A stretch of 64,000 bases of DNA from Candidatus Heimdallarchaeota archaeon. Lineage in GTDB: Archaea; Asgardarchaeota; Heimdallarchaeia; JABLTI01. The stretch covers positions 96,001 through 160,000 of the forward strand of contig DXJV01000084.1 of the NCBI GenBank assembly GCA_019056785.1, in the 5' to 3' direction. This document shows, in pieces, positions 1 through 64,000 of this stretch. Position numbers and translations under genes: made by a program. A model generated the notes under the pieces. The model was given only the letters and a program-made list of their open reading frames with translations. It did not search any database and was not told where the DNA came from. Within the stretch, counting starts at the first letter, position 1. Each line of letters begins with the position of its first letter.

Positions 1-502
1 CCTGCTAGAAAATTGGAAAAACGAGATCATTGCTGATGCTATTATTAAGAGAGTGGAAGCAAAAATCCCAAAATATTTCAGGGCGTATTTTTCTCTTTCG
101 AAAAAAATGCTTTTAATTCAAGAACGAAGCAAGCAAGCTACAAAAGATTTCCTCGCGTTATTTAAACAAGCATATGCTGTCAAATTACAAGAAATCAGAA
201 TTAATGCCATGGTCATCCGAGAATTTGTTAAAAGAAACCCAAAAAAATTAACAAAATTGACTGTTAAAGTCCCTCAAGAAGTTGCTGGCTTTAATGGCTT
301 GAGCGAATTAACGATTGTTGGCTCAGATGTGATTAAAGGTTCGAAAGGACTAATGGACCGGCACGAAACTTCACCCATACTCATTGGCCCATGGGTAGGA
401 GTCGCCAATAAAAAAATCGAACTTAAAGTAGGCGAATCTTTAAAAACCAGCGGAATTAGTCATGTTCTGAAATTATTTGACCTTATAACGGAACTTTCAT
501 GA
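1..502 (+). CDS. hypothetical protein, 5'-truncated at window edge
   Basis: Frame is open from base 2 (LLENWKNEIIADAIIKRVEAK...) to the stop at 502; no recognised motif. Confidence 0.6.
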   Translation, partial: LLENWKNEIIADAIIKRVEAKIPKYFRAYFSLSKKMLLIQERSKQATKDFLALFKQAYAVKLQEIRINAMVIREFVKRNPKKLTKLTVKVPQEVAGFNGLSELTIVGSDVIKGSKGLMDRHETSPILIGPWVGVANKKIELKVGESLKTSGISHVLKLFDLITELS

Positions 503-641
503 ATTAATTGCAAAAACAGAAATGTTTTTTATCAATCTAATTAACGATTATGTAGAGACATTTTTACATTGAGAAATGAATGAGAATAGCAAGTAAAAGT
601 GGTTGAAATAACATTCATCAGAAAAAAGCAGAAATAATAGG

Positions 642-1457
642 ATGAAACAGGCATTTAAGGTGGCAAAAAATTTGAGTGATAATATTGATAATTTATTAAG
701 TGATATTTATTCTTCTGAAAGCCAGAGCCAAGGAGTAAAGGAATTAGCCAATTTAATTAATAGTCTCTCCCAATTACTTTTGAAAGCAATAAGTCAATTA
801 GAAAATCGTGTGTATAAATTGGAACAACAAATTGGAAGAGGTGGCGGAGCCATTTCTATGCCAAGAGCCCCAGAGCCGACAGCAACGCCAACACCAGCAC
901 CGGCACCAAAGCCAAAAGTTGCTTCTCCGTTTGGTGCGCCCGCTGCACCCCAAAGAACACCCCCACCCCCACCAGCAAGAGCTTCTCGAGCAGCAACACC
1001 AATGCCTGCGCCTAAAAAAAGCGATGGTCCAGCATCTGTTGCGGAAGCCGCTTCGATGTTGGGTGTAACTCTAAAGAAAGCACCAACCTCATCAGGACCT
1101 TCAGGAGGAAGTTCTGGCCCCTCATTTTTAACGACAACAGTTTCACCCAGTGCTCCAGGAAAGGCGGCAACACTAACGCCAGCAGCAAGCCCCACACCTC
1201 AAACAACAGCTGATGCTGCAGCACCCACAAGTGGTGGCGGCATAGCAGGGCCAACCGGAGGCTTTCGTGGCGAACTTGCAGAGAAACTCGCAAAAAGAAG
1301 AAAGAAGGTCCAAGAACAGCTCGAAAGTGATTTTGAAGGAGCAGATCTTGCAGCAAGTCCGGCTCCTCAAGAAGCTGCAGAAGAATCCACAAGTAGTGAA
1401 TTAAAAGTTGATTTAGAGGAAGAATTACGAAACGCATTCTCAAAACTAAAAGGTTAA
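642..1457 (+). CDS. Pro-rich protein with N-terminal coiled coil and WH2/EVH2-like motifs (Ena/VASP-like architecture)
   Basis: Heptad region aa ~33-64; TPPPPP; AASMLGVTLKKA; GGFRGELAEKLAKRRKK; acidic segment; terminal amphipathic helix. Confidence 0.6.
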   Translation: MKQAFKVAKNLSDNIDNLLSDIYSSESQSQGVKELANLINSLSQLLLKAISQLENRVYKLEQQIGRGGGAISMPRAPEPTATPTPAPAPKPKVASPFGAPAAPQRTPPPPPARASRAATPMPAPKKSDGPASVAEAASMLGVTLKKAPTSSGPSGGSSGPSFLTTTVSPSAPGKAATLTPAASPTPQTTADAAAPTSGGGIAGPTGGFRGELAEKLAKRRKKVQEQLESDFEGADLAASPAPQEAAEESTSSELKVDLEEELRNAFSKLKG

Positions 1458-1463
1458 AAACGA

Positions 1464-2150
1464 ATGGCCAACAGAAAAGTAGTCTGTTTAATTAGTGATG
1501 GATTAGATTCACCCGTCGCTACTTTTTTGCTGGAAAAAAAAGGTTTAGAGGTTATAGGGCTTAATTTTAATAATTTCCCTCTGGTAAAACCAGCTAAAAA
1601 GAGTGAAAAACGGCTTATCCCAAAAGGGCAGATAAAAAACATTGCTCAAAAATTAGTGCAGGCTTTTACCCACCAACGATCCTTTGAGTTATATATAGTT
1701 CCAAATGGAAATGATTTAAAACGAATCGTCGAACAAAGCACTGACCCGAAAATCATCTGTGTTTTATGTAAAAGATTGATGTTAAGGAAAGCAGAACAAT
1801 TTGCTTTGAAACTAAATGCTAAATTTGTTGCAACGGGGGAAATATTAGGCGAACAAGCAAGCCAAACAATCAACAATTTATGGGTGAATGAAAGTGTACT
1901 CACCTCAACAATCTTATTACGACCGAACATTGGACTAAATAAAGAGGAAATTATTGACATTGCTCGTTCAATTGGCACATATCAACATTCAGAACTAGCA
2001 GCAAAGTTCACTTGTGGGGCAGTGCCGGAAAAACCAAGCACACAAGCAAAACTGAAGGAAGTGATCGCCGTGGAGAAAAAAATTGGGCTGGAAAAGGCTA
2101 TCCAGGAAAGCTTTGAGCGCACTCAAAGAGAGATTTTCTATAAAAACTAA
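1464..2150 (+). CDS. thiI: ThiI-family tRNA sulfurtransferase, catalytic PP-loop domain only (no THUMP)
   Basis: LISDGLDSPVA PP-loop; CVLCKR; TGEILGEQASQT; LRPNIGLNKEEI; distal Cys (FTCG). Confidence 0.8.
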   Translation: MANRKVVCLISDGLDSPVATFLLEKKGLEVIGLNFNNFPLVKPAKKSEKRLIPKGQIKNIAQKLVQAFTHQRSFELYIVPNGNDLKRIVEQSTDPKIICVLCKRLMLRKAEQFALKLNAKFVATGEILGEQASQTINNLWVNESVLTSTILLRPNIGLNKEEIIDIARSIGTYQHSELAAKFTCGAVPEKPSTQAKLKEVIAVEKKIGLEKAIQESFERTQREIFYKN

Positions 2151-2374
2151 CAATTTGTGTAAAAAAGAACATGACACAAAAGCTAATTCCCCAATAAAAA
2201 ATTATATTAAGGAATTTTTATTTTATTACACAAAAGTTCAAGGATAACAAAAACTGCCTTGAAAAAAACGAACCATAAAAAACAAAATTCAAAAGGCTCA
2301 ATTAATAGTATATAGAGAAAGCTTTTTGAATGAGTATAAGAAAGTGTGGTTCAATAAAAGAGGATGATGAATAA

Positions 2375-2788
2375 TTGAAGGGCATTATAACTGCTTCAAA
2401 ACTTGTCTCATCTCCAAAAGAGATAGCTTTTCCGGACCTAGTTATATCTGACATTTCAGAATTAAGTGGCGACAGCGGTAAAATACTCATTGTTTATGCA
2501 TCGAACGTTAAAGCCATCTATTTCTTCTCTGTGGAATCAGAAGTCATTAAAATCAGCATTAAAATCTATCCATTAACATCTCGCATAGTCGCAAAAATTA
2601 TGGCGAAAATAAACGAGTTCGCAAACAAAATAACATATTCAACTGGCCTATGCCTTGTAGACGATGTTTGTGTTTGGGAAGGCTTTCTGGAAACTCGACA
2701 TCTTACCTGCTCTTTAGAGGAAGTTAAAAACTTGCTCAAAGAGATTGAAGAAGTACAAGATGTAGCCATTGAAGAAGTCCCCCATTAA
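2375..2788 (+). CDS. hypothetical protein, ACT-like C-terminal domain with Cys pair
   Basis: YSTGLCLVDDVCVWEGFLE; similar to 8166..8615. Confidence 0.6.
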   Translation: MKGIITASKLVSSPKEIAFPDLVISDISELSGDSGKILIVYASNVKAIYFFSVESEVIKISIKIYPLTSRIVAKIMAKINEFANKITYSTGLCLVDDVCVWEGFLETRHLTCSLEEVKNLLKEIEEVQDVAIEEVPH

Positions 2789-2916
2789 CTCACGTAGCCT
2801 TTTCCTCTATATTTTTCTTTTCTAACATAATTAAATTTGTAAAGGCAGTTGATTTTACCTTAACCTTTTTTTAATGTAAGAAGATAGTTATGATAAAATG
2901 AGGAAAGTTGTAGAAA

Positions 2917-3900
2917 ATGGACCTTCAGAAGAAAATTAAAGATATCGGAGAACGGGGGTTGTTAGAACTTTTCGAAGGGTTAATTGACGAAGAAGATTTA
3001 CCTTTCAATGAAGATGCTGTTGCATTTTCAATTTCCCCCACCCATTCACTTCTCGTAAATATTGATACTTTTGTAGCCAAAACGGATGCCCCCCCAGGGA
3101 TGAAAGTCCACGAAATGGGGAGTAAAGCAGTAACAATGGCAGTAAGTGATCTTGCTGCAAAGGGAGCACCCCCACTTCATGTCTTAGCCTCAGGGGCTTT
3201 TCCCTCTGACCTAACGGTAAAAGAGACTATAGATCTCGTAAAAGCAATTCGAGATGCTGCACATTCTTATGGCGCAAAATTCCTGGGTGGTGATACGAAT
3301 GAAGCAGATGACATTATTCTCTCAGTTGTTGCCATTGGGATACGAGATAAAAAACACATAATTAGACGTTCCGGTGCCAAGGAAGGAGATATCATCTGCA
3401 CAACGGGCGAATTTGGTTTAACTGGGGCAGGATTTAAAGTTCTTCTAGAAGGGTATAATGCAACGCCGCAACAAAAAGAACTATTTAAAAAAGCCATCTT
3501 TACACCCAGAGCACGTGTTAGAGAAGGAGTCTATTTAGCCAATTTTGGCAGGATTTCTTCTTGTATAGATAGCAGCGACGGGCTTGTATGGTCTTTAAAG
3601 GAGATTCTCAGAGGAAAAAAAGCTCTTGGTATAGAAATAGAACACCTACCCATTCCTCTGGAAGTGCTTGACTTTGCAAAGAGAAACAACCTGGATGCTG
3701 AAGAATTAGCGTTATTTGGTGGTGAGGAATTTGAACTTATCTTTACGCTTCCTGAAAAAGATTTTGAGAATTTACAAGAGCGTCTTAAATGCCATAAAAT
3801 AGGGCGAATAGTAAAAGATGAGGTTAAAAGAATCATCTTAAACACAAAAGGACAAAAGGAAGAGATTGCCATTAAAGGGTGGGAGCATTTTCAAGAGTGA
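2917..3900 (+). CDS. thiL: thiamine-monophosphate kinase
   Basis: IGERGL, EDAV, SDLAAKGA, LGGDTN, IDSSDGL, GGEEFEL motifs. Confidence 0.93.
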   Translation: MDLQKKIKDIGERGLLELFEGLIDEEDLPFNEDAVAFSISPTHSLLVNIDTFVAKTDAPPGMKVHEMGSKAVTMAVSDLAAKGAPPLHVLASGAFPSDLTVKETIDLVKAIRDAAHSYGAKFLGGDTNEADDIILSVVAIGIRDKKHIIRRSGAKEGDIICTTGEFGLTGAGFKVLLEGYNATPQQKELFKKAIFTPRARVREGVYLANFGRISSCIDSSDGLVWSLKEILRGKKALGIEIEHLPIPLEVLDFAKRNNLDAEELALFGGEEFELIFTLPEKDFENLQERLKCHKIGRIVKDEVKRIILNTKGQKEEIAIKGWEHFQE

Positions 3901-3941
3901 ATTATTTATCTAAGTTAAATTAATAAGAAGATTAAAATTAC

Positions 3942-5288
3942 ATGGACTTGAAAAAACAGCTTATGTTGGAAGTAGCTCAACGAATTTTAGCAGAGAAAAT
4001 TCTATGTGACCATTGCTTGGGTCGACAATTTGCGCTGCTTGGATATGGGCTAAGTAACAAGAAAAGAGGAGAGATAATAAAAAACGCCCTCGTTTTACAA
4101 TTAATTGACAAACTGGCTGAAAATGAAACAAACCTTCGAGTACTTACAAACATAGCCCTTTCTGGGAATCGCTTAGCGAGAGAATCACTTGAACGGAAAA
4201 ATCAACCTGTGCCGGAGAGAAAGGAGAATTGCACGATCTGTAAAGACCTTTTCACAAAACTTGATTTTTATACGAAGAAAGTCTTGGACAAACTTGAAGG
4301 GGAAGAATATACCACTTTTTTAGTGGGAGCAAAAATAACTCCAGAATTAATGGAACGTGAAGATAACCTCCGTGCAAAATATCAGATCACTACTGGAGAA
4401 AGTATTAAATCTGAGTTCACGAGAGAGCTTGGTAAAAGGATTATGAGTGTGACAGGCAAAGAGCCAAATTTCGATCAGCCCGAAATAACAATTCTTGTTG
4501 ATCTACAACAGGAGAAAATCACTCTCCAACGACGCTCTCTCTTTATTTATGGTCGATATAACAAGTACATCAGAACTATCCCCCAAACAAAATGGCCTTG
4601 TTATGAATGTAATGGGAAAGGATGTAAAAGTTGTAATTTTACAGGCAAGAGATATCAAGAGAGTGTGGAAGAGCTTATTGCTGCACCTGTCTTAAAGATA
4701 ACAAAGGGGACATGCACACGGTTTCATGGTGCAGGACGAGAGGATATAGATGCGTTAATGCTGGGTTCAGGCAGGCCCTTTATCCTTGAAATTAGAGAAC
4801 CAAAAGTTAGAACTATTGACTTGAAGAAAATTGAAAGAGTAATAAATCGAAAAGCAAGAAAAAAAGTGGCGGTGTCACGATTGGCATTTTCATCTAAAAA
4901 ACAGGTTCAAACTCTGAAACAACAAGCCGAACAGAGTCAGAAAACTTACCGGGCAAAAATTGAACTTGAAAAGCCAAAAACACCCAACGAAATCCGACAA
5001 GTAGTCGAAACCCTCAAAAATGCTGTAATAGAGCAAGCCACACCCTCTCGCGTGCTTCATCGAAGAGCCAATTTAAACCGGAGAAAAAAAGTCTTTGATA
5101 TTACGATCAAACAACTGGATCCAATACACCTCCTTGCTGAAATTACCGGGCAAGGAGGATTATATATCAAAGAATTAATTTCAGGAGACGGAGGGCGAAC
5201 AAAACCAAGTTTCTCGAGTATTTTAGAGTGTGAAGCACGCTGCACTGAATTAGATGTGATTAAAATACATTACAAGGATTTCAAGTAA
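3942..5288 (+). CDS. pus10: tRNA pseudouridine(54/55) synthase Pus10
   Basis: CDHCLGRQF, GRYNK..R.IPQTKW, FHGAGREDIDALMLGSGRPF, GLYIKELISGDGGRTKPS. Confidence 0.95.
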   Translation: MDLKKQLMLEVAQRILAEKILCDHCLGRQFALLGYGLSNKKRGEIIKNALVLQLIDKLAENETNLRVLTNIALSGNRLARESLERKNQPVPERKENCTICKDLFTKLDFYTKKVLDKLEGEEYTTFLVGAKITPELMEREDNLRAKYQITTGESIKSEFTRELGKRIMSVTGKEPNFDQPEITILVDLQQEKITLQRRSLFIYGRYNKYIRTIPQTKWPCYECNGKGCKSCNFTGKRYQESVEELIAAPVLKITKGTCTRFHGAGREDIDALMLGSGRPFILEIREPKVRTIDLKKIERVINRKARKKVAVSRLAFSSKKQVQTLKQQAEQSQKTYRAKIELEKPKTPNEIRQVVETLKNAVIEQATPSRVLHRRANLNRRKKVFDITIKQLDPIHLLAEITGQGGLYIKELISGDGGRTKPSFSSILECEARCTELDVIKIHYKDFK

Positions 5289-5300
5289 GAAATTCGTCAC

Positions 5301-5774
5301 TTACAACCATTCTTCTATAAGTGTTGTATATTGTTCATCTGCTACGATTATTTCCTCGAATTTTCCAGAAAGCTCGGCCAATTCTCGAGCTAACAAGTGA
5401 TAACATGAAGGGATAACTCGCTTCATTATTGATGAAAAAAGAAAATCTTTGCAAGAGCAAAAAGAATGTTCTAAAGTGAGGTACGCATGCTCGTGCCCCT
5501 CCACCACCCAACGAGATACACCTGAAGGAGTAAAGAGGTATTTCTTCACCTTCTTTGCACCAATTAGCTCTAATGCTTTTTTTACCCGCTCACCAAAAGT
5601 TTCCTCGAGTTGCTCGATGTCTTGTACACTTAGTTTTTTTCCTTCGGCAATAAAAGTGAGAATCCTTGGATAAATCTCAAATGCTTTTTGGGATTTTTTT
5701 GAATGGTTTTCTGGTAAAGTGGATTTTATTGTTTCTTTCGCCACGATGCAGTTTGCTCCTAAATACAAGTGCAT
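5301..5774 (-). CDS. SWIM zinc-finger protein
   Basis: FCSCKDF...PSCYHLLA (CxC...CxH); start uncertain. Confidence 0.75.
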   Translation of the reverse strand: MHLYLGANCIVAKETIKSTLPENHSKKSQKAFEIYPRILTFIAEGKKLSVQDIEQLEETFGERVKKALELIGAKKVKKYLFTPSGVSRWVVEGHEHAYLTLEHSFCSCKDFLFSSIMKRVIPSCYHLLARELAELSGKFEEIIVADEQYTTLIEEWL

Positions 5775-5801
5775 TTGTATTTTATTTTAAATCTTCTCTT
5801 T

Positions 5802-6632
5802 TTATTTAGCAGTTCTTTTTTTCTGATTTTCAATGGCCTCTTCCAAAGTTAATACCCCCTTTGCCACTTTGATGGCCTGATCTTTTGAAATAGTTACTTT
5901 ACCTCGCGAATATTGTCTTGATAAAACCTGAATTTCTTTCAATTCACCTTCCGAAGGCTCCCATTGTTCCTGTGACTTGATGCTTTCTCCCAAACGAAAA
6001 GCAATTTCCATTGCAGCAGAAGCGTCTTTTCCAGCGATTAACTTTTGTCCTTCTCGACTACTATTCAGTATGCCTTCACGAGCATCCTGACAACTGGTGG
6101 GTGTTGTTTGAAGCTCATCAACGACTTCGATGGAAACGTGAGAAGGCTTATTGTTTAAGAGTTCATTTAAAAGTAGAATACGACGGTAGCCACCTGTTGA
6201 ACCAATCCTGATAATGACCATTTTCGCCGGGTTGTTTTTAATTGTTAAAAAAATATAATCAATTGCTTCATTTATTTCTCGAGTCTCTAATACACCCCGT
6301 AAACAACCATCGGTAATAATCGCTACTCCAATGGTTCGCCCAGGGTCAACGCCAATTATTAAGGACTCCCAAATTCTTTTGCCTTCTAACCCTAATAATA
6401 CCTTTGTGATAGCCTTTGAGATGTTCATAACTTCAGATCGAGACAAAACAACCAATTTTTCATAAGTCAGTGTGTTATTTTTGAATTCTTCTTCTGTAGT
6501 AACGACGAGTACAGAATTTCGAGCAGCAGGTTTTCCGGGAACAATCTGTTCAGTTGCAATCCCCCTTAAAGCTAATTTTTCTTGAAGGAGGAAACTCAAA
6601 CGAAAATCCATGGTTGCAAGGGAAACAAGCAT
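5802..6632 (-). CDS. RNase H-like (YqgF/RuvC-like) fold protein
   Basis: IIGVDPGRTIGVAI, VVDE..TT and DASAA motifs. Confidence 0.65.
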   Translation of the reverse strand: MLVSLATMDFRLSFLLQEKLALRGIATEQIVPGKPAARNSVLVVTTEEEFKNNTLTYEKLVVLSRSEVMNISKAITKVLLGLEGKRIWESLIIGVDPGRTIGVAIITDGCLRGVLETREINEAIDYIFLTIKNNPAKMVIIRIGSTGGYRRILLLNELLNNKPSHVSIEVVDELQTTPTSCQDAREGILNSSREGQKLIAGKDASAAMEIAFRLGESIKSQEQWEPSEGELKEIQVLSRQYSRGKVTISKDQAIKVAKGVLTLEEAIENQKKRTAK

Positions 6633-6789
6633 TATTATCGTTCCTAACTGCTTGGGACTATTATTTTAAAAAATCACTTTCCTATTAATGAACCTTATGT
6701 TTTTAAAGGTAAAAAAGAATAGCATGAAAGAATAATAAGAACAAGCCAAAAATTAGAAAAAGTGAAGGGGTGCTTATATAAGCAGTAGA

Positions 6790-7497
6790 GTGATTCTTAT
6801 GAAATCAATTCATTACCCATTAATAATTGTTAATTTTAAAACCTATACACGAGGGACAGGGCAAAAGGGTTTACAATTGGCTAAAATATGTGATGAGGTT
6901 GCAAGAGAATTTAATGTCTCAATTGTGGTTGCTGTTCAGATGGCCGATATTCGGTGGATCGCTTCTGAAATAGAGATCCCCGTTTTTGCACAGCATGTAG
7001 ATGCCATTTATCCAGGGAGCAACACGGGCCATATTTTACTCGAAACTGTGAAAGAAGCGGGAGCCACAGGAACACTCGTAAATCATAGCGAGCGAAAGAT
7101 TACCCTAAAAGAAATTGCTCTAATCATCCAAAGGGCTAGAGAGAATCACCTGTACACATGTGTTTGTGCAAGCACACCAAAAATTGCAGGAGCAATCGCC
7201 GCTCTGAGTCCGGACAGCTGTGCAACAGAACCGCCAGAATTAATAGGCTCAGGCATCTCAGTAAGCATGGCTCAGCCGGAAGTTATTACTAAAAGTGTTA
7301 AAATAATTGAAAAGTTTAACCCCGCTGTCGCTCCACTCTGTGGTGCGGGAATCACAAACAGCCAAGATGTTGAAAAAGCGCTTGAATTGGGAACGAAAGG
7401 TATCTTAATTGCCTCTGGCGTGGTAAAAGCCACCGATCCTAAAAAAATCCTGGAAAAAATGGCTCAAGTACTGCTTAAATTTCAAGAGAAAAAATGA
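6790..7497 (+). CDS. tpiA: triosephosphate isomerase (archaeal type)
   Basis: VNFKTY, AQHVD, NHSER, EPPELIGSG, LCGAGI, ASGVVKA. Confidence 0.95.
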   Translation: MILMKSIHYPLIIVNFKTYTRGTGQKGLQLAKICDEVAREFNVSIVVAVQMADIRWIASEIEIPVFAQHVDAIYPGSNTGHILLETVKEAGATGTLVNHSERKITLKEIALIIQRARENHLYTCVCASTPKIAGAIAALSPDSCATEPPELIGSGISVSMAQPEVITKSVKIIEKFNPAVAPLCGAGITNSQDVEKALELGTKGILIASGVVKATDPKKILEKMAQVLLKFQEKK

Positions 7498-7535
7498 ACA
7501 ATCGAAAGTTCTTTAAATTTAATTGTGAAAGAAAT

Positions 7536-7568
7536 GTTTTGTGTAAGGGAGTGCACCCTTCACAAAAC
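7536..7568. promoter_or_regulatory. inverted repeat (operator or RNA hairpin) upstream of RHH gene
   Basis: gttttgtg-t-aaggg agtgca ccctt-cacaaaac: 13-bp stem with 1-nt bulge. Confidence 0.4.
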
Positions 7569-7630
7569 TAAAGAATAGAAGAAGTCGATTATTTATTGTC
7601 TTTAATAAATGAAAAAGGACGAGTAGTCAA

Positions 7631-8158
7631 TTGCCAGAAGAAATGCATATTAGTATTCCGAAAAAACTTGCGGACTTTATTGATAAACTAACAAAAGAAG
7701 GCTACTTCAAGTCACGTGAAGACTTTGCTCGCTGTTCTCTCGAGATAATGGCAGAACTCTATGGACTTTCAACCACAGCAAAAGGAGGAAAGTCCCTTCT
7801 TGACATCTTACGAGACAACGAGCATGTTCCAATTAAAACAGCAACGGCAACAACAACACGCTCTGGACAAGCTAAAACTCTAAGGGAACCCTCACAAACT
7901 TCAAGCAAAAAACCGGTGGTAGCTGGGGGGGAATTGTCACCTGTAGAATATGATATTTTAGACTTGTTCTCTGGAGCAACATTTGAATTTGAAGATGCAC
8001 TCCATGCAAGATACACAATGGAGTTAATGAAACAAGCAAAACCACCGTTACCAAAAGAAGAATTTATCAAGGCGTTAGAAAAACTCGCATCCAAGAAGAA
8101 AATTGAACGTACAGAACACAAAGGAAAGACTATTTGGAAAGTTATTGATCCCTACTAG
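7631..8158 (+). CDS. ribbon-helix-helix plus C-terminal winged-helix DNA-binding protein
   Basis: HISIPKKLADFIDKLTKEGYFKSREDFAR (RHH); C-terminal LEKLASKKKIERTE..W (wHTH). Confidence 0.65.
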   Translation: MPEEMHISIPKKLADFIDKLTKEGYFKSREDFARCSLEIMAELYGLSTTAKGGKSLLDILRDNEHVPIKTATATTTRSGQAKTLREPSQTSSKKPVVAGGELSPVEYDILDLFSGATFEFEDALHARYTMELMKQAKPPLPKEEFIKALEKLASKKKIERTEHKGKTIWKVIDPY

Positions 8159-8165
8159 AAATTTC

Positions 8166-8615
8166 TCAGCAAACTTCCAATACAGTTATTGTAATGCCTG
8201 AGACGCCTTCGATTGAAGAAAGTTCTTTCTTTAAATCTTCGATGTTGATTTTTTTGAATTCTGTGGCTTCGATATAACCATCGAAAACACATTTTTCTTC
8301 AACAAAACAAATACCTGTGGAATAAAGCGCTTTTAATCCGAGCTTCAAAAAGAGATTCCCAATTTGCCTTAAGAAATCACTTGATAATTGCCCGATATCG
8401 ACTGCTAATTTGTATACTTTATTGGATGAAGTTGGAATTATTCGAATGATTTTATTATTTGTTGTCAAAATAACAACAGCATACTCTTCCACAACGGCCT
8501 GTAATGCTTCTTGAAAAGAACTCGGAAGCTCGACTGATTTTTCATGGTCAAGTTTTAATACTTCAGCAATAGTTATTTGAGGGATGTTAGTCTTTTTTTC
8601 TGCCATATTCTCCAC
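8166..8615 (-). CDS. hypothetical protein, ACT-like domain with Cys pair
   Basis: YSTGICFVEEKCVFDGYIE...LSSIEGVSGI; similar to 2375..2788. Confidence 0.6.
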   Translation of the reverse strand: MENMAEKKTNIPQITIAEVLKLDHEKSVELPSSFQEALQAVVEEYAVVILTTNNKIIRIIPTSSNKVYKLAVDIGQLSSDFLRQIGNLFLKLGLKALYSTGICFVEEKCVFDGYIEATEFKKINIEDLKKELSSIEGVSGITITVLEVC

Positions 8616-8724
8616 TTCTATCTACTCTACTAATATAATAAAAGAATTATTTACATTAAATAACTATAAAGAAATCTCATAATTAAATAATTCCGTCAAT
8701 AAAAGGTTAAAAATATGCGAAAAA

Positions 8725-9708
8725 TCACACGGTAGTCACGGAATTTGCCAAGATCTTTGGTGGCCCAGCCACTTTATAAGGATGAAAAGACCAACCTTTT
8801 GTCTGCAATTCTTTTGCAACCTGCCCAGCAAACTCAACCGTGGTTGCTACAGTAATAAGATTGCCCCCACCGATGAGATAATAAGCCATAATTCCTCTCT
8901 CTCGCATAACTTCTAACTGATGACAAAGACGCATCATTTCACGTTTTCGGACGAAAAGATTTACTCCCTCGAGTAACTCATGAGCATTTCTGATGTTTTC
9001 TTCAGCAAGAGTGAGCATTGTAATAAAGTCTCTTTTTCGTGCAGCAGAGACAATTTTAGACACCCAATCAGGGATTCTTTTAACTCTCTTCGGAAAGTTT
9101 GGATTGGTTACAATGCCCGCATGAATCTCATCAGCTGATAAGCGAGAAGGGTAATGGAAAGGAACAGAAAATAACTTTATGGCTTCCAGCTCCTCAGCAG
9201 AAGCTATTTGTTCAACTGTTAAAGGGCGAGAGTGAACTTTGGTCAAGGTTAAGCCCCCAAACAAACTCCTCCCGGCACTTTCAGAACCTTTCATAGCGTG
9301 AAGTAAGAGCTTTTCTTTTGGGTAATGTAAATCGAGAGCAGCATTTAAGCCAGTATAAAGTGCTGCTAAGCCAGAATCGGAGCTGCCACTGAAAATGTCA
9401 ATGTTTTTTGACTGAATGATAAGATCGCCAGTGTGCTGACTTTTTGCGACAAACTTCTTAATGGAATCGACAATTTGCCTCCCTCGAAGGCCCGTGATTT
9501 CGGTTCCGTTTAAAAAGAATTTTACAGTCGTACCCTTTGATGTGGGTGTGAAATGGATTGTGGTCTCAGTTCTGGTAGTTTCATTGGGCGTTGTCACAGC
9601 CAGGCCCATTGTATCATATAAAGGTGTTCGATCAGAATTAATGCCTCCGAGAAATACAATTGGGATTGTAGGATAAGCAACAGTTGTTACTACACTGGTT
9701 TTCGTCAC
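8725..9708 (-). CDS. mevalonate 3-kinase (Thermoplasma Ta1305 type; GHMP/DMD family)
   Basis: AYPTIPIVFLGG..RTPL, SGSSDSG, SESAGRSLFGGLT, LIGGGN lacking the decarboxylase Asp. Confidence 0.8.
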   Translation of the reverse strand: MTKTSVVTTVAYPTIPIVFLGGINSDRTPLYDTMGLAVTTPNETTRTETTIHFTPTSKGTTVKFFLNGTEITGLRGRQIVDSIKKFVAKSQHTGDLIIQSKNIDIFSGSSDSGLAALYTGLNAALDLHYPKEKLLLHAMKGSESAGRSLFGGLTLTKVHSRPLTVEQIASAEELEAIKLFSVPFHYPSRLSADEIHAGIVTNPNFPKRVKRIPDWVSKIVSAARKRDFITMLTLAEENIRNAHELLEGVNLFVRKREMMRLCHQLEVMRERGIMAYYLIGGGNLITVATTVEFAGQVAKELQTKGWSFHPYKVAGPPKILANSVTTV

Positions 9709-9710
9709 TA

Positions 9711-10589
9711 CTAGTCACCTCGTTCTTTCTTAATTGCTTCAAGCAAATTGATCTTTGTGTTGATATTTTTACGGGTATTTAATTCACTGATTCTCTGAAT
9801 AATAATAGAAAGAATATCATCAAAAGCAGCCTCGAGATTGTCAACATTTATAACAGGGAGATTAAAACGGCGAGCATCTTTCTCTATATATTCCTGAATG
9901 ATCAAATACTGCTCTTGTTGAGCCAATAAGCGATCACCGGCACTTCGTAAGTGAGAAAAATATTCACGTTTAATAATTCTTTCATTGTATTTAGTTAAAT
10001 CAGTTATAACGAGCAGCAAGGGAATAATGCTTGGGTGAGTTAAAATATTTTTATCAAATTGCGAAGGATGAAAATGCAAATACTCTACGATCATACTTTC
10101 GCCATCTCGCAAGCCACGGTCCGTTATAACGCGTTGAACAGCTTTGTTCATGATCAATGATTGGGCCTGATATCCTTTGATGATCGTCACTTTTCTTTTT
10201 TCGCCGAAAATTTTCCAGGTGTTATATACGCTGGTGAAAAAGGCCTCATTTCCTTCCCGGGGGAGGATAGTACGAAGGGAAGATCTAAGAGCATCACCGC
10301 CCAAGACAATGCCAATATTAAGAGCTGCGGATAATTCCTTGGCAATTGTGGTTTTACCTACGCCTGGAATACCAGAGATAATAATAATAATTGGGAGTTT
10401 CTGTTGCCCACTTTTTACAAGAGAGTAATAGTCGGCAATAGTTCGATAGCGGAAAAAGTATTTCTCTCCATGCTGTAATAGCTTTTCCTCGAGTTCTTCT
10501 TCTGACCGAGAACCGTCGATGATGGAACTTATTGTACGTAAAGATAACCCTGTAGCAAGTAATGATGACAATTTATCCCAGAAGATCAT
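9711..10589 (-). CDS. mevalonate-3-phosphate 5-kinase (2-phosphoglycerate kinase family, Ta0762 type)
   Basis: GIPGVGKT P-loop, IVLGGD, SVYNTW, IIKGY, FHP, SH..S.G.RL; 2 bp from the M3K gene. Confidence 0.72.
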   Translation of the reverse strand: MIFWDKLSSLLATGLSLRTISSIIDGSRSEEELEEKLLQHGEKYFFRYRTIADYYSLVKSGQQKLPIIIIISGIPGVGKTTIAKELSAALNIGIVLGGDALRSSLRTILPREGNEAFFTSVYNTWKIFGEKRKVTIIKGYQAQSLIMNKAVQRVITDRGLRDGESMIVEYLHFHPSQFDKNILTHPSIIPLLLVITDLTKYNERIIKREYFSHLRSAGDRLLAQQEQYLIIQEYIEKDARRFNLPVINVDNLEAAFDDILSIIIQRISELNTRKNINTKINLLEAIKKERGD

Positions 10590-10761
10590 GCTAGGTCCTC
10601 AACCAATAATTCATTGCTCTGTTGTCATTTGTACCTTTCAAGATATTAATCTTAACCTTATTTTTCATTAAAAGAGGAAGATTTTTAATTGGGAAACTTT
10701 GGAAAAGAAGCTAGAAAATACAAATCATTTATGAAATTGTTGGTTTAATTAAGAGGAATGA

Positions 10762-11214
10762 TTGAAGATGTCTTTGCAACAAGAAGTAACACAAGCAGAA
10801 TTACGAAAATTTAAATTCATGGGTCTTACCTTTAATGAACTCCAGGAATTGTCAATGGATGAATTTATCAAAATGCTCCCTGCACGAAAGAGAAGGAGCA
10901 TCACCCGCCCATCCTATTGGACAGATCGACGGAAAAAACTGCTTGAGGACATTCGAAAACAAGTGAAAATGATTAAGGCGGGAAATAAAAAAGTTAAGCC
11001 AATCCGCACACATCTAAGAGATATGGTTATTTTACCAGAAATGGTTCATGCAAAAGTTGCTGTTCATAATGGAAAAGACTTTATTGAATTTATTATTCAC
11101 CCAGAACAAATTGGGCACATTTTTGGCGAGTTTGCTTTAACGACCAAACTTGTTCGACACGGAAGCCCCGGAATGGGTGCAACAAAATCAAGCCTTTACA
11201 TCCCATTGAAGTGA
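10762..11214 (+). CDS. rps19p: 30S ribosomal protein S19 (uS19)
   Basis: IRTHLRDMVILPEMV, VHNGK, GHIFGEFALT, HGSPGMGAT.SS. Confidence 0.95.
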   Translation: MKMSLQQEVTQAELRKFKFMGLTFNELQELSMDEFIKMLPARKRRSITRPSYWTDRRKKLLEDIRKQVKMIKAGNKKVKPIRTHLRDMVILPEMVHAKVAVHNGKDFIEFIIHPEQIGHIFGEFALTTKLVRHGSPGMGATKSSLYIPLK

Positions 11215-11357
11215 GCAAATCCTTCATGGGGTATTCCTACCATTTCTTTTTTTTCTAAAAGACCTCTTGTCTAATCCATTAACCTTTTATCTGTTTTCTC
11301 CTTATAAAATTAATAGTAATTTAGACAGACTTTGTTGGCATCTATCGAGGTTAGAAA

Positions 11358-11759
11358 TTGTCACGATTTAAACTACCGATAATAAAAGACAAGCGCGCTC
11401 AAAAAGGGCTCAGAAAACAGATCATAAATATTTTTAGTATTGATGTTACAGAATTAGGGCCTGAAGTGGAGATTATTGCCTCACCCTATACAAGCGATTG
11501 CATTTTTAATGAACGAGAGATTTCCATTCTTTTTACGATAGTAACTATGCTTGAAGTCAAGGAAATGATTCTTGGCGAATTAAAATTGTTATTCGAAATT
11601 TACGACAGCGTTATGAAAGATGGCAGGCCAGCAAAAAAAGTCATCGTAACAGTGTGTGGAGAGGAAGCAAATAGCGGTTCTGTTAGAGCATTTGTTCGAA
11701 ATATCATTCATAGCTCAGAAATTGCCTTAAAAAACCTGGAAAATCTTGCAGAAAGATGA
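11358..11759 (+). CDS. hypothetical protein
   Basis: 133-aa ORF with GAGG ribosome-binding-like site before TTG; lies between two r-protein genes. Confidence 0.6.
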   Translation: MSRFKLPIIKDKRAQKGLRKQIINIFSIDVTELGPEVEIIASPYTSDCIFNEREISILFTIVTMLEVKEMILGELKLLFEIYDSVMKDGRPAKKVIVTVCGEEANSGSVRAFVRNIIHSSEIALKNLENLAER

Positions 11760-11913
11760 GAAAAAAGAGTGTACCAAAAAATTAAAAATTCAATGAAAAA
11801 GTCTGTTGAGAAAGAAAAAACTCAACAAAAGAGTTTTAAACAAATCAAAAGCGATTTCCAATAAAGAATCACTTATTGATTGTAAAATATTTGAAAATTA
11901 GAGGTATAGAACA

Positions 11914-12594
11914 TTGTCAATAGATGTTGAACAAATAACTGAAGAGCTCTTAATTGGTCTAGATGAATATTTAGCTGCAGGTGTCCATATAGGCACCAGA
12001 ATAGGCACAAAATCAATGAAAGACTTCATCTACCTTGTTCGAAGTGATGGGTTGTATGTGTTGGATGTACGAGCAACAGATGAGCGAATTCGAATTGTAG
12101 CCAAATTTCTAGCAAGGTATGAACCAAACCAGATAGCTGTTTTCTCTTCAAGACAATATGGCCAGGTACCGGCAAGCAAACTGGCTAAAACATGTGGGTT
12201 CCTGAGTGTCCCAGGGAGATTTATCCCGGGAACTTTGACAAACCCTGAATTCACAGGCTTTATTGAGCCCGAAGTAATTCTTGTAACCGATCCCCGAGCA
12301 GACAAACAAGCCATTAAAGAAGCAAATAAAGTTGGTATCACTGTAGTCGCCATGTGTGACACAGATAATGAACTAAAAGGGGTAGATTTAAGCATACCAA
12401 CAAACAATAAAGGACGAAAAGCCTTAGCGCTTGTTTATTGGTTGCTAGCACGTGAAATAAAACGAGCTCGAGGAGAAATTCCCCCAGGTGGCACTATTCC
12501 AGAGACGGTGGAAGAATTTACCTTCAAAGTGCTTCCAAGCAGCATGCAAATTGCTGCTGAAGAAGAGCTCCCAGAACCAACAGAAGAAGGCTAA
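11914..12594 (+). CDS. rps2p: 30S ribosomal protein S2 (uS2)
   Basis: [41 protein letters not shown]. Confidence 0.96.
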
Positions 12595-12668
12595 TTCTAA
12601 TTCATTTTCCTGGCTCTACTGCGAAACTGTACCTCTATTTTCTTCTCTTCTGTACTTTTAACAATTTT

Positions 12669-13784
12669 TTAGCCATACCAATTTGGGTTTATCCAGCCCC
12701 AACCAGTATAACCACTTAACGCAAGAACCCCCCAAACTCCAAAAGCAAGAAGAAGACCTAAACCAATTGAAAGCGGTAAACCGGGCATTAATTTTACTCT
12801 ATCAAGAAGCTTTATTGTAAAAATTGCGCCGATAATAACACCAATAAAAGCCGCGATGGCAGAGAACACCCCTAATTTGATAAGAGCAAAACTGAATAAC
12901 ATGCCAAAAAATGCAAGGTCACCTAAACCCAATTCTACAAATTCCGCATAGTAATATTCTTCTTGTTCGACGCTCCGAGCAGTTGTAGCTGTTGGTTCTT
13001 GAATAGAATTAGTTGTCGCGTTAACTTCTTCAGTAGTTTCTTCACTTACAATAGGTTCTACAGGAGCAGCACCTTCTTCTATTGTTGAATTTTTTGAGGG
13101 AGGAGCAGTATTATTGCTAAGACGCCTTTCCTCGCTGATTTCGGCCATCTTTTTAATTGGACCCTTAAAAACGGAAATTATATCATAAATACTAAGGCCA
13201 ATCATTACAAGCACAGCACCTAATGTCGGCAAGAAGGTTGCAAGAAATGTTCCAGAAAGAACTGCAAATAACATAGCTGTAATTTGTGGGAAAGGTTGAG
13301 GAGTTAATTTGAAAACCATCGAAATGACTGTAAAAATCGAGAACACAAGACCGGCAAGAAGTGCTAAAACTAAGATGATAATTTCAGTTCGCGGTTGAAA
13401 GTAGGTATAAATTGTATATTCTTCAAGAATGTAATAGGGAATGGTGTAAATAAAGAGAAAGACAAAGAAGAAGGTAGTTACCAGTATTGAAAAGGCAAAA
13501 ATAATTTTCAAAATAATAATTTTATTGTATTTAAAAATAAGAAAAATAAGAAAAGCGCCCACAAAAGCAATACTAATGAAAAAGGCAGCTGTTGCAAAGG
13601 GATTCTTCCAAGGAGTCGCTAAAGGAGGACCTTCACCCCCACCCGCACTGGTGAAAAAATATCCATAAAGAAAGAAACTACAAATGCCACTAAGAAGGGA
13701 TCCTGTAAGAATTGTCAACGCCAGCGAAAAGAATTTTTTACGCACCGTGATACTAAAAGTTCCTAGCTGTTCAGCAAAGCTCAT
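12669..13784 (-). CDS. presenilin-family (GxGD) intramembrane aspartyl protease
   Basis: ~9 TM segments; SIYDIISVFKGP; LGLGD; MPGLP (PAL-like motif). Confidence 0.9.
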   Translation of the reverse strand: MSFAEQLGTFSITVRKKFFSLALTILTGSLLSGICSFFLYGYFFTSAGGGEGPPLATPWKNPFATAAFFISIAFVGAFLIFLIFKYNKIIILKIIFAFSILVTTFFFVFLFIYTIPYYILEEYTIYTYFQPRTEIIILVLALLAGLVFSIFTVISMVFKLTPQPFPQITAMLFAVLSGTFLATFLPTLGAVLVMIGLSIYDIISVFKGPIKKMAEISEERRLSNNTAPPSKNSTIEEGAAPVEPIVSEETTEEVNATTNSIQEPTATTARSVEQEEYYYAEFVELGLGDLAFFGMLFSFALIKLGVFSAIAAFIGVIIGAIFTIKLLDRVKLMPGLPLSIGLGLLLAFGVWGVLALSGYTGWGWINPNWYG

Positions 13785-13894
13785 GGTCTCGTCAACTCAT
13801 TCCAAACAAATTGTTTACCTTTCAAAATGTACGCTTGCTTCTTTTGAAAAACCTTTTGACACAGAACAGAAAAAGGGAAGGAAAAAGAACCAAG

Positions 13895-14122
13895 CTATTG
13901 AGAAGCAGAATCTGGCTTTTCAGAAGTCGCCTCTTCTTTGGCGCCCGGTTTTTTAATGAAAGCAACAACCATTACGATTAGGCCAATGCCAAAAATGATA
14001 ATGCCAAACCATAAAAGCCAGTCAGACCATGCGAGTGGGACATAAAAGATAGAACCCACAATAACCATTGTTATTCCAATTACAAACATAATACCAGCAG
14101 CAATCAAAGGACCTTTTCTCAT
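13895..14122 (-). CDS. small two-TM membrane protein
   Basis: Two hydrophobic helices and a charged tail; 75 aa. Confidence 0.6.
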   Translation of the reverse strand: MRKGPLIAAGIMFVIGITMVIVGSIFYVPLAWSDWLLWFGIIIFGIGLIVMVVAFIKKPGAKEEATSEKPDSASQ

Positions 14123-14252
14123 AGAGACACTTCCTATTATTCGTGACTACCATTTAAACTTAAATTAAATATTTTATGATTGTTTTTCACCAACATGGAA
14201 ATTAAAAGATTGTGCTAAATGCCTTAAAATAAGTAAGGGAGAAAAAGTGACT

Positions 14253-16493
14253 TTAAATGCTTGGTTTGAGGAGTTTTGCTTTCTCAGGGGCTTTTTGCTT
14301 CAAAAGATCCACAGCAAAGTCAATAAAAGCAGGGTCAAAGTCTTTGAGAAGGTCTTTAATTTCTTGTTTAGATGGCATAGAATCAGGCGGAAATTGAAGC
14401 CGCTTTTCTAACCTCGCAATTTCGGCGAACATCTCATTTATTTTCTCGCGAATGAATTTCGGACGGTCCTTTGAACGCCGGCGCCACATTTGCCGTAAAA
14501 ACGTATGGATGTATTCAGAACGTTTCCCAACAGCATTCATAGCCCGAAGATTCACTTTAATTGCTCCTTTAAATAGCCTATCGGTGCCTTCTTGAGCGCC
14601 TATCATATCGAACTGCTCAAGTGCAATGTTTGCATAATTTGTTGTCCAAATCTGGGCTCGAACGGCTTTATGGGGGGCAAAAATAGCAAGTGCCTCAATA
14701 ATATGGAAAACGTTAAGAGGGTCATCCCCCATCACAACAATTGGCTCGCCAACTAACAGTGCACGAACCGCCACGTCCAATCCTTTTCGAATGTAGAAAC
14801 CTGCAATATACGCACAGTCTTTGTGAAGTCGGATTAAACGTTCGGAGAGACTCAAACCAGAATCAAGAGCAGCAAATCCAAAGGCTTTTTTTACTTCTGT
14901 AAGATAGAGCTCAGGTGAACGCCCTTCAATTTTCAAGGTATTAATATCGCGAGCAATTTTCAGAAGCATAGAAGCAAAGGTCGTTATTTCTTTGAGATAT
15001 TCTTTTGCGTTGGAAATTTTCCGGGTTTTTTTGACGAGGTTTTTCGCAAATTCCGAAGCAGAACCACCGATCACTTTGTTTTGATCCAGATCAAGGATTG
15101 TTGCCCATGAATAAAATTTCGTCAATTCTTTTGGAATGGCAATGATATCGATGTCCTTAGGATGAATAAAAGTAGAACTTTTCGTATAAAGGAGGTCTCT
15201 ATGAGGTGAGAGAAGATTCAACGTTTCAAATAAAACGTCCACTATAGGGTTTTCAAATATGGAAGGTTGACTGCTAGTGATGACAATTAAATCGCCCATA
15301 AGAAGAGCTTCGAAAATATTTTCCAGGTCTCTTTTAAAGAGCTTTTGTAAGAGAAAGGGGTCCTTATTTTTATCATTTGGTATGCGAATTTTTCCGGTAA
15401 CAAACCCTTTTTCTCGTCGCAAAGAGTTTGATGGTAAAAAGCCATTTTTTGGGATTATTATTGTCATCTGGTGATTTTTATCGATTTCAATAGCAATGGG
15501 GTCAACTTTCAATTTAATGCCTTTTGCCTCTTTCAACTGCCCTTTACTCCCTTCTACAACCACTTGTTCCGGTGCAACTGCTTTTTTATCCGGTTTTGTC
15601 GTAAGAGGTTGCCCCAGTAAAGAATCAGTTGGAGGCAACTCTTCCTCCCAGGTAGGGGGCGGCATCATTGCTAAGCGTGATTTTGTTTCAGGTTCTTTTT
15701 TCTCCGAGGGAGCAATAGAAGGACTGGTAACAACAGGTGGTGAAGTGGCAACTGGTTCCTGAGAAGGAGAAGAAACTTCAGCTGGACGTTTCTGAAAGGT
15801 AATGCGTTGTTTTTCGACAGAAGGTTTATGAGTTGCAAATGATTTTGGCGCCCCTTCTTCTCCAAAAGGTTTGACAGAATAGTAAACTCTATTGGAAATA
15901 GTAGTTTTGTAAAGATAACCATAGCGGTAGATATCATTTAGCTGGCTTGCAACTTCCTCTGGGGTTAAACCTGTTACTTGTGAAATCATATCCGGCGTAA
16001 CAACTTGCATTTTTACGAGGACCAAAGCAACCATTTGCAATTCGGATGGAAGATTCAAAACCTCAAAAGCATCTAGTTCCTTTCTTGAGCTCGTCGGACC
16101 GATTTTTCGCTGCTCAAAAGCTTTAACCACATCAATTATGGACTTGTCGATCACCCGAAATTTTTGGATGTCTTTTTGCTCAAAAGTTTGGATCGATTGC
16201 AAATCAAACATAGAGAAAAAGACATTTTCTAGCTCCGGAAACAAAATAGAGGGAATACTGATTTCTTCTAAATCCGCCCCGACAACAAACAAGACATTAT
16301 TATTATAATGATAATAATATTTGATTCCTTCAAAAATAATATCATGAACTTTTTCGGCATAGTTTGTAAGAGGGCTTGTTAACCATCCATAAAACTTTTC
16401 AAGACGCAAGCGCTCTTCTTCGTTGGTCATTTTTATAAAACGAATGCCTGCAACAGGGATGTCATTAATTATTATCCATACGAATTGAATCAT
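14253..16493 (-). CDS. longin-like + wHTH + tandem cDENN-like domain protein
   Basis: N-terminal longin-like strand pattern (YYYHYNNNVLFVVGAD); HTH (TPDMISQVTGLT..L..YGYL); two ALL(M/V)G(D/E)xIV repeats. Confidence 0.6.
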   Translation of the reverse strand: MIQFVWIIINDIPVAGIRFIKMTNEEERLRLEKFYGWLTSPLTNYAEKVHDIIFEGIKYYYHYNNNVLFVVGADLEEISIPSILFPELENVFFSMFDLQSIQTFEQKDIQKFRVIDKSIIDVVKAFEQRKIGPTSSRKELDAFEVLNLPSELQMVALVLVKMQVVTPDMISQVTGLTPEEVASQLNDIYRYGYLYKTTISNRVYYSVKPFGEEGAPKSFATHKPSVEKQRITFQKRPAEVSSPSQEPVATSPPVVTSPSIAPSEKKEPETKSRLAMMPPPTWEEELPPTDSLLGQPLTTKPDKKAVAPEQVVVEGSKGQLKEAKGIKLKVDPIAIEIDKNHQMTIIIPKNGFLPSNSLRREKGFVTGKIRIPNDKNKDPFLLQKLFKRDLENIFEALLMGDLIVITSSQPSIFENPIVDVLFETLNLLSPHRDLLYTKSSTFIHPKDIDIIAIPKELTKFYSWATILDLDQNKVIGGSASEFAKNLVKKTRKISNAKEYLKEITTFASMLLKIARDINTLKIEGRSPELYLTEVKKAFGFAALDSGLSLSERLIRLHKDCAYIAGFYIRKGLDVAVRALLVGEPIVVMGDDPLNVFHIIEALAIFAPHKAVRAQIWTTNYANIALEQFDMIGAQEGTDRLFKGAIKVNLRAMNAVGKRSEYIHTFLRQMWRRRSKDRPKFIREKINEMFAEIARLEKRLQFPPDSMPSKQEIKDLLKDFDPAFIDFAVDLLKQKAPEKAKLLKPSI

Positions 16494-16714
16494 CTAAATC
16501 GTTCCTTTGAGACCCGTTTATTCTCTCTTTTAGTAGCGTTTACCATTAATATATTTAGCATTCACCACTACTTATTTGTTCTTCTCTAACTTATTCTTAG
16601 TGTTGTTCTTTTTTTAGCTTTGTGAAATAGTACTAAAATGATTTGCAGGGAGTGAAAAAAGTTTTAAGAGGTTTTTTAGAGGGAGGTTTGGCTCCGGGTG
16701 GAAGCTATCAGTAG

Positions 16715-18562
16715 TTAATAACCCCAATATTTGTTATCCTCACTTAAACTTCGCTTGAGTTGTATCAAGGCTTCTAAAGCTTCTTGCTCATCAGTTGTTA
16801 ACTCATCGTAAAATTTTTCTTTGATACGTCGAACCAAGCTCTCTGGAAGATCGACAAATAATTCCATATCCTCAGTTATTTGCCGCCCAACTGTAGGGCC
16901 ACGAATGGAAATGGCAACTTGCTTTCCCTTCCGAGCTTCTTGGATACTTTGATTGTTCTCCTGGATTTGCTGAATGTACCCACACTTTTTACCATCAGTC
17001 CCTCGAATAATAGGGGCACGAGGGGTGATCCGCCCTGCCAACACTTCCACACCAACAATGGCTGGTTTGCTCTGTCTGAAAACCATGCCAGGGAGAATTT
17101 TGAATTTTCCAGGAAAAATGAGGTCCTTCAAGCTTTCGGCTTTTAATCGATTCTCAGTTTCAATTTTCCAATGCTCATATTCATCAAGTAAAGTATAAAT
17201 AATATCACTTTGGAAAAAGGGGATGGCATTAACTTCCAATTCTTCCTGCGCATCCGGCAAAATCCCGACATTAAAAGCCACAATTGCCGCTAGAGCGGGG
17301 GTGCTTTCTTTAACAATAATTGCATCCATTACATTTCCTTTATTGACATCCCCAATATCAGCAATCTTAATGGGGATATTTCGTTCTTTGAATTCTTTAA
17401 CCAAAGCTTCAAGAGCACCCAAAGTATCTGCTTTTAAGATAATACCTTCTTTATCAGTTTCAATTTTAATCCCACTAATTTCTTGTTCAATTAAGGAACG
17501 AGCATTGCTAATTTCTTCCGGGGTATTGGCGACCATTACAGGAGCACCAGCCAAAGCATCATTTAAACCTGAACCTACAATCTTAATGCCTGCAGCAGCA
17601 TGCACCATTTCAACAGAATTGAACTTCTCACGAGGGTCTCGAATTTCATCCAGAGGTTTGGGAGAGAGAAGGGCGCGAATTTTTGCCTCGGCAGCACCAT
17701 TTTTTGCCCCGAAAACAATATGATCATTTTTTGAGAAAGTACCTTTGTGAACGATGACATTTAAAGTCGTTCCCATACCAGCTTCTTCTGTAACCTCGAG
17801 GATAGTTCCTACTCCAGGCCCCTCACTGTAAACGAGCTTCTTCATTAAGAATTGTTGAGCTAAACCTGAAAGTACAAGGAATAAATCTTGAATACCCTCC
17901 CGTGTTTTTGCACTGGTCGGAACAATAGCCACATTTTCAGTATAATTTCTAATACGATCGTATCGATCAGAAGGATACTTCAATTTGGAAAGTTCACCCA
18001 TTAATTCATAGATATACTTATCAAGGGCAGTTTGAGTATCCACAGTTTGCAATTTTATCGATTCCATAAACGGTTTGCCTTCTTGCTTCTTCCAACCAGG
18101 AACACGGTCGATTTTATTAGCGGCAATAAGGAAGGGGATTTTCCGTTGCTTCAAGAGTCTTAGAGACTCAAAAGTTTGCGGTTGAAAACCTGAAAGAACA
18201 TCTACAACAACAATTGCAATATCTGCAACTGATGCGCCACGGGTACGGAGGTTAAGAAAGGCAGCATGACCGGGTGTATCGACAATTAAAATGCCGGGTA
18301 TTTTTAATTTAATTGATCCTTTGCCCATCAGTGGCCCACAAATCTCATTGATAGTTTCAATGGGAAAATAAGAAGCACCAATTTGTTGCGTGATTCCCCC
18401 GGCTTCTCGAGCTTGGACAGCTGTCCCACGGACGGCATCAAGAATGGAGGTTTTCCCATGGTCTATATGCCCTAAAATTACCGCAATTGGTGCTTTGACG
18501 CGCTTTGTTTCCGCAACAACCGTCTTTTCGCTTTTTTGTGAATCTTGTTTTTTTTCTGCCAT
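16715..18562 (-). CDS. infB: translation initiation factor aIF5B (IF-2)
   Basis: GHIDHGKT, REAGGITQ, DTPGH, NKID, KADTLGALEAL; start moved to MAEKK (GGAGG upstream). Confidence 0.96.
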   Translation of the reverse strand: MAEKKQDSQKSEKTVVAETKRVKAPIAVILGHIDHGKTSILDAVRGTAVQAREAGGITQQIGASYFPIETINEICGPLMGKGSIKLKIPGILIVDTPGHAAFLNLRTRGASVADIAIVVVDVLSGFQPQTFESLRLLKQRKIPFLIAANKIDRVPGWKKQEGKPFMESIKLQTVDTQTALDKYIYELMGELSKLKYPSDRYDRIRNYTENVAIVPTSAKTREGIQDLFLVLSGLAQQFLMKKLVYSEGPGVGTILEVTEEAGMGTTLNVIVHKGTFSKNDHIVFGAKNGAAEAKIRALLSPKPLDEIRDPREKFNSVEMVHAAAGIKIVGSGLNDALAGAPVMVANTPEEISNARSLIEQEISGIKIETDKEGIILKADTLGALEALVKEFKERNIPIKIADIGDVNKGNVMDAIIVKESTPALAAIVAFNVGILPDAQEELEVNAIPFFQSDIIYTLLDEYEHWKIETENRLKAESLKDLIFPGKFKILPGMVFRQSKPAIVGVEVLAGRITPRAPIIRGTDGKKCGYIQQIQENNQSIQEARKGKQVAISIRGPTVGRQITEDMELFVDLPESLVRRIKEKFYDELTTDEQEALEALIQLKRSLSEDNKYWGY

Positions 18563-18604
18563 TTTAAAAAACCTCCAAGAGTGCAAGCCACTTTTTACTG
18601 TAGC

Positions 18605-19063
18605 TCATTCATAGATCCATTCTTCATCGATCATTTTATGCTTGACGAGTTCAGTTTCTTTGAAATAAATGGAATATTCGATTTTTGCATTTTCAGGTGA
18701 ATCTGCCGCATGAACAATGTTTCGCCCGATTACCATCCCGAAGTCGCCGCGAATGGTTCCCACCTCAGCATCCATTGGATTTGTCGCGCCAGCGATCTTT
18801 CGCATACGTTTCACAGCATTTTCGCCTTCGACCACCATTGCTACAACGGGACCACTCGAGATAAATTTGATTAAGCCATCATAAAAAGGCTTCCCCTTAT
18901 GCACAGCGTAGTGTTTTTCTGCCATTGCGCGGGTTAATTGAAGCATTTTCATTGCAACAATACGCAAACCGGCTTTCTCTATACGGGAAATCACTTCACC
19001 TATTAGCCGTCGTTTCACACCATCTGGTTTAACCATGACAAACGTTCGTTCATTTATAATCAT
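18605..19063 (-). CDS. ndk: nucleoside diphosphate kinase
   Basis: ERTFVMVKPDGV, GTIRGDF, NIVHAADS; start moved to MIINE. Confidence 0.96.
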   Translation of the reverse strand: MIINERTFVMVKPDGVKRRLIGEVISRIEKAGLRIVAMKMLQLTRAMAEKHYAVHKGKPFYDGLIKFISSGPVVAMVVEGENAVKRMRKIAGATNPMDAEVGTIRGDFGMVIGRNIVHAADSPENAKIEYSIYFKETELVKHKMIDEEWIYE

Positions 19064-19335
19064 TTTTTTAAACTCCAAGGATAGTCTATTGACTAATTCA
19101 AACATTCCCAGCAGCAGTGAATGGGTGATAACCACATCATTACACATGGGTTTAAACTGTCAACCCTGAAATTTGCCGGGCAATTTAAAGCCAGCCGACT
19201 TTTTGGGTGTTTGAAAAAAGAGTTCATTAGCTTTTATATTTATCCTTTCTTTATAATAATTAATAAAAAACAACAAAGAAAAAGAAAAGAAAAAGAAGAG
19301 GGATTTACGATAATGCTTAAGAAACGGTTTTCTAT

Positions 19336-20538
19336 CTAAACCCAGTCACCCGTCTCTATTTTTGTAGGAAGATATTCCTCTGTGAAGAATTTGATACCAC
19401 GACTGGCAAGTGCTTGAATCTCTGCTTTTTGTTTGGTATCAATCATAATTTTCAATTCTTTAACCCATTCTGGGCGTATCTTTACAAACCGTTCTTCTAA
19501 CATCATTTTTGCACGAGCAATATCACCCTTACTCATGTGCAACCGCACATTCGCTGGTAGATTATATTTATCGAGGTCCGAGGGACGTACACCCAACCAT
19601 TGAATATTGGGGGTTGCTAATTCATAGGACTCGTAAGACAAAGCTTTACTTCCCAAACCATAAACCCGCAGAATGTCCAACCCAAAAGGATCGCTGTCCA
19701 TAACCGCCAAGACAGGTAGTTGCAGCTCTTGATTCATACGTCTAAGGAAAATTCTAGTGGCAACATTTGGTTGCCCGCTTCCAGTGAGGATAATGCAAGG
19801 ATAGCGTTCATAAAACTTGTCTTCCGCCAACCGGAGGAAGGCAGCTTGTTTTTCTACTACAAGAATAAATTCAGCATCTGACTGTAAATCAGTGATGTGG
19901 TCTTGCATTGGGTTTACATTTTTCCCGCTCGAGCCCTGCTTTGTGCAGTCTATAAAATCACCATTATCCACGTATGTGAGCCGTCCAACAACCAACCCAC
20001 GATCGTTAGCAGTGATGTGCAAATTTTTCCGGTAAGTACCCAACATAACTGCACTGTCTTCAATTAAGGGGTCACTCCCCCGATTCTGATCTTCAAATAA
20101 CGCAACGTCAGTATAAAACACTTCACGCTTGCTGCCATGAATATTTTGCTCGAGTAACTCATGGATAATTTGGAGAACTCGTAATTGGGCTGTGAATTTT
20201 TTAACAGTACTAATGTCATCCCACTTTCTATCAAGAAAGTTCTCGCCTAAGAGCAAGAGATCTGTTTCTTCATCATAAATAACATTGCTTGCACTACGAG
20301 ACGGTACTTTTAGAATAGGAGCACCTGAATTGATGGTCTGAACAAAGACATTTCTAAAAATTTCTTCGATGCGTCGTATTCCCTCTTCTCTAGAGATATC
20401 TCTAATCTCATGAATGCCCTCAGGTAAATGCTCGAGCTTCCGTTTTCGAGTGTTTCTCACTTTCTCGCGCTCATGAAGAATATATTTTAATTTATCACGA
20501 GAGACTTCACGAGGGTGTTTCTTTTTACTGGTAGACAT
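19336..20538 (-). CDS. top6A: DNA topoisomerase VI subunit A
   Basis: SKREVFY catalytic Tyr; VVEK; DSDPFG TOPRIM; KAEIQAL. Confidence 0.95.
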   Translation of the reverse strand: MSTSKKKHPREVSRDKLKYILHEREKVRNTRKRKLEHLPEGIHEIRDISREEGIRRIEEIFRNVFVQTINSGAPILKVPSRSASNVIYDEETDLLLLGENFLDRKWDDISTVKKFTAQLRVLQIIHELLEQNIHGSKREVFYTDVALFEDQNRGSDPLIEDSAVMLGTYRKNLHITANDRGLVVGRLTYVDNGDFIDCTKQGSSGKNVNPMQDHITDLQSDAEFILVVEKQAAFLRLAEDKFYERYPCIILTGSGQPNVATRIFLRRMNQELQLPVLAVMDSDPFGLDILRVYGLGSKALSYESYELATPNIQWLGVRPSDLDKYNLPANVRLHMSKGDIARAKMMLEERFVKIRPEWVKELKIMIDTKQKAEIQALASRGIKFFTEEYLPTKIETGDWV

Positions 20539-20575
20539 TTTACATCACTCTTTCAATTTTTTTCCACATAATCAG

Positions 20576-23500
20576 TTATAAATTTTCCAGCTCAGCAGAA
20601 GTTTTGAACGCATGAATAATGTTTTTCCGAATAGTTTTCACAGTCTTTACGCCCAAACCCTTCACTGCAGAGGTTTTTGCTATTTTCGCATTTTGAAATT
20701 GTTTCACCGTAAATATACCAACAGCATTTAACTCCTTTTTAATGGCAGAAGTTATGTGTGGCAGAACTTCAACAGAGAGCATTTTCCGGATTTCAATGAT
20801 TTTCTGCTCATCTAATCCTTTTATATTAGCCAGTTTTCTGATATCTTTCTTGTAAATATCCCCAACTGTTTTCACGCCGATTTTAAGTAAACGCTCCTCA
20901 GTAATTTTCCCTAAACCAGGAACTTTGCTAATTCTTAAAGAGGGGGCAAGAAGTCCTTTTGGGGGAGTGGAAACACGTTTTTGCTCCGCGGCCGGTACTT
21001 TTGCCTTCTTTGTTCCTAAAAATTCAGCAATAGACTGGTCCCGTTTTGCAGCAGGTTTTTTAGCAGAAGTTTTTAGCGCGGCTTTCTTTTTAGCCGTCGG
21101 ATGTGGTCTTGTGGCAACGGCATTGGTGCGTGTTTTTGATTTTGTACTTTTCCGTTTGGGAACAACCCGTGAACCAGGAGTCATCAATAATTTTTCTTCT
21201 ATTGCAAGTTTTAGCTTGTTAATTGTGGGTGAACGCAAACCACGAACATTAATTAAACTATCATCATCAGCCTCGAGGAATTGTTTTACCGTAAAGATTC
21301 CCATCATATTAAGATCCCTTTTGCCTTCAAAATTAATGCGGGGCAGGACAATAACATCAGTATTTCCACGATTTGTGGCAATTGTTTTTGCACCCAAGCC
21401 TTTTATTTTTAACAAACGGCTATTTGCGGCCATGTAAAATTTAGCAACGGTATCAATATTCTTCGCGATTAATTTTTCAGCCATTGCTTTCCCTACACCC
21501 TCCATTTTATTAACAGGAGCATCAGCTTCCAAGAAGTTTGGAGGAGGGGCCGGCAATTGAACTTTCTTGGGGGCGACAATTATTTCTTCTTCGTCACTTT
21601 CTAGTTCTTCGGGTTTAGCGGGAGAACGCAATTCCTCAATATCCAAATCTAAGTTCTGACGAATGAGTGAAATTAAAGCATTCACTCGTTCTTCGGTAAG
21701 ACCATAAATTTGCACTAAAACTTTCTTATCGGCTTCTAAAAAGTCCAAAACACTATAGATCTTCTTGTTGTTTAATTCTTCAAAAGTTTTAGAACTAAGA
21801 TTGGGAAGGACATCAACATAGCACTTTGCCTTTAAATCAGTAATCATACTTTTACTCAAATTACTTGAAATTAAATCATTATTATCTGTGAGGAAGAAAT
21901 CCTTTACTGTACGAATCCCATGAGTGCGCATTGCTTTTGCTGTCGCAGGACCAATGCCCGGCAGAGCAGTCACGGGGTCAATACCATGATAAAGTTCCAA
22001 GCCTGAAAGAATGCCACGTTCTTTTGCAAATTCATCTAAAGCAACTGCACTTACCGACTCGACGAGTTCATCTTTTGCAATTTCAGGAAGCTCAAGAATG
22101 GCAGTTAAAATTTGTTGTGCTTGATCAATTGCTTCTTCTGACAAACCTAAAGAGATCAATTCTTGCAGCTGCTCTTCATCCAAAAGTATGAGATCTTGTA
22201 AGGTTTGGATGTCATAACGTTCGAGGTCTACTGACTCGATTGATTCGAGAGGCAAAGCTTCAATAGGAATGGGATTTTTTGGGAGGAAAATAGACCCCTC
22301 TCGTAATTTCAAACATTTATTAAATTGAGTTGAACTGAATAAGAATTGAAATTCATCTTCGTCCATTTTCCCAAGCATTTGCCCTACAATCGATGTCACA
22401 ACAGGAGCATATTTTTCAAAAATCCGCATGCGTCGCGCTTGCTGTTCTCGACGTTTCAAAGCATGCTGAAACTTCATCAATTTTCGGCCGGCTTTTTGTA
22501 AACACAAACGAAGTTCCTTACGGATTTCATCTACTTCTGCGATATATTCTTTACTCGTTTCTGGGAAGGGGATTTTAGTGCTAACAAGCGAGACCGCAAA
22601 AATCAGTGGGTCATTATTAAGGTTGGTTTTATAGTTGCTCCAATTAATGCTTTCAATCGTTTTTTTGATGAGATCATTACCCTCACCAAAGAGCAAGGGG
22701 ATTCTGTTCGCAAAACGGACAAGTTTGTAAGGAGGCGAAAGATTTTCCCCACCATAGCCAATTGCCACTTCCACTTGGAAAGCATGACCGCTATAACTTG
22801 AGGGGGGGCGACTTTCAGAACAGGTAAACTCTGGCTTATATACGTCTCGAAGACCAGCCTCAAGATTTTCATGACCTAGAGGAGACAAGCATTTACCGTC
22901 CGGCGGGTAAAATTTAACCTTCGTAAAACCCTCATGGATCAACCGGCGAAGCTCCATTTCATCCAATTTAATAGGATTTTTTGAGGGGGAGATTTTTGAT
23001 ATTCTTAAAACTTCTAAAGCCGTTTTATCACCAATGCGTTGAAAATGGGTTTTTAAGAACTCCTTCATGGTTTTTGCTTTTGTTCGAGAGATCTCGCTTT
23101 TTAATTGATTGATATCTGTACCAATGGGGTGAAGTGGCATTTCAATCGGAGGTGGGGGGATAACCTCTACAGTTCGATTGTGGATTATAGGGGTTTCAGG
23201 ATCATCAGGAGTATAAATTGTAAAAGAGGCGTAGGGAGTAATTACGGCCATTTCCTCAAAATATTCATAGATATATCGTTTGGAACGGCTCCAGGTGCCG
23301 GCAAAGCAAACTGAGACTTCTGTACCATGAGTCTTCAATTGATGTTTTGACTTACCGGTATAGCGTTTTTCTTCTACAATTTCAGGAGCATTTTTTACAA
23401 TATCAATGAATAACTTATAGTGGCTTGTATAATCATTTACTTTTTTCTTTGAAAGCGCCAATCGAGACTTTATTTCAAAGGGAACACGAATGGTAGATTG

Positions 23501-23932
23501 AGAATAAATGAGAACCATCTTCGCCCCTAAACCAAAGCGACCGCGTGACTGTCGCTCACCATAATTTGAACCGGTTAAAACACGACCAAACAACTTTGGA
23601 ATGTCAGAGTGGCGAATTCCAATGCCATTATCACGAACCGTTAAACGAATAAATTCGCTCGAAGCATCTTCAGCAATTTGATAATCAGCAATCCCCATTA
23701 ACTCACCAATCTCTTCAGCGGACATTAATTCAATTTTAACCTCAATGTCAGGTAAAAATCCGCCTTTCTCAGCAGCATCTAAAGCATTTTCTACAAGCTC
23801 TCTTACACTGGTATAGGTTGATCTCGTTGGGTTATCAAAACCCGCAATTGCTTTGTTAGCCTCAAAAAACTCTGCTGCTGAACGTTCAATAATTTTCTCA
23901 CGCGCTATCATTTTTTCTAACCTGCTAGCCAC
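20576..23932 (-). CDS. top6B: DNA topoisomerase VI subunit B with long C-terminal HhH-repeat extension
   Basis: ELVENALDA, DNGIG, QSRGRFGLGA, RFANRIPLL; followed by ~7 (HhH)2-like units. Confidence 0.93.
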   Translation of the reverse strand: MASRLEKMIAREKIIERSAAEFFEANKAIAGFDNPTRSTYTSVRELVENALDAAEKGGFLPDIEVKIELMSAEEIGELMGIADYQIAEDASSEFIRLTVRDNGIGIRHSDIPKLFGRVLTGSNYGERQSRGRFGLGAKMVLIYSQSTIRVPFEIKSRLALSKKKVNDYTSHYKLFIDIVKNAPEIVEEKRYTGKSKHQLKTHGTEVSVCFAGTWSRSKRYIYEYFEEMAVITPYASFTIYTPDDPETPIIHNRTVEVIPPPPIEMPLHPIGTDINQLKSEISRTKAKTMKEFLKTHFQRIGDKTALEVLRISKISPSKNPIKLDEMELRRLIHEGFTKVKFYPPDGKCLSPLGHENLEAGLRDVYKPEFTCSESRPPSSYSGHAFQVEVAIGYGGENLSPPYKLVRFANRIPLLFGEGNDLIKKTIESINWSNYKTNLNNDPLIFAVSLVSTKIPFPETSKEYIAEVDEIRKELRLCLQKAGRKLMKFQHALKRREQQARRMRIFEKYAPVVTSIVGQMLGKMDEDEFQFLFSSTQFNKCLKLREGSIFLPKNPIPIEALPLESIESVDLERYDIQTLQDLILLDEEQLQELISLGLSEEAIDQAQQILTAILELPEIAKDELVESVSAVALDEFAKERGILSGLELYHGIDPVTALPGIGPATAKAMRTHGIRTVKDFFLTDNNDLISSNLSKSMITDLKAKCYVDVLPNLSSKTFEELNNKKIYSVLDFLEADKKVLVQIYGLTEERVNALISLIRQNLDLDIEELRSPAKPEELESDEEEIIVAPKKVQLPAPPPNFLEADAPVNKMEGVGKAMAEKLIAKNIDTVAKFYMAANSRLLKIKGLGAKTIATNRGNTDVIVLPRINFEGKRDLNMMGIFTVKQFLEADDDSLINVRGLRSPTINKLKLAIEEKLLMTPGSRVVPKRKSTKSKTRTNAVATRPHPTAKKKAALKTSAKKPAAKRDQSIAEFLGTKKAKVPAAEQKRVSTPPKGLLAPSLRISKVPGLGKITEERLLKIGVKTVGDIYKKDIRKLANIKGLDEQKIIEIRKMLSVEVLPHITSAIKKELNAVGIFTVKQFQNAKIAKTSAVKGLGVKTVKTIRKNIIHAFKTSAELENL

Positions 23933-24214
23933 CTAATGAAATCAAGAGGAGAATCGTTCATGATATTCCTCTTCACTACATCCTCACTTTTTTCATTCAC
24001 CTGCAATCCTGAATGTTCTTTCTGAGAAGACTTGAGGGATTCAAGGAACTAATATAGTTATAGTTGCTATTTTCTCCTTAAATTTTTTAAGTTCTGTTAT
24101 CCATTTTACAACGCTTCTTTAATACTTTATCCTACAAGCAAATTTAAAGTTGTGTCATATGGCATTGTTTTTTTGCCCCCAAAGGGGGATAAAAAGACTG
24201 AAAAAAAGATGAAA

Positions 24215-25531
24215 TCAAGGCCGTAGAATGTCAACGGTTCGGGGGAACATAATTGCTTGTTTAATGGTATCTAATTCACAAATCCACCAGACAAGCCGCT
24301 CAATTCCCAGGCCAAAACCTGCATGAGGAGGCATCCCGTATTTAAAGAGATTTAAATACCATTCATAGCTTTTCAAACTAAAACCTTGGGCCTTTACAAC
24401 CTCAACCATTTTATCATATTCATGCACACGTTGACCGCCAGTGCATAACTCTACAAAGCCTTTCGGAGCCAAGAGGTCAAAACTATTAGAAATAGTAGGG
24501 TCATCATCATTCACCCGATAGTAGATACCTCTTGTGGAGACAGGCCAATCGGTGATGAAGAAGGGGGTTTTAAAATGGTGGGACAAGGCAGTTTCTTCTG
24601 GAGAAGTAAAGTCAGAGTTGAAATCCACAGGGTCTGGCAGGTCGAAAGTAGTGCACAATTCTTTGGCTTCTTTAAAGGCGATTCTCGGAAATTTCCCAGT
24701 TAACTTTTTAGGGTGAGCATCTAACTGTTCGAGGAGATCTTTAGCTTTCTTAATAGTCTGATTCACAACGAAAGTCGTGAGATCCTCAAGAACCTGCATG
24801 ATTGTAATGTGATCATTAAACGCAGCCTCACATTCAATTTGCCAGAATTCTGCCACGTGTTTTCTTGTTCGTGATTTCTCCATGCGGAAGGAAGGCAAAA
24901 TACCGAACACTTTCTCATGAGCAGTTATTGCTGCTTGTTTGTAAAATTGAGCACTTTGAGCAAGAAAAGCATCTTGGTCAAAGAATTTAATGGGAAACAT
25001 AGTTGCGCCCCCTTCTGTAGCAGTTGCAACAATGGAAGGGGTGAAAATCTCAGTAAAACCTCTTTTTGTGAAAAATTCTCGCGTTGCTTGAGCAACAATG
25101 CCTTTAACTTCGAAAGGCAGCTTAACTTTTGGCATTCTTATTGTTAATTCGCGAAAAGCATAAACGGTCCCTTCATCCATAGGCGTTTTACCGGAAATAT
25201 CAACGGGTACGGGTGCATGGATAGGATTAAGAACTTCAACTTTTGTGGGGAGAATTTCTTTCCCCCCCGGAGCTTGGGGATTTATTTTAAGCTCACCTAC
25301 AATCCAAACAACTGTTTCATTTTTCAAAGAAATCATAGTATTCCAAAGAGATTCAGCAACTTTGGTTTTAATGGCCGTTACTTGAATCTTTCCTGTTGAA
25401 TCCCGAACCGTTAGAAAACAAATTTTCCCTTTGTGGACCAGATGTTCAGCCCAACCGCCAATTGTTACTTGCATGCTTTCCTTAGACTGCAGAAGAGTCT
25501 TTATTGCCATTTTTTTCGAGTAATCTACCAT
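24215..25531 (-). CDS. class IIb aminoacyl-tRNA synthetase (Asp/Asn-tRNA ligase)
   Basis: OB-fold VRDSTG; EGGA; [10 protein letters not shown]; FRME..RTRKH.EF; [13 protein letters not shown]. Confidence 0.88.
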
Positions 25532-25677
25532 TTTTTTTCAGCCTTTTTTGAATTGTTAATAATTCAAGAATCCTAATTTTAAAGAGTTTTTTGTCAACAT
25601 CTAAATGTATATTCTGGTTTGTTTGAAAACTAATTCCAATTGTTTGAAAAAGTAAAAGACGAGGGCGACTAGAATGC

Positions 25678-26082
25678 TCAATGCAATTTTATTTTGCGAA
25701 GAGCTTCCGCAGCCCAGGAACGAACACGGACATCTTCATCATTTAAAGCAACATTTGTTAGTTCCTCTACTACAACAGGTGAGCCAATATTTCCCAGTGC
25801 GACAACAGCTTCTAGACGAACACTTGGTATAGGGTCCTTTTTTACTGTCTCAATAAGTGCTTTCACAGCTTCTTGACCATTTACTTGCATTTCACCTAAT
25901 GCAGCCGCAGCATGAGAACGAACTAAAAAATCTTTATCCTCATATAAGATCTTTGTTAATTCGTCTACAGCTTCCATTACTTTAAGCTCGCTTAATTGAA
26001 CAATAGCTTTTGAACGCACCTCGCCATCGCGGTTCTTTAATTTTCTCAGTATTTGATCAAGCTGTTCTTTATCAATTGACAA
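25678..26082 (-). CDS. HEAT-repeat (PBS lyase-like) protein
   Basis: Four repeats of VR..A..AL..(I/M) type. Confidence 0.85.
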   Translation of the reverse strand: MSIDKEQLDQILRKLKNRDGEVRSKAIVQLSELKVMEAVDELTKILYEDKDFLVRSHAAAALGEMQVNGQEAVKALIETVKKDPIPSVRLEAVVALGNIGSPVVVEELTNVALNDEDVRVRSWAAEALRKIKLH

Positions 26083-26232
26083 AAAAATCCCAGCGATATA
26101 GATAGGTAAGTAATAATAATTAATCTTTCGAAAACAAAAAGGTTATTCTCCTATTTATAAACAAAAAGACTTTTGTAGAATTGTTGGAAAAGATAAAAAA
26201 AGACAAAAAGGCGACTACCTATTTGAAAGTAA

Positions 26233-26748
26233 GTGATACAAATGAAAATTTTCACAATTATTGGCTATACAGACTCAGGCAAAACAAGCACGCTCATTAA
26301 AATGATAGAAGAACTTGTGAAAAGAGGATTTGTGGTTAATACAGTAAAGAAGGTTCATATTGAAAATTTTACTGTAGAAACAGAAGGAAAAGATTCATGG
26401 TTACACCGCCAAGCAGGAGCAACAATAACAGTCACACGCTCTAATTGTGAAACGGCTATAATGTTTCAACGGCCTCTAGCATTAAAAGAGTTAATTCCAT
26501 TCTTCTCTTGCGATTATCTTATTCTCGAAGGATTTACAAAGGAACCACAAGTCCCCAAGATTCTTTGTGCGAAAAGTGACGATGAAATTGACGATCGATT
26601 TGATAAGTCTGTTTTTGCTATCTCCGGGGTTATAAGTAATAAGTTAAGTCATTTCAAAGGAGTAGAGGTTATTAACGGACTCAAAGAAACAAAAAGATTA
26701 GTTGACCTTGCAATGGAAAAAGCGATAGATGGCAAAGAGTTACTTTAA
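26233..26748 (+). CDS. mobB: molybdopterin-guanine dinucleotide biosynthesis protein B
   Basis: GYTDSGKT, EGKDS..HRQAGA, DYLILEGF. Confidence 0.88.
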   Translation: MIQMKIFTIIGYTDSGKTSTLIKMIEELVKRGFVVNTVKKVHIENFTVETEGKDSWLHRQAGATITVTRSNCETAIMFQRPLALKELIPFFSCDYLILEGFTKEPQVPKILCAKSDDEIDDRFDKSVFAISGVISNKLSHFKGVEVINGLKETKRLVDLAMEKAIDGKELL

Positions 26749-27570
26749 TGCACACTCTAAGAGAAAGGCAATAATTTCCTCTTTTTCAATGGCGTCTTTT
26801 TGCAACCCTTTTTTGCGGAGAAAGGTAATAAAAGACAGATAATCAGTTGGTTCTAAACCAATCTTTAAAAGATGAGTCAGATCTGCGAAAAATTCTTTCA
26901 AGGGAAGATCATAGGCTATCTGACCATTTTGAAGTGCGACGATCTTGGTGCAAGCTGTTAGTAAAAGGTCCAGAGAATGTGTTATCAGGATTATTAGTTT
27001 ATCTTGTTGCTTTAGTTTTTGTATATACTGAAGAATCATCAGCTTTTGGGACATGTCAATCCCTGAAAATGGTTCGTCCAAAATAATTGCTTTAGGATCT
27101 TGGATAAGAACAGTTGCAAGAGCGACTTTTTGTTTTTCACCACGGCTGAGGGTTCGAGGGTTGGTCAAACGATAGTTTGTTAGATCGAAAAAAGCAAGTG
27201 TTTCGTCTATTCGTTCCTTAACCTCTTGTTTACTAAGTTTGAAGTGCTGTAAGCTTAATGCCAGTTCTTTTTCGACAGAATTAGTAAATAACATAAAATT
27301 AGGGTTTTGAAACACAAACCCCACCTGCGTGGCAATTTCTGCTATGGACTTTCTGGTAATGGTTTCATTATTAATTAAAATGCGACCTCTTTGTGGTCGG
27401 AGCATTCCAGCAATTAATTTGACCAGTGTAGTCTTTCCGGAACCATTCCTTCCGATAATTGCCACTTGTTCTCCCAGAGAAAAGGCAACAGAAAGACCAT
27501 CAAAAAGTGTTTCGTTGCGTCTATAGGAAAATACAACTCTATCAACTGTAATGTAATTCATGGTAACCAC
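26740..27570 (-). CDS. ECF transporter ATPase (A' component)
   Basis: GRNGSGKT, VGFVFQNP, LSRGEKQ, LDEP, ITH. Confidence 0.88.
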   Translation of the reverse strand: MVTMNYITVDRVVFSYRRNETLFDGLSVAFSLGEQVAIIGRNGSGKTTLVKLIAGMLRPQRGRILINNETITRKSIAEIATQVGFVFQNPNFMLFTNSVEKELALSLQHFKLSKQEVKERIDETLAFFDLTNYRLTNPRTLSRGEKQKVALATVLIQDPKAIILDEPFSGIDMSQKLMILQYIQKLKQQDKLIILITHSLDLLLTACTKIVALQNGQIAYDLPLKEFFADLTHLLKIGLEPTDYLSFITFLRKKGLQKDAIEKEEIIAFLLECALK

Positions 27571-28394
27571 TTCTGTACGATTTTTCGAGCTGACTCTAAG
27601 GAGAGTGGGAGGGGGTCATCGAGCAGTTTTTTTTCTTGGAAAATGTCAAAAAGGTCTGGAAAGATGGGTGGGATAAGACCATTCTTAATTAAAAGACGGT
27701 TATTTGTAAGGACACTGTCAGTTGCTCCGTCTATAATTATAGAACCATTATTAATTAGAATCACCCGGTCAACTATCTTTGCTAAGAAGTCTAAATCATG
27801 ATCAATTATAATCAAAGTCCTTTGTTGTTTTTTCAGAGCAGTTAGAATTTTGACAAGATCATTCTTACTTGTGGAATCAACCATACTTGAACTTTCATCT
27901 AAAACAAGAATAGAGGGATCCATTGCTAAAATTGATGCTAAAACAACCTTTTGTTTCTCGCCTTCACTTAAATCTGCAGTTGCCCGATAGCGCAAATGCT
28001 CGAGCCCTAACTCGGCGATTATTTCATTCAAACGTTTATCCATTTTATCAACAGGAACGGCAAAATTCTCCATGCCGAAAGTTATTTCAGACTCAACAAA
28101 GGGAGAAGCAATTTGCAAGCTGGGTTCTTGAAGCATATAACCAACAATTTGGCTCATGCTTTCAATCGTCTCTTTCATAACATTTCGTTCTGAGACAAGG
28201 ACTTCCCCTTGGAATTTGCCCGAAAAATGATGGGGGATTAAGCCATTAAATAAATAACAAAGAGTACTCTTCCCTGAACCAGTGGGGCCGATAATCCCTA
28301 CACTCTCACCGCGAGCAATCTCAAGTGAAAGATTTTGCAAAACACGCCTATTAGAACCGGCATAAGTGAAGGAAACATTTCGAAGTTCAATCAT
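27558..28394 (-). CDS. ECF transporter ATPase (A component)
   Basis: GPTGSGKST, NGLIPH, LSEGEKQ, LDES, IDH. Confidence 0.88.
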   Translation of the reverse strand: MIELRNVSFTYAGSNRRVLQNLSLEIARGESVGIIGPTGSGKSTLCYLFNGLIPHHFSGKFQGEVLVSERNVMKETIESMSQIVGYMLQEPSLQIASPFVESEITFGMENFAVPVDKMDKRLNEIIAELGLEHLRYRATADLSEGEKQKVVLASILAMDPSILVLDESSSMVDSTSKNDLVKILTALKKQQRTLIIIDHDLDFLAKIVDRVILINNGSIIIDGATDSVLTNNRLLIKNGLIPPIFPDLFDIFQEKKLLDDPLPLSLESARKIVQKWLP

Positions 28395-28452
28395 TCTATA
28401 CCCCTTACAGATAAAAGAATAAAAAAGAAGAGGATAGGTTTGATTTTCTTCC

Positions 28453-29634
28453 TTATGCCTTTGCTTTTAATTGAACACAAATTTTCTCGGCTAGAACAGT
28501 ATATACTTTAAAAGCGGTGACAAGCTGGCTGATGGGCACATGTTCATTAACGGTATTTGCAAATTTCTCATTTCCGGGGCCGAAACCAACAATGGGCGTA
28601 TCCACTTTGAAGATTTCTGAAATATTTACTGCCCCTTTCCAAAAACCAATTTGCGTGCTTTTCTTGGTTACGAGTTCGAAAGCTTTAGAGAGATGCTGAA
28701 TTATCTCGGAATCGTCTGGTGCTTTAAAGGGGCGGAAATGTCGTCTCAGATTTATTAAAAAGTCAACCCCTTCTTTAAAGTTGTTTTTCGACAAAGTAGT
28801 TTTAATAGCCGATTTTATTTGTTCAGGGTCTTCGTTTTCAAAGTATTGTCGAACTAATAGCGAATGGCAAAGGTCTGGTATTGAGTGAGTAGCGTCAACC
28901 GGATTGGAAATGATAGAGCTAAAGAACATTTGAGCTTGACCATAGAGCTTGTCCTTTGGCAAATTAATATTTTCATTCAAACAACTAATGATACGATTCA
29001 TTTTCAAGATGGCATTCTCACTTACCTCCTGATAGCCAATGTTGCCCATCTTGCCCTTCGCCAAAACTTCAAAGATTGCCTGTCCAGGGTGAGAGACATT
29101 GATATTGAGGTTGGTGGGGGCGCCAACCACTATATAATCAGGAGCCAACTCAAATTTGTCGATGAGCTTTTTAATGCCCAAATTTTTGCCGCTTTTGGTA
29201 TTCGCCAAACCAACAACAATAAAGTCTCCTTTCAATCTCGAACGTGTTCGTTTAAAAGCACTTGCCACACAAATCATCGCCGCTAACGAACTTTTCATAT
29301 CAACAGCACCACGACCCGTGATGACTTTCCCCTTTGTACCAAGTTTTGAGCCATCGATTTCTTTGGGGTTAAAAGCATCTTCCATTGTTCCTGGCGGAAC
29401 AGTATCTATATAACTAGCTAAAAGCAAGGTTTTTCCTGTTCCCTGACCCGGCATTTTGCCAACAATATTATTATTCTCATCATACTTTACTTCGGTGAAA
29501 CCTGCTTTTGTCATCTCAATTGCTAAGAGGGTTCTTAGTTTGTTCTCATTCCCACTAACACTCGGCGTCTTGATCAAGCGTTTGGTCAAATCAATAACAA
29601 GCTGCTCATCAACAAATTCCAATGCTTTTGACAT
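28453..29634 (-). CDS. M20/ArgE/DapE-family protein with degenerate metal ligands
   Basis: LIKTPSVSGNE, YIDTVPPG, GRGAVDMKS, GFGPG; start moved to MSKALEF to avoid overlap with the AlaX gene. Confidence 0.8.
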   Translation of the reverse strand: MSKALEFVDEQLVIDLTKRLIKTPSVSGNENKLRTLLAIEMTKAGFTEVKYDENNNIVGKMPGQGTGKTLLLASYIDTVPPGTMEDAFNPKEIDGSKLGTKGKVITGRGAVDMKSSLAAMICVASAFKRTRSRLKGDFIVVGLANTKSGKNLGIKKLIDKFELAPDYIVVGAPTNLNINVSHPGQAIFEVLAKGKMGNIGYQEVSENAILKMNRIISCLNENINLPKDKLYGQAQMFFSSIISNPVDATHSIPDLCHSLLVRQYFENEDPEQIKSAIKTTLSKNNFKEGVDFLINLRRHFRPFKAPDDSEIIQHLSKAFELVTKKSTQIGFWKGAVNISEIFKVDTPIVGFGPGNEKFANTVNEHVPISQLVTAFKVYTVLAEKICVQLKAKA

Positions 29635-29761
29635 CGCATAATTTCTCCATGTTTTTTGGTGAACTAAAAATACCCACTCGAAGGTAGTTACAGTTAAAAT
29701 AATTGCTTTTATTATATATATTCTTTTGAGGAATAAATTTTTCCCAATAGGGGAAGGGGGC

Positions 29762-30499
29762 TTACTCTTCTGCCAAAGCAAGTGTGATGCGTTCTTTTCC
29801 TTTTCCCATGCTTCGCCGTTTGACAACTACAATACGACCGATTTCTGAGGTATTAGCGACATGTGTTCCTGCACAAGAAGCATGATCATAATCACCAACA
29901 GAGATAATCCTAAAAGTCTTTACAGACTTAGGAACCATATTAATATAATCCGTTTGATAGCCTTTTTCTTTCAAAAAAGCAATGGCATCTTCTCGGGGCA
30001 TGAATGAAATTTTCACCGGCAAATTTTGAGCGATGATTTCATTAACGCCAGCTTCGATGGTTTTTAATTGTTCCTGAGTTAAGGCGTTTTCAAGGTGAAA
30101 ATCAGCCCGGCCATTTCTTGTTGAAATATTATTTCCAACCACTTCGGAATTAAAATGTTCTTTCATATAGGTACTTAAAACATGGATTGCCGTATGAAAA
30201 CGCATGTGTGTAAATCTTCGATCCCAATCGATTTCTCCCTGCACTTCTTCACCCACCGGCGGCAATTGTTCCTTTTCAACAACAAAATGACGGACTTCTC
30301 CTTCTTCTCGTTTGACTTTCCAAACAGTTAATACAACATTTCCCCAAGTTATCTTTCCTTGGTCAGTTTCTTGACCCCCTCCTTCTGGATAGAAGGCAGT
30401 TTTATCTAAAACAAGATAATCGTCTCCTTTTGCAATCACCTTTGCAGTAAAGGTGCGTATGTAGTTGTCATTCATGTAGAGTAGCTCAGTTTTTGCCAA
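29762..30499 (-). CDS. alaXM: alanyl-tRNA editing protein AlaX-M
   Basis: LDKTAFYPEGGGQ..D.G, MRFHTAIH, CAGTHV.NTSEIG. Confidence 0.92.
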   Translation of the reverse strand: MAKTELLYMNDNYIRTFTAKVIAKGDDYLVLDKTAFYPEGGGQETDQGKITWGNVVLTVWKVKREEGEVRHFVVEKEQLPPVGEEVQGEIDWDRRFTHMRFHTAIHVLSTYMKEHFNSEVVGNNISTRNGRADFHLENALTQEQLKTIEAGVNEIIAQNLPVKISFMPREDAIAFLKEKGYQTDYINMVPKSVKTFRIISVGDYDHASCAGTHVANTSEIGRIVVVKRRSMGKGKERITLALAEE

Positions 30500-30602
30500 T
30501 TGAACACCTTCTTGATCTAATTCTCCTTCAGTTGGAAAGGATGGGATGGTTTTTGGTTAAAACCATTTGAATTTACGATAAATGAATTGTTTCTTTCAAC
30601 CT

Positions 30603-31922
30603 TTAGGTTTTTTCAAACATTTCATTAAATTCCCAATCTGTTACTTCTGTTGTTTTGGGGTCCTTGACATTCTTCGTGTAAGCGTCCCATTCAGCTTTTT
30701 TCATTGCATTGTAAATGGAAATGAATTGTTCACCAAGGAAGCCACAGAGGTATTTATCAGCATTAAGAGCTGCGAGGGCATCTTGCAAAGTCGAAGGCGT
30801 TTGCTTTATACCCAGTTCCTTTCGCTTTTCGTTAGTAAGATGGTCAACATTTAAAGAAATGCTTTCAATAGGTTCCAACTTATTTTTTACACCATCCAAG
30901 CCTGCAGCAAGCAAAAGAGCAATAACAAGATAAATATTAGCTGAACTGTCAGCACCACGATATTCGATTCTGGCGGACTTTTCATAGGCGGGTACGCGGA
31001 TAAGAGCTGTTCGATTGGCAATTCCCCATGAAATGTAAACAGGAGCTTCATGCCCCGGAACAAGGCGTTTATAGGAATTAACTGTTGGATTCAAAATCGC
31101 TGTCAGACCTTGGGCGTGTTTTAAGAGACCAGCAACAAAATGCTTTAAGGTTGTTGATGGCTCCCCGTCTTCAGCACTGAAGAGGTTCTTCTTGCCTTTA
31201 AAGAGCATATGATGAACATGCATGCCACTTCCTGCTTCAGTAGTATAGGGCTTGGGCATGAAACTTGCTATTAAGCCATTCATCCAGGCAACCATCCGAA
31301 TTATTTGTTTGACAGTTTGAACCATATCTGCCGCAAAGAGAGCGTCAGTCATTATAAATTCGATTTCCATCTGTCCGGGTCCAACTTCATGATGGAGTAT
31401 TTTAGGGTAAATACTATAATTCATCATATAATCTACCATGGCACGCCGCATTTCAATTTCAGAGTCAAGGGGTGGGGCGTCCATATAACCAGCAATATCT
31501 ACAGGCTCACCATCAGGAGTCATATTATACCATTCAATTTCCGGTCGAACTTTAAAGGAAAAACCGAAATCAACTTTGGCCATATTTAATGCGCGTTTTA
31601 AAATGCTTCGGGGATCGCTAGGAAAAGGAGTGCCATTTGTTGTTTGAATGTCACAAATCACACGGGCAATCCGATCATTCCAAGGAACAAGATGAAGAGT
31701 TGAAAGATCAGGAATGATTTTCATATCACTTTGCTCGGTCAACATAAATCCAACGGATGAACCGTCTATTCCTAATCCTTCTTCGAGATACTTCTCTGCA
31801 TATTTCTGGGGCACCTCAACAGCTTTTAATTGTCCTTGGATATTAGTGAATTGAAACTGAAGATAATCGATATTTGAAAGTATTTTAGCAAGGTTTTCAT
31901 CCAATCTTGAAGTCAACTCCAT
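30603..31922 (-). CDS. glnA: glutamine synthetase type I
   Basis: IDGSSV, HHEVGPGQME, FMPKP..AGSGMHVH, NSYKRLVPGHEAP, NRTALIRVP. Confidence 0.93.
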   Translation of the reverse strand: MELTSRLDENLAKILSNIDYLQFQFTNIQGQLKAVEVPQKYAEKYLEEGLGIDGSSVGFMLTEQSDMKIIPDLSTLHLVPWNDRIARVICDIQTTNGTPFPSDPRSILKRALNMAKVDFGFSFKVRPEIEWYNMTPDGEPVDIAGYMDAPPLDSEIEMRRAMVDYMMNYSIYPKILHHEVGPGQMEIEFIMTDALFAADMVQTVKQIIRMVAWMNGLIASFMPKPYTTEAGSGMHVHHMLFKGKKNLFSAEDGEPSTTLKHFVAGLLKHAQGLTAILNPTVNSYKRLVPGHEAPVYISWGIANRTALIRVPAYEKSARIEYRGADSSANIYLVIALLLAAGLDGVKNKLEPIESISLNVDHLTNEKRKELGIKQTPSTLQDALAALNADKYLCGFLGEQFISIYNAMKKAEWDAYTKNVKDPKTTEVTDWEFNEMFEKT

Positions 31923-32118
31923 TGATAAATAACTAATCGTAGGGCATAAAAGCTCCTTTGTTTAGAAATTAAAAGTTTTTATTGTACTTCTAAATAAGAA
32001 GAAAAAATAGAAAGGTCAAGACCCTCATAAATCACACTATTTGACAAGGTTTTTTTAACTGGTATATGCTAGTTATTCCAATAATGGGTAATAGATTTCA
32101 TCCACAATTATAGAAGGC

Positions 32119-34059
32119 GTGTTTATGAGAAAAAAAAACATGATTTTGCTACTGGTGTTGTTATTCGTCTTGATTGCGCTGCCATTTATTTCTTCAAGCA
32201 AGACATCGACTGGCAAATTACAAGCAATCGCTACAATACAGCAGAGAAAGGAATTAACAAAGAATGACTTAATCTTTGACCTAACACAAGAATTGAATGC
32301 TACAGTAATATTGAAAATTCAATTCATCGGTTTTGAAAGCTCAATGATTAATCTATCAGCACTTGAGGGGGATTTATACAACACTCTTAGTCACCCAAAA
32401 AATCCACCATTAGAAGATGTTAGTTTTGCTTTTGAGTTTAGCTTTGCAACTAAAAATAAGACTGAAACGTTAAAAGACTACATTAGCTCTATTGCTGTTA
32501 ATGGAACAAATACCGGCTATGACCTTGACATTGACCTCCTTCTCGATGATCTTAATAGTGGAAACAGATCAAACATTTTCATACCGAGAGATGGCATGTC
32601 TATTAATGCAGAACTTGTAGAAGATTATCTCTATCAGCACTTTTATCAAGAACCTGTCAATGAAACAAGCTATACATTCTTTATTGCAAATTTTTCAGAA
32701 TTTGATAGCGCTGATCATTCTCTTGAACATTGGTATGATACAAGTGGAATTGATTTGGATTCTGAACAACCCATTACTTGGTGGTACTCAGGATATGGGA
32801 ATTTAAGCAAACGTGCAGCTATGGGCTGGGGGGGGAACTATCGATTTTGCTATTTAGATGTCTCAGCAAGGTCATGGTATTTGGACTATGTGAAAACTGC
32901 TTGGACGGCCCTTGGGGGAGATGGGAGTGAACTATATTATAAATATCCGGATTTGGATAACCTAACACAAACCTTTGACCCTCACATGACTGAAGGACAA
33001 GCAAAAATTCAGCAATACCTTAGCGACTGGATAAATAGCTATATTGGGAATATCTTTTCAAAACCCGTCAGTTCCAAAGTATGCATTTATCAAACGGTTT
33101 CATTACAAGTGAAGGTTTTTGAAAACTTAACAGACAATGGTTTTGCACTAGAAGACATTACTTGGTGTATTAATCAATCGAAAATTTTCAATCAATTACA
33201 AAGTGATTTGCCTTGGATTAATTTTGATGTAAAAGTTGAATGGACAAAATTAAGCGATTATCCAGATTTATTTGATTATCTCCAAAGCCGCATCGAAGAA
33301 GATATAGATGGTAAATATATTGAAGTTTGGCCCGAAGTGTTCAATTATCTCTCCAATCATCGGTCAGACTATTTTAACTTAGAAACAGCAGAATTTGTTT
33401 TGCCATGTTACTTTTTCATAACAAACGAAGTCGGTTTTCGTTACAGAGGCATCTCTTTCGCTGGCCTTGGAGGAATGGGTTGGGAGATTTTGCTTGCAAC
33501 TCAAAATTCTCTTTTTGAAAATGGGCAACTAGACCAACCAAGAAGAGGGATGTCTCAAGTGATGATCCATGAACTAGGACACTCTTTAGGATTACCACAT
33601 CCACACAGTGGTACTTTTGGTTGGGGGTCGAGCTTTGTTGCAGACGTTATGAGCTATTTTGCAATGGAGCCAGGTTATAGTACCTTCTATCAAGATGCCA
33701 TCGGTTGTGCACAAACAGAGGCAAACTTCCATTATGCACTGACTGAATATGAAACTGCATTGCAACTATATGCAGATGCTGGTGAACCACAAGCATTAAA
33801 CGACTTAATAACACAAATTTATGACAGCTTAACACTTATTCCAACTTATTACAAGCAAATGGATTATAACCAATCAGCAACAAAAGCTTTCGTTGTAAGA
33901 GAACAATTACAACAATTGTTCGATACCCTTCAAAATACTGGTACTAGCAGCTCAAAAACCTTAACATCAACAAGCTATTTTGGCATATCGCTAGCAATTG
34001 TTTTGCCGGTATTTATACTAACTAAAAAAGTTCTTAGAAGAAGAAAAGATGTTAATTAA
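32119..34059 (+). CDS. secreted, membrane-anchored zinc metalloprotease (metzincin)
   Basis: Signal peptide; HELGHSLGLPHPH; Met-turn VMSY; C-terminal TM with basic tail. Confidence 0.8.
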   Translation: MFMRKKNMILLLVLLFVLIALPFISSSKTSTGKLQAIATIQQRKELTKNDLIFDLTQELNATVILKIQFIGFESSMINLSALEGDLYNTLSHPKNPPLEDVSFAFEFSFATKNKTETLKDYISSIAVNGTNTGYDLDIDLLLDDLNSGNRSNIFIPRDGMSINAELVEDYLYQHFYQEPVNETSYTFFIANFSEFDSADHSLEHWYDTSGIDLDSEQPITWWYSGYGNLSKRAAMGWGGNYRFCYLDVSARSWYLDYVKTAWTALGGDGSELYYKYPDLDNLTQTFDPHMTEGQAKIQQYLSDWINSYIGNIFSKPVSSKVCIYQTVSLQVKVFENLTDNGFALEDITWCINQSKIFNQLQSDLPWINFDVKVEWTKLSDYPDLFDYLQSRIEEDIDGKYIEVWPEVFNYLSNHRSDYFNLETAEFVLPCYFFITNEVGFRYRGISFAGLGGMGWEILLATQNSLFENGQLDQPRRGMSQVMIHELGHSLGLPHPHSGTFGWGSSFVADVMSYFAMEPGYSTFYQDAIGCAQTEANFHYALTEYETALQLYADAGEPQALNDLITQIYDSLTLIPTYYKQMDYNQSATKAFVVREQLQQLFDTLQNTGTSSSKTLTSTSYFGISLAIVLPVFILTKKVLRRRKDVN

Positions 34060-34125
34060 AAACATCTTTCTTTTTTAAGACAAAATTTATTATCATGAAC
34101 GTTGTTAGAAAGGGTACTAAAAAAA

Positions 34126-34346
34126 GGAGGTGCTGGTTGACTTTGATAGAATGTATGACTCGAGTAACACAACAAACAATTCCAACTAGCATCTCTAAAA
34201 AAGCCTTTTTTAAACAATAATTAAATATTCCACTTTAAAGGGGCTTTGGCTTTTTTTTGGGTTTGCTAGTCTAAATGCTTATGAAGAAATTTGTCAGTGA
34301 GCCACAGTACTTTAGGTCAACCAGTAACCTCGAGATTACTACGAGG
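34126..34346 (+). promoter_or_regulatory. attenuator/riboregulator-like structured leader
   Basis: Mutually exclusive pairings of 34127-34141 with 34183-34195 or 34316-34331; hairpin 34200-34247 followed by T8; cctcg/cgagg hairpin over the downstream RBS. Confidence 0.45.
34137..34220 (+). CDS. putative 27-aa leader peptide (MTLIECMTRVTQQTIPTSISKKAFFKQ)
   Basis: GGAGGTG at 34126-34132, TTG at 34137, TAA at 34218-34220 inside a hairpin loop. Confidence 0.35.
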   Translation: MTLIECMTRVTQQTIPTSISKKAFFKQ

Positions 34347-34354
34347 TAAAAAGA

Positions 34355-35308
34355 TTGACAGAATCAAATCTAGAAGAAGCTATAGAATTGATAAAAGAAC
34401 GGAAAAAAGAAGCCAAACAACTGAAGGGCGAAGAGGAGTTCGGCTTTGTAGATAGCCAACAAGATGAAAAAATAACAACTCCACAAAAAATCAAAGGGCT
34501 TGCTCGGACAGTACGCACCCTTCAAAGAAAGCCGAAAGAAACCATTTCAAAATTCGACAAAAAAACCTTTGACCCAGGATTTATGCAAAGGCATACAAGA
34601 GAGATCACCTATCACCTTGTTCGCAAAGAACTTCAAAAAGTTGGACTAATTACAGACCTCCTTGCAGAAATAAATGCCGGAAAAGAAGCGACAATATACC
34701 TCGCACATCTAAACGGTGCACCACTAATTGTTAAGTGCTTCCGGCATCATCTGACATGTCACAAAAGCGCACGTGGAAATCCACAACTACGAGCAACTGC
34801 TTTTGCAGCCAAAGAATACTACAAACTTTTAAGAGCCTATCGTGCAGGAGTTAGTGTGCCAACGCCAGCAAAACAGATCAATAATATCATCCTCATGAGG
34901 TTCATAGGGAGGGATTGGAAACCTGCGCCTCAACTACGACATGCCATCTTGGGTGACCCTCTAGCAGTTTTAGAAGAACTCCTAGAACAAATAGTTATCC
35001 TATATACGAAAGCAAAACTTATACATGGAGATCTATCGGAATACAATATCCTCATAGACCAGCATCAGCACCCATACATAATTGACTTCCCACAAGCTAT
35101 TGATTTAAACGGCTATCAAATGCAATTTACACAAAAGAAAGAACGAAATCAGAAGGTATTACAAAAAGACTTGAAAACAATTTACCATTTCTTTGAGACA
35201 AAATATCGACTAACATTTGATGTCAATGAAGTTTTTCATCACATCATTGGCGAAAAAGACTATCAAGAACGGCTGGAATTAGAAGAGATAAAAGCCAAAA
35301 GAATCTGA
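34355..35308 (+). CDS. RIO-family Ser/Thr kinase/ATPase
   Basis: INAGKEATIY, IVK, IHGDLSEYNIL, IIDFPQAI. Confidence 0.88.
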   Translation: MTESNLEEAIELIKERKKEAKQLKGEEEFGFVDSQQDEKITTPQKIKGLARTVRTLQRKPKETISKFDKKTFDPGFMQRHTREITYHLVRKELQKVGLITDLLAEINAGKEATIYLAHLNGAPLIVKCFRHHLTCHKSARGNPQLRATAFAAKEYYKLLRAYRAGVSVPTPAKQINNIILMRFIGRDWKPAPQLRHAILGDPLAVLEELLEQIVILYTKAKLIHGDLSEYNILIDQHQHPYIIDFPQAIDLNGYQMQFTQKKERNQKVLQKDLKTIYHFFETKYRLTFDVNEVFHHIIGEKDYQERLELEEIKAKRI

Positions 35309-35504
35309 CTTATTTTTTTATTGCAACTACAATGTCAACTGGCAAACCCCACACTCGCAACGATTCGTTTTGAATATTATAAGTGGTTACGGGCGCATGT
35401 TCTTTACCACCGTTTTCCGGAAAAAACTGCCATTCTTTCATTTTTTCAATAGAAAATTAAATAGATAATAGCTACTAGCTCTAATATAAAACTGGTGTTT
35501 AAAA

Positions 35505-35882
35505 ATGAATTTGGTCATTCCGATGTTATTTTCTTTATTGAAATCGACTATAGACCCGCAAATACACAAAATTTCCTTTTCGTTCTGTCCCTTTATTTTT
35601 GGGGGCTTGGCAATCTATGGGCTTGTTAAACTTCTTAAACTCGAGAAAAACCAGAAGAGAGAACGATGGTGGTCAATATCGACGATAATATTTATGGTTC
35701 TTGTAATAACCTTTGTTGGGTTAAATTCCTTTCTATGGTTGAATGATTTACTTTTCTATCTTTTTATTGCTGTGCGCTTTTTGCTTTTAGTATTTTTACT
35801 TTTGCTTGCAAATCCACACTTTGCACATGCACCATTTCGGAGATTATTCACAACTAAGAAAAAGACTGATAAAGATAACTAA
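35505..35882 (+). CDS. hypothetical membrane protein
   Basis: Three hydrophobic segments; basic C-terminal tail. Confidence 0.55.
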   Translation: MNLVIPMLFSLLKSTIDPQIHKISFSFCPFIFGGLAIYGLVKLLKLEKNQKRERWWSISTIIFMVLVITFVGLNSFLWLNDLLFYLFIAVRFLLLVFLLLLANPHFAHAPFRRLFTTKKKTDKDN

Positions 35883-35946
35883 AATAAGACAATTAAGTTA
35901 TCTTTGAAAAAAAGTCTCGAGATGTAGACGAAAAACTCCCAAAAAC

Positions 35947-37290
35947 TTGAAGGGTTGTAAATTGGCCGAGAAAGAACAGGAGAGTCATAAGAAGAAAAGA
36001 GAAAAACCAAAGCGTATTTGGAAAGTTTTCTCAAAGAGCTATCTCTTTCTTTTTGTCTTGTTTCTAATAATGTTCACTATGCGTGCAACGATTATCATCC
36101 TTCAAGTTTTCGTCCCAGCAATGAGTCAAGATTTTTTTATGACCTCTGGTGATTTTGCGATAATCTTCACTATTTACACATTCTCTGGTGCGATTACCTC
36201 TTTTTTTGTTGGCCCTATTGCTGAACGAGTAGGTTACAAGTCGACGATCTTCTCCGGGATGTTTTTCTTTACTATTGCTACAAGTGTGTCAACTTTTGCA
36301 ACTGCTTTTTGGGTTATCGCATTAGCCCAAGGTATTGCAGGTTTTAGTGCAGCGTTATTTGGTCCAGCCACCGTTGCCTTTTCAGGCGACTTTTTTCCGG
36401 AAAACAAACAATCATCGGTAATAGGCTTTATTATGTCCTCTTTTTATGTTGCCTCCATACTCGCTGTTCCAATAAATGCCTTTATTGGCGAGCTTTTATC
36501 CTGGCGATGGGCAATAGCTATAATGGCAATTTTAAGTGGTGTTATTTTGCTTCTAATCGTTTTAATTATCCCTCCAAAAAAACAACCAAAAATATCAAGT
36601 TCCGAAATGGAAAAAGAACAAGAATTCGACGACAGGAAGCGTGAAAAACCTCACAAACTCAAGTATTACCAAAAGATGAAAGCTGTATTGACGCAAAAAT
36701 ATGCTCTTGGAGCGTTTTTCATCACCTTATTTCAACGCGGGGGGCTCTTTGCTATGACGGCAATTCTGTCGGATTGGTTGCTCATCAAGTTTGGCAAAGA
36801 AGCCTCCATATCAGGGCTTATTTTAATGGGAGCTGGTATTGCAGCCTTAATTAGTAATGCCTTTTTTAGCTGGCTCGCTGATAAAAAAGCCGGGAAAAAA
36901 AGCATCATTTTGTTTGGTACGGCTTTAACTGGACTATGGATCGGGGTGTTTGCATTACTTTCCTTCAACTTTGGGCTTGCAATTTTTGGTGTGATTTTTC
37001 TTAACTTTTTAGGCGGCATCTCTATGGGGAGTTATAATGCTTATATTGCCAACATAGATGCTAAATCAAAAAATATCACCGTTGCTTTAAACAATTCCTT
37101 TGGGCAGATTAGCCAAGCCTTGGCGGTTGCAATAATTGCTAAAGTCATCTACAAACAAACGGGAAATTATACCTATGCTGGTTTTGCTGCAGCGGCTTTT
37201 TATCTCATAGCCTTCATCTTAATGTTATTTTTCATTAAAAAAGATAAGAACATGAACAACTATAGCAACAATTTATCGCAGACAAATTGA
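35947..37290 (+). CDS. MFS transporter
   Basis: 12 TM segments; GPIAERVGYK and WLADKKAGKK motif-A repeats. Confidence 0.9.
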   Translation: MKGCKLAEKEQESHKKKREKPKRIWKVFSKSYLFLFVLFLIMFTMRATIIILQVFVPAMSQDFFMTSGDFAIIFTIYTFSGAITSFFVGPIAERVGYKSTIFSGMFFFTIATSVSTFATAFWVIALAQGIAGFSAALFGPATVAFSGDFFPENKQSSVIGFIMSSFYVASILAVPINAFIGELLSWRWAIAIMAILSGVILLLIVLIIPPKKQPKISSSEMEKEQEFDDRKREKPHKLKYYQKMKAVLTQKYALGAFFITLFQRGGLFAMTAILSDWLLIKFGKEASISGLILMGAGIAALISNAFFSWLADKKAGKKSIILFGTALTGLWIGVFALLSFNFGLAIFGVIFLNFLGGISMGSYNAYIANIDAKSKNITVALNNSFGQISQALAVAIIAKVIYKQTGNYTYAGFAAAAFYLIAFILMLFFIKKDKNMNNYSNNLSQTN

Positions 37291-37369
37291 GGAAAGCCAT
37301 GTTGGTTAAATAAAAACCTAAAAAAATACGAAAAATAAAAGGAATAGTGATAAAAGAGACTCGAGAAAA

Positions 37370-38110
37370 ATGACTGCTGTAAATGACATCGCAATTTTAT
37401 ATGAATTGAATAAAACATTAGAACAAATGGAGAACTTAGAGCAACTTTATGCTAAGGCTGTTGAAAAATTGGGAGAATCACTTCTCTTTGATTTTATCGC
37501 CATTTTCATGTTAAATCCGGAAGAAAAACTCGAAATGAAATCTATGACTGGAGTTGAAGTCAAAGTACAGAAAAAAGGGAAGACAATTAAAAAAGAGCTC
37601 TTTAAGAAGGAGTTCCAAGATAGGCAATTGAAAATTTATCAGCGAAAGGACAAGAAAGAAATTCTCCAACACTTTTTCCAATTTATAAACCTTCAAAAGA
37701 TAGCCATTGTTCCTTTTATCACAAAAAATCTCCTAATAGGCTTTCTTTGTGTAGGAACTAGGAAAGATGCTTTTACTGATGATGAAAAACTTTTACTCGA
37801 AGCATGTGCTTTCTCAATAAATTTCGCAATTACCAACCTCATTATAAAAGAAGAATTATTACAGCAGAACTTAAAACTTCAGACAATTGCTAAGAATATC
37901 AGACATGATTTCGCAAACGATTTACAATCTATTGGTATGACGGTAGAATTATTACTAACAACAGAACTCTCTGATGAACAAAACAAATTCATTCGCTTAT
38001 TGAAAAACGCCAAGGACTCTGCTGTACGACGATTGCAGAAATTCAAAGAACTAAAAAACGAATTCGAAAAGGAAATTTCACTTCCATTTGGTCTCAATTT
38101 AGAGAACTAA
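37370..38110 (+). CDS. GAF domain + HisKA-like H-box protein lacking an ATPase domain
   Basis: IVPF...IGFLCVG..F...E..LLE (GAF); IRHDFANDLQSI; ends ~60 aa later. Confidence 0.7.
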   Translation: MTAVNDIAILYELNKTLEQMENLEQLYAKAVEKLGESLLFDFIAIFMLNPEEKLEMKSMTGVEVKVQKKGKTIKKELFKKEFQDRQLKIYQRKDKKEILQHFFQFINLQKIAIVPFITKNLLIGFLCVGTRKDAFTDDEKLLLEACAFSINFAITNLIIKEELLQQNLKLQTIAKNIRHDFANDLQSIGMTVELLLTTELSDEQNKFIRLLKNAKDSAVRRLQKFKELKNEFEKEISLPFGLNLEN

Positions 38111-38248
38111 GCATTGCCTACCTATCAAATGATAATTAAAGAAAGTTTTTTTAAGAAACTTCTAATGCTTTAGAATAAACTCTGACGAAGATACGGAATA
38201 GGATGCAAGGTAGTCAACGGCAACAAAAACAAAACAAGGTCAAACAAA

Positions 38249-39508
38249 ATGAATCAAACGAAAATCGATAATGGCACAATAATATTAGATCCCAAAGGAA
38301 TGGAAATCGGGACTATCAAGAAGATCTACTCGGAGAATTTAGCGCGGTTAGAATTAACAAATGCTGAGTCAATTGCTTTTGATGTATCATTAATAAGTAC
38401 GATAAAAGTTTCAGGGCGAATTTTAAAGAAAAAAACAGCTGTGATTTCAGATAACTTTAATCTGTTTTTTAAAGGTGCTTCAGAAACATTAGAAAACTTA
38501 TTGGAAAACTTTTTCGAACAAATAGCCAACCAACTTAACAACAAAGAAATCAAGAAATCGTTACAATACTTTGAATTCGATTGCTTAGAGAAAAACAGAC
38601 TGGATGAAAAGCTGCCGTTTTGGCACACGCTAGGGATAATCCGTGGTGTAGAATTAGCCAGCAAAACTTCTCAAGATTTTTTGGTGAGAAATGTCTTTAA
38701 AGCAGCAGAAAAATCAGAGAACCTAAAACAAAAAATCGCACCCGAAATTCTCGTAGACAAATTGACACAAGAAAAAGCCCATTATCGGATACTTTGGAAT
38801 GTTGTACGTGTGGCTATCCAACAAGCGATAAATCAAAAAGATCCGAAATTGGTTCTTGCAATAAAGGACCCGCTTTTTGAGATAGGATTAAAATTTATAG
38901 ATAACGAATTAAAAGAAGCAAGTGAGGAAAAAGACATCCTATATTGGCAAGAACGGATTGAAGAATGTATTTTTTCTTATTTAGCTGCATTACTTCGTTC
39001 ACTACCAGAAGAAGAGCAACAACAACTGCTACAAAGAATCCAAGAAGAGAATATCGATGAGCTTAAAAAATTAAAAATCAACAGTATTCTTAAAGAACAG
39101 ACAATAAAGAATTTTGAATCTTTTTCACTTGAAAATTATGACAATAAGAAAACTGTTGAGTTGTTACATGCCGGTTTGAAAGGTTTCAATCTTCGGGTTA
39201 TGGCTGAAAAGAAAGCAATGAAAACACTCAAAGAGAACTTGTTGACAATCCTTCAGGAAGAAGAAAAATCAAATAAAATTATTACATTACAAAAGGAACT
39301 AAGCAAATTCACACAAGAAGTGCGGGATGTCTCAAAAGAGTTCCAATCACTTTTAATTGAGATCAGACAATTTTTGAAGAAAATAGAATATGGAGATAGC
39401 AAAGTAAAGGATTATTATACATCACTTTATGAAAAGTGCTCTGCAAAGAATTATCAAGGATTGTCTGAAATTTTAGCACTCTTAAAGAAAAATTTCATGG
39501 AAAAATAA
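38249..39508 (+). CDS. hypothetical protein, PRC-barrel-like N-terminus + helical/coiled-coil body
   Basis: GTIILDPKGMEIGTIKKI; long E/K/L-rich helices. Confidence 0.55.
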   Translation: MNQTKIDNGTIILDPKGMEIGTIKKIYSENLARLELTNAESIAFDVSLISTIKVSGRILKKKTAVISDNFNLFFKGASETLENLLENFFEQIANQLNNKEIKKSLQYFEFDCLEKNRLDEKLPFWHTLGIIRGVELASKTSQDFLVRNVFKAAEKSENLKQKIAPEILVDKLTQEKAHYRILWNVVRVAIQQAINQKDPKLVLAIKDPLFEIGLKFIDNELKEASEEKDILYWQERIEECIFSYLAALLRSLPEEEQQQLLQRIQEENIDELKKLKINSILKEQTIKNFESFSLENYDNKKTVELLHAGLKGFNLRVMAEKKAMKTLKENLLTILQEEEKSNKIITLQKELSKFTQEVRDVSKEFQSLLIEIRQFLKKIEYGDSKVKDYYTSLYEKCSAKNYQGLSEILALLKKNFMEK

Positions 39509-39535
39509 AAAAGAAAGAATCCCAACCACGGATTC

Positions 39536-40447
39536 TTATAACTCATCTTCTCCTTCTAATTGCCTTTCACCGCTGCGTTTGAGCCATAGTTTATAACCAA
39601 GACCCGTTTTTGTTGTGGCTAAACCACCTTCTGATGTTTCTTTTATTTCGCAAGGCATCATTCGACCGATTTCATCCATTGCAGTCACAACATCATCAAA
39701 AGGGATGACACTTTGAACGCCAGCAAGGGACATGTCAGCAGCAACAGTTGCAGAAACAGCCAGTAGCCCATTTCGTTTTATGCAAGGGACCTCAACTAAG
39801 CCTGCAACTGGGTCACATGCTAAACCCAAAGTATTCTTTAAAACAAGAGCAGCAGCATTTACTGCTTGTTCTGCCGTTCCACCTGCAATTTCTACTGCTG
39901 CGGCAGCAGCCATCGCAGCAGAAACACCTATCTCAGCCTGACAGCCATGTTCTGAACCACTAGTTGATGCTCGTGCATCACAAACTAAGCCAATTAAAGA
40001 CGAAGCAAACAAACCTTTAATGATCATCTCTTCAGAAGCATTCAACTTTTCAGCAACGGTATAAACGACAGCCGGAACAACTCCAGCCGAGCCAGCTGTG
40101 GGAGCAGCAACTATGACACCCATTGATGAATTAAATTCTCCTATGCCAATAGCTCTTGCAGCAATCTTTAGAACAGAAGCACTCGAGAGTTTTTTTGTTT
40201 TCTTGGAAAGATAAGTCATCAGTTTATTTGCATTTCCTCCGCTCATGCCACTGGGGGATTCTTTAGTAATCTTAACACCTTGTTTGATGGAGTTAACCAT
40301 GTAACTCCAAATTTTCTTCATGCCATTTAAAATTTCTTTTCGACTAACGCCCTGGATTTCAACTTCGTGTTCAATCATTATTTCGCCTAAACTCTTATTC
40401 TCATCTTTAGCTTTTTTCAGAAATGGTAAAACACTATCTATTGTCAT
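39536..40447 (-). CDS. sdaAA: L-serine dehydratase, Fe-S-dependent, alpha subunit
   Basis: IVAAPTAGSAGVVP, GCQAEIG, LGLACDPVAGLVEVPCIKRN, ETSEGGLA. Confidence 0.93.
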   Translation of the reverse strand: MTIDSVLPFLKKAKDENKSLGEIMIEHEVEIQGVSRKEILNGMKKIWSYMVNSIKQGVKITKESPSGMSGGNANKLMTYLSKKTKKLSSASVLKIAARAIGIGEFNSSMGVIVAAPTAGSAGVVPAVVYTVAEKLNASEEMIIKGLFASSLIGLVCDARASTSGSEHGCQAEIGVSAAMAAAAAVEIAGGTAEQAVNAAALVLKNTLGLACDPVAGLVEVPCIKRNGLLAVSATVAADMSLAGVQSVIPFDDVVTAMDEIGRMMPCEIKETSEGGLATTKTGLGYKLWLKRSGERQLEGEDEL

Positions 40448-41142
40448 TAGAATATCTCCTCTCCTTCTGTTAATCTAGGTAAGATGCGGACCATTTTCAT
40501 CCCTTCGATGTTGTCCAAACTCGTCTTCAATTCTGCTGGTGGTGAAAGTGAAATTTCTACTGTTGTTAAAGCATCACCTTCTCTTGGGAGGTCTTTACTT
40601 TGTAAGGATAGAATATTAATCTCGAATTGGGAAATTACATGAGTAATCTTTGAAAGTGTGCCCATAAGGTCCTGATGGCGCAGAATGATAGTTACGTTTT
40701 TTCCAGTAATTTCGATCTTATAGCCCAGCACTTCTCGGATAACAATATCGCCTCCGCCAACCGATTCTGCAATTAAATTGACCGGATTCTTTTCATCAAT
40801 TATTTCGATCTTAATGCTATTCGGATGATAATTATGACCAAGGTCGATTTTCTTAAGAATAACATCCATTTTTGCCTTTTTAGCATACTTATAAGCCTCT
40901 TTTATACGTTTATCAAATGTTTTAAAACCAAGCAAGCCACCAATAACAGCTTTGTCCGAACCATGACCACGCCATGTTTCTGCAAACGAGCCATGGAAAT
41001 AGACAAACACTTTTTGCGGGTCTGCTCCAAACAATAACCTTGCAGCTCGGCCTATTCGGACCGCCCCTGCAGTATGAGAACTCGATGGACCCGTCATTAT
41101 TGGCCCTAGTATCCTAAATGCGCTTTCATCTGTCATTCGCAA
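40447..41142 (-). CDS. sdaAB: L-serine dehydratase beta subunit (with ACT domain)
   Basis: GPIMTGPSSSHTAGAVRIG, GSFAETWRGHGSD, HPNS, SVGGG. Confidence 0.93.
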   Translation of the reverse strand: MRMTDESAFRILGPIMTGPSSSHTAGAVRIGRAARLLFGADPQKVFVYFHGSFAETWRGHGSDKAVIGGLLGFKTFDKRIKEAYKYAKKAKMDVILKKIDLGHNYHPNSIKIEIIDEKNPVNLIAESVGGGDIVIREVLGYKIEITGKNVTIILRHQDLMGTLSKITHVISQFEINILSLQSKDLPREGDALTTVEISLSPPAELKTSLDNIEGMKMVRILPRLTEGEEIF

Positions 41143-41210
41143 ATACCACCACTGTAATTAATGCGTTCTAACTATTTAGTAGTACTGTTTTTTCTCATTT
41201 AATCAATAAC

Positions 41211-42545
41211 TTATTCTTCACTGGAAACCATTGCCTTGGAAATGCGAATCATTGGTGCTATCGACCCTGCTTCATTTAAGAGCTCTTTGCCAACAGCATC
41301 AACATTTTTTAAGAGGGAAAAAACATTCGTACCGACCATCGTCTCCTTTAGGGGATGAGTTATTTCACCCTTTTCTATCAGAAATCCTTGGTCCACAAGA
41401 ATAGATATATTGGGTGAGCCTGTCGTCGGCTCAAGAGAGGTATCTTTTAGATAGATGCCTTTTTTCGTTTCTCGGATAAGTTCTTCACTTGACCAATCGC
41501 CGGCCTTTATTTGCAATTGATTGAGGTCAGGATAAGGTATTCCCCCCAAACTGCTTTTGGTTGCATGGGCAGTATTTGGGATATTAAGTGCATTTGCAGT
41601 ATAGGAATTTGAGAAGTAAGCAATAGCAATCCCCTTTTTTATTAATGTTATTTTTTGGTGGGGAACCCCTTCATCATCAAAAATAGCAGAAGCTGAACCT
41701 CCTGGATATAGCGGATTGTCATGAACAGTTATTTGTTCATGTGTAATTTTTTGTCCTAATCGATCTATAAAAAACGCTGTCTTAAGAAGAACTTCATAAG
41801 CATTTAAACCTGTACCAAAGATTGTTAAAAAAGTGTCTTGAGTGCTTCGCTGATCGAGTATCACCGTCATTTCTTCGGACTTGACTTTTTTAGCGCCTAA
41901 TAGAGAGACTGCGTTTTTTGCCGCATTTGAACCAATTTCGGCAGGATTAAATGTCGCGGCTTCTCGTATTCTTTGGTAATCCCATGAAGTGGCAATATCA
42001 CCTGAGCGTTCAGCTTTAGCATAAATGACACCAGCAAGGGCAGTTGCTTTTTGGTTTACCTCTAAACCTAGGCTATTATAGATACTTTCCTCAACAACTT
42101 CACGTTCAAAGGTCCCACTAATTATCACATTATGCTTTTCAAGTCCTGCATCAATCGCTTCAATTGCGAGGTCTGTCAAGTGCCCATCAGGAAAATTAGT
42201 TATTGTTTTGTCATATAAACCGTTAACTTTCGGATAGACTGTAAATGGATCGGGAAGAGATTTAAACAATTCATCTGGAGGAGCAATCTTACTTAGTTTC
42301 ACAGCTTTTTTTGTAAGTTCCTTTAAAGAGCGCTCTGTGAGAAGAGTTGTGGTTGCAATTCCCAACCCCTTTTTTGTATAAGCTCGGATGCCCATACCAG
42401 AAATTGATTTGTTTTCTGAAGCGTTTATTGCACTTTTTTCTATTTGGACAGTCTCAGAATTTCCATGAAGAATAAAAAACTCCAGCTGATCAGCCCCTCT
42501 TTTCAGTCCAAAGTTAATGGCCTCATGTATTTGTCTCGAATCCAT
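41211..42545 (-). CDS. pmbA: TldE/PmbA family protein
   Basis: GMGIRAY, FDDEGVP, GFLIEKGEI.HP; no HE motif; start moved to MDSRQ, 2 bp after the TldD stop. Confidence 0.85.
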   Translation of the reverse strand: MDSRQIHEAINFGLKRGADQLEFFILHGNSETVQIEKSAINASENKSISGMGIRAYTKKGLGIATTTLLTERSLKELTKKAVKLSKIAPPDELFKSLPDPFTVYPKVNGLYDKTITNFPDGHLTDLAIEAIDAGLEKHNVIISGTFEREVVEESIYNSLGLEVNQKATALAGVIYAKAERSGDIATSWDYQRIREAATFNPAEIGSNAAKNAVSLLGAKKVKSEEMTVILDQRSTQDTFLTIFGTGLNAYEVLLKTAFFIDRLGQKITHEQITVHDNPLYPGGSASAIFDDEGVPHQKITLIKKGIAIAYFSNSYTANALNIPNTAHATKSSLGGIPYPDLNQLQIKAGDWSSEELIRETKKGIYLKDTSLEPTTGSPNISILVDQGFLIEKGEITHPLKETMVGTNVFSLLKNVDAVGKELLNEAGSIAPMIRISKAMVSSEE

Positions 42546-42547
42546 TG

Positions 42548-43939
42548 TTATTGCCCTCCAACTATAAGATCTCTCACTGCAAGCGATGGCCCACCAGCAT
42601 GAATTGGGACCCATTGTGATTGCTTTCCACAACTTCCCGGAAAGGCATATGCTAAATCATTTCCCACACCGATAGTCTTTTGTAAAACTTCCAAGCAATG
42701 CCCCGTCAAGCTTACGTTTTGAATCGGTGCCAACAATTCTCCTTTTCTAACGAGATAGCCACCCTGCGCTGAAAAGTAAAATTCACCTTTTGCTGTATCA
42801 ACATACCCCCCATAAGAGTATTGAAGATAAAGGCCATCCTTAATGCGCTCTAGCAATTCCTCAAAGGAAAGGTCACCTGTTCCCAAGTAGGTATTCCCCA
42901 TTCGGACAATAGGTCGGTAATTAAAACTCATAGCACGTCCTGCACCATTTGGTGGAACATTCATTTTCGCTGCAGTTTCCAACGAATGAAGATAACCAAC
43001 TAAAACACCATTTTTAATTAATTCCCTCTTTGTTGTTGGGGTTCCCTCTGAGTCGAAATGATAACTACCTCGTAAGCCAGAAATAGTAGGGTCATCATAA
43101 AGATTGATACTCTTGGTGCCAATTTGCTGTCCCAGCTTTCCCTCAAATAAGGAATCATGAGCTAAAACAGCATCAGCTTCTTCAAAATGGCCAATCATTT
43201 CATGAACAAATACTCCTACTAATGATTGATCCATAACGACATTCATTCTTCCACTAGGAGGTTTTTGAGCTTTTAGCAATTCTACAGCACGTTTCGCTAA
43301 CTCTTCCCCTTTCTCTGTTGTGTGATACTTTCTTATTTCTTCCCAACCGTTAGTCGTTCCTTTGGCAGTATAAACATTTTGCATGTTATCCCCCTCTCGA
43401 GAGGTGGCCATGCATGAAAGGTTAATATTGCTATACTCATTCGAAACTCTCGTGCCTAAAGAATTAACTACAATCTCAGTTTGAAACCATTCCCGGAATG
43501 TGGCATTTGTTGCAACAATTTTCTCGGAATATTCTCGGGTAACTCGTTCGAAGTTTTCTATAACAGCATATTTTTCTTCTATAGAGATATCGCGAGGATC
43601 CTCACGGAATTTCATTTTATGGGAGCCTTCAAAAACATACTCTTCAGGTATTACCCCCTTCTCTTTCGTTTTCTTTGCCGTGGCGGCCGCAATTTTCATT
43701 GCCATTTCTATTCCTTTCTCGATTTTATGTTCTTTACTCCCAATAACAGAAACAAATCCCCACCCTCCGTTTATTAACGCCCGGATACCCACCCCTTCCT
43801 CAGCTTGAAAGGTTATCTGTTCGGGCCGGCTGTTCTGAATGGTTGTTGCTAATCCCTCTCCTTGCTCCCAACGAACGTCTATAAAGTCACCCCTATTTAA
43901 TCTAACTTTATCAAGCAATTTTTCTAATTTGTCAATCAA
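42548..43939 (-). CDS. tldD: TldD family metalloprotease
   Basis: GVFVHEMIGHFEEAD, FDSEG, PIVRMGNTY, CGKQSQWVP..GGP. Confidence 0.92.
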   Translation of the reverse strand: MIDKLEKLLDKVRLNRGDFIDVRWEQGEGLATTIQNSRPEQITFQAEEGVGIRALINGGWGFVSVIGSKEHKIEKGIEMAMKIAAATAKKTKEKGVIPEEYVFEGSHKMKFREDPRDISIEEKYAVIENFERVTREYSEKIVATNATFREWFQTEIVVNSLGTRVSNEYSNINLSCMATSREGDNMQNVYTAKGTTNGWEEIRKYHTTEKGEELAKRAVELLKAQKPPSGRMNVVMDQSLVGVFVHEMIGHFEEADAVLAHDSLFEGKLGQQIGTKSINLYDDPTISGLRGSYHFDSEGTPTTKRELIKNGVLVGYLHSLETAAKMNVPPNGAGRAMSFNYRPIVRMGNTYLGTGDLSFEELLERIKDGLYLQYSYGGYVDTAKGEFYFSAQGGYLVRKGELLAPIQNVSLTGHCLEVLQKTIGVGNDLAYAFPGSCGKQSQWVPIHAGGPSLAVRDLIVGGQ

Positions 43940-44128
43940 CGTTTTTCCCAGACTGATTTTCTACTCTTCCTTTCCCCCTTCTTTTTTCTAAAGGTTTCTA
44001 TTCCTCCCGGGTGGTTTTTTCCACTTCAAGAAAACTTGAACTAACGGTTCAAATTTCCTTAAAATAAATATTTAAATAGTTAGATGATTATCTAATAAAA
44101 CAGATTTAATCGTGAGATTAAGCGAAAA

Positions 44129-47100
44129 ATGGTGATAAAAAATATGTTGAAGAATAAATTAGTCAAAAAGTCACTAATGTTATCCTTCGCAGTGTTAATG
44201 ATCATGAGCAGCTATGTCATGATCGATTCTAAAGCAGACACAGTCCCACCACAGCAAGGCATCCAACTTAAAGATGCGACATATAGTTCTTTATTCTATG
44301 CTGAAAGTGTGGAAATCTTCCCCTTTAGAAGCACTGCAGCAGGAGTCCATGCAGGATTTATAGGTGGCTCAGTAACGTTGCCTTTTGACTTGACAACAGC
44401 AGAATATAATAACTTGTTAGCGTTTTCACTTGTGTTGTCAAACCAACATACCTGGAGAAACTATGCCCCGCGTAGATTCTGGGATGTAGCAGATGGAGCC
44501 TTTTTAATGCTCGTCTTTCGAGGCGACCCGGATCTTGCATTGGACCGTGCAAGAGAAATCAAGGATATGGTTGGTGAAGCCTATGGCTTTAATATGTACC
44601 TCGTTTTTGGCCACTATGAAAATACCAGGCAAATAACTATGCTTGTCTATCAAGGATGGCCTGACCCCCAAACTTTTGAAGACTTTACCGGATTGTTCCC
44701 AAGCTATGTAGAAAATGATGGGCTTGGAAAAGGTGTTACAGTCAGCACTTTACTGAATGCACCATTGAAGGCGATGTCAATTTCCCTTTATAGAGGCCCC
44801 ATCTTCCGAATGATGTTGCCCGAGGACTTCAGAAAACTCTTCCCAACAATTGGTCAAACACCCAATTTCATGCCCTTGGTTGAATGTGCCTGGATTAATC
44901 CCGTAGGATTACAAAAGACAGGCTCAATAATGGAAATGAATTTAACGCGACTAATGCCTGGATTAGGAGGAATTGTTGCACCTTCGGCGCAAGCTAAAGC
45001 CTCTTTTGTCGGAATGAAACTCCCCTATGTTGTTGATGTTCTTGAAATCGACCCCCCAACCGATAACATGTATGCTCACTTGAAAGGTGAGTTTGAATGG
45101 ACACTAAAATTGGACCTTGGCTTCTTTAACTACGAACGCCTTTTAGACGATATTTACGTAAAATATGACTTGAATATCACCGGATTAAAGTATTACCCAC
45201 AAGTTATCGGTGAAATGACTTTGAACCCAAGTTCGAGCTTGATGGGCGGTGGAGACATAATCTATGACTTTACCTTTACTAATGTTGGCAACGAAGCTGC
45301 ATATAATATCACTATGGGCTATGGCGAATTTAATAAAGCAGATATCGATGGATTCGTCCTCCCTGTGAACAACCCTGAATTAACTTTCGTTCCGCACCAA
45401 ATTATGTACTATGATAACAACACCGGGCTCTTCACAAGCACATTCATGTCCGGGCCTGGCATAGGAACATTGGAAGGCTGGTTCTTCAATACTACCGCCG
45501 GGGATTGGCATTTGAACAATCAGTATTTAAGCGATGATGAAATGGAACACATTATAGACAAAGTCTATTTGAATGAGACCTTTTTAGACATCGATCCGAT
45601 GGATTTCACCTTTACTGACAAGACAAATGAATCATATACCTTAACGGCTTTGATCCCACAACTAGACCCGAATGACACAATAACACTTAGCTTCGCTGTG
45701 AGAAACTTACCCACAGGAACATTAACACTTTACGATGCTGTAGCAGTAAATGCAACATATTACCAGATCTTAGTTAATCAAACAGTCGATTGGGGCACCT
45801 TTATGATAACCTTATTGCAAGGTGCAGGATCAACACTCCATCTCCCCGAGGATCAAGTAACTTGGAGCCATTGGTTCCCAGACCCGGTCATCGGTTCAGG
45901 TTTCTTATATAAAGACCAATTCGGAGTGGAGTTCTTCGGACTTACCAACGGGTTAGTCATCCAGTTTTATGATGATGAAGCCATACTTGTTGGACAAGTG
46001 TCTTTGGACAAAGATGTCTACCGCTTCGGTGAAGATGTTAACTTTACCTTAAAACTGACAAACATTGGTGATGCAAATGCCACTAACATAAACTATTCCT
46101 TCTGCCATGCCTTCCTCACTGAGGACTTTAATATACCTGTTATTAAAAAAGTGCCAGATAGTGATGGCGTTATTGATTTAATCAAACCAGGAGAAAGTAA
46201 AACAGTTTCCTACAGTTATCCTGCGGAAACAGATGTCGGCTTACATCCAGTTTTTGCTATTTTCAACTATACAAGCGATGAGACAACCGATCCCGATTTT
46301 CCAGCGATTTTCAGCAGCGTTAATCACCCAGCAGTTTTCAGCAACATAGATTTTGCAATGGTGCTTCCACCTCCCCATAAGGAAGGAACAACCGAACCCG
46401 TCTATCCCACACCGGAAGTAAATGTTACAACGGAGATACTTGGCTATACACCCAATGTGACTACTGTTGGAGACATGATTACTTTACGAACAACTATTAC
46501 CAACATTGGTGATGAAGATACGAATATTATCTATCGCCAGTACTTACCAAGACGGCTCCATTATGTCGACGATTCATTGAAGATCACAATCGATGGTACC
46601 CCTGTCACTCAATTTGAAGTGATCTATCAAGCCTATCAACCCAATGTAGAAGAATCGGGATATAATCCATTCATGCCCTCAGTAACCATTTATGGGGGAA
46701 CCATAGATGGAACACTCTATGGCATACCATTAGGCGTTGGAGAAACACTCGTCATCCAAGCAAACTTCACAATAGGCGCTGGGAAAGGAATTGAACAAGT
46801 CGATTGGAATACTCTCTCTGGTGAGGACCTCGTTGGCTTATACATTCCTCCGGCTGAAGTTCGCTACTTTAGCAGATATCAAATCCAAGAGACTCGTGAT
46901 CTCAATGATGATACCGAAGTGCCTGTGGAGGAGGAATCTGTTGAAACCGCATCATTCCTAACAACAATTCATGGTACCACTATAAACAGCGAACCAGGAA
47001 TCGACAACGAATGGGCTTCCACAAACTCTTGGGGCTCATATTCAGATAGCCTCTCACTCTTTATAGAAGAACTTTCAGGCCTGGGTATAAATGCCATTTA

Positions 47101-47179
47101 CTATGGTGCTGGAATTATTCTGGTGACCGGTGTTGCAATATTGATTTACTTCAAAGCAGCAAACGGTAAAAAAAGATAA
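44129..47179 (+). CDS. large cell-surface glycoprotein with Ig-like (CARDB/DUF11-like) domains
   Basis: Signal peptide; repeated TNxG motifs (TNVGNEAA, TNIGDANA, TNIGDEDT); many N-x-S/T sequons; C-terminal TM followed by KKR. Confidence 0.7.
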   Translation: MVIKNMLKNKLVKKSLMLSFAVLMIMSSYVMIDSKADTVPPQQGIQLKDATYSSLFYAESVEIFPFRSTAAGVHAGFIGGSVTLPFDLTTAEYNNLLAFSLVLSNQHTWRNYAPRRFWDVADGAFLMLVFRGDPDLALDRAREIKDMVGEAYGFNMYLVFGHYENTRQITMLVYQGWPDPQTFEDFTGLFPSYVENDGLGKGVTVSTLLNAPLKAMSISLYRGPIFRMMLPEDFRKLFPTIGQTPNFMPLVECAWINPVGLQKTGSIMEMNLTRLMPGLGGIVAPSAQAKASFVGMKLPYVVDVLEIDPPTDNMYAHLKGEFEWTLKLDLGFFNYERLLDDIYVKYDLNITGLKYYPQVIGEMTLNPSSSLMGGGDIIYDFTFTNVGNEAAYNITMGYGEFNKADIDGFVLPVNNPELTFVPHQIMYYDNNTGLFTSTFMSGPGIGTLEGWFFNTTAGDWHLNNQYLSDDEMEHIIDKVYLNETFLDIDPMDFTFTDKTNESYTLTALIPQLDPNDTITLSFAVRNLPTGTLTLYDAVAVNATYYQILVNQTVDWGTFMITLLQGAGSTLHLPEDQVTWSHWFPDPVIGSGFLYKDQFGVEFFGLTNGLVIQFYDDEAILVGQVSLDKDVYRFGEDVNFTLKLTNIGDANATNINYSFCHAFLTEDFNIPVIKKVPDSDGVIDLIKPGESKTVSYSYPAETDVGLHPVFAIFNYTSDETTDPDFPAIFSSVNHPAVFSNIDFAMVLPPPHKEGTTEPVYPTPEVNVTTEILGYTPNVTTVGDMITLRTTITNIGDEDTNIIYRQYLPRRLHYVDDSLKITIDGTPVTQFEVIYQAYQPNVEESGYNPFMPSVTIYGGTIDGTLYGIPLGVGETLVIQANFTIGAGKGIEQVDWNTLSGEDLVGLYIPPAEVRYFSRYQIQETRDLNDDTEVPVEEESVETASFLTTIHGTTINSEPGIDNEWASTNSWGSYSDSLSLFIEELSGLGINAIYYGAGIILVTGVAILIYFKAANGKKR

Positions 47180-47197
47180 CCCCCAAAATCATTCACC

Positions 47198-47230
47198 GAA
47201 AGAGTCTAAGGCTTTTTTTTAGACTCTTTC
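47198..47230 (+). terminator. perfect hairpin downstream of surface-protein gene
   Basis: gaaagagtctaa...ttagactctttc 12-bp stem with T-rich loop and downstream pyrimidine run. Confidence 0.55.
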
Positions 47231-47445
47231 TTCCCCTCTTTTTCTATCTTGGCGTTTTTTCATACGAAAAGAAGTAAAAAATAGTTCTTGTAGGGAAAAA
47301 GCTCTTTTTAATTCAATCCCTGGCTTTTCGATCGAGAAGATTCAAAACACAAAGGAAAAATAGAAGAAAAATCTTTGATGATAAGCATGTTCCTACCGAA
47401 ATAATTTTGATTCAATTTGTTATATTCCTAATGAGGAATTTGAAA

Positions 47446-49386
47446 ATGTCAAAAAAAGAAGTTAGTTCTGATTACCTTCGTGCGCGTGGCTTAAGTGAAG
47501 ATGAGATTATTGTCTATTCTGCTGTTCTTGGCATGGGTAGTGCCACAGTAGGGGAGATTCAGCTTGTCACAAAAATGGAGTTGCCGGAAATTTATATCAA
47601 CCTTCGACAGCTGCAAGAGATTGGTTACATTAAACAAATACCCGGAAAAGTTCCACGATATATTGCTATGGAGCCTTTCCTTAAAGATTATGCTCAACTC
47701 ACAGCAGAAACCAAATTAGGCCTTCTCAATATGAAAGATAATTTCCAATCCCGAATGAATGAATTCGAGACGCGCATAAAAACCATTGTCCCGGGTCTTT
47801 CGGACTTTTGCGACCGAGAAAAGACAACCAAACTTACTGAGGTGCAAAAAAGATTCACTAAACTTGAGGATGGGTTAAAACAAATTATTGATAACAGTTA
47901 TCTCCAATTAAAACATATTGGGACGACATTGGCAACATGGCCTTCTGAAAGTATTGAAATTACCCTTCCTGCCTTTGAAGAAGACCTCGAAAAAAGTAAA
48001 GATAGCTTTGTTTCAGCAATTTCAAAATATGCCGACTCTTTAGTCATTGATTCACGTGACCTTAGAGATAAACTCGAGAAAGCAACAATCCACCATAAAA
48101 TCCTCGTGGCCGAAAGACTTGAGAAATTGAAAGGTGACATTGAAAAGTCCATAAATGAACTTAAAGACAACATTGTCAAACGTAATTTCACCACCGCTAC
48201 AAGTTATAGCGCAAATCTCGATGAAAAAGATGTCCAAGCGCGAGAAGATGCAGCAAAAATCATTAATGATTTGATTCGAAATGTCATCGTCTTGGCACGT
48301 GAGAAAGCGGGTGATATCAGCGCTGAAACAGCTCAAATGATAAACAACGCTTTAAAGCCACTTTTCCGTTCATTTGATTTCCTACAAAATGAAGTTAAGA
48401 CTACCTTAGATAATGTTCTTGAAGAAAATTCGAACGAAGTAGCAAAACTAGTCAGACAAACAAATTCTTTAGTTGTATCGAGTATTCCAGAAGTCCTCGA
48501 GATAATTACTACTCACCTCGAAGAAATGCGGGATGAGTCAGCGAGATTTATCGATCAAAAAATAACTGATCCCTTCAAAGAGTTAGACAAGATGAAAGGG
48601 GACATTTCTCGGGATATTTCCACGTTTAAAACAAACATTCGAAAAGAGGCGCTTAAACAAGATGAAAAAGCAAAAGCCTCAATTACAGATCGTTTGCAGA
48701 AAGCCGAAGAAAAAATTGATTTATCAAAAATAGAAATCCAAGATGCACTCTCATTGGCTCGAATTGACATCGAAGATTTAGTCCAATTATTGATAAAAGG
48801 GGTGATAAATGAAAATTCGGCTAAAATCAGCGAAGTGACTCAGGTGCTCCAAGAAGCTAACATTGTCTTAGAGAATACACTTGGAAACACTATTTACCTT
48901 TTAGACAACACCGGAAAAACATTCGATGGCATTGTCAATATGTCAGAGAAGATTATGCCTATTGATGAAATTGAAGTTGAATTGGTTTACGGACAAAGAA
49001 GTATTGAACGCTTGATGAGAGACATGTTATTACGAACAAAAGAGGAATTAATTTTAGTTACTCCCACAATTATCACCGAGTTTCTCTATGATATCGAGAA
49101 GCAACCACAGCTAGCTAATTTCCAAATTGTGTCTAATATTAAGGAAGAGGACATTGGCTTGCTGACATCACTTGTAAAGCGGGGCAATGTTACTACAATG
49201 AATTATAAAAATGGGAACTACTGGATTGCAATTCGTGACAATGAAGAAATCCTATATGCACCAAAAATCCACAAAGAAAAGAATATTGCTTTTTACACCA
49301 CTAACCCCAAACTATTTAAGATGTTCTTTGACTTAACAAACCAAAATGTCTTCTCAAAAATGAAGGCGCAAAATTTCCAAGCATAA
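47446..49386 (+). CDS. TrmB-like protein: wHTH + long coiled-coil insert + PLD-like C-terminal domain
   Basis: GLSEDEIIVYSAVL..L..L..IGYI..PRY.A.EP; ~450-aa helical region; C-terminal IAIRDNEEIL. Confidence 0.7.
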   Translation: MSKKEVSSDYLRARGLSEDEIIVYSAVLGMGSATVGEIQLVTKMELPEIYINLRQLQEIGYIKQIPGKVPRYIAMEPFLKDYAQLTAETKLGLLNMKDNFQSRMNEFETRIKTIVPGLSDFCDREKTTKLTEVQKRFTKLEDGLKQIIDNSYLQLKHIGTTLATWPSESIEITLPAFEEDLEKSKDSFVSAISKYADSLVIDSRDLRDKLEKATIHHKILVAERLEKLKGDIEKSINELKDNIVKRNFTTATSYSANLDEKDVQAREDAAKIINDLIRNVIVLAREKAGDISAETAQMINNALKPLFRSFDFLQNEVKTTLDNVLEENSNEVAKLVRQTNSLVVSSIPEVLEIITTHLEEMRDESARFIDQKITDPFKELDKMKGDISRDISTFKTNIRKEALKQDEKAKASITDRLQKAEEKIDLSKIEIQDALSLARIDIEDLVQLLIKGVINENSAKISEVTQVLQEANIVLENTLGNTIYLLDNTGKTFDGIVNMSEKIMPIDEIEVELVYGQRSIERLMRDMLLRTKEELILVTPTIITEFLYDIEKQPQLANFQIVSNIKEEDIGLLTSLVKRGNVTTMNYKNGNYWIAIRDNEEILYAPKIHKEKNIAFYTTNPKLFKMFFDLTNQNVFSKMKAQNFQA

Positions 49387-49495
49387 CTAAAAAGAGAAAA
49401 TAGGTGTTATCTATATAACAAAAGTGCTTAAATAGGAGTGTAAAAATGTTATTTAGAACAGAAGCACTAGCTTAGACTGTTGGAGGATTGAATGA

Positions 49496-49837
49496 TTGCC
49501 AAAGAAAAACGACAAACTCCAAGAAACAGCACATGTAATGGCTGAACTCTATGAACTTCGAATTCCAGGCGAATTGATTGGCAAAGAAGTGATAGACGCC
49601 TCTGCAAGGAAGATAGGCATCGTGCGAAATGTGAAATTGACTTTCCCGCCGGCCAAAATTAGTATCATCCTAAAAGGACTAGATATTGAGATCCAACTTC
49701 CCATTGATTCAATTGCCACCATAGGTGGAGTAGTACAACTGAAAGAGACAATTAAACAAGCAGAAGAATTGGAAATCCGAGATGTAGCCCGGTTAAGAGA
49801 TGAAATTGCAAAAGAAATTACAGCTTACTTAAGTTAA
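49496..49837 (+). CDS. PRC-barrel domain protein
   Basis: LIGKEVIDASARKIGIVRNV...LPIDSIATIGGVVQL. Confidence 0.75.
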   Translation: MPKKNDKLQETAHVMAELYELRIPGELIGKEVIDASARKIGIVRNVKLTFPPAKISIILKGLDIEIQLPIDSIATIGGVVQLKETIKQAEELEIRDVARLRDEIAKEITAYLS

Positions 49838-50002
49838 AACTTTTTTTCCATTAGCAATTCTCTTGAAAAAGCCCAAAAAGGATTTTCCTTGAAAAAAACA
49901 TCTAAAAAGGGTTTGGATTATTTATTAGTTATAGATACAAGAAAGTTGTCTTTCAGTAGGTCGGTTATAAGTTTAACTATCCTCATTGAGGAGGTAAAAA
50001 AA

Positions 50003-51301
50003 TTGACTAAAAATAATGAGAGAATGCTAAGAGAAGAACTTCGTGCAGCGGTAAATGAACGAGATTATTCTGTTGCTGTGGCAAAAGCCGAAGAGATGGC
50101 TCAATTCTTTGAAAGTAAAGGTGATAATACCAAAGCTATTGATTCATGGCGAGAAGTTGCAAGACTTTTTATTGAATGGGCAAATGATCAGCGTGAAAGC
50201 CGGACATATAAAAATTCGGCGAAATCGTTGGTTCATGCTGCGGACATTTTAAGCAAATTAGGAAATAACAGTGAAGCGGCACAAGCCATTGACCTGGCAG
50301 CACAAGATTTGGTTTTTGCAGGCGACGAATATGTCGTTTGGAAGCAACCCGTGGGTGCAGGTGTTTGCTATTCTGCTTCAGCAGTATTGTTTATTCTCGT
50401 GTCTCAAGAAGATAAAGCCAATCAAGTAATCAATCAAGTACGAACTCGAGTGGATGCATTGCGCCATGATTCAACTGCAAGTAATTTAATCGAATTACCA
50501 GCTCAACTTCTCCAGGCGAAAAATAACTTAGATATTCGATTATTTAACAATGTTAAAACCATGATCTATGCAAGTTTAATCCCTGCAATGACAAATAGCG
50601 GGCTTTCAGAGCTGGTTCCTTATATCGAACGAACTATTCTTGGTATAGAGGCGTTCATCAATTCCACCCAAAAGTATCCTGTGCTTGAATATGAGATCAA
50701 GATGAAAGGCGAGGTGCAAGTCGATGAACCATTCGATATTGAGGTCCTCGTCAGAAATTCGGGAGAGGATACGGCTCATCAACTTGAACTTGAGATGGTA
50801 CCGAAAGAGGAAATTACAATTGTCCGGGAATTCAGCAAACTAAAAGTCAAAGAACTTCCACCTGGCTCAGCAGTTGCTTTCACGTGGAGATGCCTTGTTA
50901 AATCTGAGAACCTCCTTGAAGAGAATCAAACGATAAATACTTCTGGCCGCCTTAGTTTTTCAGATTCAAAAGGACTCAGACAAACAATCACTATTAGTCC
51001 CATTGCCTTTACAACCATCAGTACTAAAGAACAAGAACAATTAGCAACCGAACTGAAATTAACCGAAGAAAAAATCAACAAATCTAAAGAGAAACTTTGT
51101 GAAGTGGGCGAAAAGGCAGGAAGGCAAGTTATCGAGAAAATCTTCGAAAGCATTAATCAGTTACTCAAGCAAACAAAAGGACTTCTTGATGCTGGTGCCA
51201 TTCAAAACGCGAAGAATTGGAACAAATTGTTGCAACTCCAACTCGAATTGATCAACGACATTCCTAATCAGATTACCATAAAAGAAGAAGCCAAAGAGTA
51301 A
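50003..51301 (+). CDS. SNAP/TPR-like helical domain + Ig-like domain + coiled coil
   Basis: Ala-rich helical pairs (AIDSWREVARLF, SAKSLVHAADIL); VRNSGEDTA Ig motif; GAGGAGGT before TTG at 50003. Confidence 0.6.
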   Translation: MTKNNERMLREELRAAVNERDYSVAVAKAEEMAQFFESKGDNTKAIDSWREVARLFIEWANDQRESRTYKNSAKSLVHAADILSKLGNNSEAAQAIDLAAQDLVFAGDEYVVWKQPVGAGVCYSASAVLFILVSQEDKANQVINQVRTRVDALRHDSTASNLIELPAQLLQAKNNLDIRLFNNVKTMIYASLIPAMTNSGLSELVPYIERTILGIEAFINSTQKYPVLEYEIKMKGEVQVDEPFDIEVLVRNSGEDTAHQLELEMVPKEEITIVREFSKLKVKELPPGSAVAFTWRCLVKSENLLEENQTINTSGRLSFSDSKGLRQTITISPIAFTTISTKEQEQLATELKLTEEKINKSKEKLCEVGEKAGRQVIEKIFESINQLLKQTKGLLDAGAIQNAKNWNKLLQLQLELINDIPNQITIKEEAKE

Positions 51302-51358
51302 AAAGAAGAACAACCTGTTGTCTTTATTACTAAAGTGTAAAAATGATACAACTGCCCC

Positions 51359-52777
51359 TTAAGGCATTGGAGAGTTAACCTTAATGCTCCAAGGGTATTT
51401 TTCTATGATTGATTTTACTATCGATTTAACTTTTCGTGCCTCATAGCTGTTTGCATAAAACAGAAAAACTCCCGTTCCACCTCGAATGCGTTTTAATTGT
51501 TGATAGACAGTCTTTGTTGTTCTAACCGAATCAAAAATAATTAATTGTTCGGCTTCCGGGAGATCAATATCTCTCTCACCAACAGGGGACATAACAATTG
51601 CGGCTTGCCCGGGGTACTCTCGGAATTGTTGTAAAATGGCGTTTTTATCCAACACTTTCCCTGTTATCAAAAAAGCTTTAATGTTAACTCTTTGTAAATA
51701 AGCAACTATCGTTCTGGCAGTTTTAAGATAGGAACAAAGAACAACAATTTTTTTGGTTTTCTTGGCGAGTTCAACTACTTTGAGAATTTTTTGAGGGGTG
51801 GTGGGGAGCATACTAGAATCAATTGGGAGAGGGGGATGCAAGAATTTCTTCAATTGAGAAGGGACCATTGAAAAAAGATACTTGCGAATAAGAGCTAAGG
51901 TTTGAGCTTTACTACGCAACTCCAGAGAAACCGGTGCCTGCAAAAGCGCCTGGGGGCCGATCTCCGACAGTTGTGCCAAATAGTCAGGAGCTTCAACTTT
52001 CAATGCTTCTTTAATTTCTCGATAAGCTTCTTTTAATTCATCAGTGATAATATTGGAAAGATTTGAGATTGTAGGGTCTTCAACCCCAACAAGCTCAATG
52101 GATGTTACTTTCGTGAATTTTCTAATGTCTGTTCCTGCTAAGGAATCCATATAAATTAATTCAGAATTGGGGAGATAATGCAACAGAGTATTCAACTCTT
52201 TCCGGATTTCCAGTTGCTCATTATCTAAAACATAATGCGAATCACGAAGCGTACCAGACATACCAATAATTAATGAAGAAGTAAATAACTCGAGTAAAGT
52301 TGACCATGGATAGACTAACACACGTCGTGAACCCATACGCCGGACGATTTTGTCTATTTCATTAATTATTACGATATCAAACGTACGGGCAATCTCGGGA
52401 TTTTTGGTGAGAATATTAGCCAGTTTTTGAGGTGTACAAAGCACAACACGGGACTCTGTAAGAATTTTCCGAGCAAAGGAACCACTAATACCCGGACCAA
52501 GCCAATTAAACCCATTTACTCCGCCATATTCGTGCTGAAGAAAGGCACTCGTTTCATGAAGGGAAGAAGAGGAGAGAACAATCAACAAAATACGTTTATC
52601 AGGAAAGAGCCGTGTGAGAAGCTCGTAAGTTATGACTCGCTTACCCATACCACAATCCAACTCAAGGATAATGCTTCTCCTTTTTTGAGTGTGCAATTGA
52701 ATCAAGTCTAAGATCAGTTGTTGATATCCTCGCGGGGTTATTGTACGGTTATAGTCAGCCACTGGAAGAGTCCTCAA
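51359..52777 (-). CDS. SF2 (Hef/FANCM/DEAD-like) helicase with degenerate motifs
   Basis: PRGYQ Q-motif; LDCGMGKR; CTPQKL; INEID; GMSGT; GERDIDLPEA; QLKRIR. Confidence 0.7.
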   Translation of the reverse strand: MRTLPVADYNRTITPRGYQQLILDLIQLHTQKRRSIILELDCGMGKRVITYELLTRLFPDKRILLIVLSSSSLHETSAFLQHEYGGVNGFNWLGPGISGSFARKILTESRVVLCTPQKLANILTKNPEIARTFDIVIINEIDKIVRRMGSRRVLVYPWSTLLELFTSSLIIGMSGTLRDSHYVLDNEQLEIRKELNTLLHYLPNSELIYMDSLAGTDIRKFTKVTSIELVGVEDPTISNLSNIITDELKEAYREIKEALKVEAPDYLAQLSEIGPQALLQAPVSLELRSKAQTLALIRKYLFSMVPSQLKKFLHPPLPIDSSMLPTTPQKILKVVELAKKTKKIVVLCSYLKTARTIVAYLQRVNIKAFLITGKVLDKNAILQQFREYPGQAAIVMSPVGERDIDLPEAEQLIIFDSVRTTKTVYQQLKRIRGGTGVFLFYANSYEARKVKSIVKSIIEKYPWSIKVNSPMP

Positions 52778-53035
52778 TGATTCTCTTGCACTTTTTTCTT
52801 AATAAAAGTATCAAGGGGCAAAAAGAACGCCCCTTTGATGGTAGCAAAGTGCGTGCTTGGTGCACGAAGTGAAGAACGATTAATTTTTTTGCCGAGGAGA
52901 TGATTGCTGAGGTTAAACCCAAAAGCTAAACGTTCTTCATCTACCTTTACAATGGAGCTTTGTCTTAAAAAAAGAGAAACAAAAGAGTAGACCGAAAGTA
53001 TTTCGGCAAAAAAGAAGAGAAAAGAGAAGAACAAT

Positions 53036-53479
53036 TCATTGATCACTAAGAATAACATTCTCAATGTCAAAATGCCGTTTCGCCAGAAGGCGGGCGCGTT
53101 CGATGTTTCTGCCATCTTTTCCGATCGCTAACCCTCTTTGCCCTTGCTTAATTGTCACAAATGCAAGGTCGGGTTTATTTTTCCTCCGGACGACAACGAC
53201 TTTCTCAACGGTAGCAGGTACGAGGGCATTTTTTATGAATACCTCCGGGCTGTCATCGTCTTCGATAATTTCGATGTCTTTTGCCAATGCTGACTTCAAT
53301 TTTTTAACATTGATTCCTTGTTTACCAATAGCTGTACCAATAGACCCTCGTTTAACTACAAAGATTATCCGATCCATTTTTCTATCGATAATGCAGTCTT
53401 TCGGACTAACCTTTGTAATATTCACGAAGATATTCATTGTTTTTAGTTCATCGATAGAAAGCTTAATTCCACTTGACAG
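53036..53479 (-). CDS. nusA: transcription factor NusA (archaeal, KH domains)
   Basis: AIGKQGINVK and AIGKDGRNI KH motifs; conserved N-terminus IKLSIDEL implies a start at CTG 53479. Confidence 0.9.
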   Translation of the reverse strand: MSSGIKLSIDELKTMNIFVNITKVSPKDCIIDRKMDRIIFVVKRGSIGTAIGKQGINVKKLKSALAKDIEIIEDDDSPEVFIKNALVPATVEKVVVVRRKNKPDLAFVTIKQGQRGLAIGKDGRNIERARLLAKRHFDIENVILSDQ

Positions 53480-53518
53480 TTTTGTACACGACCTGCTTCT
53501 TTCCTAATTGTTTTTCTC

Positions 53519-53827
53519 TTATTTTTTCTTTAACGAGCGGAGAATTTTACTGTCGCCCGGGTCATACACTGAGATTGCTGAAACAACATGACCACGCCCA
53601 CATAATGCCCCCAGATCATAGCCTGAGCCACTAAACTCGACGATAGGAATGTTGGCAAGCTTAGCATAATATTCAATCTGGCTTTTTTTCTCAGTAGGGC
53701 AATTTTTTGCGAGAATGATAAGTTGTGCTCTCCCAAGTTTAGTTGCTTTTATGGTTCTGTTAATCCCATAATCGCGTTTCCCGGTTCTAGCAATAATTTG
53801 AATTTCTCGGTTTAAATCGATTGACAT
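53519..53827 (-). CDS. rpl30e: 50S ribosomal protein L30e
   Basis: RTGK..G, LIILAKNCP, IEYYAKL, LGALCGR, DPGDSKI. Confidence 0.95.
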   Translation of the reverse strand: MSIDLNREIQIIARTGKRDYGINRTIKATKLGRAQLIILAKNCPTEKKSQIEYYAKLANIPIVEFSGSGYDLGALCGRGHVVSAISVYDPGDSKILRSLKKK

Positions 53828-53919
53828 ATTACTTTACTCCAACAAAATGTTTTCTCAAAGTAATGATTAATACCTTTTAATTTGCAAGGGAATTTAAAGT
53901 ATTTCTTCGCATTGAAAAC

Positions 53920-57836
<3,917 letters not shown>

Positions 57837-57849
57837 TTTTCTAGTCTCC

Positions 57850-60800
57850 TTATGCTTGGTCCTTTAATTTTAATCTAGGAGCCATTCCCAGCGAAATGAG
57901 TTCTTGTAACAGTAATTTAAATGCATAACTCATAACTACTGGAGCAACATCTGCCTCGCCTTTACAAACAGGGCAGAAGTACTTGTCACGATTGCGGTCA
58001 TAGGTGGCAAGAACACCACATTTCCCACAAACGTTTATTGTCGTTTTATCAGATTCATCTAATAATCGTTCTTTTAGAAGCAAGGCAGCACCATGGCCGA
58101 CAAGACAATCACGTTCCATTTCACCAAAACGCAGACCACCTTCTCGAGCGCGTCCTTCTGTTGGTTGACGTGTGAGAATTTGTACAGGCCCACGAGATCT
58201 GGCGTGGGTTTTGTCTTTAACAAGATGATGGAGCTTTTGGTAATAAGCTATACCCATAAAAATGTCGACGTCATATTTTCGGCCGGTAATACCATTATAC
58301 ATTGCTTGTTTACCATAATAGTTCAAACCAAGTTCTTTCAAGCCCTTAACAAGCTCGTCAGAAGAAATGCCCTCGAAAGGTGTTGCATCAACTGTGATTC
58401 CTTTCTTCGCGCCAAAAATAGCTGCCATTGTCTCGAGGATTTGACCAATAGTCATTCGAGAGGGGATAGCATGACAATTAACGATGATATCAGGAGTAAT
58501 GCCTTCCGCTGTAAATGGCAAATCTTCTGGCGGGGCGATTAAACCAATAACCCCTTTCTGTCCATGTCGAGAGGCAAATTTATCACCAAGTTCAGGAATA
58601 CGCATGTCCCGCATTTTGACTTTTACTAAACGATTGCCGTCGCTGGTTTCAGTCAGAATAACCGTATCAACAAATCCCTCTTCACTATGGCGCATGCTAA
58701 TGCTTGTTTCATGACGAATGGGTGCGCGAACTTCGAATTCACTATACTCTTCAAGAAAACGAGGTGGAGAGGTTCGGCCAATAATCACTTCATCGCCTTT
58801 AATTTGGCTCTCTGGCTCGACAATGCCATCAGCACTAAGGTGCACATAGGCTTCCGGTGGGCGGAATCCACGAACATCTTTGTCAATGCGTTCAAACTTG
58901 TCTTCTTGCCCCGCAGGATAGCGACGCTCTTCAGCCTCATATCGCCTAAAGAATGCTGAACGAGCAAGGCCACGTTCAATGGAATGTTTGTTAAAGATGA
59001 TGGCGTCTTCCATGTTATATCCTTCATAACTCAGAAGAGCAATAACCATATTTTGTCCTGCCGGTCGCTTATCAAAATTAATAATATCCATTCCATGTGT
59101 TTTTACAAGTGGTTTTTGGGGATAAAAGAGAATATGAGAGCGTGTATCAACACGTAACCGATAATTTGCAGCATACATTCCTAATGCTTGTTTAGCCATT
59201 GCAGACTCGTAAGTATTACGGGGGGATTGGTTGTGCTCTGCAAAAGGAATTAAGGAGGCGCAAATGCCAAGAATTGAACTTGGAGCAATCTCTAAATGGG
59301 TGTAGGAACTATCTTTCTCAAGGTCCTCGGGTTCCATGGCGATATAGGAACTCTCTTCTTCTTCTGCATCGAGATATTCAACAAAACCACGCTTTATCAA
59401 ATCATTCCAAGTCCAAGCGCCATTCTTCAACTTCTCGACATGTTTTTGCTCGAGTTTTAACTTGCCTTTTTCGACAATTAAAAGGGGGCGCCGTACTCGG
59501 CCGTGATCACAATTGATCTGAATTTCTTCAACGTCTTCATAAAAGTTAACATTGACTTCAGGACTAATAAGCCCTTTTCGTCTTGCCTTTTTAATACTTG
59601 CAACGAAATTTTTGGGATCGGGATGAGAGCCTAACAGGCGGCCGTTCAAGAAAACCTTGCATGCATCTGTAGACTTCATGTTTTTTAATTCATTCAAATT
59701 CAAAGAATAAAGAAAGTCTTCAATCTCCTTTTCATCAGTCCCCACACTAATGTAAGCTTCTAAAGCAAGGTTTTTCACCAAGCCACAGTTCGGGCCTTCG
59801 GGCGTCTCGCTTGGGCAAATCTTACCAAAATGAGTAGGATGAAGGTCACGAGCCTCAAAATGGGGTTGTGTCCTACTTAAGGGGCTAACAACACGCCGCA
59901 AGTGGCTCAAAGTGGAAATGTAATTGGTTCTATCGAGCAATTGGCTTACACCGGCTTTTCCACCAACCCAATTGCCAGTAGCTAAAGCGTGGCGCAACCG
60001 CTCGGTAATTACATCAGCACGAACTGCTGTTTTAATATTAGGGGTTCGCCCACGAATGGCTGTTCGTTCCAATTGATATTTAATGTCGCGGCAAAGGCTC
60101 ATAAATGCAACACGAAAGAGGGAAATAAGTGACTCACCAGAGAGTTTCAAACGTTTATTCGCATAATGATCTTTATCGTCTTCTTGTCTCTTGCCCAATT
60201 CAAGTTCAAGCAATCTTTGAGCCATCTGGCCCAAAAAGTAGGCTTTCCCAATACGGTCTTCTTCTGTCGTTCCAATGTGTCGCAAGAGGTAGCGGTCCAA
60301 AATTTCACGCGCACGCTTTATACGGTAATCTATTGTTTGCCCCACAGCGACACGTTTTCCAATAAAATCAAGAGCTTTTTCCTCATCCGTAATTTCGGAA
60401 GCTTCATCAAGAGAGGGAATGAGCTCTTTTCGGACCTCCGGATCATCAGAAACGGCTTCCACAATAGCTTTATCGGAAGAAAGGCCAAGAGCTTTTAACA
60501 AAACAGCAAAAGGAATTTTACGAGGAACAGACGGGAAACTGACACTCAAGCTACCATCACGGGAGCGCTCCATCGTCACAGGAGCACGCACACCTTGGGC
60601 CGTACTAAATACCTTTGCCATACTGGTTGTGCTTCCGGTCTTGTGTTCAATTAAAATACGGTTTGGCGCCAAATCTTCTTGGGTGACAAGCACACGTTCA
60701 CTACCATTAATAATAAAATAACCACCAGGGTCGTTGGGGTCTTCACCTGCTTTAATCAGTTCTTCATCGGTCATGCGACTTAAGGGGCAGACTTTCGATT

Positions 60801-61191
60801 TGAGCATGATGGGCATTCGACCAATAAACACAGGCGAAGTTTCTCGAGGAATCTCATTCCCTGCCTCATCAACTCGAACAGGGGTTAACTCGAGATATAA
60901 GGGAGCAGTATAGGTCAAATTCCTTATTCGGGCTTCGCTTGGATAAATATTATTAAGGGAACCATCCGCTTCACGGACATTTGGGGACTCCATATAAATC
61001 TTGTTTATCTTGACATAGTAATTTGGGATCTCCGGCTTAATGCTGCCAATCTCTTGGACAACCTTTTGCATGCCATTTTGGATAAATTCATTATAACTGT
61101 CAAGATGTTGACGAACAAGCCCCAGTTCCTTTACCATAGATTCTATAAGAATCCATCTATCTTCTATAGACAATTTATAAGTTTCAGACAT
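57850..61191 (-). CDS. rpoB: DNA-directed RNA polymerase subunit B (Rpo2, unsplit)
   Basis: GYFIINGSER, ETPEGPNCGL, GDKFASRHGQKG, GLRFGEMERD, C-terminal Zn ribbon. Confidence 0.98.
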   Translation of the reverse strand: MSETYKLSIEDRWILIESMVKELGLVRQHLDSYNEFIQNGMQKVVQEIGSIKPEIPNYYVKINKIYMESPNVREADGSLNNIYPSEARIRNLTYTAPLYLELTPVRVDEAGNEIPRETSPVFIGRMPIMLKSKVCPLSRMTDEELIKAGEDPNDPGGYFIINGSERVLVTQEDLAPNRILIEHKTGSTTSMAKVFSTAQGVRAPVTMERSRDGSLSVSFPSVPRKIPFAVLLKALGLSSDKAIVEAVSDDPEVRKELIPSLDEASEITDEEKALDFIGKRVAVGQTIDYRIKRAREILDRYLLRHIGTTEEDRIGKAYFLGQMAQRLLELELGKRQEDDKDHYANKRLKLSGESLISLFRVAFMSLCRDIKYQLERTAIRGRTPNIKTAVRADVITERLRHALATGNWVGGKAGVSQLLDRTNYISTLSHLRRVVSPLSRTQPHFEARDLHPTHFGKICPSETPEGPNCGLVKNLALEAYISVGTDEKEIEDFLYSLNLNELKNMKSTDACKVFLNGRLLGSHPDPKNFVASIKKARRKGLISPEVNVNFYEDVEEIQINCDHGRVRRPLLIVEKGKLKLEQKHVEKLKNGAWTWNDLIKRGFVEYLDAEEEESSYIAMEPEDLEKDSSYTHLEIAPSSILGICASLIPFAEHNQSPRNTYESAMAKQALGMYAANYRLRVDTRSHILFYPQKPLVKTHGMDIINFDKRPAGQNMVIALLSYEGYNMEDAIIFNKHSIERGLARSAFFRRYEAEERRYPAGQEDKFERIDKDVRGFRPPEAYVHLSADGIVEPESQIKGDEVIIGRTSPPRFLEEYSEFEVRAPIRHETSISMRHSEEGFVDTVILTETSDGNRLVKVKMRDMRIPELGDKFASRHGQKGVIGLIAPPEDLPFTAEGITPDIIVNCHAIPSRMTIGQILETMAAIFGAKKGITVDATPFEGISSDELVKGLKELGLNYYGKQAMYNGITGRKYDVDIFMGIAYYQKLHHLVKDKTHARSRGPVQILTRQPTEGRAREGGLRFGEMERDCLVGHGAALLLKERLLDESDKTTINVCGKCGVLATYDRNRDKYFCPVCKGEADVAPVVMSYAFKLLLQELISLGMAPRLKLKDQA

Positions 61192-61684
61192 TCAATGATA
61201 GCCTCACTAACACAGACTTCTAGGACAATTTTTCCTTGCCAAAAAGCTAATGATCATATTTTTATTCCAGCTGGAAGAGCACACACTCTTTTCGTATATC
61301 TTCATTTTTTAAATCTTACTACTAGGAAAGGTTTTGCTCAGCGAATATTTAACCGAAACTATTATCCAGATATTTATCATCGTACAGCTTGTGGGATGAT
61401 TCGTGACGGACAAAGGAGACGGAAAGTGAGCTCCTTACAAGTAAACAGCGAATAAAGGATTGCGTTTTTAAGGCACCACTATTGTTTTGAGCAGCTAGTC
61501 TTTTTCTTTCCCGGAGGGCTTTTTGACAGAGGATTGCTTTATCTTCTTTTTAATCATTTAAGCGAAAACCTATTGAATAATTTTTCGATGCCTTTGAAGT
61601 AAATAACGGGGATTTTTAATGGTGAAATATGGAACAGATTAATGGAAAAAACGCCCTCGGTAAAACAATAAAGGAAGCTAAGGA

Positions 61685-62641
61685 ATGCAAAGAAGTCAAG
61701 AAGTAGAGCAGCAAGTAGAAAAAGTATTAATCACCGGCTTGGACAATGCCGGAAAGAGCTCTATAGTGGACATTCTGAATTACTTGCCAACAGAAGCAGT
61801 TTTGCGAAGAACGCCAAGTCAAGAATTAGAGATTTTTAACAAATCCTTTATGAAAAAAGAATTCGTTTTTTTTATCCCACCTGGACAGGAGACTTTACGG
61901 CAAACAGAATTACACGGAACAATGAAAGGGGAATACTTTAGTAACGTTTCAACCTTTGTATTCGTCGTTGATGCAGCAGATAAATTGCGAGTACAAGAAG
62001 TTAGGCAAGAACTAAAATGTTCCTTGGAGGATCTTTTGGCGTTTTCTCCCGACTGTAAACAATTCTTAATCTTTGCCCACAAACAAGATTTAGAGGGAGC
62101 ATTAACAAGTTTCGAGCTCGCCGAAAAAATAGTAGAACCACTCCAACAGCAATTTCCTTGCTTGAAAAACAAATTCAAGCTTTTTGAAACAACAATCATT
62201 AATCCTGAGACAATTTATGAACCATTCTTAAAAGCAATCGCAAAACATGTTGGGCTTAATCGAATCGATTTCGACCAATTAGCAGAATGGATACGAGAGC
62301 AAGTAAAAGCAAAAATTGTCTTGATAACAGACGCTGAGGGATTACTGGTGGGAGAAGCACAAAAAGGGCAAGAAGACACCATCATTTATTCAGCATACAT
62401 TGCGAAGATCTTTTCAGCGACAGATGAATATCAAAGTGACATTTTCAGAGAAGGAATAAAAATAGCCATTCTCGAAGAGGAAAAGAAAGAAAACTACAGT
62501 ATAGTCTCGAGAGTCAATTGTTCAAAAAAGGATTACCTAGCCCTTTTTATCGGCAATCCAAAAGTAAACCTAGGATTAGCAAGATTAATCACCAAAAAAG
62601 GATTGGAAAGATTAGAGGTGGCATATCAACGGTACCGATAA
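61685..62641 (+). CDS. Rag/Gtr-like small GTPase fused to a C-terminal roadblock domain
   Basis: GLDNAGKSS, PPGQ, YFSNVSTFVFVVD, HKQD, ETTI; roadblock-like IVLITDAEGLLVGE. Confidence 0.78.
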   Translation: MQRSQEVEQQVEKVLITGLDNAGKSSIVDILNYLPTEAVLRRTPSQELEIFNKSFMKKEFVFFIPPGQETLRQTELHGTMKGEYFSNVSTFVFVVDAADKLRVQEVRQELKCSLEDLLAFSPDCKQFLIFAHKQDLEGALTSFELAEKIVEPLQQQFPCLKNKFKLFETTIINPETIYEPFLKAIAKHVGLNRIDFDQLAEWIREQVKAKIVLITDAEGLLVGEAQKGQEDTIIYSAYIAKIFSATDEYQSDIFREGIKIAILEEEKKENYSIVSRVNCSKKDYLALFIGNPKVNLGLARLITKKGLERLEVAYQRYR

Positions 62642-62660
62642 TAGAAAGGAGATAGAAAAA

Positions 62661-63656
62661 ATGGATGGCAAAAATGAAGCGTTTTTATTAGTGGAATTTG
62701 ACTCAATGAAAGGGCCATTGATTAGAATGGTAAGGCCAAAAAAGGCGACTTTAATTAAGAAAATAAATGAAAAGAAATTGCTAATCTGGATCATCCGTGC
62801 GACAGAATTCTCAGTTCAAAGATTAGGGGAATTAACCGTTTATGCTAAAGCCCTTGCATTGGACGACCCGAACTTTAGCCGGAAAAAAAGGCAGTTTGGG
62901 GTAGCATTTTTAACGCAACGCACGTTAGAATTAACAGTGGCACAAAAGTTACTCGAGTTATTGATCCAAAAATGCAAAAAAGAAGCAAATAACCAAGGAT
63001 ATTTTTTAATGTTACAAAAATTTTTGGAAACACTCGAGTTTGCTCAAGTTCAACTGGATGCAAATGCACTTGTAACCGAACCCGAAGAGAAAGAATTTGA
63101 TTCAAATAAACTGCAAATCTTCAATAAAATAACCTTTGAATTTAAAGAGCTTGCTAAGGAAATAATTGTAAATGCTACAAACACCACAGACCAACAAAAT
63201 AAGCAAAATAATGCACCGCTCCAATTTGAAACGAGAAAAATAAAAGCTCAAGTTGAGCTACAAGGAGAGCGCCCTCAAGATTTGAGCTTAGCATTGAACC
63301 TTTTTTTGCGTATATTGGAGAGATTACCGAAAGAAGAGTTGCAGACGAGAATTATTGCGGCAGTTGAATATCTCGACAGATTATTGTTCGAGAAAGTAGA
63401 TATCGAGTATTTCCTTTCATTTCTACATTACTTTATTTCAATGGAAGAATTCACTATCAGCGAATTTAAAAAAGAAGAATTGATCGCCCAACTGAAGAAC
63501 CTTCAAGAAACACATGGGGAATGGATAAAATGCTTAGTAACAGCAGAATTCACAGGGAAAAGCCTGGAACATTTTTTTAAAATAACGGGCTTTCGAAGAG
63601 AAGGGCTAGAATTACTAATTGATTTGCTTTTCATCAAAATAATTGCTGTTCATTAA
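62661..63656 (+). CDS. NPRL2/uDENN-like longin domain protein
   Basis: FLLVEFDSMKGPLIRMVRP and LDDPNFSRKKRQFGVAFL match NPRL2 longin motifs. Confidence 0.65.
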   Translation: MDGKNEAFLLVEFDSMKGPLIRMVRPKKATLIKKINEKKLLIWIIRATEFSVQRLGELTVYAKALALDDPNFSRKKRQFGVAFLTQRTLELTVAQKLLELLIQKCKKEANNQGYFLMLQKFLETLEFAQVQLDANALVTEPEEKEFDSNKLQIFNKITFEFKELAKEIIVNATNTTDQQNKQNNAPLQFETRKIKAQVELQGERPQDLSLALNLFLRILERLPKEELQTRIIAAVEYLDRLLFEKVDIEYFLSFLHYFISMEEFTISEFKKEELIAQLKNLQETHGEWIKCLVTAEFTGKSLEHFFKITGFRREGLELLIDLLFIKIIAVH

Positions 63657-63701
63657 TAATACATTTAAAGAACAGAGGAGAATAATGGAATGTGAATTGC
63701 A

Positions 63702-64000
63702 TTGACCAGCAAAAGGGATCTGACATCACTCCCCTCACTAATGGTTCCAGGACAACCGGCAATCCTATTCAATGATAAGAAAAAAGGAAGAACATTAGTA
63801 GTCGCAGACCTGCACATTGGCTATGTCTACAATCAAAATAAAAGAGGGATAATTATCCCGATGGCGAGAACAGCAGAAGAAGAACTGCTGAAGCTGGTAA
63901 AAAAACTCGAGCCAAGAAGAGTCATTATTTTAGGCGATTTTAAAGATGAAATTTATGGCGCGGGCAACCCGTTAACCGGCAGAATTTTTTCTTTTATCAA
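63702..64000 (+). CDS. metallophosphoesterase (calcineurin-like), 3'-truncated
   Basis: Manual translation: TLVVADLHIGY ... VIILGDFKD; open to the window end; not in the ORF track. Confidence 0.8.
   Translation, partial: MTSKRDLTSLPSLMVPGQPAILFNDKKKGRTLVVADLHIGYVYNQNKRGIIIPMARTAEEELLKLVKKLEPRRVIILGDFKDEIYGAGNPLTGRIFSFI

What the first reader, a model, noticed from the sequence alone, without database searches (positions are those of the whole stretch)
642..1457. Ena/VASP-like actin-regulator architecture in an archaeal protein
Seen: N-terminal coiled coil, Pro-rich tract with PPPPP (aa ~74-125), SVAEAASMLGVTLKKA (aa 132-147), Gly/Ser linker, GGFRGELAEKLAKRRKK (aa 206-222), acidic stretch and terminal helix LKVDLEEELRNAFSKLKG. 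Known (from memory): the VASP EVH2 region has polyproline (profilin binding), the WH2-like GAB (LAAAIAGAKLRKV), the FAB (GGLMEEMNAMLARRRK) and a C-terminal tetramerisation helix, in this same order. Asgard archaea encode actin and profilin. Inference: a candidate primordial actin elongation/bundling factor of VASP or WASP-VCA type, with a coiled coil in place of EVH1.
Basis: partly seen in the sequence, partly recalled or inferred. Interest (0 to 1): 0.85.

Follow-up and report, generated by a model that had tools for sequence, protein, structure and literature searches.

The report
Asgard-wide candidate actin-assembly scaffold
This gene is the long form of an undescribed protein found in most Asgard archaea, the closest microbial relatives of eukaryotes. 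It is laid out like eukaryotic actin-assembly factors, so it is a testable candidate for their missing actin nucleator, but it is not an Ena/VASP protein and actin binding is unproven.

Summary
The ORF and all named motifs are real. Motifs are 78-96% conserved across 37 Gerdarchaeales orthologues; linkers are 17-49%. The true start is probably nt 672. The protein belongs to an unannotated family detected in 280 of 400 Asgard genomes: N-terminal coiled coil, proline-rich arm, basic end helix. This scan found the family before on other DNA.

Two things are added here. Heimdallarchaeia long forms carry 1-3 helix+LKK[A/V] repeats (exact WH2-type LKKV in Kariarchaeaceae-like genomes; only a divergent LKKA copy here). 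Both C-terminal helices score as copies of the family end helix, so the claimed 'tetramerisation helix' is unsupported.

It is not Ena/VASP: there is no EVH1 and no Pfam or PDB match to WH2 or VASP. The coil resembles trimeric coils and, weakly, CCDC53/BRK1 of the WASH and WAVE complexes. The genome encodes actin, profilin and gelsolin.

Against actin binding: the short, repeat-less L. ossiferum orthologue (identified by position and neighbour mass) is expressed but not enriched in a published Lokiactin co-IP.

Best reading: an oligomeric scaffold that binds actin through its repeats (about 0.4). Main rival: an adaptor for a non-actin partner (about 0.38).

The parts
642..1457 (+). Gene for the 271-aa frame (261 aa from the probable TTG start at 672); long Gerdarchaeales form of a pan-Asgard family
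672..827 (+). N-terminal short helix plus coiled coil (aa 11-62); family-defining domain, probable oligomeriser; one heptad shorter than in sister families
861..1016 (+). Proline-rich disordered arm (aa 74-125), with conserved islands at aa 88-97 and the five prolines at aa 107-111 (nt 960-974)
1029..1085 (+). Short helix followed by LKKA (aa 130-148); divergent positional equivalent of the helix+LKK[A/V] repeats of sister families; WH2/GAB-like by eye only
1113..1133 (+).
1257..1307 (+). Basic amphipathic helix (aa 206-222); copy 1 of the pan-Asgard end helix; FAB- or C-helix-like
   Evidence: (2nd of 976,068 positions)
1320..1391 (+). Acidic stretch (aa 227-250) without tryptophan
1392..1454 (+). 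Terminal helix (aa 251-271); copy 2 of the end helix, not shown to be a tetramerisation coil
   Evidence: (10th of 976,068 positions)
1464..2150 (+). ThiI-family gene; constant neighbour in Gerdarchaeales and one sister family, probably functionally unrelated

Best explanation
An oligomeric scaffold that works like a WH2-type actin-assembly factor. Shown by sequence and model: an N-terminal coil, a disordered proline-rich arm, and short conserved helices. Inferred: the coil forms a parallel oligomer, probably a trimer, which clusters three arms. The helix+LKK[A/V] units (one here, two or three in sister families) bind actin monomers as WH2/GAB motifs do. The basic helices hold a filament or its end, as the VASP FAB or WASP C helix does. 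The prolines may recruit profilin-actin weakly. The net effect would be nucleation, elongation or bundling of actin filaments without Arp2/3. No step of binding is shown.
For: Motifs are conserved islands in variable linkers. In sister families the LKK unit occurs as 2-3 tandem copies whose number varies between close relatives, each a short amphipathic helix directly before LKKV, LKSV, LTKV or LKKA. Leucine, two basic residues, then V/T is the published WH2 signature and is used by Asgard gelsolins (PMC9433394; PMC3034019). The order proline-rich, WH2-like, basic helix is that of VASP EVH2 and WASP VCA. An oligomer plus a WH2 plus a FAB is enough for elongation (PMC3034019). The family is as widespread as actin: 280/400 genomes plus Hodarchaeales against 76/83 for actin in the class. 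The genome has actin, profilin and gelsolin. Family profiles match mostly trimeric coils in the PDB.
Against: No WH2 or VASP hit in Pfam or the PDB for whole proteins, motif segments or motif profiles. A matrix built from non-Gerdarchaeales LKK repeats does not score this protein's motif (best -3.3 bits), and 15 unrelated places in the genome score 11-19 bits, so the pattern is common. Only 2 of 37 orthologues end the motif in V or T. The L. ossiferum orthologue is expressed but absent from the co-IP rows with log2 ratio above -1.06, while five gelsolins and a profilin were enriched. No gene neighbourhood link to actin in any lineage examined.
Confidence: 0.41

Rival explanations
1. A generic docking adaptor. 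The coil oligomerises and the end helix docks on a conserved partner other than actin, for example a small-GTPase/roadblock module or an MIT domain of the ESCRT system. The LKK repeats are a second lineage-specific docking motif that looks WH2-like by chance.
For: The short Lokiarchaeal orthologue is not enriched with Lokiactin. The coil plus end helix also form the tail of Arf/Rag-like GTPases in Lokiarchaeia (L063, L175). The Arf that did co-purify with Lokiactin lacks this tail. No WH2 profile match. The terminal helix of long forms has spacing like an ESCRT MIM1 motif (from memory, not tested).
Against: It does not explain tandem, copy-variable helix+LKKV units placed after proline-rich arms. 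The co-IP tested only the repeat-less short form, and its authors note bias against membrane-associated proteins; it also missed one profilin.
Confidence: 0.38
2. A homologue by descent of WAVE/WASH complex subunits: a homotrimeric ancestor in which a BRK1/CCDC53-type coil, a proline-rich arm and a V-C-A-like tail sit in one chain.
For: Heimdallarchaeum orthologues pass the Pfam cut-off for CCDC53 (25.5 and 26.9 bits against 24.6, gap-free over the coil), and CCDC53 is the most frequent family in that alignment (6 of 30). The CCDC53 model's only hit in two complete genomes is this coil. The Lokiarchaeal profile finds BRICK1 at E 0.035. BRK1 and CCDC53 are free homotrimers (10.64898/2026.09.18.752629 and PMC8047104).
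Against: This protein itself has no CCDC53 hit. Genome-level E-values are only 0.02-0.04 and 5 of 14 control genomes ring too. Unrelated trimeric coils outrank BRICK1, which is not in the top 60 for the all-family profile. The acidic stretch has no tryptophan. No WASP C helix is retrieved from the PDB.
Confidence: 0.14
3. A true Ena/VASP family member with a C-terminal tetramerisation coil.
For: Motif order matches EVH2.
Against: No EVH1. The last helix is about 20 aa and scores as a second copy of the end helix. No VASP tetramer hit in Pfam or the PDB.
Confidence: 0.04
4. Low-complexity coincidence: the motifs are not under selection.
For: The protein is about half disordered and Pro/Ala/Ser-rich.
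Against: Motifs are 78-96% conserved against 17-49% for linkers; the layout recurs across the phylum.
Confidence: 0.02

Closest known systems
Ena/VASP proteins (EVH1, proline-rich region, EVH2 = GAB + FAB + tetramerisation coil; PMC3034019)
   Same: Order of proline-rich region, WH2-like motif and basic helix; presumed multivalency
   Different: No EVH1; oligomerising coil is N-terminal; last helix is a repeat of the basic helix; no detectable sequence match
WAVE and WASH nucleation-promoting factors with BRK1 and CCDC53 (PMC8047104)
   Same: N-terminal trimer-type coil (weak CCDC53 and BRICK1 matches in orthologues), proline-rich arm, V-C-acidic order
   Different: Single chain; no tryptophan in the acidic stretch; an extra terminal helix; other complex subunits and Arp2/3 not looked for; coil match not above generic coils
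Tandem-WH2 nucleators (Spire, Cobl, VopL/VopF) and the WH2 of CAP/Srv2 (own knowledge)
   Same: Repeated helix+LKKV units on a disordered chain in sister-family orthologues; short helix-to-LKKV spacing recalls CAP/Srv2 (from memory)
   Different: Spacing does not fit Pfam PF02205; this protein has one divergent copy
Asgard two-domain gelsolins with a WH2-like linker motif (PMC9433394)
   Same: Shows that the four-residue LKKT-type motif binds actin in Asgard archaea
   Different: There the motif sits between folded gelsolin domains; here it is on a disordered scaffold

Membership tests
Ena/VASP | N-terminal EVH1 domain | tested here: not met
   N-terminus is helical; no Pfam hit
Ena/VASP | Central proline-rich region | tested here: met
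   Run of five or more prolines in 30 of 37 orthologues
Ena/VASP | GAB (WH2-like) motif | tested here: inconclusive
   Conserved helix+LKKA, LKKV in relatives; no profile match
Ena/VASP | FAB basic helix after the GAB | tested here: inconclusive
   Conserved basic helix present; likeness to VASP rests on a sequence recalled from memory; no database hit
Ena/VASP | C-terminal tetramerisation coiled coil | tested here: not met
   Last helix scores as a second end-helix copy; no VASP tetramer match
Ena/VASP | Processive filament elongation | not testable with these tools
   Needs TIRF assay
WAVE/WASH-type nucleation-promoting factor | BRK1/CCDC53/WHD-type trimeric coiled coil | tested here: inconclusive
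   Passes CCDC53 cut-off in two orthologues, not in this protein; controls ring too
WAVE/WASH-type nucleation-promoting factor | Acidic tail with conserved tryptophan | tested here: not met
   No tryptophan in the last 70 aa of any of 37 orthologues
WAVE/WASH-type nucleation-promoting factor | Arp2/3 complex as target | not tested
   One divergent actin-related protein is present (L015); ARPC subunits were not searched
WH2-motif proteins | Amphipathic helix followed by L-basic-basic-V/T | tested here: inconclusive
   Exact in Kariarchaeaceae-like and some Heimdallarchaeaceae repeats; ends in A in 35 of 37 Gerdarchaeales orthologues; PF02205 not matched
WH2-motif proteins | Binds the actin subdomain 1/3 cleft | not testable with these tools
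   Needs binding assay or structure

The most novel reading that the evidence does not exclude
The family is the missing Asgard actin nucleation or elongation factor and the single-chain ancestor of the WAVE/WASH and Ena/VASP modules: a homotrimeric BRK1/CCDC53-like coil with a proline arm and a basic helix, to which WH2-type repeats were added in Heimdallarchaeia, the class from which eukaryotes are thought to branch.
Probability: 0.14. Interest if true: 0.93.

Novelty: new variant of a known kind. Interest (0 to 1): 0.63.

Why it matters
Asgard archaea crawl with actin-filled protrusions, yet only profilins and gelsolins are known regulators (PMC13716822), and filament nucleation machineries 'have yet to be discovered' there (PMC9433394). 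This near-universal, mostly single-copy family is a concrete candidate. Its natural series of zero (Loki, Thor, Odin), one (this protein), two to three repeat forms makes the question testable with a few peptides and one actin assay. A positive result would move the origin of WH2-based actin assembly before eukaryotes. A negative result would still leave a phylum-wide undescribed adaptor whose partner is unknown.

Tried and rejected

No WH2, VASP or WASP hit in: Pfam scans, PDB sequence searches with whole and motif profiles, a PF02205 genome search, Foldseek (low-confidence model) and the ESM Atlas (nearest clusters were unnamed Asgard proteins at 0.84-0.85). The search of 1.84 billion representatives returned only 9 close relatives.

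PF00235 suggested there is no profilin. I rejected that after an Asgard profilin profile found one at E 7e-16. ThiI synteny holds only in Gerdarchaeales and one sister family. I tested whether the Arf in the Lokiactin co-IP is a family fusion; it is not. The last row of alignment A5 was mis-cut, so A7 replaced it. Two papers on VASP/WH2 structure were not held, so eukaryotic motif sequences stay as recalled from memory.

Full report
Observation. A homologue search gave 41 proteins, those with names labelled mostly Heimdallarchaeota or Asgard hypothetical proteins. The gene is in 10 of 11 other genomes of the family, which includes the JABLTI01 assembly; from my own knowledge that is Gerdarchaeales. 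Orthologues begin at aa 11, so the start is probably TTG 672. Conservation is island-like: coil 0.84, aa 88-97 0.83, proline run 0.78, LKK helix 0.84, aa 158-164 0.96, basic helix 0.81, end helix 0.87, linkers and acidic stretch 0.17-0.49. AlphaFold2 models five helices on a disordered chain (pTM 0.24). The 'coincidence' exit is closed.

The family. Weak genome hits led to orthologues in Heimdallarchaeaceae and Lokiarchaeia. Profile-profile comparison links them: Gerdarchaeales to Heimdallarchaeaceae 97.7% over the whole length, to Lokiarchaeia 88%, to the pooled short forms 96.9%, and Heimdallarchaeaceae to Lokiarchaeia 95.6%. A profile of the N-terminal domain matches 280 of 400 Asgard genomes, mostly once or twice; the weakest of these hits may be other coils. 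In most of the loci I read, from about ten further families, the layout is coil, proline-rich arm and a basic end helix with an invariant EL core. Hodarchaeales, missed by that profile, have two paralogues. Lineage names for coded families are my inference from genome sizes and hit labels. Gene neighbours differ by lineage and none is cytoskeletal.

What the long forms add. In Heimdallarchaeia other than Hodarchaeales the arm carries units of a short amphipathic helix followed by LKK[A/V] or a close variant. There is one in Gerdarchaeales, two or three in Heimdallarchaeaceae, and three in Kariarchaeaceae-like genomes, where exact LKKV is common. Copy number differs between near-identical proteins (P0132 has two, L101 three). 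The published WH2 signature is leucine, two basic residues, then V or T, and Asgard gelsolins use it on actin (PMC9433394). However, no profile recognises these units as WH2. This protein's copy is the most divergent: it aligns by position, a matrix from the other families does not score it, and it ends in A in 35 of 37 orthologues.

The two last helices. A matrix built only from end helices of non-Heimdallarchaeia members ranks aa 204-220 second and aa 254-270 tenth among 976,068 positions in this genome. Oligomerisation more likely lies in the N-terminal coil, whose profiles retrieve mostly trimeric coils. Two Heimdallarchaeum orthologues pass the Pfam cut-off for CCDC53 and the Lokiarchaeal profile finds BRICK1 at E 0.035. 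Both are homotrimeric precursors of the WASH and WAVE complexes. The signal is marginal: controls ring as well, generic trimers score higher, and this protein has no such hit.

Partners. The genome encodes a conserved actin (96-98% identical across the family), a divergent actin-related protein, a two-domain gelsolin and a profilin. Asgard profilins bind polyproline weakly or not at all (PMC8410842).

An experimental check. A Lokiactin co-IP from L. ossiferum is published (10.1101/2025.11.30.690169; PMC13716822). The orthologue there is a 152-aa short form without LKK repeats. Its upstream neighbour has a computed mass of 24.03 kDa, matching GNAMCCOK_02218 at 24.01 kDa, so the orthologue is probably GNAMCCOK_02219. 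That tag is in the proteome (mean log2 intensity 18.5) but not among the stored co-IP rows, which run from log2 ratio +10 to -1.06; 841 further rows are cut. It was thus not enriched, whereas five gelsolins and one profilin were. This weighs against stable actin binding by the end helix alone. It does not test the repeats, the tag assignment is inferred, and the assay missed another profilin.

Mechanism. Most likely (0.41) an oligomeric scaffold whose LKK units bind actin monomers and whose basic helices hold filaments, giving nucleation, elongation or bundling by multivalency. An oligomer with a WH2 and a FAB is sufficient for this in VASP chimeras (PMC3034019). Anatomy and conservation are shown; oligomer state and every binding step are inferred. 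Nearly as likely (0.38) is a docking adaptor for a non-actin partner, supported by the co-IP and by the same coil and end helix forming tails of Arf/Rag-like GTPases. Descent from a WAVE/WASH-type ancestor gets 0.14 and true Ena/VASP membership 0.04.

Novelty. Six literature searches found no paper describing the family, and recent work names only profilins and gelsolins as Asgard actin regulators. Earlier scan notes report the same family on other DNA; they are not independent support. It fails the Ena/VASP membership test but may work like one. Interest is 0.63 because it makes a stated open question directly testable while the function remains unproven.

Noticed in passing
L063:1384-2817 (-) and L175:1378-2607 (-): Lokiarchaeia Arf/Rag-like GTPases that end in a coil plus the family end helix.
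   Followed up: partly
L062:1-1983: In genome G105 the C-terminus of what looks like an actin-related gene is followed by small coiled-coil genes, one starting with a seven-proline run.
   Followed up: no
L159:1095-1938: Tandem pair of diverged family members in one genome (G126), which has further coil matches.
   Followed up: partly
L202:1581-2201 (-), L191:1450-2124 (+): Second Hodarchaeales paralogue with up to ten consecutive prolines and an extra conserved helix before the end helix.
   Followed up: partly
L015:1279-2430 (G000 C4): Divergent actin-related protein (383 aa) in the window's own genome.
   Followed up: no
G000 C31 near 100337 (+): Profilin missed by Pfam PF00235 but found with an Asgard profile; it appears to have few aromatic residues at its termini, so polyproline binding may be weak.
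   Followed up: partly
window 2375-2788 (+) and 8166-8615 (-): Two small unannotated proteins with similar C-terminal halves, apparently paralogues; the first is conserved next to ThiI across the family.
   Followed up: no
window 8725-9708 (-): Mevalonate-3-kinase / diphosphomevalonate decarboxylase-like gene.
   Followed up: no
Supplementary Table 2 of 10.1101/2025.11.30.690169: Several proteins not discussed in the passages I read are enriched as much as Lokiactin itself, e.g. GNAMCCOK_04250 (20.6 kDa, log2 5.1) and GNAMCCOK_04085 (56.4 kDa, log2 4.5).
   Followed up: no

What the first reader, a model, noticed from the sequence alone, without database searches (positions are those of the whole stretch)
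8725..10589. Thermoplasma-type mevalonate pathway operon (M3P5K-M3K) in an apparent Asgard genome
Seen: two same-strand genes 2 bp apart. 8725..9708 has AYPTI..LGG..RTPL, SGSSD.G, SESAGRSLFGGLT and LIGGGN, without the catalytic Asp of the DMD DAGPN motif. 9711..10589 has GIPGVGKT, IVLxGD, SVYxxW, KGY, FHP and SH..S.G.RL. Known (recalled sequences): these are hallmarks of T. acidophilum mevalonate 3-kinase (Ta1305) and mevalonate-3-phosphate 5-kinase (Ta0762, 2-PGK-like), a route characterised in Thermoplasmatales. Inference: this archaeon makes isoprenoids via mevalonate-3,5-bisphosphate. The adjacency of the two genes supports both calls and bears on MVA pathway evolution near the eukaryotic root.
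Basis: partly seen in the sequence, partly recalled or inferred. Interest (0 to 1): 0.8.

Follow-up and report, generated by a model that had tools for sequence, protein, structure and literature searches.

The report
Mevalonate-3-kinase gene pair, Heimdall archaeon
A Heimdall-group Asgard archaeon carries, as a coupled operon, true relatives of the first two enzymes of the "Thermoplasma-type" mevalonate pathway but not its last two, so the pair probably feeds a eukaryote-style decarboxylase in an untested hybrid route; the presence of these genes in this lineage was published in 2024.

Summary
Two minus-strand genes lie 2 bp apart: 9711-10589 (upstream) and 8725-9708 (downstream). They encode a 2PGK-like P-loop kinase and a DMD-fold protein without the catalytic Asp. 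By motifs, PDB match (Ta1305, E 3e-32) and trees they fall inside the M3P5K and M3K clades, not with 2PGK or decarboxylases.

The inference of a Thermoplasma-type pathway is only half supported. This genome and all kin of its family (0 of 12) lack IPK, and no MBD was found. They carry a canonical-looking DMD with diphosphate-type determinants and an MVK-like kinase, and no recognisable PMK.

In DPANN archaea the same four genes form one operon (M3K-M3P5K-DMD-MVK). Close relatives there carry M3K-M3P5K-MBD-IPK instead. Within Heimdallarchaeia the pair occurs only in one genus-level group, nested among DPANN sequences.

Most likely the pair makes 3-phosphorylated mevalonate that reaches IPP through DMD, with one kinase supplying the missing PMK step. 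The order of steps is inferred, not shown.

Zhu et al. 2024 (PMC11052028) already list M3K and M3P5K with DMD, and without IPK or MBD, in this order (JABLTI01). This scan also reached the same reading on another genome. It is a moderately interesting, assay-ready lead.

The parts
9711..10589 (-). M3P5K-like P-loop kinase (292 aa), first gene of the pair. It has an N-terminal helical extension of about 65 aa that Thermoplasmatales M3P5K lacks.
   Evidence: NCBIfam best hit is NF008996 mevalonate-3-phosphate 5-kinase at 133.7 bits (cut-off 250); 2PGK NF003259 scores 123 bits. It is single-copy in the genome. It shares the invariant G78, K79, D99, R102, R106, W125, E164, R208, H213 and R220 with Thermoplasmatales M3P5K. 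It lies in a 45-row clade (SH-aLRT 97) with Thermoplasmatales M3P5K, apart from about 50 other 2PGK-like representatives. The AlphaFold model has pLDDT 95.5 and only generic P-loop kinase neighbours.
8725..9708 (-). M3K-like protein (327 aa, GTG start): DMD-fold GHMP kinase without the catalytic Asp.
   Evidence: PF22700 scores 59 bits and PF21433 M3K_C 51 bits, both over cut-off. NF040848 scores 160 bits (cut-off 440). PDB best hit is 4rkp Ta1305, E 3.3e-32, with the Asp position occupied by Ile. M3K-type motifs replace the DMD YWGK, S-R and Asp motifs (the motif positions are named in PMC4357925). The M3K family is monophyletic against decarboxylases (100) and the Heimdall clade has support 99.
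9709..9720 (-). Gene junction: 2-nt spacer plus an AGGTGA ribosome-binding-like motif inside the end of the upstream gene.
   Evidence: Read directly from the sequence. In relatives the two genes overlap by 4 nt or abut.
10590..10761 (.). AT-rich divergent intergenic region between the pair and the ribosomal protein S19 gene; presumed promoter region.
   Evidence: Sequence; S19 identified by Pfam. No promoter was tested.
8616..8724 (-). AT-rich spacer with T-runs after the M3K-like stop; probable end of the two-gene transcript.
   Evidence: Sequence. This is inference only.
8166..8615 (-). Conserved 149-aa protein of unknown function, always immediately downstream on the same strand in Heimdall relatives; membership in the unit is uncertain.
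   Evidence: Found at 56-63% identity in the same place in 8 Heimdall loci. No Pfam family passes its cut-off.

Best explanation
The two genes are a translationally coupled operon. It encodes a mevalonate 3-kinase (a DMD-fold enzyme that phosphorylates the 3-OH but cannot decarboxylate) and a mevalonate-3-phosphate 5-kinase-type P-loop kinase.

They belong to a four-gene module together with a canonical diphosphomevalonate decarboxylase and an MVK-like GHMP kinase, both encoded elsewhere in this genome (contig C74). In this Heimdall lineage the module stands in place of the MVK-IPK-based pathway of the rest of the class.

MBD, IPK and any recognisable PMK are missing, and the decarboxylase has diphosphate-type determinants. 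IPP is therefore most likely made by a hybrid route. M3K and M3P5K make mevalonate 3,5-bisphosphate as in Thermoplasma. One kinase (most economically the MVK-derived one) adds the second 5-phosphate. DMD then eliminates the 3-phosphate and CO2 to give IPP directly.

Shown here: family membership, operon structure, gene inventory and phyletic pattern. Inferred: substrates and the order of steps.
For: Identity of the pair:
- (details under parts).

Linkage:
- M3P5K-like and M3K-like are adjacent in about 10 Heimdall loci and about 35 DPANN loci.

Module:
- In DPANN the operon is either M3K-M3P5K-DMD-MVK or M3K-M3P5K-(MBD-like)-IPK.
- Sister pairs keep M3K and M3P5K at 80% and 74% identity while the third gene is swapped (30% identity). 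This argues that the pair does the same chemistry in both settings.

Missing enzymes:
- IPK is absent in 0/12 genomes of the window's family against 64/71 in other families of the class.
- No MBD was found.
- No AcnX, UbiD or IspH was found in the own genome.
- The GHMP inventory shows only MVK-like, DMD, pantoate kinase, two galactokinase-like proteins and an RFAP synthase.

The decarboxylase looks like a DMD:
- TIGR01240 scores 297 bits.
- It has the Lys of YxGK and S-T-R..M, as in E. faecalis MDD, and not the Asn and His of A. thermophila PMD.

Shared history and published support:
- All four module genes of the Heimdall group are nearest to the DPANN operon versions.
- Table S3 of PMC11052028 lists the same inventory for five JABLTI01 genomes.
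Against: - No enzyme of this clade has been assayed.
- The DMD keeps an intact ATP loop (GLASSAS), Ser/Arg and Asp in every member. MBD, which only decarboxylates, lost its ATP residues (PMC5177888). This suggests that DMD still phosphorylates a free 3-OH.
- The GHMP kinase scores as MVK (TIGR00549 204 bits over a cut-off of 163; PDB hits are MVKs), not as PMK.
- The genome is 82.5% complete.
- Both proteins fall below the NCBIfam equivalog cut-offs.
- Two Micrarchaeota with the DMD-MVK operon have a borderline IPK-like gene.
Confidence: 0.5

Rival explanations
1. This is the classical (eukaryote-type) route with a non-orthologous PMK. MVK makes mevalonate 5-phosphate, the M3P5K-like P-loop kinase adds the second phosphate, and DMD does its normal ATP-dependent reaction. 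The M3K-like enzyme would be accessory, for example a regulator, an overflow enzyme or a kinase for another 3-hydroxy acid.
For: MVK and DMD both look canonical, and the DMD has an intact ATP site. PMK is the only step missing. From general knowledge, animal PMK is a P-loop kinase unrelated to the GHMP PMK, so there is precedent.
Against: It leaves the M3K-like gene without a role, although it is strictly co-inherited and translationally coupled. M3P5K-like proteins are 74% identical between operons with and without MVK/DMD. Residues invariant with Thermoplasmatales M3P5K are kept. The fold search did not bring up animal PMK among the top neighbours.
Confidence: 0.2
2. This is the Thermoplasma-type chemistry with substitute enzymes. 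DMD acts as an ATP-independent decarboxylase on mevalonate 3,5-bisphosphate to give isopentenyl phosphate, and a non-orthologous kinase (MVK-like or M3P5K-like) replaces IPK.
For: PMD from Roseiflexus decarboxylates mevalonate 3,5-bisphosphate (PMC5177888 and PMC9254496). The module swap of MBD+IPK for DMD+MVK-like fits a one-for-one replacement.
Against: The decarboxylase carries the DMD-type Lys, Ser-Arg and Met that bind a 5-diphosphate, not the PMD-type Asn and His. No GHMP kinase is known to act as IPK.
Confidence: 0.15
3. This is the first reader's reading: a complete Thermoplasma-type pathway whose MBD and IPK genes were simply not assembled.
For: The genome is 82.5% complete. The main text of PMC11052028 speaks of MBD homologs in Heimdallarchaeia.
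Against: IPK is absent from all 12 genomes of the family and MBD from the own genome. Table S3 of the same paper gives MBD 0 and IPK 0 for all five JABLTI01 genomes. MVK-like and DMD are present instead.
Confidence: 0.03
4. The pair is unrelated to isoprenoid synthesis: a 2-phosphoglycerate kinase plus a kinase for some other hydroxy acid.
For: The NCBIfam 2PGK model scores nearly as high as the M3P5K model (123 vs 134 bits).
Against: The protein lies in the clade with Thermoplasmatales M3P5K. Its gene shares an operon with DMD and MVK, or with MBD and IPK, in DPANN. M3K-specific motifs are present.
Confidence: 0.03

Closest known systems
Mevalonate 3-kinase of Thermoplasma acidophilum (Ta1305; PDB 4RKP/4RKS/4RKZ) and Picrophilus torridus (PTO1356), EC 2.7.1.185
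   Same: Same DMD-like GHMP fold and Pfam M3K_C domain. The catalytic Asp is replaced (Thr in Ta1305, Ile here). M3K-type motifs (PTI..LGG, GSSDxG, SESxGRSxxGGLT) stand where DMD binds the diphosphate. Both lie in one clade against the decarboxylases.
   Different: About 30% identity only, and the score is below the NCBIfam equivalog cut-off. The Heimdall clade sits with DPANN sequences, not next to Thermoplasmatales. The gene is operonic with M3P5K, whereas in Thermoplasmatales M3K stands alone. The samples holding the stretch are labelled marine sediment or hydrothermal vent; their pH was not checked.
Mevalonate-3-phosphate 5-kinase of T. acidophilum (Ta0762), EC 2.7.1.186, a 2-phosphoglycerate-kinase-like P-loop kinase
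   Same: Same Walker A motif and the same invariant Asp, Arg, Trp, Glu and His set. It lies in the same clade, apart from other 2PGK-like proteins.
   Different: It has an extra N-terminal helical domain of about 65 aa, as in 2PGK. It scores 134 bits against 200-264 bits for Thermoplasmatales proteins. No solved structure of the family exists.
Thermoplasma-type mevalonate pathway (M3K, M3P5K, MBD Ta0893, IPK Ta0103)
   Same: The first two enzymes are present as orthologs.
   Different: MBD and IPK are absent. An MVK-like kinase and a canonical DMD are present.
Eukaryote-type (classical) mevalonate pathway (MVK, PMK, DMD), as in Sulfolobales and eukaryotes
   Same: An MVK-like kinase is present, and so is a DMD with diphosphate-type determinants and an intact ATP site. 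There is no IPK.
   Different: No recognisable PMK of either type was found. There are two extra kinases, M3K-like and M3P5K-like.
M3K/M3P5K homologs reported in Heimdallarchaeia order JABLTI01 and in DPANN (Microorganisms 2024, PMC11052028)
   Same: Same lineage: locus L017 comes from the JABLTI01 type assembly, and the tool places the window in the same genus-level group. The inventory in their Table S3 is the same.
   Different: That paper does not describe the operon, the two alternative operon types, or a pathway for the mixed gene set. It calls the DMD-linked kinase PMK in JABLTI01 and MVK in Aenigmatarchaeota.

Membership tests
Mevalonate 3-kinase (M3K, EC 2.7.1.185) | DMD-like GHMP fold with an M3K-type C-terminal domain | tested here: met
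   PF22700 scores 59.1 bits and PF21433 scores 51 bits, both over the cut-off of 27. The PDB best hit is Ta1305, E 3.3e-32.
Mevalonate 3-kinase (M3K, EC 2.7.1.185) | The catalytic Asp of the decarboxylases (SsoDMD D281, S. epidermidis D283) is absent | tested here: met
   The position is Ile in LIGGGN, aligned to Thr of Ta1305 and Asp of PMD/DMD. The role of this Asp is given in PMC9254496.
Mevalonate 3-kinase (M3K, EC 2.7.1.185) | The diphosphate-binding motifs of DMD (YWGK, S192-R193 region) are replaced by M3K-type residues | tested here: met
   FLGGIN, SESAGRS and RLSADEIH match the Thermoplasmatales M3K pattern and not the DMD pattern. The positions are named in PMC4357925.
Mevalonate 3-kinase (M3K, EC 2.7.1.185) | Groups with characterised M3Ks to the exclusion of DMD, PMD and MBD | tested here: met
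   The M3K clade has SH-aLRT 100 against 19 decarboxylase-type proteins. This was a quick search and the tool warned of long branches.
Mevalonate 3-kinase (M3K, EC 2.7.1.185) | NCBIfam equivalog score NF040848 of at least 440 bits | tested here: not met
   160.3 bits. The model is built on Thermoplasmatales.
Mevalonate 3-kinase (M3K, EC 2.7.1.185) | Phosphorylates the 3-OH of (R)-mevalonate without decarboxylation | not testable with these tools
   An enzyme assay is needed.
Mevalonate-3-phosphate 5-kinase (M3P5K, EC 2.7.1.186) | P-loop kinase of the 2PGK-like family that shares the conserved residues of Thermoplasmatales M3P5K | tested here: met
   GIPGVGKT is present, and D99, R102, R106, W125, E164, R208, H213 and R220 are invariant across 37 sequences that include 3 from Thermoplasmatales.
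Mevalonate-3-phosphate 5-kinase (M3P5K, EC 2.7.1.186) | Groups with Thermoplasmatales M3P5K apart from other 2PGK-like proteins | tested here: met
   A 45-row clade with SH-aLRT 97. The outgroup representatives are unnamed.
Mevalonate-3-phosphate 5-kinase (M3P5K, EC 2.7.1.186) | NCBIfam equivalog score NF008996 of at least 250 bits | tested here: not met
   133.7 bits. Only 1 of 4 Thermoplasmatales proteins passes the cut-off.
Mevalonate-3-phosphate 5-kinase (M3P5K, EC 2.7.1.186) | Phosphorylates the 5-OH of mevalonate 3-phosphate | not testable with these tools
   An enzyme assay is needed.
Thermoplasma-type mevalonate pathway | Bisphosphomevalonate decarboxylase (MBD) present | tested here: not met
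   The only NF040847 hit in the genome is the DMD, at 49.8 bits against a cut-off of 560. PF22700 finds only the DMD and the M3K-like protein.
Thermoplasma-type mevalonate pathway | Isopentenyl phosphate kinase present | tested here: not met
   The best NF040647 hit is UMP kinase. No genome of the family has IPK (0/12), against 64/71 in other families of the class. Thermoplasmatales and the MBD-type DPANN genomes all have it.
Thermoplasma-type mevalonate pathway | No mevalonate 5-kinase (MVK) | tested here: not met
   An MVK-like kinase is present on C74: TIGR00549 scores 204 bits over a cut-off of 163, and the PDB hits are MVKs.
Eukaryote-type mevalonate pathway | Diphosphomevalonate decarboxylase present | tested here: met
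   TIGR01240 scores 296.7 bits over a cut-off of 171. The Lys, Ser-Arg, Met, Asp and ATP loop are conserved.
Eukaryote-type mevalonate pathway | Phosphomevalonate kinase present | tested here: inconclusive
   No GHMP-type PMK appears in the PF00288 inventory. PF04275 gave no hit, but its control genomes were also silent. PMC11052028 labels the DMD-linked kinase as PMK.

The most novel reading that the evidence does not exclude
This would be a fifth variant of the mevalonate pathway. Mevalonate is phosphorylated at the 3-OH (M3K) and then at the 5-OH (M3P5K). An MVK-derived kinase adds a second 5-phosphate. A DMD then carries out only the elimination and decarboxylation, giving IPP without PMK or IPK. 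The route would be carried as a mobile four-gene module shared between DPANN archaea and one Heimdall lineage. It would fill the empty cell of a two-by-two scheme: 3-first versus 5-first, and decarboxylate-then-phosphorylate versus phosphorylate-then-decarboxylate.
Probability: 0.35. Interest if true: 0.7.

Novelty: new variant of a known kind. Interest (0 to 1): 0.5.

Why it matters
Four routes from mevalonate to IPP are known. The gene set here (M3K, M3P5K, MVK-like, DMD; no PMK, IPK or MBD) fits none of them, yet the organism needs IPP for its membrane lipids and has no MEP pathway. At least one of these enzymes must therefore do something its family is not known to do.

It also shows that splitting 3-phosphorylation from decarboxylation may not be only an adaptation to acid, as was argued for Thermoplasmatales; this rests on run labels of marine sediment and hydrothermal vent, whose pH was not checked. 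Four soluble enzymes are enough to test the question.

The module is confined to one genus-level group and looks horizontally exchanged with DPANN.

Tried and rejected
- Expression evidence: no RNA holder was listed for the stretch.
- The M3K structure paper (PMC4315659) is not held. Substrate-pocket residues were taken from PMC4357925 instead.
- P-loop (animal-type) PMK, PF04275: no hits in 16 genomes, but the control genomes were silent too, so this says little.
- Fold search with a confident model of the M3P5K-like protein gave only generic P-loop kinases, with query-normalised TM at most 0.43. There is no specific relative and no animal PMK near the top.
- The promoter scan was not run because the tool models sigma-70 promoters, not archaeal ones.
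- Contamination of the contig by DPANN DNA was considered and rejected. Flanking ribosomal and other genes are syntenic in eight or more Heimdall MAGs, and GC content is unremarkable.
- I could not settle whether the DMD-linked kinase is MVK or PMK. HMMs, PDB hits and class-wide BLAST say MVK-like. It nevertheless forms its own clade with the DPANN operon kinases, apart from the MVKs that sit next to IPK. No named PMK references were available for the tree.
- The tidy split between operon types is not perfect. Two Micrarchaeota with the DMD-MVK operon have a borderline IPK-like gene, and one locus (L046) combines a DMD-type gene with an IPK-like gene.
Full report
**Anatomy**

Both genes lie on the minus strand. 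The upstream gene (9711-10589, 292 aa) ends with TAG at 9711-9713. Two bases later the downstream gene (8725-9708, 327 aa) starts with GTG, preceded at 6 nt by AGGTGA. This looks like translational coupling.

Upstream of the pair is a 172-nt AT-rich divergent spacer leading to ribosomal protein S19. Downstream is a 109-nt AT-rich spacer with T-runs, followed by a conserved 149-aa gene of unknown function. GC content is ordinary for the window.

**What the proteins are**

The downstream protein has these properties:
- It passes Pfam MVD-like_N and M3K_C.
- Its best NCBIfam model is mevalonate-3-kinase, at 160 bits, below the equivalog cut-off of 440.
- Its best solved relative is Ta1305, E 3.3e-32, far ahead of any decarboxylase.
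- At the catalytic Asp of the decarboxylases it has Ile, where Ta1305 has Thr. PMC9254496 states that this Asp is conserved in DMD, PMD and MBD but not in M3K, and that replacing it turns a DMD into a 3-kinase.
- The regions that PMC4357925 names as diphosphate-binding in DMD carry M3K-type residues. That paper also shows that Picrophilus M3K takes mevalonate but neither of its 5-phosphates.

In a tree of 67 proteins the M3K family separates from decarboxylase-type proteins with support 100. The Heimdall sequences form one clade (99) inside a clade (99) with DPANN sequences. Thermoplasmatales form a separate clade.

The upstream protein is a P-loop kinase:
- Its best NCBIfam model is mevalonate-3-phosphate 5-kinase (134 bits, cut-off 250), narrowly ahead of 2PGK (123 bits).
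- Against 1.8 billion representatives only 13 proteins score below E 1e-30; a broad 2PGK-like family follows.
- In a 98-row tree, all M3K-linked proteins and the Thermoplasmatales M3P5K fall in one clade (97), apart from the other representatives.
- Eleven residues are invariant across that clade, including the Walker Lys and an Asp-Arg-Arg motif.
- The Heimdall form has an extra N-terminal helical domain.
- A confident model (pLDDT 95.5) has only generic P-loop kinase neighbours.

**Linkage**

A scan of one genome per species returned 80 loci. tblastn and ORF classification show the following arrangements:
- **Heimdall:** M3P5K-like immediately upstream of M3K-like, as in the window, with conserved flanks.
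- **Many DPANN archaea:** the order is M3K, M3P5K, then a third DMD-family gene and a fourth gene.
- **Thermoplasmatales and Altiarchaeota:** M3K stands without M3P5K next to it.

**The rest of the pathway**

The window's genome is 2.87 Mb and 82.5% complete. Its inventory is:
- **Present:** HMG-CoA reductase.
- **Present:** one canonical DMD (TIGR01240 297 bits).
- **Present:** an MVK-like kinase 3 kb from the DMD (TIGR00549 204 bits; PDB hits are mevalonate kinases).
- **Not found:** MBD.
- **Not found:** IPK; the best hit is UMP kinase.
- **Not found:** AcnX, UbiD or IspH.
- **Other GHMP proteins:** pantoate kinase, two galactokinase-like proteins and an RFAP synthase.

The DMD has the Lys of YxGK, a Ser-Thr-Arg..Met stretch that aligns to Ser-Ser-Arg..Met of E. 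faecalis MDD, the ATP loop and the Asp. It does not have the Asn and His of A. thermophila PMD. It therefore looks built for a 5-diphosphate substrate, which fits the lack of IPK.

**Is the absence real?**

Ten further Heimdall genomes that carry the pair all lack IPK. Thermoplasmatales, Altiarchaeota and part of the DPANN genomes have it.

Across 83 genomes of the class:
- The M3K-like gene occurs only in the window's genus-level group, in 11 of 11 genomes.
- IPK is present in 64 of 71 genomes of the other families and in none of the 12 genomes of the window's family.
- The nearest relative of the window's MVK-like kinase in those other genomes is a single gene at 28-37% identity, which in most of the cases compared sits next to IPK.

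Table S3 of PMC11052028 gives the same picture for five JABLTI01 genomes: M3K 1, M3P5K 1, DMD 1, "PMK" 1, MVK 0, IPK 0, MBD 0, AcnX/AMPD 0. Its main text, however, speaks of MBD homologs in this class.

**Two operon types**

In DPANN the genes after M3K-M3P5K come in two forms:
- A DMD that is 46-56% identical to the window's DMD, followed by an MVK-like kinase.
- A longer MBD/PMD-like protein (best NCBIfam model usually bisphosphomevalonate decarboxylase), followed nearby by IPK.

Of the genomes surveyed, those of the first type mostly lack IPK, and those of the second type mostly lack MVK. There are exceptions (locus L046).

On the M3K and M3P5K trees the two types are intermixed. One sister pair keeps M3K at 80% and M3P5K at 74% identity while the third gene is only 30% identical. 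This argues that the pair performs the same two reactions in both settings, and that only the downstream half is exchanged.

The kinases of the DMD-type operons, together with the Heimdall kinases, form their own clade (99), apart from the MVKs that sit next to IPK. All four Heimdall genes are nearest to the DPANN versions. The simplest history is that the set moved as a unit.

**Mechanism**

- **Shown:** family membership, operon structure, inventory and phyletic pattern.
- **Inferred:** the pair makes mevalonate 3-phosphate and then mevalonate 3,5-bisphosphate; a further phosphate is added at C5; DMD eliminates phosphate and CO2 to give IPP.
- **For this model:** it gives every gene a role and needs the fewest changes of function.
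- **Main objection:** the DMD keeps a complete ATP site in all members, whereas MBD lost its ATP residues. In addition, the kinase looks like an MVK.
- **Main rival:** a classical route in which the P-loop kinase is the missing PMK. It explains both objections but leaves the strictly co-inherited M3K-like gene idle.

I put the hybrid route at about 0.5, the classical route with a substitute PMK at 0.2, and a DMD-as-MBD route with a substitute IPK at 0.15.

**Novelty**

The presence of M3K and M3P5K homologs in Heimdallarchaeia JABLTI01 and in DPANN, together with DMD, is published (PMC11052028). That paper calls the combination "mixed" and does not propose a route or describe the operons. No paper found describes an assay of these enzymes. 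An earlier follow-up of this scan on another genome (e1-5394455) reached the same reading.

This window adds a further member of the lineage. The analysis adds the two alternative operon types, the class-wide complementarity with IPK, and the shared history of the four genes. The pathway, if confirmed, would be a new variant of a known kind.

Noticed in passing
window 8166-8615 (-): A 149-aa protein with no Pfam family lies about 110 nt downstream of the M3K-like gene on the same strand. It is conserved at that place (56-63% identity) in 8 Heimdall relatives, which also carry a paralog at 26-30% identity about 6 kb away.
   Followed up: partly
L092 (G000:C74:12000-26000) 4943-9943: In the window's genome the DMD and the MVK-like kinase are separated by two opposite-strand genes (501 and 379 aa). 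In relatives (L101, L102) they abut.
   Followed up: no
L054, L055, L058, L065-L068, L087 (Altiarchaeota): An Asp-less M3K-like gene lies directly beside a bona fide MVK (TIGR00549 230 bits). IPK lies nearby at some loci (L055, L058) and is present in all three genomes tested. No M3P5K was found in the three genomes tested. This is another gene combination that fits no described pathway.
   Followed up: partly
L043 vs L048 (Micrarchaeota; L048 is Ca. Micrarchaeum A_DKE): The M3K genes are 92% identical, the adjacent M3P5K genes only 56%, and the third gene differs in kind (DMD-type versus MBD at 386 bits). This suggests recombination inside the operon, perhaps with the Thermoplasmatales host.
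   Followed up: partly
L020 5739-6763 and L021 7151-7982 (Aenigmatarchaeota): The M3P5K-like gene is read as two consecutive ORFs (200+138 aa and 186+104 aa). This could be a frameshift, an assembly error or a real split.
   Followed up: no
L046 7968-11574: A Micrarchaeota operon has M3K, M3P5K, a DMD-type decarboxylase (TIGR01240 290 bits) and an IPK-like gene, a third combination. Two genomes with the DMD-MVK operon (loci L043, L045) also have a borderline IPK-like gene (119-122 bits).
   Followed up: no
L004 1333-2433 and L005 841-1932 (own genome, contigs C32 and C18): Two GHMP kinases of about 365 aa score between galactokinase and MVK models, all below cut-off. Their substrates are unknown, and homologs are present in all relatives.
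   Followed up: no

What the first reader, a model, noticed from the sequence alone, without database searches (positions are those of the whole stretch)
34126..34355. Leader-peptide attenuator-like switch upstream of a RIO kinase
Seen: (i) a strong GGAGGTG site and a TTG-started 27-codon uORF (34137-34220, ending KKAFFKQ); (ii) a hairpin aaagccttttttaaa/tttaaaggggcttt (34200-34247) whose 5' arm lies in the last uORF codons, followed by T8 (34251-34258); (iii) segment gaggtgctggttgac (34127-34141) can pair with caactagcatctc (34183-34195) or with gtcaaccagtaacctc (34316-34331); (iv) the latter overlaps cctcg (34328-34332), which can sequester the RIO ribosome-binding site cgagg (34342-34346). 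Known: RIO kinases act in small-subunit maturation, and ribosome-sensing attenuators control ribosome-stress genes in bacteria. Inference: a translation-coupled riboregulator of a ribosome quality-control kinase, a type I know few archaeal examples of.
Basis: partly seen in the sequence, partly recalled or inferred. Interest (0 to 1): 0.7.

Follow-up and report, generated by a model that had tools for sequence, protein, structure and literature searches.

The report
Self-masked mini-gene leader before RIO kinase
In front of an extra RIO-type kinase gene of this Heimdall-group Asgard archaeon lie a promoter and a roughly 25-codon mini-gene whose ribosome-binding site pairs with its own coding region; the device precedes the same kinase subfamily across Asgard lineages and is probably an undescribed archaeal switch linking kinase synthesis to translation.

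Summary
The core is real and conserved: a TATA-like box, a strong Shine-Dalgarno (SD) GGAGGTG, and a 25/27-codon ORF in which the SD pairs with an in-ORF anti-SD (34126-34139 with 34183-34196; -22 kcal/mol, z -4.2).

The same layout sits upstream of a divergent third RIO paralogue, which is neither Rio1 nor Rio2. I found 37 distinct versions in three Heimdall-class families and one other Asgard class. ORF length is kept at 17-28 codons, the helix covaries, and the peptide is weakly constrained. A covariance model run over 83 whole genomes gave 32 hits. Of the 30 that could be tested, 29 lie just upstream of such a RIO gene.

In this genome one segment (34316-34332) can mask either the RIO start region or the mini-ORF start region. 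That gives an erm-like switch geometry, but it is only weakly echoed in relatives. The "terminator" hairpin is no better than chance, and hairpin plus T-run is not conserved.

No RNA data were available, so co-transcription is inferred, not shown. An internal promoter-like site exists here.

Verdict: a translated regulatory leader (about 0.6). The held literature does not describe it. This scan has noted the same kind of leader before RIO kinases on other DNA (Thor- and Hod-type archaea, bacteria).

The parts
34040..34076 (+). Hairpin overlapping the stop codon of the upstream 646-aa metzincin-like gene, followed by T6 (34071-34076). This is the likely end of the upstream transcription unit.
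   Evidence: -9.6 kcal/mol, z -2.77. Sequence. Relatives also have a T-rich stretch directly after the upstream gene.
34086..34093 (+). TATA-like box TTTATTAT, 40 nt upstream of the SD. The predicted transcription start is about 34115-34122 (inferred).
   Evidence: in 26 of 28 distinct elements the best TATA-like octamer starts 35-42 nt upstream of the SD. One search shows the same. The start position is inferred from the usual archaeal TATA-to-start distance (my own knowledge).
34126..34132 (+). SD1, GGAGGTG. It gives 7 Watson-Crick pairs with the 16S rRNA 3' end.
   Evidence: the 16S 3' end of this genome is GGATCACCTCCT; only 10 of the genome's 158 GGAGGTG heptamers precede ORFs longer than 100 aa.
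34143..34220 (+). Mini-ORF (leader ORF) of 25 codons from TTG 34143, or 27 codons from the in-frame TTG 34137. Stop TAA at 34218-34220.
   Evidence: Relatives carry 17-28 codon ORFs (median 24) at the same distance from the SD. Shuffles keep such an ORF in only about 6.6% of cases per lineage, across 13 diverged representatives.
34126..34139 (+). Segment 1: 5' arm of the self-masking helix (SD1 plus 7 nt).
34183..34196 (+). Segment 2: the in-ORF anti-SD CAACTAGCATCTCT (codons 14-18), forming the 3' arm of the self-masking helix.
   Evidence: Covariation.
34200..34258 (+). A/U-rich hairpin (34200-34247) followed by T8 (34251-34258). T8 is a plausible archaeal termination signal. The hairpin itself is not supported.
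   Evidence: z +0.15. By my estimate from base composition, a T8 is expected about 0.03 times in this spacer; neither hairpins nor T-runs are conserved after the mini-ORF in relatives.
34278..34285 (+). Promoter-like site CTTATGAA, a possible internal RIO promoter. Weak and untested.
   Evidence: position-weight-matrix score 7.7. Controls: divergent-promoter regions have median 4.6 and upper quartile 6.6; coding DNA has median 1.1. Relatives L002-L009 score -1.0 to 4.9 here.
34316..34332 (+). Segment 3: masking segment GTCAACCAGTAACCTCG. It is complementary both to the mini-ORF start region (segment 1) and to the RIO start region (segment 4).
   Evidence: 1:3 duplex -26.8, 3:4 -13.6, 1:2 -23.3 kcal/mol.
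34342..34359 (+). Segment 4: the RIO translation start region, with SD2 GAGGT (34343-34347) and start TTG (34355-34357). Both are paired with segment 3 in the local fold.
   Evidence: z -2.96. Orthologues L003-L005 also start TTG-ACN and have CU-rich stretches paired with SD2.
34355..35308 (+). RIO-domain kinase/ATPase of 317 aa, the third paralogue of this genome.
   Evidence: Pfam RIO1, 2.7e-33; far below the Rio1 equivalog cut-off; tree separates it from Rio1 (C44) and Rio2 (C49). GKEA, the Lys of VKxFR, HGDxSEYN and IDFPQA are invariant.

Best explanation
The 295-nt gap holds the 5' leader of the gene for a divergent RIO kinase.

Inferred layout of the transcript: a promoter (TATA-like box at 34086) starts an RNA a few bases before a very strong SD. 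This SD drives translation of a 25-codon mini-ORF, but in the free RNA it is locked in a helix with an anti-SD inside the same ORF. The mini-ORF can therefore be translated only when a small ribosomal subunit captures the SD. The likeliest moment is during transcription, before the anti-SD is made, or in competition with the helix.

Ribosome traffic on the mini-ORF then decides what the downstream RNA does.
- Resting fold in this genome: segments 1:2 and 3:4 are paired, which hides both start regions.
- A ribosome that dwells on segment 2 frees segment 1. Segment 1 can then pair with segment 3 (-27 kcal/mol), which exposes the RIO SD and its TTG start.
- This is erm-type translational attenuation logic.
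- The T8 may additionally stop part of the transcripts.

Shown by comparison: the mini-ORF, its self-masking helix, its promoter spacing and its exclusive linkage to this RIO subfamily.

Inferred: co-transcription with RIO, translation of the mini-ORF, and the direction of the switch.
For: 1. Conservation. The same architecture lies upstream of all 14 orthologues and paralogues in the family and of most relatives in two further families.
2. Specificity.
- The covariance-model search of 83 whole genomes gave 32 hits. Of these, 29 lie 44-431 nt upstream of a third-type RIO gene on the same strand, 2 are cut by contig ends, and 1 weak hit is elsewhere.
- There is one hit in the whole of G000.
- There are no credible hits at about 55 Rio1 loci of other archaea.
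- Two hits in another Asgard class also precede a RIO homologue.
3. Helix covariation.
- 78.7% of cells are paired, against 42-56% for slid controls.
- 5 of 9 pairs change on both sides.
- Lineage-specific extensions of the helix covary.
4. ORF maintained against chance. Peptide constraint is weak, pN/pS 0.63. By my reading of the sequences, the anti-SD sits in different reading frames in different lineages. This pattern fits a leader ORF better than a functional peptide.
5. Promoter evidence.
- The promoter-like box lies at a fixed 35-42 nt from SD1.
- In L002-L009 the 125 nt before the RIO gene score like coding DNA for such boxes.
- The upstream neighbour genes differ between lineages.
6. 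This genome. The 1:2, 1:3 and 3:4 pairings all stand out against shuffles and against real sequence. The RIO gene uses a TTG start with a masked SD, as in L003-L005.
Against: - There is no transcript or ribosome data at all, so neither co-transcription nor translation is shown.
- In this genome a T8 follows the mini-ORF, and a promoter-like site at 34278 (score 7.7) could give the RIO gene its own transcript.
- The strong 1:3 alternative pairing is significant only here. In L002-L005 the best partner lies at the same place (20-23 nt before the RIO start) but is not better than shuffles. In other clades nothing comparable was found.
- Masking of the RIO SD is not seen in L006, L010 or the family f3 members L012 and L018.
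- No stalling motif or codon bias is evident in the peptides.
- pN/pS below 1 in most groups leaves room for a functional peptide.
Confidence: 0.6

Rival explanations
1. The mini-ORF is a separate small gene or a dual-function small RNA. It would have its own promoter and T8 terminator, giving an RNA of about 135 nt. The RIO gene would have its own promoter near 34278. The small RNA, or its peptide, would act in trans. For example, its SD region could pair with segment 3 of the RIO 5' UTR and open the RIO start region, as DsrA/RprA do for rpoS. Alternatively it could have an unrelated role.
For: - T8 lies 30 nt after the stop, and a promoter-like site sits at 34278-34285.
- The 1:3 pairing of -26.8 kcal/mol would work in trans as well as in cis.
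- pN/pS is 0.14-0.56 in most groups.
- Spacers are long, up to about 430 nt.
Against: - Relatives L002-L009 have no promoter-like site before the RIO gene.
- T-runs after the mini-ORF are neither conserved nor more frequent than composition predicts.
- Strict same-strand adjacency in 29 of 30 testable hits across families is what a cis element shows.
- The peptide sequence is not conserved between families.
- The peptide has no Pfam or NCBIfam match.
Confidence: 0.2
2. A ribosome-coupled transcription attenuator. A ribosome reaching the end of the mini-ORF melts the hairpin at 34200-34247 and prevents termination at T8. Without translation, RNA polymerase stops there.
For: - The 5' arm of the hairpin lies in the last codons, and T8 follows.
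- Several relatives have a small hairpin that starts at or just after the stop codon, followed by T-rich sequence (L003, L006-L009, L002).
Against: - The hairpin is no more stable than shuffles (z +0.15).
- Post-stop hairpins in relatives have z between -2.2 and +0.8, and 6 of 17 lack any T5 run within 80 nt.
- Archaeal intrinsic termination depends on the oligo-T tract and does not need a hairpin (my own knowledge), so melting a hairpin would not obviously prevent it.
Confidence: 0.12
3. The helix is an RNA thermometer or a 5'-terminal stabilising hairpin. The ORF would be incidental or would only help to open the helix. RIO output would follow temperature or mRNA half-life, not translation status.
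For: - The SD is masked by a helix rich in G-U pairs at the very 5' end of the predicted transcript.
- DNA sequencing runs that hold this stretch are labelled sediment and hydrothermal-vent metagenomes.
Against: - The ORF, its start codon, its length and the position of its stop are maintained far beyond chance, which a pure RNA element does not need.
- The helix here (-22 kcal/mol, 14 pairs) is much more stable than known thermometers (my own knowledge).
Confidence: 0.05

Closest known systems
erm/cat-type leader-peptide translational attenuators of bacteria (ermCL-ermC, cat86, cmlA)
   Same: - A short SD-led leader ORF lies upstream of the regulated gene.
- The regulated gene's SD and start codon are buried in a hairpin.
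- An alternative pairing can free them when a ribosome occupies part of the leader. Here the resting pairs are 1:2 and 3:4, and the alternative is 1:3.
   Different: - The organism is an archaeon.
- The leader's own SD is self-masked by an anti-SD inside its ORF, and that SD region is the competing strand.
- No known inducer or arrest motif is present.
- The downstream half of the switch is not conserved among relatives.
- The regulated gene is a RIO kinase, not a resistance gene.
trp/his/ilv-type leader-peptide transcription attenuators
   Same: A translated leader ORF followed, in this genome, by a hairpin and a U-run upstream of the regulated gene.
   Different: - There are no runs of regulatory codons.
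- The terminator hairpin is chance-level and not conserved.
- No antiterminator alternative was found.
- Archaeal termination does not require a hairpin.
SD-sequestering fold-back structures of small-ORF mRNAs (hok-type and other type I toxin mRNAs) and RNA thermometers
   Same: The SD of a small ORF is kept closed by an intramolecular anti-SD, so translation needs an opening event.
   Different: - The element is single-copy, syntenic and not mobile.
- The peptides are not consistently hydrophobic.
- No antisense partner was looked for.
- The anti-SD lies inside the ORF, downstream of the start.
Leaders before RIO kinases noted earlier in this scan (Thorarchaeota, Hodarchaeales-type, Chloroflexota and other bacteria). 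These are unpublished AI notes.
   Same: A small translated ORF with RBS-masking helices lies directly upstream of extra RIO-family kinases. The Hod-type and g7-type notes describe the same self-masked SD that I found in L084 and in L020/L122-L132.
   Different: - The genome and genus differ.
- The segment that can mask either start region (34316-34332) is specific to this genome.
- I did not check the bacterial cases.

Membership tests
erm/cat-type translational attenuator | Short leader ORF with its own ribosome-binding site upstream of the regulated gene | tested here: met
   SD, start codon and a 17-28 codon ORF are conserved in 37 versions and maintained against shuffles. Translation itself was not measured.
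erm/cat-type translational attenuator | Leader and regulated gene lie on one transcript | not testable with these tools
Indirect evidence only: relatives have no promoter-like site before the RIO gene, but this genome has one.
erm/cat-type translational attenuator | The RBS of the regulated gene is sequestered in a hairpin | tested here: inconclusive
   Met in this genome (z -2.96). Weaker in L002-L005. Absent in L006, L010, L012 and L018.
erm/cat-type translational attenuator | A mutually exclusive alternative pairing frees the RBS when a ribosome sits in the leader | tested here: inconclusive
   Strong here (1:3, -26.9 kcal/mol, z -5.4). Not significant in relatives.
erm/cat-type translational attenuator | Inducer-dependent ribosome arrest on a specific nascent peptide | not testable with these tools
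   No conserved peptide motif between families. Needs toeprinting or ribosome profiling.
trp/his-type transcription attenuator | Regulatory codon runs in the leader peptide | tested here: not met
   No peptide listed shows an amino-acid run.
trp/his-type transcription attenuator | Terminator hairpin plus U-run, with a competing antiterminator | tested here: not met
   T8 is present, but the hairpin has z +0.15. The pair is not conserved. No antiterminator was found.
Type I toxin-antitoxin small ORF | Hydrophobic membrane peptide, multicopy or mobile locus, antisense RNA partner | tested here: not met
   The peptides are variable and often polar. The genome has one copy. The locus is syntenic with the RIO gene across families. 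An antisense RNA was not tested.
Any Rfam family | Match at or above the gathering score | tested here: not met
   best score 20 bits against a threshold of 134. All E-values exceed 2.
RIO kinase/ATPase family (downstream gene) | RIO domain with the GxGKE(A/S) loop, the ATP-binding Lys, the HGDLSEYN catalytic loop and the metal-binding IDxxQ | tested here: met
   Pfam RIO1 at 2.7e-33. G109, K110, E111, A112, K127, H224, G225, D226, S228, E229, N231, D244 and Q247 are invariant in 16 relatives. The closest solved structures are Rio1.
Rio1 or Rio2 orthologue (downstream gene) | Clusters with Rio1 (next to the aIF1A gene) or carries the Rio2 N-terminal winged helix | tested here: not met
   In the tree it falls in a separate clade. 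The Rio1 copy lies on C44 after an aIF1A-like gene, and the Rio2 copy on C49. The NCBIfam Rio1 score is 78 against a cut-off of 480.

The most novel reading that the evidence does not exclude
The self-masked SD is a gauge of functional small ribosomal subunits.
- Only subunits with a mature 16S 3' end can outcompete the in-ORF mimic of that 3' end and translate the mini-ORF.
- That event would set the synthesis of an Asgard-specific RIO ATPase acting on small-subunit maturation or surveillance.
- If so, this is a direct feedback loop between ribosome quality and a maturation factor. It would also be the first leader-peptide-type riboregulator shown in archaea, with bacterial RIO kinases apparently controlled by analogous leaders.
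Probability: 0.15. Interest if true: 0.85.

Novelty: new variant of a known kind. Interest (0 to 1): 0.66.

Why it matters
Very few cis-acting RNA regulators are known in archaea, and to my knowledge none of the translated-leader type has been described in Asgard archaea.

This one is defined sharply enough to test. It has a fixed promoter distance, a strong SD, a mini-ORF of about 24 codons and a covarying SD/anti-SD helix. It is tied to a single gene family: an extra RIO kinase of unknown role. If it reads translation status, three things follow.
- It gives a functional handle on that kinase, pointing to ribosome state.
- It shows that leader-ORF control exists in the archaeal lineage closest to eukaryotes, where uORFs are a major regulatory layer.
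- It provides a portable part for archaeal reporter work.

It also matters for annotation: these gaps of 200-500 nt are not empty, and the RIO genes start at TTG or GTG.

Tried and rejected
- Rfam scan of 33500-35000 at E up to 10: only noise.
- tRNA/tmRNA scan of the window: none.
- Bacterial sigma-70 promoter and terminator scan: no terminator-like site, promoters at the shuffle level. The scan is not suited to archaea.
- Whole-leader fold 34110-34370: z only -1.77. The signal lies in individual helices.
- Pfam and NCBIfam on the mini-peptide: nothing.
- Search for other copies in the genome by pattern and by covariance model: single copy.
- The search for related loci with the RIO alignment: swamped by ordinary Rio1 genes of other archaea. 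I used these as a negative control.
- Public runs: no RNA holder listed.
- Laying DNA contigs of four runs: the leader is identical except G>A at 34301, so there is no strain-level covariation to read.
- Terminator hairpin: z +0.15.
- Post-stop hairpins and T-runs in 17 relatives: not significant and not conserved. T5+ runs occur about as often as base composition predicts.
- C/D-box or H/ACA small RNA reading: no box motifs conserved, by inspection.
- Leaderless start at the ATG that overlaps the SD in some relatives: the distance from the TATA-like box does not fit.
- Intervening genes in the long spacers of family f3: none.
- Literature searches for RIO kinase with Asgard, leader peptide, attenuation or uORF found no description.

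Full report
**What is in the window.**
The finding lies in a 295-nt gap.
- Upstream gene: a 646-aa surface protein with a metzincin-type HELGHSLGLPH motif (32119-34059, +).
- Downstream gene: a RIO-domain protein (34355-35308, +; Pfam RIO1 2.7e-33).

- GGAGGTG at 34126-34132.
- In-frame TTG codons at 34137 and 34143, with the stop at 34218-34220.
- An A/U-rich hairpin at 34200-34247, then T8 at 34251-34258.
- The segment GTCAACCAGTAACCTCG at 34316-34332.
- CGAGGT at 34342-34347.
- The RIO start TTG at 34355.

The genome is a 2.87-Mb metagenome-assembled genome of a Heimdall-group Asgard archaeon. Its 16S rRNA ends GGATCACCTCCT, so GGAGGTG is a 7-pair SD. Only 10 of the genome's 158 GGAGGTG heptamers precede long ORFs.

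**Which structures beat chance.**

| Structure | Energy (kcal/mol) | Test |
|---|---|---|
| SD helix 34126-34139 / 34183-34196 | -22.2 | z -4.15, 0 of 200 shuffles |
| RIO start-region hairpin (SD2 and TTG paired with 34316-34332) | -12.8 | z -2.96 |
| Long-range pairing of the SD region with 34313-34332 | -26.9 | z -5.4; next best of about 1800 real windows is -23.9 |
| Hairpin before T8 (34200-34247) | -10.2 | z +0.15 |
| Hairpin plus T6 of the upstream gene (34040-34076) | -9.6 | z -2.77 |

- The SD helix ranks third among 2835 comparable SD/small-ORF helices in the whole genome.
- The upstream gene has its own hairpin and T6, followed by a TATA-like box at 34086-34093. So T8 is not simply that gene's terminator.

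**Comparison with relatives.**
The RIO protein has orthologues and a second paralogue clade in all ten genomes of the genus and in the sister genus (49-63% identity).
- It is distinct from this genome's Rio1, which lies next to an aIF1A-like gene on C44.
- It is distinct from this genome's Rio2, which has an N-terminal winged helix and lies on C49.
- It keeps all the RIO catalytic motifs.

Upstream of every one of these genes lies the same arrangement.
- A TATA-like octamer 35-42 nt before a GGAGG-type SD (26 of 28 distinct elements).
- A start codon 12-19 nt from the first G of the SD.
- An ORF of 17-28 codons (median 24).
- A helix between the SD region and an anti-SD at about codons 11-26.
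- A stop codon within 15 nt of the 3' arm of the helix.

The arrangement also occurs before related third-type RIO genes in two further families of the class. It occurs at loci labelled Hodarchaeota and at GC-richer unnamed archaea. It occurs in one family of another class of the phylum.

**Specificity.**
- A covariance model built from 21 elements was run over 83 whole genomes of the class. It gave 32 hits at E <= 0.01, one or two per genome.
- Of those, 29 lie 44-431 nt upstream of a third-type RIO gene on the same strand. Two are cut off by contig ends. One, the weakest, lies elsewhere.
- About 55 Rio1 loci of other archaea served as controls. They gave no credible hit.
- In G000, small ORFs with an SD helix as good as those of the weaker relatives occur about once per 6 kb per strand. 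About 0.1 would therefore be expected by chance in each 600-nt upstream window.

**RNA or peptide?**
- The helix covaries. 78.7% of cells are paired, against 42-56% for slid registers. Five of nine pairs change on both sides, and no shuffle reaches the observed covariation score.
- The lineage-specific extensions are complementary in each lineage: GCTGGTTG/CAACTAGC, GTCATAG/CTATGAC, GAATGTA/TACATTT, GCGGGT with its complement, and CTATCAGGAGG/CCTCTTGGTAG.
- The anti-SD sits in different reading frames in different lineages, by my reading of the sequences. So it is conserved as RNA, not as amino acids.
- The reading frame is nevertheless maintained. Shuffles keep a suitably placed ORF of 17-28 codons in only about 6.6% of cases, for each of 13 diverged representatives.
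- The peptide is weakly constrained (pN/pS 0.63 overall, 0.14-1.2 by group) and cannot be aligned between families.

Taken together, this is the signature of a translated leader ORF whose act of translation matters more than its product.

**Is it one transcript with the RIO gene?**
This could not be tested. The indirect evidence is mixed.

For one transcript:
- The upstream neighbour genes vary while the mini-ORF always travels with the RIO gene.
- A matrix of the mini-ORF promoters scores the last 125 nt before the RIO gene like coding DNA in L002-L009 and most others (median about 1, against 4.6 for divergent-promoter controls).
- The long spacers hold no other gene.

Against one transcript, in this genome only:
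- The T8.
- A promoter-like CTTATGAA at 34278 (score 7.7).

Hairpins and T-runs after the mini-ORF are not conserved.

**Mechanism proposed.**
- The conserved core is a self-masked SD. Translation of the mini-ORF needs a 30S subunit to take the SD before or against the internal anti-SD.
- In this genome the downstream half is explicit. Segment 3 (34316-34332) is complementary both to the RIO start region (GAGGT-N7-TTGAC) and to the mini-ORF start region (GAGGT-N5-TTGAC).
- The naked RNA should fold as 1:2 plus 3:4, about -37 kcal/mol in total, with both start regions closed.
- A ribosome held over segment 2 would leave segment 1 free to take segment 3 (-27 kcal/mol) and open the RIO start. This is erm-like logic with permuted segments.
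- In L002-L005 the best partner of the SD region lies at the same place, 20-23 nt before the RIO start. There it coincides with a CU-rich stretch that pairs with the RIO SD, but it is not significant on its own.
- I therefore regard the translational switch as likely here and as lineage-variable elsewhere. The direction of regulation is inferred.

**Relation to what is known.**
- No Rfam family matches.
- Four full-text searches found no paper linking RIO kinases, or Asgard archaea, with leader ORFs.
- The published view lists RioB as a third RIO type in bacteria and some archaea, with unknown role (PMC5815136).
- Earlier notes of this scan describe the same kind of leader before extra RIO kinases in Thorarchaeota, in a Hod-type archaeon and in several bacteria. 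Two of them describe exactly the self-masked SD that I found independently in L084 and in the g7 genus. I did not check the bacterial notes.

**Verdict.**
It is a translated regulatory leader of a RIO paralogue, but the conserved device is SD self-masking and not a terminator hairpin. The link to ribosome quality control is an extrapolation.
- It is a new variant of a known kind.

Noticed in passing
window 32119-34059 (+): A 646-aa protein with a metzincin-type zinc motif HELGHSLGLPH and hydrophobic segments at the N-terminus and near the C-terminus, the latter followed by a short basic tail. It has only sub-threshold Pfam hits (M10, M66, reprolysin) and no NCBIfam hit. Relatives have a gene with a similar hydrophobic C-terminal segment and basic tail in the same position.
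   Followed up: partly
L012 and L018 (family f3), spacer between the mini-ORF and the RIO gene: The motif AGTGGRCRCTCTMAA occurs twice in each spacer and is conserved between the two genomes. It may be a protein-binding site or an RNA motif.
   Followed up: no
L004 and L005, last ~90 nt before the RIO start: A second conserved 24-codon ORF (AAGGAG, 9 nt, GTG). Its TAA stop overlaps the RIO start (TTGACTAA), which suggests termination-reinitiation coupling in that lineage. It is absent from this window.
   Followed up: partly
window 34355; L003-L009, L021-L024: The third-type RIO genes of this family start at TTG or GTG, not ATG. TTG-ACN is conserved in four orthologues, so automatic annotation may misplace these starts.
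   Followed up: partly
window 34278-34285: The promoter-like site CTTATGAA lies downstream of T8 and scores in the top quartile of divergent-promoter controls with a matrix trained on the mini-ORF promoters. It could give the RIO gene its own transcript in this genome.
   Followed up: partly
whole genome G000: Only 10 of 158 GGAGGTG heptamers precede ORFs longer than 100 aa, and 27 precede ORFs of 15-35 codons. Full-length SDs are rare before ordinary genes here. The other small-ORF cases were not examined.
   Followed up: no
window 35505-35882 (+): A 125-aa, mostly hydrophobic protein downstream of the RIO gene has a weak sub-threshold SNARE-domain hit (PF05739, E 0.0033, 17.8 bits against a cut-off of 26.8). 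It is probably spurious.
   Followed up: no
G000 contigs C18 and C1 (L106, L107): The 16S rRNA gene is split between two contig ends (model positions 4-828 and 829-1467). This is an assembly break.
   Followed up: no

Follow-up and report, generated by a model that had tools for sequence, protein, structure and literature searches.

A pair of neighbouring genes in a Heimdallarchaeota genome raises the question of whether an archaeal longin protein acts as GAP of the Rag-like GTPase encoded directly upstream of it, and whether such a pair is ancestral to TORC1 nutrient signalling. The window, i.e. the whole stretch of 64,000 nucleotides analysed here, comes from contig C84; the genome comprises 2.87 Mb and is 82.5% complete.

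Gene layout and genomic neighbourhood

The two open reading frames are located on the plus strand at 61685-62641 (318 aa, GTPase) and 62661-63656 (331 aa, longin protein), with the coordinates and the 19-bp spacing given in an earlier note on this DNA. All motifs quoted there are found: GLDNAGKS, FIPPGQ, YFSNVSTFVFVVD, HKQD, ETTI, the EFDSMKGP segment and DPNFSRKKRQFG. The gap between both genes contains a Shine-Dalgarno-like AAAGGAG, which holds GGAG (62645..62651, plus strand). As had been claimed, the pair is divergent from rpoB (57850..61191, minus strand; given as context only), and the intervening region comprises 493 bp. Transcription of the pair may extend beyond these two genes: the gene for a calcineurin-like metallophosphoesterase starts in the same orientation 45 bp past the longin gene (63702..64000, plus strand). 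A metallophosphoesterase gene is present 3' of the pair in all eight family loci examined, and none was seen beside the Njord-type pairs described below. A promoter and terminator scan of the locus, performed with a procedure not built for archaea, yielded a chance-level result.

The minus-strand cluster at 53036-61191 comprises an undivided rpoB, rpoA', rpoA'', rpL30e and nusA. This is a standard archaeal arrangement, and relatives have the same order. Just outside the window, the EF-1-alpha gene (L022:9555-10946) appears split into ORFs of 92 aa and 363 aa, whereas relatives have a single ORF of about 470 aa. The split would reflect a frameshift or an assembly error.

The Rag-like GTPase

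The 318 aa protein (61685..62641, plus strand) is a Rag-like GTPase-roadblock fusion that belongs to a subfamily with Ser at G2 and an Asp-less G3 (xPGQ), as judged from its ORF, Pfam, Foldseek, profile searches and a tree. Pfam assigns 67.6 bits to Arf (E 1e-18) and 56.9 bits to Gtr1_RagA (E 3e-15), and the roadblock match is weak. The structural model (pLDDT 80.5) comprises a G domain and a roadblock domain. Its top Foldseek matches are RagA/Gtr1 (E 8e-19), and the best PDB profile match is LokiRagO (8yl2), which extends over nearly the full length (E 2e-29). The C-terminal roadblock domain spans about aa 196-317 (62270..62635, plus strand) according to the secondary structure of the model; profile matches in this region are LokiRagO, MglB, roadblock/LC7, Gtr1 and RagA. 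Foldseek, Pfam and the placement in the Rag clade (see below) agree with the earlier description as a Rag-like GTPase with roadblock. An Arf identity, which would correspond to the top Pfam score, is ruled out by architecture, fold ranking and tree. A RagC-like identity is not favoured, as the PDB profiles give RagA/Gtr1 and no RagC/Gtr2 among the matches listed. Neither the GTPase nor the longin protein contains a transmembrane segment; the hydropathy maximum of the latter is 1.2.

Three of the nucleotide-binding motifs are intact. In the G1/P-loop GLDNAGKS (aa 18-25; 61736..61759, plus strand) G18, G23 and K24 are invariant across the subfamily. G4 is HKQD with the Rag-type His (aa 132-135; 62078..62089, plus strand) and G5 is ETTI, of the TSI type seen in Rags (aa 168-171; 62186..62197, plus strand). 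At the G2 position, where RagA, Arf, Rab and canonical Asgard Rags have Thr in the alignment, the protein carries Ser45 (61817..61819, plus strand); Ser is found there in 29/29 xPGQ sequences. G3 is IPPGQ (aa 64-68; 61874..61888, plus strand). In the subfamily alignment P66-G67 is found in all 29 sequences and the catalytic Gln68 in 28 (one has His), and Asp in none. This means, the G3 Asp is indeed replaced and the Mg site atypical, as had been noted before, and the G2 Thr is replaced too. Since Ser45 and IPPGQ stand in place of the G2 Thr and G3 DxxGQ of the canonical Mg site, the protein is classed as Rag-like rather than as a canonical Rag. In switch I, R41 and R42 are invariant in all 36 GTPases of the family.

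The longin protein

The product of the second gene (62661..63656, plus strand; model pLDDT 79.2) is a longin protein with a GP motif and an arginine loop. Searched alone, its sequence yields nothing significant in Pfam or phmmer. The model is more telling. VIA-align and Foldseek assign aa 4-137 (62670..63071, plus strand) to a longin domain of the NPRL2/FLCN/SMCR8 class. The best VIA-align match is NPRL2 (8fw5_B) with Z 12.2 and an rmsd of 3.1 over 132 aligned residues; Npr2 (8adl_S) and a Loki longin (8yqg), each with Z 11.3, are within the tie margin of NPRL2, and FLCN follows with Z 9.8. The top four Foldseek matches are chains of the GATOR1 complex. In the fold comparison that the earlier note had proposed, a longin fold is therefore found, and RagA/Gtr1 is best for the GTPase.

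Identity between the longin and NPRL2 amounts to about 15%. When distant members are included, the profile places the GP motif and Arg74 opposite Gly20-Pro21 and Arg78 of NPRL2, a weak match with E 0.57. The GP motif, Gly18-Pro19 (62712..62717, plus strand), is invariant in 17/17 sequences of the joint Gerd and Njord alignment. Arg74 (62880..62882, plus strand), the candidate arginine finger, is present in 35/35 homologues, among which Lys75 and Arg77 are as invariant. As in the GAP-longin class, GP is located between strands 1 and 2 and the Arg loop before strand 5. In the first alignment that combined both lineages, R74, EFD, GP and D69 show no variation. One member of the joint alignment matches NPR2 in Pfam at E 0.002, and one Njord-type orthologue just reaches the cut-off for Folliculin in Pfam (23.4 vs 23.3 bits). 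In the genome itself no match to PF06218 (NPR2) was obtained in a search whose control remained below the cut-off. The proposed NPRL2-like longin with an arginine is corroborated by the top fold match, by the GP motif and by the invariance of Arg74, which is in register with Arg78.

The longin domain is followed by a middle beta/alpha domain (aa 142-244; 63084..63392, plus strand) with five strands and then two helices in the model, and by a C-terminal helical domain (aa 248-330; 63402..63650, plus strand) that, according to model and alignment, is well conserved in the family. The C-terminal part superposes on that of NPRL2 partially and only at an rmsd of 11-12. The C-terminal halves of Njord longins do not match that of the window's family. 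The middle domain was considered as a second longin replacing NPRL3. This is not supported, as it has neither a profile-profile match to the N-terminal longin nor a usable Atlas hit. No second longin gene adjoins the pair.

Other GP longins are encoded elsewhere in the genome. At G000:C31:23763-27395 (L243), four co-oriented genes encode two tandem GTPases, a 270-aa GP-motif longin-like protein and a Rab-like GTPase. The tandem GTPases have long C-terminal extensions, and one of them is degenerate and lacks DxxG and G4. This gene set resembles the roadblock/GTPase/DENN operon of Liu et al. On the same contig (78845-80191, L244), the gene for a GP longin of 448 aa that has Arg in a loop adjoins a receiver-domain gene; its homologue in G008 (L061:676-1929) is located between receiver genes near a small GTPase. 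The product of a further locus, G000:C11:137587-138348 (L245), is longin-like with 253 aa and a GP motif, but an arginine loop is not obvious in it. It is a candidate for a non-catalytic partner of the window's longin.

Conservation of the gene pair

The pair is adjacent, in the same order and in single copy in 11/11 genomes of the genus (Gerdarchaeales-type) and on further contigs. The accession prefix JABLTI01 of one relative presumably corresponds to Gerdarchaeales. For the genus, this adjacency is hardly informative, as synteny extends over the entire region. More informative are 8 Njord-type genomes from three other families, identified among 400 genomes of the phylum and labelled after the one that is named Njordarchaeota. 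In each of them, a PGQ-type GTPase-roadblock gene is directly followed by a GP longin gene. The flanking genes differ and comprise eIF2-gamma and rpL15e, DHH, CGI-121 and endonuclease dU. A functional tie of the pair to the RNA polymerase operon as a general rule is therefore rejected: this link is specific to the window's family, since the Njordarchaeota pairs adjoin other genes.

The position of Arg74 is in register in six of the eight Njord-type partners, shifted one residue earlier in G288 and without Arg in G283, where the gene pair nevertheless persists. The position of Arg77 drifts between R, K and H across lineages. The Njord-type partner GTPases have no Arg at the positions of R41 and R42. 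Hence, no switch-I Arg is conserved across both lineages, which argues for an Arg supplied in trans.

Six Njord-type genomes (G283, G292-G296; L224-L240) each encode at least 3-5 members of the PGQ/G2-Ser Rag-like subfamily. A GP longin is encoded beside just one copy in each of them, and no longin was detected in the examined flanks of the other PGQ paralogues. Another Asgard family has a PGQ-type Rag-like GTPase (L241:3993-5015, G397) with no longin within the 10 kb examined.

Phylogeny and ancestry

A G-domain tree was calculated from 69 sequences, in which RagA/Gtr1 is represented by eukaryotic genes from metagenomes and RagC/Gtr2 is left out. The GTPase falls within the Rag clade together with eukaryotic RagA/Gtr1 (100/99) and apart from Arf, Rab and MglA; without the G3 columns, this clade has an SH-aLRT support of 96. 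The PGQ-type sequences (n=29) form one clade (99/93) that includes the Njord-type partner GTPases. In the best tree, it is sister to a group of eukaryotic RagA and canonical DxxG Asgard Rags (97/90). Removal of the G3 columns leaves the topology unchanged; support for the PGQ clade falls to SH-aLRT 71, and that for the group of RagA and DxxG Asgard Rags is 91. A single clade of xPGQ and RagA is compatible with the AU test (p-AU 0.36). The MglA-type GTPase of the genome branches away from the PGQ subfamily. This rules out an MglA origin of the PGQ motif, and the motif shared with MglA looks convergent. The G2 Ser and the loss of the G3 Asp in the PGQ subfamily are derived.

The genome encodes further Rag-like GTPases, some of which score higher on the Rag profile and are nearer to RagA (C47, C74). 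The product of G000:C47:65911-66807, the genome's best Gtr1_RagA profile match, lacks GKS/T in its degenerate P-loop as well as the G2 Thr and the G3 Gln and, judged by these motifs, is likely a pseudo-GTPase.

The question of ancestry is separate from that of mechanism. The earlier note had proposed a proto-GATOR1 ancestral to TORC1 signalling, i.e. a direct forerunner of RagA-GATOR1 and nutrient signalling. We consider this quite improbable. The longin has NPRL2 as top fold match, the GTPase is located inside the Rag clade, and a joint clade of xPGQ and RagA survives the AU test. However, the best tree joins RagA with the canonical DxxG Asgard Rags; RagA has kept the Thr and Asp whose replacement marks the PGQ subfamily as derived, more RagA-like paralogues are present in the same genome, and the pair was found in 4 of 33 families among the 400 genomes. 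Searches for TOR kinase, Raptor and DEPDC5 gave no match in the 82.5% complete genome, with positive controls below the cut-off as well. Asgard archaea have been reported to encode NPRL2-like longins and to be devoid of a TOR kinase domain (Liu et al., 10.1101/2020.10.19.343400).

Predicted complex

The predicted complex of GTPase and longin with GTP and Mg reached 0.44 vs 0.01 for the best control, which lends weak support to the interaction. NPRL2-RagA and FLCN-RagC complexes have already been solved, so that the pass may reflect likeness to these or their memorisation by the model only. At least 87% of the contacts are shared between runs, and partner pLDDT values are at least 78. In the benchmark, the mark was reached by 58 of 80 solved and 2 of 110 mismatched pairs; only 7 of the 80 solved pairs but both passing mismatches reached it at values of at most 0.60, so that a score in this range ranks as weak.

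Proposed mechanism and alternatives

The best explanation, to which we assign a probability of about 0.55, is that the longin is the GAP of the neighbour-encoded GTPase, with Arg74 provided in trans, Gln68 in cis and an altered Mg site. The GTPase would bind GTP through its intact G1, G4 and G5 motifs. By analogy to Rags, the roadblock domain probably dimerises or scaffolds the GTPase. Docking of the longin on the G domain would resemble that of NPRL2 on RagA; following the same homology, Arg74 would be inserted toward the gamma-phosphate and Gln68 would position the attacking water. With Ser at G2 and no Asp at G3, the rewired Mg site probably makes for weaker binding of Mg/nucleotide or for slower intrinsic hydrolysis.

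Taken together, a cognate GAP activity of the longin appears plausible. In its favour are the longin fold, for which NPRL2 is the best-scoring structure, the retention of the pair in three further families with different flanks, partner GTPases that form one clade, and the retained Gln68. The GP motif and Arg74 are the two marks of GAP longins (PMC12290439). Against it, the sequence likeness to NPRL2 is not significant alone (E 0.57), and Arg is shifted in one Njord-type genome and absent from another. Eukaryotic GAP longins act as two-longin heterodimers (PMC12290439); the lack of a second longin beside the pair may thus count against a GAP. Judged from its motifs, a GTPase lacking two canonical Mg-site residues could be catalytically impaired, and the longin could serve other Rag-like GTPases of the genome. 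Furthermore, 26% of co-oriented neighbours have gaps of at most 19 bp, and the region is syntenic in the genus.

It is rather unlikely that the proteins bind each other with the longin as a scaffold, effector or exchange factor, an RKKR loop that contacts a partner, membrane or nucleic acid, and a slow or constitutively loaded GTPase. K75 and R77, which are invariant like R74 within the family, the G2 Ser, the missing G3 Asp and the Njord-type pair that persists without Arg would fit such a role, and most longins are GEFs or platforms (PMC10933270). Across lineages, however, R74 alone stays arginine, whereas R77 drifts. PMC12290439 describes the GP motif as confined to GAP longins. Gln68 is retained in 28 of 29 sequences.

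Less likely still, the longin is a GAP for another GTPase, and the xPGQ GTPase is joined through roadblock domains to a canonical Rag paralogue, which it presents to the longin as the passive, RagC-like subunit of a heterodimer. We take GKSSIQ and PGQ to recall RagC/Gtr2, and more RagA-like candidates for the second half are available in the genome. Eukaryotic Rags are heterodimeric, and GATOR1 touches both subunits (PMC10316081). This arrangement is at odds with the subfamily profiles, which give RagA/Gtr1 and no RagC/Gtr2 among the PDB matches listed, with the retained catalytic Gln, and with the lack of a second GTPase gene adjoining the pair.

We consider it very unlikely that the GTPase has an MglA-style arginine finger of its own (Arg41/Arg42 in switch I) that the longin merely positions. 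Both residues are invariant in the family, and the Asp-less G3 resembles that of MglA (PMC4316618). The Njord-type partners, however, lack Arg at these positions, the MglA Arg directly precedes the G2 Thr where Pro is found here, and the tree places the subfamily with the Rags, away from the genome's MglA-type GTPase. That the genes are linked without any interaction of their products is equally hard to credit. Synteny in the genus covers the entire region, yet three other families have kept nothing but the pair, in different neighbourhoods.

More tentatively than the cognate GAP activity itself, we propose a single-subunit longin GAP that manages without NPRL3 and DEPDC5, uses an NPRL2-type Arg finger and acts on a Rag-clade target with a rewired Mg site. 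The pair might date to the common ancestor of Gerdarchaeales-type and Njordarchaeota-type Asgard archaea; the partnership would then predate eukaryotes and be TOR-independent.

Significance

Asgard longins with GP motif and Arg finger (PMC12290439) and GTPase-roadblock Rag-like proteins (PMC10933270; solved structures) are already known. Our literature searches found no paper on the fixed GTPase-longin pairing or the Ser-G2/Asp-less subfamily, and none on LokiRagO/LokiRagM. To assign regulators to Asgard GTPases by gene layout has been described as difficult (PMC10933270). The locus provides a small, soluble two-protein candidate pair, conserved in two lineages and with an obvious mutant, R74A. 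If the GAP activity is true, the Rag/longin-GAP mechanism would date to before eukaryotes, and the pair would show how Mg and GTP are handled by a GTPase without G2 Thr and G3 Asp. Even then, it would alone be no proof of nutrient sensing or TORC1 ancestry.

Comparison with known systems

MglA-MglB shares with the window's pair a roadblock association and a G3 that lacks Asp and ends in PGQ (PMC4316618). MglA is a single-domain GTPase, in group 1 with an intrinsic Arg directly before the G2 Thr. In contrast to MglA, the GTPase studied here has a fused roadblock, an HKxD G4, no Arg before G2, and groups with the Rags. FLCN-FNIP, a RagC/D GAP, and C9orf72-SMCR8, an Arf GAP, belong to the same GAP-longin class (FLCN Z 9.8). 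Unlike them, the window's longin has no detected DENN domains or heterodimer partner gene, and the scores are below that of NPRL2.

The closest parallel in eukaryotes is NPRL2/Npr2 on RagA/Gtr1 (7T3B, 8FW5, 8ADL). GATOR1 uses NPRL2 Arg78 as its catalytic residue (PMC10316081), and the longin (Z 12.2) has the GP motif and an Arg in its register. The target also corresponds, with G domain and roadblock, HKxD and the switch-II Gln. In contrast to GATOR1/SEACIT, no NPRL3/DEPDC5 partner, TOR or Raptor was found here, identity is about 15%, and the activity is predicted from sequence and models; in contrast to RagA/Gtr1, the GTPase has neither the G2 Thr nor the G3 Asp.

LokiRagO (8YL2) and LokiRagM (8ZLA, 9M28) have the same layout of G domain and roadblock; Rag-like architectures of this kind have been published for Asgard archaea (PMC10933270). 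LokiRagO carries the canonical G2 Thr and WDLGGQ, whereas the window's GTPase belongs to the xPGQ/G2-Ser clade, which is sister to the canonical Asgard Rags. The window's longin falls into the class of GP/Arg-finger longins that has been described in Asgard archaea including Heimdallarchaeia (PMC12290439). In the passages of this source considered here, no choice is made between ArfR and Rag as target GTPase, and neither operon nor synteny is mentioned. Here, by contrast, such a longin has a fixed Rag-like neighbour in two lineages.
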